Source: Perkinsus olseni (lineage: Eukaryota). From it: a DNA stretch of 34,997 bases. Of this stretch, positions 1 to 34,997 are shown piece after piece. Below the pieces are notes generated by a model. The model was given only the letters and a program-made list of their open reading frames with translations. It had not been told where the DNA came from and did not search any database. A program made the translations under genes and the position numbers. Each line of letters starts with the position of its first letter. The first letter of the stretch is position 1. The stretch covers positions 1 to 34,997 of the forward strand of contig JABANN010000364.1 in the NCBI GenBank assembly GCA_013115125.1, read 5' to 3'.

Positions 1-73
<73 letters not shown>
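1..73. repeat. (TAC)n microsatellite, 24 perfect units, truncated by the window edge; probably intronic in the cyclase gene
   Basis: Directly visible perfect TAC repeat from position 1 to 72; a polypyrimidine tract and AG acceptor follow at ~110-124. Confidence 0.95.
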
Positions 74-124
74 GGGTGTCTTCTACAACCGAGCTCGACT
101 GGCGTGCGGTCTTCATTCCTTCAG

Positions 125-3100
125 GCACGCGAAATTGGCGAGTATGGCGGAGAACACAGCCATCAAGATGGTCTTCGCCTTCACCATCCTATTTATATCC
201 TCCATCTACCTATTCAATAATAACACTTCAACCATCTCTGACGTCGGCCTTAATCTGGTTGACTCTCTCTACCGCTACGGAGGTGACCCCAGCCGAGGCG
301 GTGGTCCCGCCGCCATGCCTACCGCTTTAGGTGTGAACCAAGAGACCAAGTTCGGCGTATTAGAGATGCAGAGCCGATTGCTCCTTGCGAGTGTACCGGA
401 TCGTTACATGACAGTAGGAGCGAGTGCAAGGGATCAAACAACGGCCATTTGCGGTATGTGTGGTATTCAGGTTTATTTTCAAATCAGCAGTATTGATGGG
501 CCGTGGGTCGTGGATCGTCTTGACGAGGATGAGTAGGAAGATACTAAGGATCAACGAAGAAGTCGCTCCTGGATAGGTTCGCGAGTAGAAGATTCTACGA
601 TCGCCAGCTACTGCAAGCCGGAGTCGACGACCCTACCGGGCCCAACCCGTCGAGCATGGTATTGGACGTCCGGTCGCTGTGGATCGAGTTCGCCTTTGAC
701 TCGGTAAGAGCAGCGGCGCCAGCAAGATGACATCTTTCTAGAGCTTGTCACAGTATTTGTTTTCTCTTAGATTTTCGCCTTACTTATAGCAACGGTGCTG
801 GTGTTCGTGGCCTCCTTCGTCTTCATGCGAGGCTTCAACCAGATCGGGGTCCTAGTGGTGCACCCATTGCGTAGGCAACGCGGTGCTGGTCAGAGGAGAA
901 TCCTTTGCTGTGCGCAGGTACCATGATAGACCGAATGGAGCAACTGGCAGTGTTCGAGTATGCTGCTGTTGGCAATCACGAGGTGCATGGGTCGACCTAA
1001 GATTCATGGAGTCTCCTCACGCCGCTCTTGTCAGGTCTTTACCGCTCCCGGCTGGAAAGCCCGAGGCGCCATACTTCAGGACGGCGGCGAAACGAACGAG
1101 TTGTCGGCGAGTACGAGTACAGCCCCTACTTCCAAATACGATGGTTGACTCTACCTTGTTCTCAGAGAGTCGTTGCTTGGCCTTCCTCGGTTACGGTGAG
1201 AATAAAAAATCCCGCCTTGGCTACTTCAACGAGGTCACGGAACTGGACCAGAGCCTAACTCGAGTCCAAATGATGATATCGTCCTGGGCCAAGTATTGCC
1301 CTTACGATGTGGTGAGTTATATGCTCAGGAATTGTGGGATGGTTGGTATCTAAGGTCGACCATTGCTCATCTTCAGGTTCGTATGATTCTTCGTACGGGA
1401 GAGGAGGTTGAGCTCGGTGTGGCACCCCAGCAAGTCACGATATTCTTCTCGGATATCGAGTCCTTCACTACGATTTGTGAGAGGCTCGCCCCCAGCCAAG
1501 TGAGATAGCCCGACGCCTTCCTCGTCGCAGTACGCGGTTCAGGTACTCAGATTTCTCTCGACTTACTTCACGCTGGTCAGCGAGATCATCACAGACAACC
1601 AGGGTGGGTAGCGCTGTTGCAAGGGTCTCGAATTTTGAGGCAAGTATCCGAGTTCAGGCACACTATTGGAGTTCCTGGGTGATGGTATATTGGCGGTATG
1701 GAACGCGCCCTTGGCTGTGAGCAACCATGCTGAGCGCTGCCTCACCGCGGCTATGACAATGCAGGTGAGAACCCAGCCAGGCTCGACTATTGTGGAGAAT
1801 TTCTGAGAGAAAAATTCTGTGCATAGAAATTTCTGAAAATTCTGAGGAGGTTTTTTCAATTAGAAATGGGTTTCGCGATGTATCATAAAAATACAGAGCG
1901 CTGCTCAAGGTGGCGAGGAAAGACACGACTTTCCCAGAAGCGGCCGCGCAGCAAGGCATGCACGGTCTTCTTCTGGGGCGTCACGCGCCTACGAGGCGCA
2001 TCCACATTACATACACAGCTCTGAGTGAGCGCCTCGTGTGGCCCCACCATCCGATAGCAGCGCTCGGCGTTGTTCTTACTGCTTCCATGTAACATCGCTA
2101 GCTTGCTCATGAAGATCGTCAGATAGTGTACGCGCTCATTCCAGATTACTCTTGTCCCGTATCTCAGACGATGGTGAATAAGCTGTCTGAAGTGGACCCG
2201 ACGTGGCGGCAGGCACTGGCTACAGTTGACAAGACTACTCTGAAGGTCCGCATGGGCATACACACCGGTAAGGGCGGAGCATCGACGACCAAGTTTTTAA
2301 TGCTGAGTGTAGGTCAATGCTTGGTGGGCAACGTGGGAGCTCCCAGCCGTATGAAGTACGGCCTTCTGGGCGATAAGGTGAATACTGCAAGTCGGCTGGA
2401 GAACTGCAATAAGCGATACGGCACTAGTGTGAGTTCCTGAGAGGCGTGAGGTTCGGTCGGTCTGTTAGCACTTGCTCCCGGATGGGAGATGCCGCTCCTC
2501 GTGTGCAGGTGATTATATCAGAGAGTGTCTGGAGGGAGTCTGGCGTGGCGGACAACTTCGTTTGCCGTCCGCTCGATCGAGTAGCGGTAAAAGGGAAGTC
2601 CGAGGGCTTCACCATCCTCGAGGTAAAACTCCCTTTTCCTGTCTCCGCGATGCGAAACACGCCTGCTCTCCAGAAGTGTTATGTATCTTTTGTTCCTATC
2701 AGGTTCTAAGTTCGAGGTCGGATGCTTCGACACAGCAGTTGGTTCTTGCCGGCCTGCACATCCGGGCACTCGAGGCGTACCGTAATCTCGACTTCCATCG
2801 GGCTGTGGAGCTGCTCGAAGAATCGGAGAAAAGGTGGGAGTTGGTGTGAAGTCCTTCCGAAAATATTAAAAGTTTCATAGGTCTCGATCGATCGGAGAAT
2901 CCTGGCTCGCTGCTAGGCGGTTGCGGGATGAGGCCCTCCACTACGAGGAGAACCCACCTAAGGTGAGCGGAAGCGCCGTTGCCCCCCTCAGACGGCTTCT
3001 TCTCCGTTGCTTGGATATATGATGGAGATTCGTCACTCGAGCGCATTGTGACTTTATTTCAGGAGGGCGAGAGGTGGGATGGCACCACACGACTAGCACA

Positions 3101-3128
3101 CAAGTCGTTCGATGACTCTCCCGATTAG
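125..3128 (+). CDS. Membrane-bound class III adenylate/guanylate cyclase (multi-exon, probably 5'-partial)
   Basis: Spliced exons give TM segments (IKMVFAFTILFISSIYLF; IFALLIATVLVFVASFVFM), a HAMP-like linker (EVTELDQSLTRVQMMISSWAKYCPYDV), and catalytic motifs VTIFFSDIESFT, GTLLEFLGDGILAVWNAP, VRMGIHTG, VGNVGAPSRMKYGLLGDKVNTASRLE and VAVKGK. A TPR-like tail ends NPPK|EGERWDGTTRLAHKSFDDSPD with TAG at 3126-3128. Confidence 0.93.
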
Positions 3129-3375
3129 CGATGCACTTCGTCCGCATTTACCATCAGTTTGTACAGTTACTCTTATTATTATCATCCTTCTGTAGCATCA
3201 TGATACCCCCTTGCGGGTCTCCAAGTTGAGTAGAGAGTCGCTACAGTCGCAAGCCTGTTCTAGCGGCCCAGTAGTAGTAGGAGGAGATTTGTATCTCACT
3301 TTTATTGCTTTTGCTTTACGCCCTGGTCTTGCGTTTCACGCTCACAACTTTTGATGTGCCCGCTTAGTGTGCTTC

Positions 3376-6300
3376 ATGGCTCGCTACATGTATGGGGGTG
3401 GTGATCGAGGGGGAGTATACGGCGCTGAGGGAAGCGGCACTCCGCCCTCTGCTGCCGACGGCGGCGTGGCGGTCAGCATAATAGAGCAGCTGGAAGTGAA
3501 GCCAACCTTGGGTAAGTTCAATACGGTAGGGCCGTGGTTACACTGTCGAGGAGCTTGTAGGTCACCAGCCGTTGATCCCCCCGAAGACCGAGTTTGCGGG
3601 GAAGTACTCCGCCGTTCGACGCCTCGGCTATGGCACCTTCTCGGAGATCTACTTGGGTGCTGAGATAGGCGCGGGTACGGCAACCGAGCTCGTCCGTATC
3701 GTGCCAGCGTCAACCTTAGATTCCACAGTACCGCCAATCGCTCTGAAAGTAGAGAAACCTCTCCGGTGCGTACCGCGTGTGCTCACCTATGAGGCCAAGG
3801 TCATGCAGTGGCTGAAAAGGCACGACCCCAGTATAGCCATACCACAGGTCTGCTTGGCCCCCATCATTGCCTCTTCGCCAGGCGCTCTAGGCTTAGGTTT
3901 ATTTTCTTGGCACGGACATGGTTATTGTACCGTGGGGGCCTAGTTATCCCACAACGGTCGTCGCTATGCAACTGTGTCCAGGTAGGGTGGCGAAAGCAGC
4001 GTAGGAGGAGTATGGTCACTTCTCAGGAGAGTCCCTCTCGGTTGTGAGAAGGCGCATCGGCAAGTTCTCTCCCTTCAGCTTGGCGGCTTTGGGCCGGGGT
4101 ATGTTGGACACGCTCCATCGCATGCATAAGTAGGTTGACTTTATGCTACTTTTACGACTATAACCGATATCGACGTCACTGTGTCCTCCAGGCTGGGGTA
4201 TATCCATCGAGATGTGAAGCCTTCGAACTGGCTCGTTAGCTCGAGTACGGAGGGTGAGTAGTCGCGGCCAGAGACTCAGCTATTGGAAGCGCAGAATGAA
4301 CTTTACAGATTCGGCCGGCGGCCCGCCTCCAAAATTGGAGTGCCTGCTTATCGATTTTGGCCTGGCCAAGCGAGTGGATGCCACCCATCCCTCAGAGGAG
4401 GACCGAACCATCTACGCTGCAGACGACCAGCCTCCACGTGAGTGTCAGTGCTAGATGTGGTTGTGGACCCCTCAGTTGCCAGGTACCACACAAGCGCACT
4501 CATTCCGTGGCACCACTAACTACGTGTCACCAGGCGGTGGTCATCTCACCTACATCGATGACTATTGGAGCCTTGTCTTCGTGTAAGGGGATCGGTGCTT
4601 GTGTAGGGGCGGAAGAAGTCGCGAGCGTAGGTTCCTCGATTTGGCTCTGGGCGGCTTGCCTTGGAAGTCTCTGGAGCGTACTAGTAGTGACGAGATTGGC
4701 AGTTCCGGCGAGCCTTTGACGCAGCGGGAGAAGGTTGCTGAGGTAGTGGCTGTTCCGAAGGATAGAAGAACGAGGAAGAGATGTTGTTGTGAATTCAGAT
4801 AAAGCGGGACCTGGTACGATATGCTACCTACCGAGCCAAGGATTCCCCTGCTCTAGCGTGCTTCGGTAAGCCAACAGCTGCGGGCTCGGAAGATGGTACT
4901 AGTCGCGTTGGGATTTGAAGTCGGCTCTCACTCAGAGGAACCATATCGGTGTCTTATTCATGCTGAGTTATGTTACGTATTTTATGGTATTGTAATAAAT
5001 TGATCGTAGTAAATTCGATGTATTTTTCTATGAAGGTTGAAATGCAGAAGATCGTAGGCGTGGATTTCTCATCCTTCGCGGATAAGGTGAACTATTCATA
5101 GCCCCGTTATTGCCTTCGTAGTATTCAGCCAGGATGTTTTACTCTATTCAGCGGGCCCCCGAGTATCCTCATTGCCGCAGAAGTCCAGCCCGCCGGCTGA
5201 GGTCTTCGAATCCGTACCAACGGAGCTCCTCGAGCTGGTGAGATCACTCCTGCCCTCTGCCACAGCCGGCGTATCCTAAGCTCATCTTCAGGTTGCCTTG
5301 GTGGATGTCGCGTCGTCTCGCGTTGTGTCCATGGCGGGCTCGGGAGGGGAGGATGCTGCGGCCAAGGCAGCGGCCACGCTGATGGACGGTTTATACAAGA
5401 CCATGGATGGTGAGGGCTCCGGCCTTCCTGCCTCGCGAAGTTTATGTTGTCAGATATCCTCCTGCGGCTGCTGAATCGCCTGGGGAGGGGCACTACTACC
5501 GACCCTGTGGCGATTGCCGAGAGGGTGCATGGCGAGCTGATGGTGCAGAACCCTTTGGTAGGAGAGGAAGGAGTGTATGCTTGCGGTACTCCCACCTCGC
5601 AGGCCCCGCCACCGCCAGTACACCATTCTAGGAGATCCACAGCGAGTAACTCAGCCTCATCCATGGAAGACGGAAGTGACCGGTCCCGAGAGAGGGTAGG
5701 TTGGTCAGGTGTTCGGCAGCTGTCGGGAGTTTCAGTCTCGCTTCCCTCGGCAGTCCCACGGCCCACCACCGCCACTGACGAGCCCGAGCGACCTCACAGA
5801 TGACGTTACTCTGGTCCCTGCCGATACCATCATCAAGTGCCTAGGTAAGCGAAGGGAGACCGTAGTAGGGGGAGGCGATCGCTCCTGCTCAGCTGAGGAC
5901 TATCGAGCATCAGTGGACGGCCGCCTCGATCACGTCTTGGACCGAGTCATTACGACCGATCGGGTGCCTGGCGTGCTGCGGCGGCACGACGTGGAGATCG
6001 AGTTGACCGACAAGTAGGCGACTTCCCTTCCGGTGGTCCATCCACTGAGCAATCAGGTTATCGCGCGACAATGTCCGGCTAATGTGTGCATTGTTCCAAG
6101 CCCAAGATCTGAGTAATATCGGAAAGATGGAGCTCGAAGACCACGGCCAGTAGGACTCCGAGGCCGTTCTCGCGAGGCCTGCAGCATTGGTCAGGCCCCT
6201 CTGTCTGTGGTATCTCTTCCGAGGCTCGTGTCCGTTGGGGGAGTCCTGTCCGTTGAAGCACCCGCAGGCCTTGCAGTGGGGCACCGAGCCTGGCAAGCAA

Positions 6301-6782
6301 GCCAGTCGGCTGTGCGCAGACCAGATACTAACAGGTGGGCTCAGTCGGTGGGGGCGGGTGGAAGATACGAGGAATCTTAGGTCGATGCAGGGATCCGATG
6401 AGATGCACGAGAGTGCACAAACTCGGGGCAGAGGAAGTTGAAGATTATGTAAGAATCGTAGAGGGCTTGCGGTCGTCGAAGAGCATCTCCTCAGTTGATG
6501 ACGGGTCGGATACCTCGGAAAGAGGGGGCGAGTCTTCCAGAGCCGGTGCTGCGGCCGCCACCGCCGTTCTTCCCGCACATGCCTCCCAAGCGAAAACGTA
6601 AGGGTCGCTGCTGGTCACCGGGCAAGGCAGGCGTGCTGTGGTCAGGTAGCGGCTCCTATGCAGCATACCATCATCAACAGCAGCAACAGCAGCAGCAGCA
6701 GATGCAGGGGTATGGTGGTGCCCCCGGGATGGGTGGGCCGTGGGGGGGAGGGCCGCAGTACGGTCATAAAGGACGGAGCTGA
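3376..6782 (+). CDS. CK1/TTBK-like Ser/Thr protein kinase with C-terminal tandem CCCH zinc fingers and a Q/G/P-rich tail (multi-exon)
   Basis: Kinase motifs LGYGTFSEIY, IALKVEK, YIHRDVKPSNWL, LIDFGLAK, FRGTTNYVS (no APE, CK1-like), DDYWSL and GLPWK. Later exons encode two C-x8-C-x5-C-x3-H fingers and polyQ, ending at TGA 6782. The single-gene continuity across ~4870-5130 is inferred from plausible splice sites. Confidence 0.8.
6673..6701 (+). repeat. CAG/CAA repeat encoding polyQ (9 Gln) in the kinase C-terminal exon
   Basis: catcaacagcagcaacagcagcagcagcag, in frame with ORF 6495-6782. Confidence 0.85.
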
Positions 6783-6842
6783 TTTCACTGTCTCTGGTTG
6801 TTGAGCTAAGTATACGTTAATTGGTTCATACTAGATTCACCG

Positions 6843-8280
6843 ATGACTATTCTATCCACGCTCCAACCTAGGATACGCAGCATTGTCCCACTGCGCTCCT
6901 TATCACGACAACTGCCACTGCGGCGGTTTTACTCTGCAGTAAGCGAGGCGGGTGCCACAGCCGGGAACGGAGGACGAAGGGCAGCTGGCGGAGGCGGCGA
7001 GCTGCTGTTGGGAGTGTCGATGGGCAAGCTGTTCGTTGGGTAGGATTCCCTCCGCTTCGGACCTTTTACGAACGCCGCGGAGGCAGGTACGCCGTGCTTG
7101 ACTTCGATACGAAAGGCCCGGTTAAATTCGGGCTTATAGATGTGCGGGACTTCACGGATGTAGGTGGGCGCATTTCGAAGAAGGGCCCGAATGCCCAGAC
7201 TGGGACTCGCAGTCTGACAGTCTGAGTATCCTGAGTCTGTAACAGTGACTGGGCAGTCTAGTCCCTAGGTGCATCAGCGTGCCGATCAAGTGACTTCAGC
7301 TCTGCGGGCTGTGAAGGAAGAGAGGGAGGCGGAAGTGAGAGTGGTGGATGCCCCTTCGTCAACCCTCAGTGGTGCCTGCCAGTTTGCCGCTGATCACCCG
7401 GAGGCAGCAGCAGCAGTGCAGTGGCATATAGGCTATCAAGAGCATCTGCATGGCTTCCCGCATAAGCCAGGGGCGACACAGCGGAAGTACTTGGATGGGT
7501 TGAAGCTCCACGGTAGGAGGGGGAGTCAGCCTAGCTGGGATTCGAGGTCCGGAAGTTTAGGTATCGTCCAACATGATTTACATAGAGTATTTAACCAGCC
7601 GGGGGTCGAACCTCCGCGGGTTAAGATATTCCCGGTTGCTAGTCGAGTGGCCCGACGGTTCATGGTGGGCATACCGAGCACACTGCACGAGGTGGTAACG
7701 GTAATTCCTTCAGGGTGTTGACAATGTCGGGCAGCCATCCAGACTTGAGCTACATAAGATGGCTGTGGAGGAGGTACCAGCATGGCTCCCCTGGCCTGCT
7801 TCAAGATCTCTACCCCCTCCTCGCTGTAGATTCCGGACTTCCCGTCCCTGTACCACCAGAACGGTCAGCTGAATGAGTGCGTGTACTACATGTCGGATGC
7901 TTGGGCAGTGGCAGCCTACACCAAGCAGCTTGTACAGGTATCGCCGCTGCTGCTGATTACTGGTGTGACTGAGGTGGGCCCTCAGGCTGCGCGCTTCCAA
8001 GCTGACACTGCGGCGTTCGACCGTATGAAGGCTAGTGTGATGAAGAACAACAAGCACATCAAGGAGCTCATCGAGGCCAGGGACGCCGCCAAGACCAGGA
8101 GAATCGCCCGGGACCTTGACGACGTGGGCGCCCTGCCGCAGCACGCTTGCCTTGTACAGTGGTCCTCGGTAGGTCATAAACAGCCGAGTGGAGAAGCTGG
8201 CGACGGACATGTGGATGAAATCCCGACGGAAGGCGGAAAGGGCGGCCGAGAGATCGGAGGAAGTGGGCGCCAATTGGTGA
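6843..8280 (+). CDS. Putative mitochondrion-targeted protein with RuvC/RNase H-like fold (multi-exon)
   Basis: The N-terminus is Arg/Ser/Leu-rich and acid-free (MTILSTLQPRIRSIVPLRSLSRQLPLRRFYS). The spliced body contains LLLGVSMGKLFVG|YAVLD, WHIGYQE, KIFPVASRVARRFMVG and YYMSDAWAVA, in the same order as RuvC elements. The last exon is VINSRVEKLATDMWMKSRR...GANW with TGA at 8278-8280. Confidence 0.6.
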
Positions 8281-8402
8281 TCCGTTTCAGCGTGCGCATG
8301 TTTCCGCTTCTGGTGAGCGTGCTGGGTTTGTAGTCGTTAATTTGAATTCTTCAAAGAGTTTGCTGGTCGTCCTCTGCCCTCCCTGTTCTCCTAGCGTGGC
8401 CG

Positions 8403-11400
8403 ATGGATCAGCTCATACCGGTCATTAACAGACTGCAGGACCTCCTCTCAACAGTCGGGCTGCATGTGACGCTCGACCTACCACAGCTGGCTGTGGTGGG
8501 CTGCCAGAGTGTCGGCAAGACCAGTGTAGGGCTACACCCTTGCCGTGTGGGCAGCATCAGATGGGCAGGTCCTTGAGGCCCTCGTTGGAAGGGACTTCCT
8601 CCCACGAGGCACTGGTATCGTGACTCGAAGGCCCCTCATCTTACAGTTGCGCAACACGACCAAGGACCAAGTTGTTGGTCCTACTATCAAGGCGGGTACG
8701 GTAGAATAAGGTGCTCCCTCGTCTTGATCTCTCCTGTGGCCGTAGGCAGCGGCGGCGGTGGCGACAAGACTGCTAAGGAGTGGGGGGAGTTCAGTCACTG
8801 TCCGAATAAGAAGTGAGTGTCGACTGGAATGGTGGTGCACGCGGATAAGGCGGGTCGGGCTTTTCCCTGATCATCCATGGGGACCCCCCGTCCCTGCCCT
8901 CCTTCGACGATGGACTCATGATCCCGTAGTTGGCACGAACTCCAGGGTCGTAGTTGCAGGAGCGCGGGGTCAGGTTCTCGGACTTCGCTGAGATCCGCCG
9001 GGAGATACAGGAGGACACGGAACGCTTGTGTGGAGCGTCCAAGGGGGTCAGCCCTGAACCCATCTGCTTGAAGATCTTCTCGCCTTACGTGATTGGTGAG
9101 TGCGGTCCAACCTTATCCGTGTTGAACCATGGTCGACCTTAGATTTGACCCTGATCGATCTGCCTGGAATAACGAAAGTCCCGGTGGGAGATCAGCCCTT
9201 GGACGTCGAGGCTAGAATCAAGGACATGGTCCTGTCCTACATTTCCAAGCCCAACTGCATCATCCTGGCTGGTGGGAAGATGCTCCTCTTCCGCTGCGTG
9301 AAGTGCCGCTCCCTCAGTGACGGCTGCGAACACTGACTTGGCCAATAGCGACTCTCTGCAGCTAGCTCGGCAGGTGAGGGAGGGGCGACCGGGGAAGGTA
9401 AGCACCCCCCTGCTCAAGGTGGACCCCTCCGGCGACCGAACCATGGGAGTCATCACCAAGATGGACTGCATGGACGAGGGCACCGACGCACTTGACATGA
9501 TCAACGGCAAGGTCATTAGAGCGGCCTTAGGCGGGCCTTTGTCTTCTCCCTCCTGCCCCGTGGCCTCCGTGTGATGGAGCTGTTTCCCCTCAGGTGTATC
9601 CACTGCGGCAGGGTTACGTTGGTGTGGTATGCCGCTCCCAGAAGGATATACAAAGCGGCGTCACCATTCGAGAGAGCATCAAAAACGAGGAGGCCTTCTT
9701 CAAAAAGCACGAGGCTTACCGGTGGGTCCTCGCGACCTCTCGTCAACCTCATCAGGGTTCATCCCTACGTCTTTGTGAAGAGAATGATGAGGGTCACTTG
9801 CTTCCGGAGAGGCTCTCTCGCCGAGTCCGATCTGATTACACGCTGTCGGCTCCCTCAGGCACATAGCAGCCCATTGCGGTACAGCCTACATGGCTCGGCA
9901 GCTCCATCGTATCCTCATGACCCACATTAGAGAGGCCCTCCCAGGGCTGAGGGATCGAGTAGATCAGCTACGTCTGGCGGCGGTGGGGAGAGGCCTTCTG
10001 ATAGGTCAATGCCATGCTACACGAACATGAGCAGGAGATGGCTGACTATGGCAATGATCTGAGCGGCGGAATGCTAGACCATACGCAAGTATCCAGAGCT
10101 TCTGGGAGCTCCTCGCGCGCGAGGGTTCATCGCGTTGTTACCCTTTGCTGCAATCAGGCCGGTAACGTCTTGCTGCAGCTGTTCACGAGGTTCTCTCGCT
10201 GTTTTGCGGACTGCATTGAAGGCCGCAACAACTCCAACCGTCATGACATCATCGACGGTGCTCCCCTTTCGGCCATCGTGGTGAGCTGCTGCTCGGACCC
10301 CCTCCTCCTCGGAGCCATAACACCTCTCAGGGAGGCGCGAGGATCCACTACATCTTCTTCGACGTCTTCGGAGCTGCAGTGAACCAGTTCGACCCGTTCG
10401 ATGGTCTCACTGACCATGACATCAGGACCAGCATACGCAACGCCAATGGTCCCAAGAGCCCTCTTTTCGTCCCGGAGGTGCAACAATCCGTGCATTCCCA
10501 GCCTTGTAGTGTACCCTACGTCAGGCAGCATTTGAGACCCTTGTGAAGGGGCAAATTAACAAGTTGCTGTCGCCCTCTTTGCAGTGTGCTGAGCTCGTCC
10601 ATGCGGAGCTGACCAAGTGCCTCAGTGTCACCATTCGCTCCATCCCGGAGTTTCGGCGGTACGGCCAATCCCCTTCTGATGGAAAGCCCTTTGTGATGAG
10701 CGTTAGGTTCGACAAATTGCGGGCCCGAGTGTACGACGTGGTCCGCTCAGTTCTAGCCTCCTGCTTAGCACCAACCAAGGAGATGATACGTAACCTCATC
10801 AGGATCGAGACCGGCTACATCAATACCAATCACCCTGACTTCATCGGAGGCTCGAGGGCCATCAGTGCGTGTAAGCTGCAGCACTACTGGAAGTGGCGCG
10901 TACTGGCCTCGGGGCCTCTGGCTGTTTCTAAGTTCCTACAACGTTTTCTAGTGTCTTGCAACATCTGTGAGTCCAATGCTCTGCTCACCACCATTCAACG
11001 CGCAGCTGAATGGCCGAGCGTGTACAGAAGACGGTCGGCCATTCAGCTGTATTTGAATGCGCACGATGTGATTCTTGAAAGCATAAGGCCGACGACGGTC
11101 CTCTTCTTGAGGATGGTATCGTGCCTTATCGAGGCGTTGGCTTGGAGGGAGAGGGCGATGATGATGACGCTGTGAATTTATGCGAGGTTCCATGGCATAT
11201 TCCTCGGAGAGCCCTCGTTATGCGCTGGACGCCACAGCAGCAGCAGGATTCCATTTCTCCAAGGGGGATCCGCCCATGTCCGCGATGGACCCACCCCCAT
11301 CACTGTAAGGCCTCGGCATCATACACCACCACCTGGCCTTCCTACTAGGTCCGAGTGTGGTAGTACAGCTCCTGATGGATCACAGCCGCCAACGGTCGCC

Positions 11401-12382
11401 GACCCTCCCCCACTGGAAGGGGGCGCCACAGCCAGTCGGAGCGGCATCTTCGGCTTCTGGCGTGGTGAGCAGCCTCTCCCTGCCGACCTGATCGCTCTCC
11501 CTCAGGGAACAGCGCTTCCAATGGCGCCTCGGCGATCCGGCGTGATGACCATTCTCGTCATTCGGACTCGGAGGCGGCAGGCCCCTCCCCCATGTCCCCG
11601 AGGGTCAACGGTGGCGCGGGCTCAGCCATTTCTGGTAGTCCAGTGGCTGAGGAGTTGCCGTGAGTCGTCACCGCTCAGTCTCCGGCCTGGCCCCTACTAA
11701 TCCCCCTCAAGGGAGTGGCGGTCTGCTGTGGAGCCTAGGACCACTGAGGAGTGCAGCAGCAGCGACGCCCATGATGGGCGCTAGTGAGAGCAACGCCACC
11801 CTTGCCCGTGGAGGCGGACTGTGAATGCTCAGGGTTGGAGCGTGACAACAGCATTACTTCGCTCTCGGGAATCCGCCTGGCTGCACCGCCTCCAGTGGTG
11901 TCCGTGCACTCAAGTCAGCTGAGCGAGAAGGAGCGTATCGAGACCGATATCATCAAAAGTCTGATTGCGTCGTGAGTTAGGCGAGTATCCATGCTCAACA
12001 TCATGCTGACCCGCGAGGTACCTGAACATCGTGAAAAGATCCATCTCTGATCTCGTCCCCAAGGCCGTCATGTGTTTTATGGTCAATACCTTCGGAGCCG
12101 ATATGGTGAGGCTGCTGCTCCGATGCCGCCTCTGGGCCCTCGTCTGTTGCCCCCCAGGTGCTCCACCGAGAGCTGGTCACGCAACTGTACAAGGAAGACC
12201 TCTTCAGCGAGCTGCTCAATGAGGCGCCCGAGATCGCCCAAGGCCGGGCTCATTGTGCAGAGGCTATCCGGATACTGCGGCAGGCGGCGGAGGTGATCAG
12301 CCAAATAACCAACTTCAATATGAGCAATCCTTCAAGCGCTGTTGCCACCTCCCCTCGGGATCATCCTGGAGAGCCGTGCTGA
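8403..12382 (+). CDS. Dynamin-related GTPase (Dnm1/Vps1 class, apicomplexan DrpA-like; multi-exon)
   Basis: GTPase domain: [86 protein letters not shown]. Middle domain: [58 protein letters not shown]. No PH or PRD domain is evident. Confidence 0.95.
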
Positions 12383-12513
12383 GGCATGCAATGAAGTGAA
12401 GTCGCAATTACTCTATATTCACTTTAATTTTTGTGGTGGTGCTCTCATCATCTTCGACTCCCGCGTTCTGAATCGGCCTCGCGTGTGGCGTATCGTCCGG
12501 CAGCGTTTTGAAT

Positions 12514-14854
12514 ATGGTCTGGCTACTCCTCCCCCTCGAGGGCAGCTCCGATAGGTCGGTGTACTACCTCCCGCAGGGAGCTACGACCGTTGGCCGGACC
12601 TACTCGGACATACTGGTCACCAAGGGTAGGCCGACGTTGTTATTGCATCTGAGTATCAGGGTTCATCAGACAACACGGTATCGCGGAAACAGTGTGAGTT
12701 CGTGGTGGATGCTAAATCGCCGCAGTCGCGTCCGATGCTGCATTTAAAAGATCTCTCGAGGGTGAGTCGTTCGGCCTGCGTGGCCTACGGGAGATCCACA
12801 CGTCGTTCAGTACAATACGACCTATCGTAACGGTGATGACGTCAGCACGCCCGACAGAAGTGTGGTGCTTTCTAGTGGCGACTTCATCAAGATCGGCTCC
12901 GCGTCTGAAGGCTTCGAGTAAGCACCATGTACACCTCTCGGGCAATCTGCGAGCATTGTGAACAGCAACCAGCCCCATTGGGGCTGGAGTATCGGGAGTT
13001 GGGGCTGCCCCACCTCCCAGCACTCCTCGTAGTGCGATTCTCCCACCGTTAAAGTCCAACTCGACTCTGTCCCGAAAGATTCGCTCAGCGTTCAGTTTCT
13101 GCTCAGAGTTCTCGAGGTCCCATTGTTGGCATATTGTACTAGGCCGGGCGACGCAGGTGTGTGCGAGGAGGCGGGCCTACAGGTTGTGAATGGGCTGGAC
13201 AACGCCACCCACCTTCTCGTACCGGGCGAGGCGAACCCTTGCGATTCGCCGGTGAGTATCATCACGTCCCCAGCCAGCTTCGAGTATACGCTCGGCCAGG
13301 TACTCAGCGCTGTAGTCCTCGGTAAGCCCATTCTGTCCTCTACGGTCGCCGAGTTCCTCAAAAATGGTGGCAAGTGCCTCAACCTTACAACGGTCGTCGC
13401 CGAGATGGCTGCAAGTATTGGTACGGGGAAAGTTGGAGAGTAAGGCCAGAGTTCCATAGGGGAACAAACTCCCAGTGCCTCGCTCTCAGGTGCTTCCTGC
13501 GATGGCTCACTACCAGCTATCGTCCCGTAGTGTCGACTGCCAGCTGCTCTCCCGAGTGCGGTGAGCTCCTCAACCGGTAGGCGCACTGGATAACTCTGTA
13601 GCTGTGACGTTTTCTTGTGGTGAATTTCACCTCAATTCTTATTGATTGACGACAACTGACTTTCACAATTCGGCTGAGAGGAACCCTAGGAAATCCCGTA
13701 TGATGGCAGACGTGCTGACACCCTAGGGCCCGTACGATAGGCGCGCATACTTGCTCCCCTTCCAGGCGTCTCACGGTGCCACTCAGATACCTCTCCGCAG
13801 CTCGTCAAGGAACGAATCGACGGCAACTCTTCGCGGGTCTCAACTTTTTACTCCAGTCCGATGAATCGCGGAGACACCTTGAGCAGCCGTTGCGGCGGAC
13901 ATCGGCGTGTTTGACGGCGAGCCCCGACGCTGCAGTAAAGACAACAGTCTTCGTCGGCGGAGCGAAGGTATTTTCGGGGCGAGGAATAGAGGATATAAGA
14001 CGATGGATTCCTAGGTCACATTGTTCAGCCTTCCCCATCACATGTGGCCCAGCTGCTGCAGCACCGCAAGGCTTACTATGCGACCATTGAGCAAGTCGCC
14101 ATGGCCATCTTGAGTGACGAGGGAGCCGGTCAATTTGGTGTGCTCGGTAACATCACCTCCGTTTGATTAGACCCTATCGGGGGTTTTTGTCAGCTACAGC
14201 GGACGTCATCGAGGCTGAGCAAGAGCCCGGACGAGTTGAAAGCGGCCAGCTCAGATCCCGGGTGTCCCTGAGACCTCGGGGGAGGCCTGCGGATGATAGC
14301 TGTAGGAATGATATGCGCAATGCGAGCGATGCCTGGTCTATCTCAGCATATGAACACGCTGGTGGGGGCAGCCCGGGGGCGTGCTCGGAGACTGTGGAAG
14401 GACTCCAGACGCCGACGCCTCCTCCGAGGCAGAGAAGCTCGAGGCGGTCCCCCTATACTGATCTAATTAACAAATCTCCCGCCCTGTCCGGCAGTGGGGG
14501 ATGGCATCCCAAGCGGCCTCGGAAGAGCGACGAGTAGCTAGCCTCTGTCCGGTCAGTTTGCACAGCTTTTATGAGCAGGCCGACAGCTGGAGCACCGGAA
14601 GAGGGCTCTAGACCGATACCAGTGGTCGAATGCGCACAAAATGTCCCCACCGCAACTCATCGAGAATCAACCGCAGTAAGGAAGAACTCAGTTCTTGTGG
14701 CCTAGGGTGGCCCTAGTAGGTGCCCGCTGGTGGAGTCAACTTTAAAGCCTTCCACCATCGCCGTGGCTGCCGGCCTACAGGTGCTGTGCCAGTCCGAAAA
14801 GAACCCGTGCGGCTGGTGAGCTCCGGGAAGGGCTATGAGTTATACCAGCAGTAG
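12514..14854 (+). CDS. NBS1: Nibrin/NBS1-like protein (FHA + BRCT pair + Mre11-binding motif; multi-exon)
   Basis: FHA at the extreme N-terminus (TTVGR, DNTVSRKQC, LKDLSR, TYRNG, GDFIKIG). BRCT1 (ATHLLV, SAVVLGKPIL) is followed by RRQLFAGLNFL, typical of the start of NBS1 BRCT2. C-terminal VNFKAFHHR at ~14735-14761 matches the NFKxFxK Mre11-binding motif. The exact 3' end is uncertain. Confidence 0.78.
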
Positions 14855-14855
14855 T

Positions 14856-16661
14856 TTAGTTTGTTAGGTAACTTTCACACCGGACCTCGCTGACGGTTTT
14901 GGTGATGGCGACGATGATATGCGTCTGTTCGACGAAGTACCGCATTTGCGGCAACGCTATCTGACTCGGCGGAGATGAGTGGGTTAGAAGGCAGCTACCC
15001 ACAAATGCAGTATTTGTACCGTTTCTAATCGCCGTACGACTAATGTCGAGTAAACAAGTTGAAGTCAATTAAGAGATAGGAGTTAATGAGCACACCTTAG
15101 AGAGGGAAGCTTTCTCAAAGCACTTCCAAACAACTCTCGTTGACCTTCACGAGTCTCAGGGGAAATGTGGTACCGGGGCTCCGGAAGTGACTTGGGAAGT
15201 ACACGTGCTTGGAGGTAGAGTTAGAACCGGAGTCGTTGCCTCACGTTGCCCGTCCCCTATATTGTTTTTGACGCACAACTCGTGTAAGCGGTCTTCGGTT
15301 GTATATGGACATTGCTGTATATCTGCTTCATCGAGCCGCTGAGTCAAGATGATAGCCCAACCCTGTGGTCTACCTTGGGCAATGAACTGTACAGCACGAT
15401 AACTGGACCTTTGTTGCTTCAGTGTTTAGTCCGCAGGTCTCGAGAACGCAGCACTTTCATCACTCCCGCTAAGACCCGGTCACGAGGAACGAGCTGACTT
15501 CTTGCCGGCGTCAACTCAACTATGAGAGACCATTTCACCACAGTTAATGGGCCACAAGTAACGACAGCAACAACACCGATGGCATGCTGAAGGATACTCC
15601 ATCGCCGGTGCTGCTACTCTGTTCTCTTCACATGCCGAGAATTGCTTGACGGTACTTGGCGCAGAGGAGGAACATGAAGTTGATTCGTCTCTTGGCGCAT
15701 AGTTGTGATATCTTGGGCGAGCGATACTATTTTTCATATTTGATAGTCCTAATTGGTTGTCTAAGCTGAGTAACCATGCCTTAATTGAAGGACTAGTATC
15801 GCCATTATTGTAGTTGGACTTTTTAACACACTTCACTTCGTTCCAAGTGGCATTGAGTTTTCAGAAGGAACATGAAGAGGCCAACGTTATCATCGGTCAA
15901 CGCTGCGTCCAGAGAGCCGCTGACAAACTCGAAAACTTCCTGGGCCGCAGCCCAACAACGATCAGCTGAGCTAAGAGTCAGCGCGTGAGCGCTGGTCTGA
16001 GAGAGTGAGTCCACGAGGCCGGTAGTGCTGGCTGCATCGCTGTTGTTGGTGATAGCTCCTTCCAGGACATGAAGACTGGAAGGAAAAGAGGTGGACTGGA
16101 AGTTCCACTGACGCGTTTCACGAATGAGCGAGGGTTCGGAGAAGTTGAAGGTGGACTGAGAAGCCTCGCTACTGTGCCTTTGAGGCACTGTCTCACAAAG
16201 TAAAATCATGTCGCTGTGATTTATCATCGATGCATTTGAGAGTATCGGTGTACACGAGGTGATTGTGAATATGAAAACGCCAGTTGAAGCTCAATCCGGA
16301 AATACGGCAATGCCGGCCGTCCAGCTGTGTAGCGCTGAAGGATCCCTGAGACGAGAGAAAAGATCATCCAGACCTGCGTCGACAGGAGGCTGAAGCTGAT
16401 GCACTATCTCAACCGTCGCCGTTCGTTGCCATTATCAATCGAGTATGGTAAACGATGTTGAAGTCCGGATGAAGCAGCTACCTTCGGTGAGACGTCGAGC
16501 CTGCCGTCTTCCCCGGCGCTATCTCGGTACTTTCGAGGTACATCATGAGAATCATCATTGTTATTTTGAATACGCCTTCCATGATCGTTAGCAGCGTTCA
16601 TTGCCGAGGCAACAAATATCGTAGAAACCCAGATGAGAAGTAGCTTGCCAAAGGATGTCAA
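14856..16661 (-). pseudogene. Lineage-specific secreted protein family copy S1, disrupted
   Basis: Signal-peptide-like FGKLLLIWVSTIFVASA, clearly homologous to the copies at 23905 and 25962. The ATG present in S3 is deleted here, and a 186-bp insertion interrupts the FMFLL|CAKYRQ exon. The 3' limit is approximate. Confidence 0.6.
15668..15877. mobile_element. 186-bp AT-rich insertion (15680-15865) flanked by a 12-bp target-site duplication AGGAACATGAAG
   Basis: Direct repeats at 15668-15679 and 15866-15877. The paralog S3 (~26772-26783) has a single copy of the 12-mer and no insert. Confidence 0.85.
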
Positions 16662-16949
16662 AGTGGGAGGATATAACCGAGCGAAGAATAGAGAATATCG
16701 ACGCTCTCACGCGATCCGCGAAGGTCTATTATACTAAAGAATGAGGCACTCGCAGCGAACGCTTGAGTTCAGGTATAAATTAGTCCCTTAGGAGGGTATG
16801 TTGATTGCTCATGACTCCTGCTTTGCCCGCCGATCCACACGGTGGCCCTTGAGACCGCCGCCCGATCACGATCCCACCCCAGTGAGCGCTAGTGGGCATT
16901 CGACACCTCTAGGGCGCCGTGATCGGTGGATTCGCTCTACCTGTACGAG

Positions 16950-17300
16950 TGTTGCCGCTTTGCACGTGTGCTACTGTTAACGATGGCAAGACGCGTCCGG
17001 CAGTTTTAAATTTGCGAGATGCGCAACGTTGCACGACAGGGATTCCTTGGCTTTGTCGCATGTGTCTACTCGACTGCTATCATCACCAGTTGCATTGGTA
17101 TACAATATATATCCGGCATCAGGGCAGCGAAGGCTGGAAGAGACCCTCGAGTGGAACCTGACGGAATGGAAGGCGAATTCTGCGGTCATCCCCGATTGAC
17201 GGAATCTTATTCTTGTTGGTGCATGAGGTTGAGAACATGCCAGTGGCTGCTCAGAAGAAGATATGACGGTTTGAAAATGTCCAGTACTTTTATCATTCAG
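16950..17300 (-). pseudogene. Degenerate fragment homologous to the 3' half of secreted-family copy S2
   Basis: 17075-17140 (tatcatcaccagttgcattggtatac...ccggcatcagggcagcgaag) aligns to the reverse complement of ~25020-25085. Boundaries are approximate. Confidence 0.45.
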
Positions 17301-17827
17301 TTGGATCCTCACAGTGCTGAGTTGCTATCAGTACTGGTCAATATCAATTCGTGGGAGTTCCTCCGAGCGATGTGCTGTAACCAAAAGTCAAGCCTCCTAT
17401 TCGGAAGCCTCCGCGCTGAAAGAACACTTACATCCTACTACACACAGGAGGGCCTCTGAGCCGTAGGGATCTCTGTGTCCCGTAGATGCGCACAGGAAAA
17501 GATTTCGCACGATGACCTATAAAATCGAAACCGTGGATTTCTCCTTGCCCGTGGATCATCGAGACTGCAGTAGCAACATTTCGTATCCCCTGAAGACGGG
17601 GGCCGGCCAGGCTTTCAGCTTTAGCATGCCGCTTAGCGGAAAATGACAATGGCTGCTGTTGCCGCGAAGGACCCGTCATTTCTATGTGGGACACAACAAT
17701 GCAGTCGAGGTGTGCGGGAAGACGACTCGGCCGCACGTGCTGAGATTTGTGTTGATGAGATCTGTAGCGATTGGGATGAGGAGAAGCGCGAAAGAGGAAG
17801 CTCGGTGAGTTGGGTTGAAAAGCTAAA

Positions 17828-19388
<1,561 letters not shown>

Positions 19389-19924
19389 GTCGAGCAAGCA
19401 ATGGAAACACTGCTTGACAGCCACTTGGTGGAGATCCTTCGGTTCTTGAGGAAGGTCGATCTTTCCACGCGTGATTTTGAAGATATTCTCGACCTTGCTA
19501 ACAACTCTAGTTCAACTTTCAGTCCGATCCGTTGTCCGTCAGAGCACTATCAGTCTCGATGCCCTACCTGTCGCTTAAAGCGACTCGCTTTAGCATTTGT
19601 ACGCCATTTTGTGTCTGTCAGTCAACTCACGATAATCATCAACATCTTTCCCACCATCCTCTGGGATAGACCAATCTCCTCAGGGTTGTGTTGGTCGCAT
19701 GGTGTGGGTTGTCCTACCGCGGCAAATCCCGGAGGCTTTTATCGACAAGCCTTCGTGGTGACAGGAGCTTACTAGCTCACTGATGGAAACTCCTGGTTAC
19801 GCTCAGTGTACACTTCAACTCAACAGTACAGAACAGTCCTAGATATCAGCATACTCAGTAAAGCGATACTATCGACTATAATAATAACCCACCGGGCATA
19901 ATATACGGAGCAGAGGCGATGTCG

Positions 19925-20821
19925 CTACTTCTCGGGCCACTCTTTCGACTTCTGCACGATGATTTGAAATTGACAAGAAGCCATCACTTTATTCTTGCCC
20001 ACAGGGACTTTAATATTCGTCCGACCCCACCATCCACAGGACCCAGTCTTGAAAACCCGGGCCGGTATATCGATATTCTGAGGGAAGAGCCATCAGCGTC
20101 GCCCCTGCCTCGACACCACACAACTTACCTGTCTCCCCAGAGTCAGCTTCAACGGTTTGGCTTTCCGCTCGAAACTTTTCTTGGTTAACCCACCAGGGGG
20201 CGGCGTCCTACTCCTCGCCCGGCGCTTCGGCGCAGCCTGTCTGGCAGGCGCGGATGAAACGCTGTCCGAATCATCGTCAGATGAAGCCTCGCTAGAAGCA
20301 GAGGGTGCATCCCTCGAGCTAGAGGACGCCGATGGCGAGCTAGCCTCGGCATCTTCAGTCTTCTCGCTCTTCTTCACGCGCTTTCTCGTAGTGGTTGCAC
20401 GCGGCGAATCCCGCCGTTCACGTTTAACAGCGACCTAGAAGGCGCAACTTGCGGTACACGAGAAAATGCTTCCAGCAGAACTATCCGACGTACCTCAGCC
20501 TTCACTTTATTATCTTCCTTCGGCTCATCCTTCGCGATGGCCTCTCCCACCATTTCCTTGATTATCTTTTTCTGTCTGAAGTGACACACCGTGGCTCGAC
20601 AGTTGACGTGCCCTACTCGCTACTCACTTGTCCAGCGCAAGGTCCGGTAGTGCGAGCTTCCTTTCTAACAAACGCCTAAGCTCCCTCAATGATACGCTCT
20701 CGAGATCACTGGAGGCCACCAGGTCCACCACAGCAGATTGGAGAGTGTCCCGTCCGACTTCGCCTGAGGCCTCACTGCTGGAGCTGGCCGTAACAGGAGA
20801 CGACTCTTCTGACGTGTCCAT
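19925..20821 (-). CDS. DEK C-terminal-domain protein with acidic/basic low-complexity linker and a small C-terminal beta-rich domain (4 exons)
   Basis: LQSAVVDLVASSDLESVSLRELRRLLERKLALPDLALDK|QKKIIKEMV matches the DEK_C pattern. The last exon is NIDIPARVFKTGSCGWWGRTNIKVPVGKNKVMASCQFQIIVQKSKEWPEK with TAG at 19925-19927. Confidence 0.8.
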
Positions 20822-20964
20822 CAAGGGTAAATAATGCCTATCGCCCATGCAACGCCTCGAACACTGCGAGAGCTGTGAAGTGGGGACACTGGTAGATCGC
20901 CAAAGAGCGGCTAATGTTAGATCATGGCGGCCCATCCGAGCCTGATGCACTTCCATGGGATATG

Positions 20965-22620
20965 TCAATCCGGGAACAAGCTGAATGGCCGTATCGCCTG
21001 AAACGGTCATAAGGAGTTTGCTACAGAGCTCGGTATCCTACACGTAAGGGACGCGATCTTCCTGCTCGTTCGACAGACTGAGGGTCTCCCAACTGACAGA
21101 CCACCTGCTCCATTACGCCCTGGTAAGAGGAGCATTCACCGTGAGGGGAAGATGACGAGCCTCTCCCTTCTCTGTAGCCCGAGATAGCTTCCACTACTAG
21201 CTGGATCCATCTGGGATATCAGGCCAGTCTGCAGCCATCCGTTATGGAACACCCGAGCCGCCCGATGCCCACCTTCCTCACTACTGCCTCTACGGCCGTA
21301 ACAGGGAGCTCTGCGACGTTCTCCATAAGGACCTCTACGATCCATGACACAGCATCATCAGGAGCACCGACCACCTCCGTCAATTCTGAGAGGCTCTGTT
21401 TATTCGTTCCATCAGGAAAACCCGATGGTACTCTCACCACTGATGGGCGTTGAGTAGCTGTCCGCGGTGGTATCGAAGCACGTCGTCAATGACTGCTGAT
21501 AGAGATCCGAGTTAGTGTCCCTCAGACTCAGAAGGTACAACTGAAGTGAACAAAGCGAGCTCCTTCTCGTCCCCCTCCAACCACTGACGAAAGATGCCAA
21601 ACGCCAACAGTATTATGGACCAATCACAGAATATTGTCGAGAGGCAATTCAGCTGGAGGGTTTCAAGGCCCAGGAGTATACCAGCTGGTATTTCCCTCGG
21701 CCGGCCGGCCGGCCGGAGCGAGGGCCCCGCTCATTACCAGTTCCCAATGGGGATCCCTGAGATCACTCTCGAGCCTAGCCGAAATGACGAGGCTCTCTCG
21801 ACAGGGCGGGCGGAGCCGACGGAGCCACTCTTTCGACTTGCCGCATAACAAGAGCAGCAACTCTACGCTGTAGTCGAGCCTGGGATAGAATCGCCAAAGT
21901 ATGCCCAACAGAAGCTACGTCCCCCAACGGCACGGCAGCAATAAACGGTCACCTCCCTCCGCCCCACCAGTCGCGATGTATCCAACGGGTGTCCTCCGCT
22001 TTGGCCGACTTATTGCGAGTAGCATCCAGGAGTTCTCGGACGTGACATCGAGCTGGCCTCATCGTCTTTGTTTCCTCCGCAAGAGCCGTTAGTATATCAC
22101 TTTCATTTTCCGGTACGGCATGAAGCGTAGTTACAAAAGCAAGTCGACTCTCAGCAGTGTAATCGGCACACCCATTCACAGCAGTCGCTGCTCTAAGCAA
22201 GGGGGCTACTTTCTCCACCAGGGGACCCGGGTTGCTCATCAGCCCGAGAAATCCGTAGACGGCACCCTCTACCACCTCATAAGCGTTGCCTGCCCAACCA
22301 GCAACCATCCGGTTAAGTCAATCAGAAATTAAACGTCCAACTTACTCATGAAAGTTCCACGAGACATATCAGAGAAGCGCCGGAGTTTGCGACGGCGTCG
22401 ATTGCGTACCTGAATGCTTCGCCATCCAGTCGAGGGCCGTTGACCCGCCCTCACTATCAAGGGGGTGAATTCGCTCAACCCTAGAACGCAACGGTCCGTA
22501 TGACCCTCCCCGGGAGCGCATCTGCACTGTTCTAAACTCAAGGTAGTGGCCAACCTCGATGACCCTAACAACAGCCTTTCATTCCAATGGAGCAGCAAAG
22601 GTATTTCAACACTCTACCTC
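20965..22620 (-). CDS. Hypothetical alpha-helical (possibly HEAT/ARM-like) protein, multi-exon; ends uncertain
   Basis: A series of minus-strand open segments bounded by GT/AG, with amphipathic Leu-rich content (AYEVVEGAVYGFLGL...LVEKVAPLLRAA; LLGILWRFYPRLDYSVELLLLLCG; AVSWIVEVLMENVAELPVTAVEAVVRK). No family motif recognised. Confidence 0.5.
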
Positions 22621-22922
22621 GCGCGAACAGCGGCGGTCGTGAAGGCGTGTCTATACTAGCCGTTGAACAAACACTGTAAACATGCGCCTTTCAACTCCCA
22701 GAACGATAGGCAACACAACACCACGGCAAAAATGATATCCTATCTCTTTGGTGAGGCTCACTAAATGAGCTGCTCACTTGACACTGAACTTATCTCAACA
22801 ACAACGACGTCATCATCTTGGCATTATATTCCACCAAGCGGCTTGTCAATTCTAAAAAAAAGAAATACAACAGAAACGGGGTGAAATGGCTCACCTAATC
22901 ATGCAGGGGTTGAGCGTCGGAT

Positions 22923-23538
22923 CTAAGCCTTACCGCTACTGCCCTGACCTGGCAGCCCCATGGGAGCAGACGAGGTGTACCTGGAAATGACGTATTAGAT
23001 AACCAGGAGTACACTCATCATACTTAGTAACAGCCTTCGTCCCTTCTGATACCGCGTGCTTAGAGAGCTCACCAGGAAGTAGCAACCTACGATCAGTATA
23101 AAACGACTCATACACACCAATTGAAAGCCACCTGAGAGCTGTCTGGATTTCCCTGCTAGTCAAAGTCTTCTTCTTGTTGTAGCGAATGAGCCTGATGGCT
23201 TCGGTGGCCAGTCGGTCGAATATGTCATTGATGAAGCTATTCATGATCGACATCGACTTCTTCGATATCCCAACGTCGGAGTGAACTTGCTTCAGGACCT
23301 TGTAGATGTACCTTTACGATCAACACACAGGCAATCCAAGCCAATCGACTCATTGCCGTTCCCTACAAGGCGAAGGACTCCGTGCGCTTCTTTTTCTTGA
23401 TACCAGTACGGCGCTGAAAAAAGGCAAATGGTCGTTCAACCGAGCATGACCACTCCATAGACTTACCACGTCCGACGTCGGGGCCTTGCCGGCCGTCTTC
23501 TTCCCTGCAGTGGGATGCTTAACTCCTTTGGGCAGCAT
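22923..23538 (-). CDS. H2B.Z: Histone H2B variant of the apicomplexan H2B.Z (H2Bv) type, 5 exons
   Basis: Spliced product: [160 protein letters not shown] and GELSKH are features of apicomplexan H2B.Z. Confidence 0.92.
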
Positions 23539-23904
23539 GGTTCGAAGTAAATGATAATGTACTGCTTATCGTTCGAAGTCGACTCAGCAGTCCATATTCT
23601 TCGTAATCTTGAGCCTACTCAAAACGGTCGAAAAATCTCGCTCGCCCACAATTTTGCGCGCGCGCCCATCCGCGCATGATTTATTGGCGCGCGAGTTCCG
23701 GAATTCCAATGGAATTATTCCGGGCTGGTCCACGCAATGTAGAGGGCACACACTAAGTTCGACGCGGGGTCGGGCCGTGTCGTCCGGAGCTATCGCCTGA
23801 GAACGCGGAGGTGGAAACGACCGGGACGGCCAGGAACAGCCAATCTCAGCTTGCTTCTCCTCAACCGCCTCTGACCGCCCGTTGGATTATTGTCGAGAAT
23901 CCAG

Positions 23905-25620
23905 ATGACTGTTGGTAAGCTGTTCTATATCTGGCTACCCACCTTGTGTTGTGCACTGGCACTGAAAACCGCTGACAACCGCAAGAGGCCTAACAGTGAC
24001 GATTATGACGGCCCTTCTAAGCGGCGAGCTTACGACCTGACTGATGGAGTGCTCGGAACGTCTGCCAAGGTAGCGTATCGATCAGAATCTACTGCAGCAT
24101 CATCGCGAAGAGGGGAAGCGTAACTTAGCCGCCTTAATTTCAGGGGCATTACGTCGCTAGCGGAATAAACGACCAAGAATGCGTTATAACTGGACCGAAC
24201 TTCAAGTGGCATTTCCGCACCGGGGATGCTTTTGTGCACACCATCACCCTGGAGTGCATCGATGATGAGCATTATCATAACCATTTTGCATTGTAATTGG
24301 GCTGGAGTCACCACCTTTTCGTATTGAATGCAGTCTGCGGGATACTCTTTTTCAGCAACGGCCATCACATTTTTGAAGGAGGGTTTGCCACGCGTTCGCT
24401 CTCTGGCCGGACGCTAGGCCGAGCGGACCCATTATCTCATGCTGACCTCGCTGGCATGATACCGCTGTATGATGATGGCTGTTGGGGGGCCGTCGAGAAG
24501 GTTAACGATTATACCAGCGTCTCGACGTACGTCGAGTTGGATGAAGATAACGTTGCCGACTTCTTCGTCCGACTGTGTTCGAAGTACCGTCAAGCAATAT
24601 TTCGTGTATAAAGTCGAATGCAAACTGCGTTCGCACTCAAAAGCCTGCCGGCTGCATATCCTTCACCATGCCCTTGCTGTTGACACTGGTGTTATCAAAG
24701 TTGTGCTCTCCTCATGATCGTTGAGTTGTTACTACTCTCACGCGCTCCTCGGATCGAGTCTCCACTCCTGCGATGCACGTACCCCATGGCTGAAATCTTA
24801 GAGTATGCCGAAAGCGGGAAAGGAAAATGGGAGTCCGATCTTTTTTTCAAGGCAGCGTCAGCCTACTATTCAGTTCGCCTGAAGGCTGGGGCTCTCATGA
24901 TGCGCGTCAGTGTATAGGACTGCGCTGCTGAATTTTTCCGATTGATGGAATTCCTCCGTGCTCAACCCTTCGTCCGATGCCTGCCATAAGGATTTCTAGC
25001 ACATCGGTCAGTCACACTGCCAACTTCGCCGCGCTGATGTCGGATATCTAGTGGATACCAATGCATCCAGTGATGATACCGGTACAGTGGGAACGTGTCG
25101 ATTTGGTAGAAACAAAAAACTCGAATTCGAGAATCCAATGGCCCAATGTCGATCAAGCAAGAAGAGTAGCACAAGCCGGAACAACTCCTGCCGTACAGCG
25201 ATGGGCCCCTGCGGTCTCCCAAATACAGTTTATCGCCTTCACGTCCCAAACCTCCACACAAGACACTGAAGGGTTGTGCTATCATCTGGACTCAGCGGCT
25301 CGATGAGGCAGATACAGCAATGTCCATATACACCCGCGGCGGGTGACCCGCCGACCAAGCACGACAGGGCGCTATGCTGATATACATCAATGAATCGGAC
25401 GCTGAACCTTCTCTTCAGAGAATAAAGAAAAAATATCGGTGTGTTAGGGCACACTCGCAACAGTTACTGGTCAGAGCGTCACAGCTTGCTTGGAATTAAT
25501 GCGGGCTGCAATGGGCTGACACTCGCGGCTAGCTGAGACCGACAGAGTTATGTGCCAAACACAATATAGGGGACGAGCAAGGTGAGGTAACGACCCCTGC
25601 TCGAAGTGTACCTCCAAGCT
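23905..25620 (+). CDS. Lineage-specific secreted protein family copy S2 (multi-exon; 3' structure uncertain)
   Basis: Signal peptide MTVGKLFYIWLPTLCCALA. Exons GHYVASGINDQECVITGPNFKWHF...LECIDD and DGCWGAVEK...FFVRLCSKYRQ are homologous to S1 and S3. 25275-25330 and 25545-25620 match the S1 3' region in reverse complement. Confidence 0.6.
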
Positions 25621-25961
25621 CACGTGCTCTCCAACTCAAAGCTGGCGGATCAGTAGCGCCCCTACAGGAGGAGCGAGCTACCACCGATTTGGGTGCCCTA
25701 GGGGAGTCGAATGCCTGCTAGGGCTCACAAGGGTTGGATCGTAGTCAAGTTACGGTCTCTAGCTGCACCGCCTGGATCGGCAAGCAAATCAGAAGTTGTG
25801 AGTAGTTTCAATGCTCTCGCAAGGGACTAATTTATATCCGAACTCTAGCGGTCACTGCGACTGCCTCATCCTTCTACCTACTAGACCTTCGCGGATCCCG
25901 CGAGGGCGTCGTTAATCTCTGATCGTCGTTCAGTTGTATCCCCCCGCTTCGCCATCTTTAG

Positions 25962-27045
25962 ATGGGCTTCGGCAAGCTACTCTTCATCTGGCTTCCTACG
26001 ATATTTGTTGCCTCGGCAATGAACGCTGCTAACGATGATGGAACTTCCATCATCGTTAGCAGCGTTGGCCTTCCATCATGGAAGGCGTATTCCGCATAAC
26101 AATGATGCTCCTCACCATAGCCGACAAGACCGGGGAGCACCGAGGAAAGCCACGAACTTGACATCTCAACAAAGGTAGCTTCTTGTTCATCCGGACTTGA
26201 ACTCATGGCGTTGAAAACCGACGATTCGCGATGGGGCGGACGCCGATGGCTGAGGCTACCCATAGGCTTCACCCTTCTGTGGATGCTCTCCGGAGATTTT
26301 CCCTTGTCTCAGGGATCCTTCTACGCTACGAAGCTGGACGGCCGGCATTGCCATATTTCTGGATTGGGCTTCGACTGGCATTTCCATGTTTACTATCACC
26401 TCGTGTACACCGATACTCTCAAATGCATCGATGATAAATCACAGCGACATGATTTTGCATTGTAGTACAAAACAGTGAGGCTTCTGTAATCCACTTCCCA
26501 CTCTTTCGAACCCCAACCTGTTCGGCCTCGTCAGTCGAGTTTCCAGCCCGCCTCTTTTCAGCAACAGTCTCCACGAGCTGGAAGGAGCTACTACCGACAA
26601 CAGAGCTGCGGACAGCGCTATCAATTCCGGTCAAGTGGACTTACTCTCTCAAGCCAGCGTTTACGCGCTGGCTATTGCATCAGCTGATCGTTGTTGGGCC
26701 GCTGCCCAGGAAGTTTTCAAGTTTGTCAGCGGCTCGCTGGACGCAGGATTGACGGATGATAACGTTGGCCACTTCATGTTCCTCCTCTGCGCCAAGTACC
26801 GTCAAGCAATTCTCGGCATGTGAAGAAAACAGAGCATCAGCACCGGCGATGGAGTATCCTTTAGCATGCTATCGCTGAGAGACTCTCCGTATCGCTGTTG
26901 CTGTTATCAGTTGTGGACCATCAGCTGTTGTGTGATTGTCTCTCATGGTTGAGATGACGTTGGCAAGTTCCCCTTGACCGGGTCTTAGCCTGATTCATGT
27001 GAGTACTGTGATTCTCGAGACCTACGGACTAAACACTGAAGCCTG
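25962..27045 (+). pseudogene. Lineage-specific secreted protein family copy S3, frameshifted and 3'-truncated
   Basis: Close inverted paralog of S1. A 40-bp fold-back insertion (26044-26083) shifts the frame to TAA at 26097-26099. Homology to S1 stops at ~27045. Confidence 0.7.
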
Positions 27046-27245
27046 CCTGCGAGGTCCCCTCAGGGGACTCCCCTGTATAAGCGACACAGGCGATGAGAGG
27101 TCGAATGTCGAGACTCCGGTCAGCACGTTCCGTTATTCTCTCTAGAATCCGCTAAGAAGAGTTTATTGAGCGAGGAGGAGTCCTCGCTGCTCTGATCATG
27201 AATCTGGTGTTCATTCGCCGATATTTGTTGAGGGATATTGCAGCT

Positions 27246-27538
27246 GACTTCACAACTTGGAGTGGTCCAGGGGACTTCACAACTTGGAGTGGTCCAGGGG
27301 ACTTCACAACTTGGAGTGGTCCAGGGGACTTCACAACTTGGAGTGNNNNNNNNNNNNNNNNNNNNNNNNNNNNNNNNNNNNNNNNNNNNNNNNNNNNNNN
27401 NNNNNNNNNNNNNNNNNNNNNNNNNNNNNNNNNNNNNNNNNNNTGGTCCAGGGGACTTCACAACTTGGGAGTGGTCCAGGGGACTTCACAACTTGGGAGT
27501 GGTCCAGGGGACTTCACAACTTGGGAGTGGTCCAGGGG
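27246..27538. repeat. Tandem minisatellite GACTTCACAACTTGG(G)AGTGGTCCAGGG: 27-bp units left and 28-bp units right of an assembly gap (N run 27346-27443)
   Basis: Unit starts at 27246, 27273, 27300 and 27327 (period 27), then 27454, 27482 and 27510 (period 28). There are no unique spacers. Confidence 0.95.
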
Positions 27539-28137
27539 AATTCCGATTCTCAGAATCGATTCTGGAGCGCGATTTCACGTGAGAAGAACTTTTGTTAGAA
27601 TTACTTCCCAGAATCGATTATTAGTTTCATATTATTTTGTTGAACACGGGGCCTGTGACGAAGTTCGCGCCTTCCGCCCGCCATTGGAACCTTATGTAGC
27701 ACATCGAAGAGTGATGCAGCATCTCCTCACTAAACGCACATGGCTGAGCATGCTTACGTGAACGCTAGCCACGACTCCCGGAAATTTCGGTTGGAGTGGT
27801 ATGGCTCGGGACAACCCACACCTTGTGAATAACACAACGACTAGGAAATTAATCCATCTCAGAGAATTTCGAACAAGATGTTGGCGACTGCTGGAAGCTG
27901 ACTGACACACAGCGAATGACGTAAAAATATTAAAGCGACAAATGAGGCTTCGAGACTGAAAGCACCCCGACGGACAACGGATAGGACTGAAAGTAGAGCT
28001 AGAGTTGCTAGCAGGGATGAGAATATCTTTTAAATTCGCGCCTGGACAGACCAGATATTTTGAAGAAGAGCGACACGGAGAAGCCGCAGGATTTCCACCA
28101 AGTGACTGTTGAGCAGTGCTCCCAGTTCTTGCTCGAC

Positions 28138-29701
<1,564 letters not shown>

Positions 29702-31411
29702 TTGCGGTTTTTCAACTCAATCCATCGAGCTTCCTGCCTCGCGCTCCTCCTCATATCAGTCGCTGCAGACTTCATCAAGCCACATGCTAGTAGCATGTGC
29801 GGCTGAGTCGTCTTCCCGCACACATCGACTGGATTGATTGTTGTGTCCCAAATAGGAATGACGGGCCCTACGTGACAACAGCAGCAGCCATTGTCGTTTT
29901 CCATTGAGCGCCATGCTACAGCGGAAAACCTGGCGGGCACGCAGGTAAAGTTAGGTCGACTAGTCCTCATATCCTTACTGTGGTCTTGATAGTCCAGCGG
30001 ACACGGACAGGGCCGCAACCAGATCGATTTTGCCCAGGAGGGCCCAGAAAATCGAACACCGTAGGGGGCCCTATTACTATAGGGAGCATACAACGCTCCC
30101 TATCTCAAAGGGCCCCCTCTCGGCCTTGGACGGGGCGGGGCCCCGAAACTCTGTTTCAAATGTTTCACCCTAGTTGCGCCCCTGGACACGGAGGAATCCA
30201 AGGCTCTTGATTTCATAAGTTACCGTGCGGAGTTTTCCTGCACGCATGTACGGGACACAACAAAGCTCTCGGCTCGGACCTCCTCCCGTGTGTGACTGAG
30301 TATTATGTGAGTGCTCTTTCGGTGCGGATTCATCCGAACAGAGGGCTTGACTTCTGGTTATGGTGCTACCTTTCTAGGAGGCTCCCACGAATTGATATTG
30401 GCCAACACTGATAGCAACTCAGCCCTGAAGGGATCTAACTGTATGATAAACGTATCGAACACTGCGAAACCGTCATATCTCCTCCTGACCAGCAACTGCC
30501 ATGCTCAACAACAACGGCAGAGTTCGCCCTCCACCCATTCTGATTCAACACGAGCTTCTTCTCCAGCCTTCCAGCCATTAGGCTGTGGCTCGACAGCTAC
30601 ATCCGACCTCCCGCATATCCAGGCAATCCCTCGCATCTCATTCTTTTCGCGAGTCCGGCCTTGCTAGTGTCTCGGAGCCCTGTCCCAAAGATCCACACTT
30701 CATCGAGCTGCGGCGCAACCTGTGTATCGGGTGCTGAAAATCCATGACGTTGGGATCCCCGGTACAGTCCTTACAAATCACACAGCTGGAAAGTTTTGAG
30801 GGCTATGGAAAATTTTGGACTAGTAATCGGTCGAATTTTCAGCATGGCCATCAGAGAATTTAATACATCAAATGAGACCTGGGCGAGAAGACTATGTATG
30901 AAATAGACCTCGGTGTTACGAGAGTATTCTGGCGTTTCTCGATGGTTGAAAAGAGCCTGATGGGGTTGCGCTGAATGGTGTGGCCGCGGTGTGGACGGGA
31001 ATGGGAATTTGAGTGGTGGATAAAGATATAGCGGATGAGACAACATGACCGTACACCACCAACTGAGCAACAAAATACTTGGGAATGATACATCTTGAAA
31101 GATCGTGGTACTAGCGGCTAGTGGAAGCTCGCCCCCAGACAGCAAAGGACGCGTAAAAAATTGATGACGCTGGTACTACAGCGACAGATAAAGTCACGAA
31201 ACTAGAAGCAGCTTCAACGACAATGGCTTCAACTAAAGATACGATGATATACCCTCTCTAGAGAGGAGAGACTTTCGGGAGTCCTATGTGGCCTCGAGCG
31301 GTTCGAAACTCGCCGTGTGTCTCAGGAGATGAGAGACGGAACAACGCGGCGGCAGGTGGATCAGGAGGGAGACTTGAGACCATTCTTTGGTATCATCCGC
31401 TGGCCCTCGAT

Positions 31412-32947
<1,536 letters not shown>

Positions 32948-33992
32948 GTTGGATATGTGAACTACAACGACAACTTCCTCTGAGAGCTTCCGACTTCAGG
33001 GCCACAATACAGTCCTCGACATGTTCCTCCTCGATCACGGCAGTCCGAGTGAAGGGCCGACGCTAGGCATGCTCAGCCAGCATAGCTGGTCCAGCTAGCG
33101 CGGTATCCACGCCATGAACAACAGTTAGGCACTCTCCATGTTCAGGCTTCATTTTCCCCAGTACACCCTCCATGTAGTGTGACGATCGCACATGACTCGA
33201 GTGGTTATAGTCAGGCCACCTCGCTATTTTCATGCGTGCACACCTTATGACCACTAATGACTACCCACTTTGTACATGAGTGCATGCAACATGACTCAGT
33301 ACAGTGTGGCTATTCGACACGGGCCTCAAAGAGTGGGAAATCGGACTCGAGAAGCATGGAAGAGCGTACGTTCACTAGAGTGGCGAGGAATGCACGCGAA
33401 TGGCGGGACGATCGGACGCGCAAAGAGCAAATGCGCGCAAAGAGCAAATACATTTTGCTATACCCAAATATGGTTAGCAACCTTGGCCGGGCCGGATTTA
33501 TTGGGATTCATGGTACGCAGCAGCAATGGAGGTAGTTGTCGCAATAGTGCATGCTTGTTCTTGCGTGCTACTGGATGCCCCTCCCCATAAGTTGTGGGCC
33601 ACCACATCTGCACGAAAAGGAAAACAACCCTTGAGGGGAGTTGTGCAATATAGTTGGCACTCTGGTGCAAAGTACAGGACGACGCCATTCAGCAGAAGTG
33701 CTTTCGGCCTAGTGTAAGGCCGTCATGGCAACGGTCGGGGATATCACATTGGCGAGTAATGACAGCGGTTTGGCGATAGGGTCAAAAGAGGATCATCCAA
33801 TGGATCGGCGGGCTATGTTAGCTATTGGGAAGGCGGTGAAGGATGCCGTAATACTAGTGCTATGAGTAAGGATGACAAGAAGAGATACGCGGGTAAGAAC
33901 AAGACGATTAGTCGGAAGGAAGCAGCCGCCATAATGGCTGGCGGCGAGAAGTAGCAGCAGCACGGTTCAATTAGTGATTTCAAGTGTTATGA

Positions 33993-34500
33993 TATTGACC
34001 AGTTTCTTCAATAGTGACAATGTGCCGATTTATTGAGTACCAGAGAGGTAGTGAGTGAGCAACCCCGCACAGTGGATAGCGGACCACTTTCCACGCGGCA
34101 CTACTTCTGGGCCAAAGCCACAGCCGTGTGCTCTTGCGATCGATCAGTCCTCTACCGGAATGCCGCGTAGAGATACAATGTTGAATGATTGGGGTGTGCC
34201 GCGCGCCGTAGAGCATCTCAAGCGCCGCATGCAGGAATGCTTCACAACGTGTGTACTGTTACTCCATCTGAGAAATCATCCACTGACTTTGAACTCGACA
34301 AAGGCTGGTGAATCTATTAACAACGTGTAGACAAGTATTCGGTTATGAAACTGAGTTATAGCGGAATTAGTGTCACCACTATACTGAATCAATAGCTTTC
34401 CTCTAGAGACACCATCAACTTCGGCGGCACGCATGCGCATACCACACTGCACGCATATACAAGGCAGAACTTGGCAGTCAGTGCGCATCAATCCTCAATA
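33993..34500 (-). mobile_element. Putative 3' LTR (~508 bp) of a minus-strand LTR retrotransposon
   Basis: On the minus strand it starts directly after the purine-rich tract GGGGCAGAGGGGGCG (34501-34515) with TATTGA. It ends with the inverted hexamer TCAATA (33993-33998), ~30 nt past an AATAAA (~34028-34033). The 5' LTR lies outside the window, so this is unconfirmed. Confidence 0.6.
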
Positions 34501-34997
34501 CGCCCCCTCTGCCCCGACAGTTGAGGGTGGTGTAATATCGGCACAACATTGTGATGATGGTGTTCAGCTTCAGAACCATCGGTAAAGGTAATACGCAGCC
34601 TTCGGCCCTCATCCATGACATCCTTAACGTGACCAAGACGATAACCAGGACTCAGCTTCTTTTCGGGATGATAGATCAATACCGGATCACCGGTCTTAGG
34701 CTTCAACACCTTACCTTTCGGACTCTGATATCCCATAGTCCGTGCGACAGCCATCCTCATGTCGCGGAACATCTCAGTCAAGAAATAACTCCGCACTGCT
34801 ACAATGCGGCGAGAAATAGGCAGAGTAGAAGTACCAGGAGCTAGTACACAGCCTCGTTTACGGGTGAATCCTCGAGCAAGAGAATCAGGAGTGACCACAA
34901 TCAACTCACCATTAGGTTCATCGGAGTGATCATAGTCCAACGGGCGAGTATTCAACAAGAAAGTCACCTCTCGGCAGATGTCCTCGAGGTCAATCTC
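34488..34997 (-). CDS. C-terminal part of an LTR retrotransposon integrase (Bel/Pao-like tail), 5'-partial
   Basis: Intronless ORF open to the window end: EVTFLLNTRPL...VVTPDSL...YF...PKTGDPVLIY...YRLGHVKDV. This matches the integrase end NxRPL/xTP and the downstream GDxVL..(W/Y)xLGxV module, and is followed by a polypurine tract. Confidence 0.8.
   Translation of the reverse strand, partial: EIDLEDICREVTFLLNTRPLDYDHSDEPNGELIVVTPDSLARGFTRKRGCVLAPGTSTLPISRRIVAVRSYFLTEMFRDMRMAVARTMGYQSPKGKVLKPKTGDPVLIYHPEKKLSPGYRLGHVKDVMDEGRRLRITFTDGSEAEHHHHNVVPILHHPQLSGQRGRIED

What the first reader, a model, noticed from the sequence alone, without database searches (positions are those of the whole stretch)
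6843..8280. Unannotated mitochondrial RuvC-fold protein with an apparently degenerate active site
Seen after splicing: a presequence-like N-terminus, then LLLGVSMGKLFVGYAVLD..PVKFGLI, WHIGYQE, SLGIVQ, KIFPVASRVARRFMVG and YMSDAWAVA. Known: the RuvC pattern is ILGIDPG..TGYGVI / FAIE / ARGV / VFEYAARQVKQTVVG / DAADALAIA. Order and spacing agree, but the first catalytic Asp is Ser (7017-7019), the beta4 Glu position reads Q-E, and only the last Asp (7896-7898) is clearly kept. Inference: a pseudo-resolvase repurposed for nucleic-acid binding, as yeast Mrs1 was derived from the Cce1 resolvase. It could act on the unusual myzozoan mitochondrial genome or its fragmented rRNAs.
Basis: partly seen in the sequence, partly recalled or inferred. 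Interest (0 to 1): 0.72.

Follow-up and report, generated by a model that had tools for sequence, protein, structure and literature searches.

The report
Dead RuvC resolvase for myzozoan mitochondria
An oyster parasite, along with dinoflagellates, chromerids and a relative of Toxoplasma, carries an overlooked gene for a DNA-junction-cutting enzyme that has lost its cutting residues and looks addressed to the mitochondrion, where it may help handle this group's very odd mitochondrial genome.

Summary
Confirmed and extended. The locus is a real, spliced nine-exon Perkinsus gene (6843-8280, 327 aa). Transcript contigs from 4 runs fix the exons. Public gene models bury it inside a fused "dynamin-like" protein and drop its N-terminus. 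AlphaFold2 gives a RuvC resolvase fold (pLDDT 92; Z 17.7 to phage bIL67 RuvC, 15-16 to bacterial RuvC and MOC1, about 12 to Ydc2 and TEFM) plus a conserved helical tail. Relatives occur in dinoflagellates, chromerids and Besnoitia. The active site is lost across the family: the first Asp is non-acidic in 20 of 21 members, and none of 23 keeps more than 2 of 4 catalytic acids, against 31 of 31 control RuvCs. The two junction-contacting basic positions are kept. N-termini look like mitochondrial presequences in 16 of 20 members. Best reading: a mitochondrial pseudo-resolvase that binds nucleic acid without cutting, like TEFM or Mrs1 but probably of separate origin. Location, binding and role are inferred, not shown. 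I found no description in the paper library searched.

The parts
6833..6834 (+). AG at which the transcript contigs begin; likely trans-splice acceptor 8 nt before the ATG
   Evidence: Contigs of 3 of 4 runs start at 6833. One has the loose letters TCA before the AG, which matches the 3' end of the Perkinsus spliced leader. Weak: 5 letters, one contig.
6843..7039 (+). Exon 1: presequence, Gly-rich linker, beta1-beta2 of the RuvC fold
6843..6932 (+). Predicted mitochondrial presequence, residues 1-30, ending in an R-3-type motif (R28-F-Y/S31)
   Evidence: No D/E and net +4 in the first 25 aa. 17 of 37 identical to P. chesapeaki in residues 1-51, against 178 of 199 in the core. Inferred.
7017..7019 (+). 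Ser59, at the position of the first catalytic Asp (E. coli RuvC D7)
   Evidence: register; S/A/C in 20 of 21 members
7087..7159 (+). Exon 2
7269..7334 (+). Exon 3
7383..7512 (+). Exon 4, with beta4
7437..7439 (+). Gln131, at the position of the catalytic Glu (E66)
   Evidence: D/E in 16 of 23 members, otherwise Q, K, R or L
7561..7664 (+). Exon 5, with Arg187 (7653-7655) at the RuvC K107 position
   Evidence: basic in 20 of 23 members
7714..7773 (+). Exon 6, with Arg200 (7741-7743) at the RuvC K118 position
   Evidence: Arg in 21 of 22 members
7830..7937 (+). Exon 7, last RuvC helix: Tyr230 (7887-7889) at D138 and Asp233 (7896-7898) at D141
   Evidence: D138 site acidic in 0 of 22 members, D141 site acidic in 21 of 22
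7986..8123 (+). Exon 8, start of the family-specific helical tail
8173..8280 (+). Exon 9, end of the helical tail and stop codon

Best explanation
A nucleus-encoded protein that is imported into the mitochondrial matrix and loses its presequence. It folds as a RuvC resolvase domain with an extra three-helix tail. It cannot hold the catalytic metals, so it grips nucleic acid in the old junction-binding cleft without cutting. Odds by layer: real spliced gene and RuvC fold, shown by transcript contigs and prediction (about 0.97); nuclease-dead, inferred from residues (about 0.85); mitochondrial, inferred (about 0.85); homodimer and nucleic-acid binding, inferred from the family. The single most likely job is TEFM-like: a clamp on mitochondrial DNA that keeps the phage-type mitochondrial RNA polymerase processive, with the tail as a protein-contact surface. 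The confidence given is for this last, specific step.
For: Fold: AlphaFold2 pLDDT 92.2; Z 17.7, rmsd 2.4 A over 152 residues to bIL67 RuvC. Dead site: first Asp acidic in 1 of 21, D138 site in 0 of 22, and no member above 2 of 4, against 31 of 31 RuvC controls. Loss of this Asp makes phage RuvC nuclease-deficient (PMC3864405, passages). Binding face kept: the K107 and K118 positions are basic in 20 of 23 and 21 of 22; K118 changes impair junction binding in E. coli RuvC (PMC3864405). Targeting: 16 of 20 N-termini pass a presequence composition test, against 118 of 881 mature-region windows; an R-3-type motif occurs in 14 of 20, against 48 of 375. Precedent: TEFM is a RuvC-fold mitochondrial protein without resolvase activity that clamps DNA for the polymerase (PMC3105396, PMC9950373, passages) and is itself among the fold hits (Z 12.8). 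The genome encodes a phage-type RNA polymerase. Only one copy of the gene was found. The family is kept in lineages whose mtDNA architectures differ widely (PMC9550989 passages), which favours a step common to all.
Against: No data here bear on a contact with the polymerase. TEFM's helix-hairpin-helix domain is absent, and TEFM and Ydc2 score 3-5 Z units below phage/bacterial RuvC and MOC1, so this would be convergence, not orthology. All 8 of the 27 hits that carry an organism name are myzozoan, which fits a myzozoan-specific task such as rRNA-fragment assembly at least as well. The registers for beta4, K107 and K118 rest on a weak profile alignment (probability 8%), not on a residue-level superposition. 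The RuvC core is not net basic (22 K/R against 24 D/E). 4 of 20 N-termini fail the presequence test.
Confidence: 0.3

Rival explanations
1. Mrs1-like RNA chaperone: a dead resolvase that clamps RNA helices together, here as a transient assembly or stability factor for the fragmented mitochondrial rRNAs.
For: Mrs1 is a RuvC-family protein that no longer cleaves DNA and binds RNA tetraloop-receptor motifs as a dimer (PMC2813881, passages). Fragmented rRNA is shared by all Myzozoa (PMC9550989), which is the range of all 8 named hits. Most dinoflagellate members have extra Arg residues right after beta1.
Against: No chain of the solved Toxoplasma mitoribosomes matches the family (control 92, 95, 96), so it is not a resolved stable subunit. 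The Toxoplasma orthologue itself was not retrieved. The range outside Myzozoa was tested only with a single-sequence search.
Confidence: 0.27
2. Non-cutting binder of Holliday junctions or forks in recombination-driven replication of mtDNA, which protects or organises branched DNA and so favours the rearranged genomes of the group.
For: Geometry is closest to working junction resolvases, and the junction-contacting basic residues are kept. Myzozoan mtDNA is described as prone to rampant recombination (PMC9550989).
Against: The RuvC F69 stacking position is not conserved as an aromatic residue (3 of 23). The family is present both in Perkinsus, whose mtDNA is simple, and in lineages with fragmented mtDNA.
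Confidence: 0.2
3. Still an active nuclease, with a rebuilt site made from the beta4 acidic pair, the last-helix Asp and a conserved acidic residue two turns before it.
For: The D141 site is acidic in 21 of 22, the residue after the beta4 site in 19 of 23, and the residue seven places before D141 in 21 of 22. The third catalytic position varies among active resolvases (PMC3864405).
Against: The beta1 Asp is lost in 20 of 21. Chromera has 0 of 4 canonical acids; Oxyrrhis has Lys and one unnamed member Arg at the beta4 site. The phage-type alternative position (four before D141) is also non-acidic in 22 of 22.
Confidence: 0.12
4. Not mitochondrial: a plastid (MOC1-like) or nuclear/cytosolic protein.
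For: MOC1, the chloroplast resolvase, ties with bacterial RuvC among the fold hits (Z 15.3). Targeting was judged by composition and motif only. The two P. marinus fragments were not found in the readable part of a mitochondrial complexome table (that file was cut, and the gene is annotated only in pieces).
Against: The Perkinsus and Vitrella N-termini are Arg-rich from the start with no evident signal peptide; the best 12-residue hydropathy is under 1.5 in 20 of 22 relatives. Secondary plastids need a signal peptide, and the Perkinsus plastid is thought to lack DNA (both recalled).
Confidence: 0.11

Closest known systems
RuvC Holliday-junction resolvases (phage bIL67 4ktw; E. coli 1hjr; D. 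radiodurans 7xhj)
   Same: Fold over almost the whole domain (Z 15.8-17.7, rmsd 2.4-2.6 A); order of motifs; basic residues at K107 and K118; last Asp.
   Different: Three of four catalytic acids are missing in Perkinsus; N-terminal presequence; a conserved tail of about 75 residues; only 10-14% identity; eukaryotic nuclear gene with introns.
TEFM (human mitochondrial transcription elongation factor)
   Same: Mitochondrial RuvC-fold pseudonuclease; fold hit at Z 12.8.
   Different: No helix-hairpin-helix domain here; a C-terminal tail instead; structurally more distant than RuvC; no sequence match.
Mrs1 / Cce1 / Ydc2 (fungal mitochondria)
   Same: Mrs1 is a non-cleaving mitochondrial resolvase derivative; Ydc2 is a fold hit at Z 11.9-12.3.
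   Different: No Ydc2-catalyt Pfam match in 28 of 28 aligned members. Mrs1 serves group I introns in a small set of yeasts; this family spans Myzozoa.
MOC1 (plant and algal organelle resolvase)
   Same: Eukaryotic organelle-targeted RuvC fold; Z 14.4-15.3.
   Different: MOC1 is an active resolvase; no sequence match to this family.

Membership tests
RuvC-like resolvases | RNase H-like RuvC fold | tested here: met
   the Besnoitia member's Atlas model also matches RuvC clusters
RuvC-like resolvases | Catalytic carboxylates D7, E66, D138, D141 | tested here: not met
   S59, Q131, Y230, D233 in the window; at most 2 of 4 in all 23 members; 4 of 4 in 31 of 31 controls
RuvC-like resolvases | Basic junction-contact residues K107 and K118 | tested here: met
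   basic in 20 of 23 and 21 of 22; register from a weak profile alignment
RuvC-like resolvases | Sequence match to the RuvC profile (PF02075 or NCBIfam) | tested here: not met
   0 of 28 in Pfam at E<=1; 1 of 28 in NCBIfam at E 0.034
RuvC-like resolvases | Homodimer | tested here: inconclusive
   the prediction job gave no verdict
RuvC-like resolvases | Cleaves Holliday junctions | not testable with these tools
   needs an assay
TEFM | Tandem helix-hairpin-helix domain before the RuvC fold | tested here: not met
   only 51 residues precede beta1, and no HhH Pfam hit in 28 members
TEFM | RuvC-fold pseudonuclease core | tested here: met
TEFM | Binds the mitochondrial RNA polymerase and raises processivity | not testable with these tools
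   a polymerase gene is present; the contact was not modelled
Ydc2/Cce1/Mrs1 (PF09159) | Match to the Ydc2-catalyt profile | tested here: not met
   0 of 28 members
Ydc2/Cce1/Mrs1 (PF09159) | Mitochondrial location | tested here: inconclusive
   presequence-like in 16 of 20; no direct localisation
Apicomplexan mitoribosome subunits | Chain resolved in the Toxoplasma mitoribosome structures | tested here: not met
   0 PDB sequence matches at E<=10 for the profile and E<=1 for the Besnoitia member; the control finds 9G6K and 9I05. The Toxoplasma orthologue itself was not retrieved.

The most novel reading that the evidence does not exclude
The myzozoan ancestor recruited a phage- or bacterial-type RuvC, lost its catalytic site and added a helical tail, independently of TEFM and Mrs1. 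The result is a lineage-wide, essential factor of mitochondrial gene expression, either the missing elongation factor or the chaperone that lets dozens of rRNA fragments assemble. Its loss of cutting may bear on why these mitochondrial genomes fragment and recombine so freely.
Probability: 0.35. Interest if true: 0.85.

Novelty: new variant of a known kind. Interest (0 to 1): 0.66.

Why it matters
How apicomplexans, dinoflagellates and perkinsids transcribe, recombine and assemble their reduced, fragmented mitochondrial genomes is largely open, and few of the protein factors are known. This gives a conserved candidate with a clear structural hypothesis that sequence searches and gene models miss. 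If it is confirmed, it is a probable further independent case, beside TEFM and Mrs1, of a resolvase turned into a non-cutting mitochondrial factor. It also corrects the public gene models at this locus.

Tried and rejected
Pfam on single exons: nothing meaningful. Pfam, PHROGs and NCBIfam on 28 aligned members: only scattered weak hits. Word-index homologue searches found only Perkinsus and Amoebophrya; the full scan found the family. Homodimer prediction: no verdict (score 0.27, mark 0.32), not used either way. Tail folded alone from a relative (pLDDT 93.6): best Z 7.0 to unrelated helical bundles and no Foldseek hit at E<=0.001. PF02075 and PF09159 found nothing in the own genome; this is uninformative, since PF02075 misses this very gene and the PF09159 control rang nowhere. 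Pairwise profile against single RuvC sequences: only beta1-beta3 aligned to E. coli RuvC, and nothing sensible to bIL67 RuvC. Tree of 22 members: only 3 of 19 inner branches are well supported, so it neither proves nor contradicts vertical descent. No run was on record as RNA; the four laid runs are treated as transcripts because their contigs skip GT..AG introns. The fused dynamin reading was rejected: in-frame stops at 6782 and 8280 and separate contigs of different depth. Literature: 10 full-text searches and identifier searches in the supplements of three papers found no description of the family. Some supplement files were cut or unreadable, and subscription papers are not covered. Three look-ups in earlier scan findings returned nothing.

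Full report
Gene. The region is a plus-strand gene of nine exons: 6843-7039, 7087-7159, 7269-7334, 7383-7512, 7561-7664, 7714-7773, 7830-7937, 7986-8123 and 8173-8280, giving 327 aa. Contigs of 4 public runs from 4 studies skip 7 of the 8 introns at GT..AG in the rows shown; 10 further joints were not printed. Intron 2 is inferred from length, since the spliced span 6833-8123 is 886 letters, as in contig record 7. None of the runs is on record as RNA; the spliced joints are the evidence. Contigs for this gene are separate from those of the upstream gene and the downstream dynamin, and 3 of 4 begin at 6833, an AG 8 nt before the only nearby ATG. Contigs cannot prove transcript ends, so this is a hint. 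The organism is Perkinsus: 260 of 264 aligned residues match a P. olseni protein and 263 of 313 a P. chesapeaki one. One copy was found in the genome with each of two exon queries.

The coordinates, Ser59, Gln131-Glu132 and Asp233 are correct. 'SLGIVQ' and 'RRFMVG' are partly intronic; the protein reads KLHGIVQ and RRFMG-VDNVG. The gene is mis-annotated rather than unannotated: residues 33-323 lie inside P0048, a 1,646-aa 'Dynamin-1-like protein' that enters at 6939 and so drops the presequence. P. marinus has only fragments of 71 and 124 aa.

Family. A full phmmer scan with the P. chesapeaki region gave 27 hits at E<=0.001. All 27 were looked up; 8 carry an organism name, directly or through a cluster twin, and all 8 are myzozoan: Gymnodinium, Polykrikos, Oxyrrhis, Amoebophrya, Vitrella, Chromera, Besnoitia and P. 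marinus. Toxoplasma and Plasmodium members were not retrieved. Besnoitia scored only 1e-4, so the edge of the family is not defined. Alignment A1 holds the query, 22 of the 27 hits and 5 cluster twins. I left out four fragments (P0003, P0022, P0026, P0029) and a 1,281-aa protein that matched only in short stretches (P0025). The residue counts below drop the 5 twins (23 rows). A tree of 22 rows groups the core dinoflagellate-like sequences but has only 3 of 19 inner branches well supported.

Fold. AlphaFold2 on A1 gave pLDDT 92.2 and pTM 0.87 for the P. chesapeaki orthologue, which is 178 of 199 identical to the window's protein in the core. Foldseek's top PDB hit is E. coli RuvC (E 7.4e-6). 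VIA-align gives Z 17.7 (rmsd 2.4 A, 152 residues) to phage bIL67 RuvC, 15.3-16.1 to bacterial RuvC, 14.4-15.3 to MOC1, up to 12.8 to TEFM and 11.9-12.3 to Ydc2. Viral models agree, and the Atlas model of the Besnoitia member also matches RuvC clusters. The match covers model residues 1-201. The remaining three helices are conserved in the family, fold confidently and match nothing specific. Pfam does not see the RuvC link in any of 28 members.

Active site. E. coli RuvC needs D7, E66, D138 and D141, and the D8N change makes phage RuvC nuclease-deficient (PMC3864405, passages). A profile alignment to 31 RuvC sequences spans 149 columns end to end but is weak (E 0.004, probability 8%). The beta1 and last-helix registers are plain; those of beta4, K107 and K118 are less sure. 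On it the window has Ser59, Gln131, Tyr230 and Asp233. Across the family the four sites are acidic in 1 of 21, 16 of 23, 0 of 22 and 21 of 22 rows, and no row has more than two; all 31 controls have all four. The phage-type alternative for the third site is non-acidic in 22 of 22. The K107 and K118 positions are basic in 20 of 23 and 21 of 22; K118 changes impair junction binding in RuvC (the K107 paper was seen only as a reference title). Against a clean story: other acidic residues near the site are conserved, F69 is not, and the core is not net basic.

Targeting. Of 20 members with an N-terminal extension of 20 or more residues (4 left out as too short), 16 have at most one acidic residue and a net charge of +2 or more in the first 25, against 118 of 881 windows from the mature regions. 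14 of 20 have an R-x-[FLY]-[SAG] motif, against 48 of 375. The extension diverges fast between Perkinsus species (17 of 37 identical). This is my own composition test, not a trained predictor, and the members are related. The P. marinus fragments were not found in a mitochondrial complexome supplement (PMC13623125: outline, legends and supplement searches). That table was cut when stored and was searched against fragmentary models, so this says little.

Mechanism. Shown: gene, family, predicted fold and residue pattern. Inferred: import, dimer, binding without cutting (jointly about 0.7). Two mitochondrial precedents exist. TEFM has no resolvase activity and clamps DNA for the RNA polymerase (PMC3105396, PMC9950373, passages). 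Mrs1 no longer cleaves DNA and binds structured RNA (PMC2813881, passages). The family is not a resolved subunit of the Toxoplasma mitoribosome: no PDB sequence match, while a control exon finds 9G6K and 9I05, the entries of PMC11652630 and PMC11742926 (passages and supplement searches). I rank a TEFM-like clamp at 0.30, an rRNA-fragment chaperone at 0.27, a junction binder at 0.20, an active nuclease at 0.12 and a non-mitochondrial role at 0.11. The top three are close, and nothing here separates them firmly.

Novelty. It works like TEFM or Mrs1 but fails their membership tests (no HhH domain, no PF09159 match), and it fails the RuvC catalytic test. Its closer fit to phage and bacterial RuvC and to MOC1 suggests a separate origin; this rests on Z-scores of a predicted model, not on a phylogeny. 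Ten full-text searches found no description (listings and abstract starts, except where passages are cited). PMC9550989, PMC3101222, PMC3417536 and PMC8064548 were seen as passages. The library lacks most subscription papers, and bioRxiv supplements are closed. Verdict: a real, apparently undescribed myzozoan pseudo-resolvase family, a new variant of a known kind, interest 0.66.

Noticed in passing
window 3388-14975: Public models join several genes here. P0048 fuses a protein kinase, the upstream gene, this gene and most of a dynamin. P0049 fuses the dynamin GED to an FHA-domain gene. P0040 joins all of them.
   Followed up: partly
window 6843-8403; P0002; P0046: Gene order is kept in P. chesapeaki (kinase, upstream gene, this gene, dynamin, all in P0002). 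In P. marinus a fragment of this gene (PMAR026123) is numbered next to a dynamin (PMAR026122).
   Followed up: partly
window 7132-7298: One run has a lower-depth contig (13 against 60-65) that runs unspliced through intron 2: a retained intron, pre-mRNA or DNA.
   Followed up: no
P0009, P0019, P0017: P0009 has Glu at the beta1 site and Arg at the beta4 site; Oxyrrhis has Lys at the beta4 site; Chromera has none of the four acids. A basic side chain may fill the old metal pocket.
   Followed up: no
window 6154-6782: The upstream gene has CCCH-type zinc-finger-like motifs and a Gln run (about 6666-6715); its stop lies 60 nt before this gene's ATG.
   Followed up: no
window 28146-28550 and 31838-32678, minus strand: Frames that resemble papain-family cysteine proteases (judged by eye); also a short tandem repeat with an assembly gap at about 27156-27761.
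   Followed up: no
G000:C2839:11575-12823: Phage-type (mitochondrial) RNA polymerase gene, Pfam PF00940 at E 6.7e-56.
   Followed up: no
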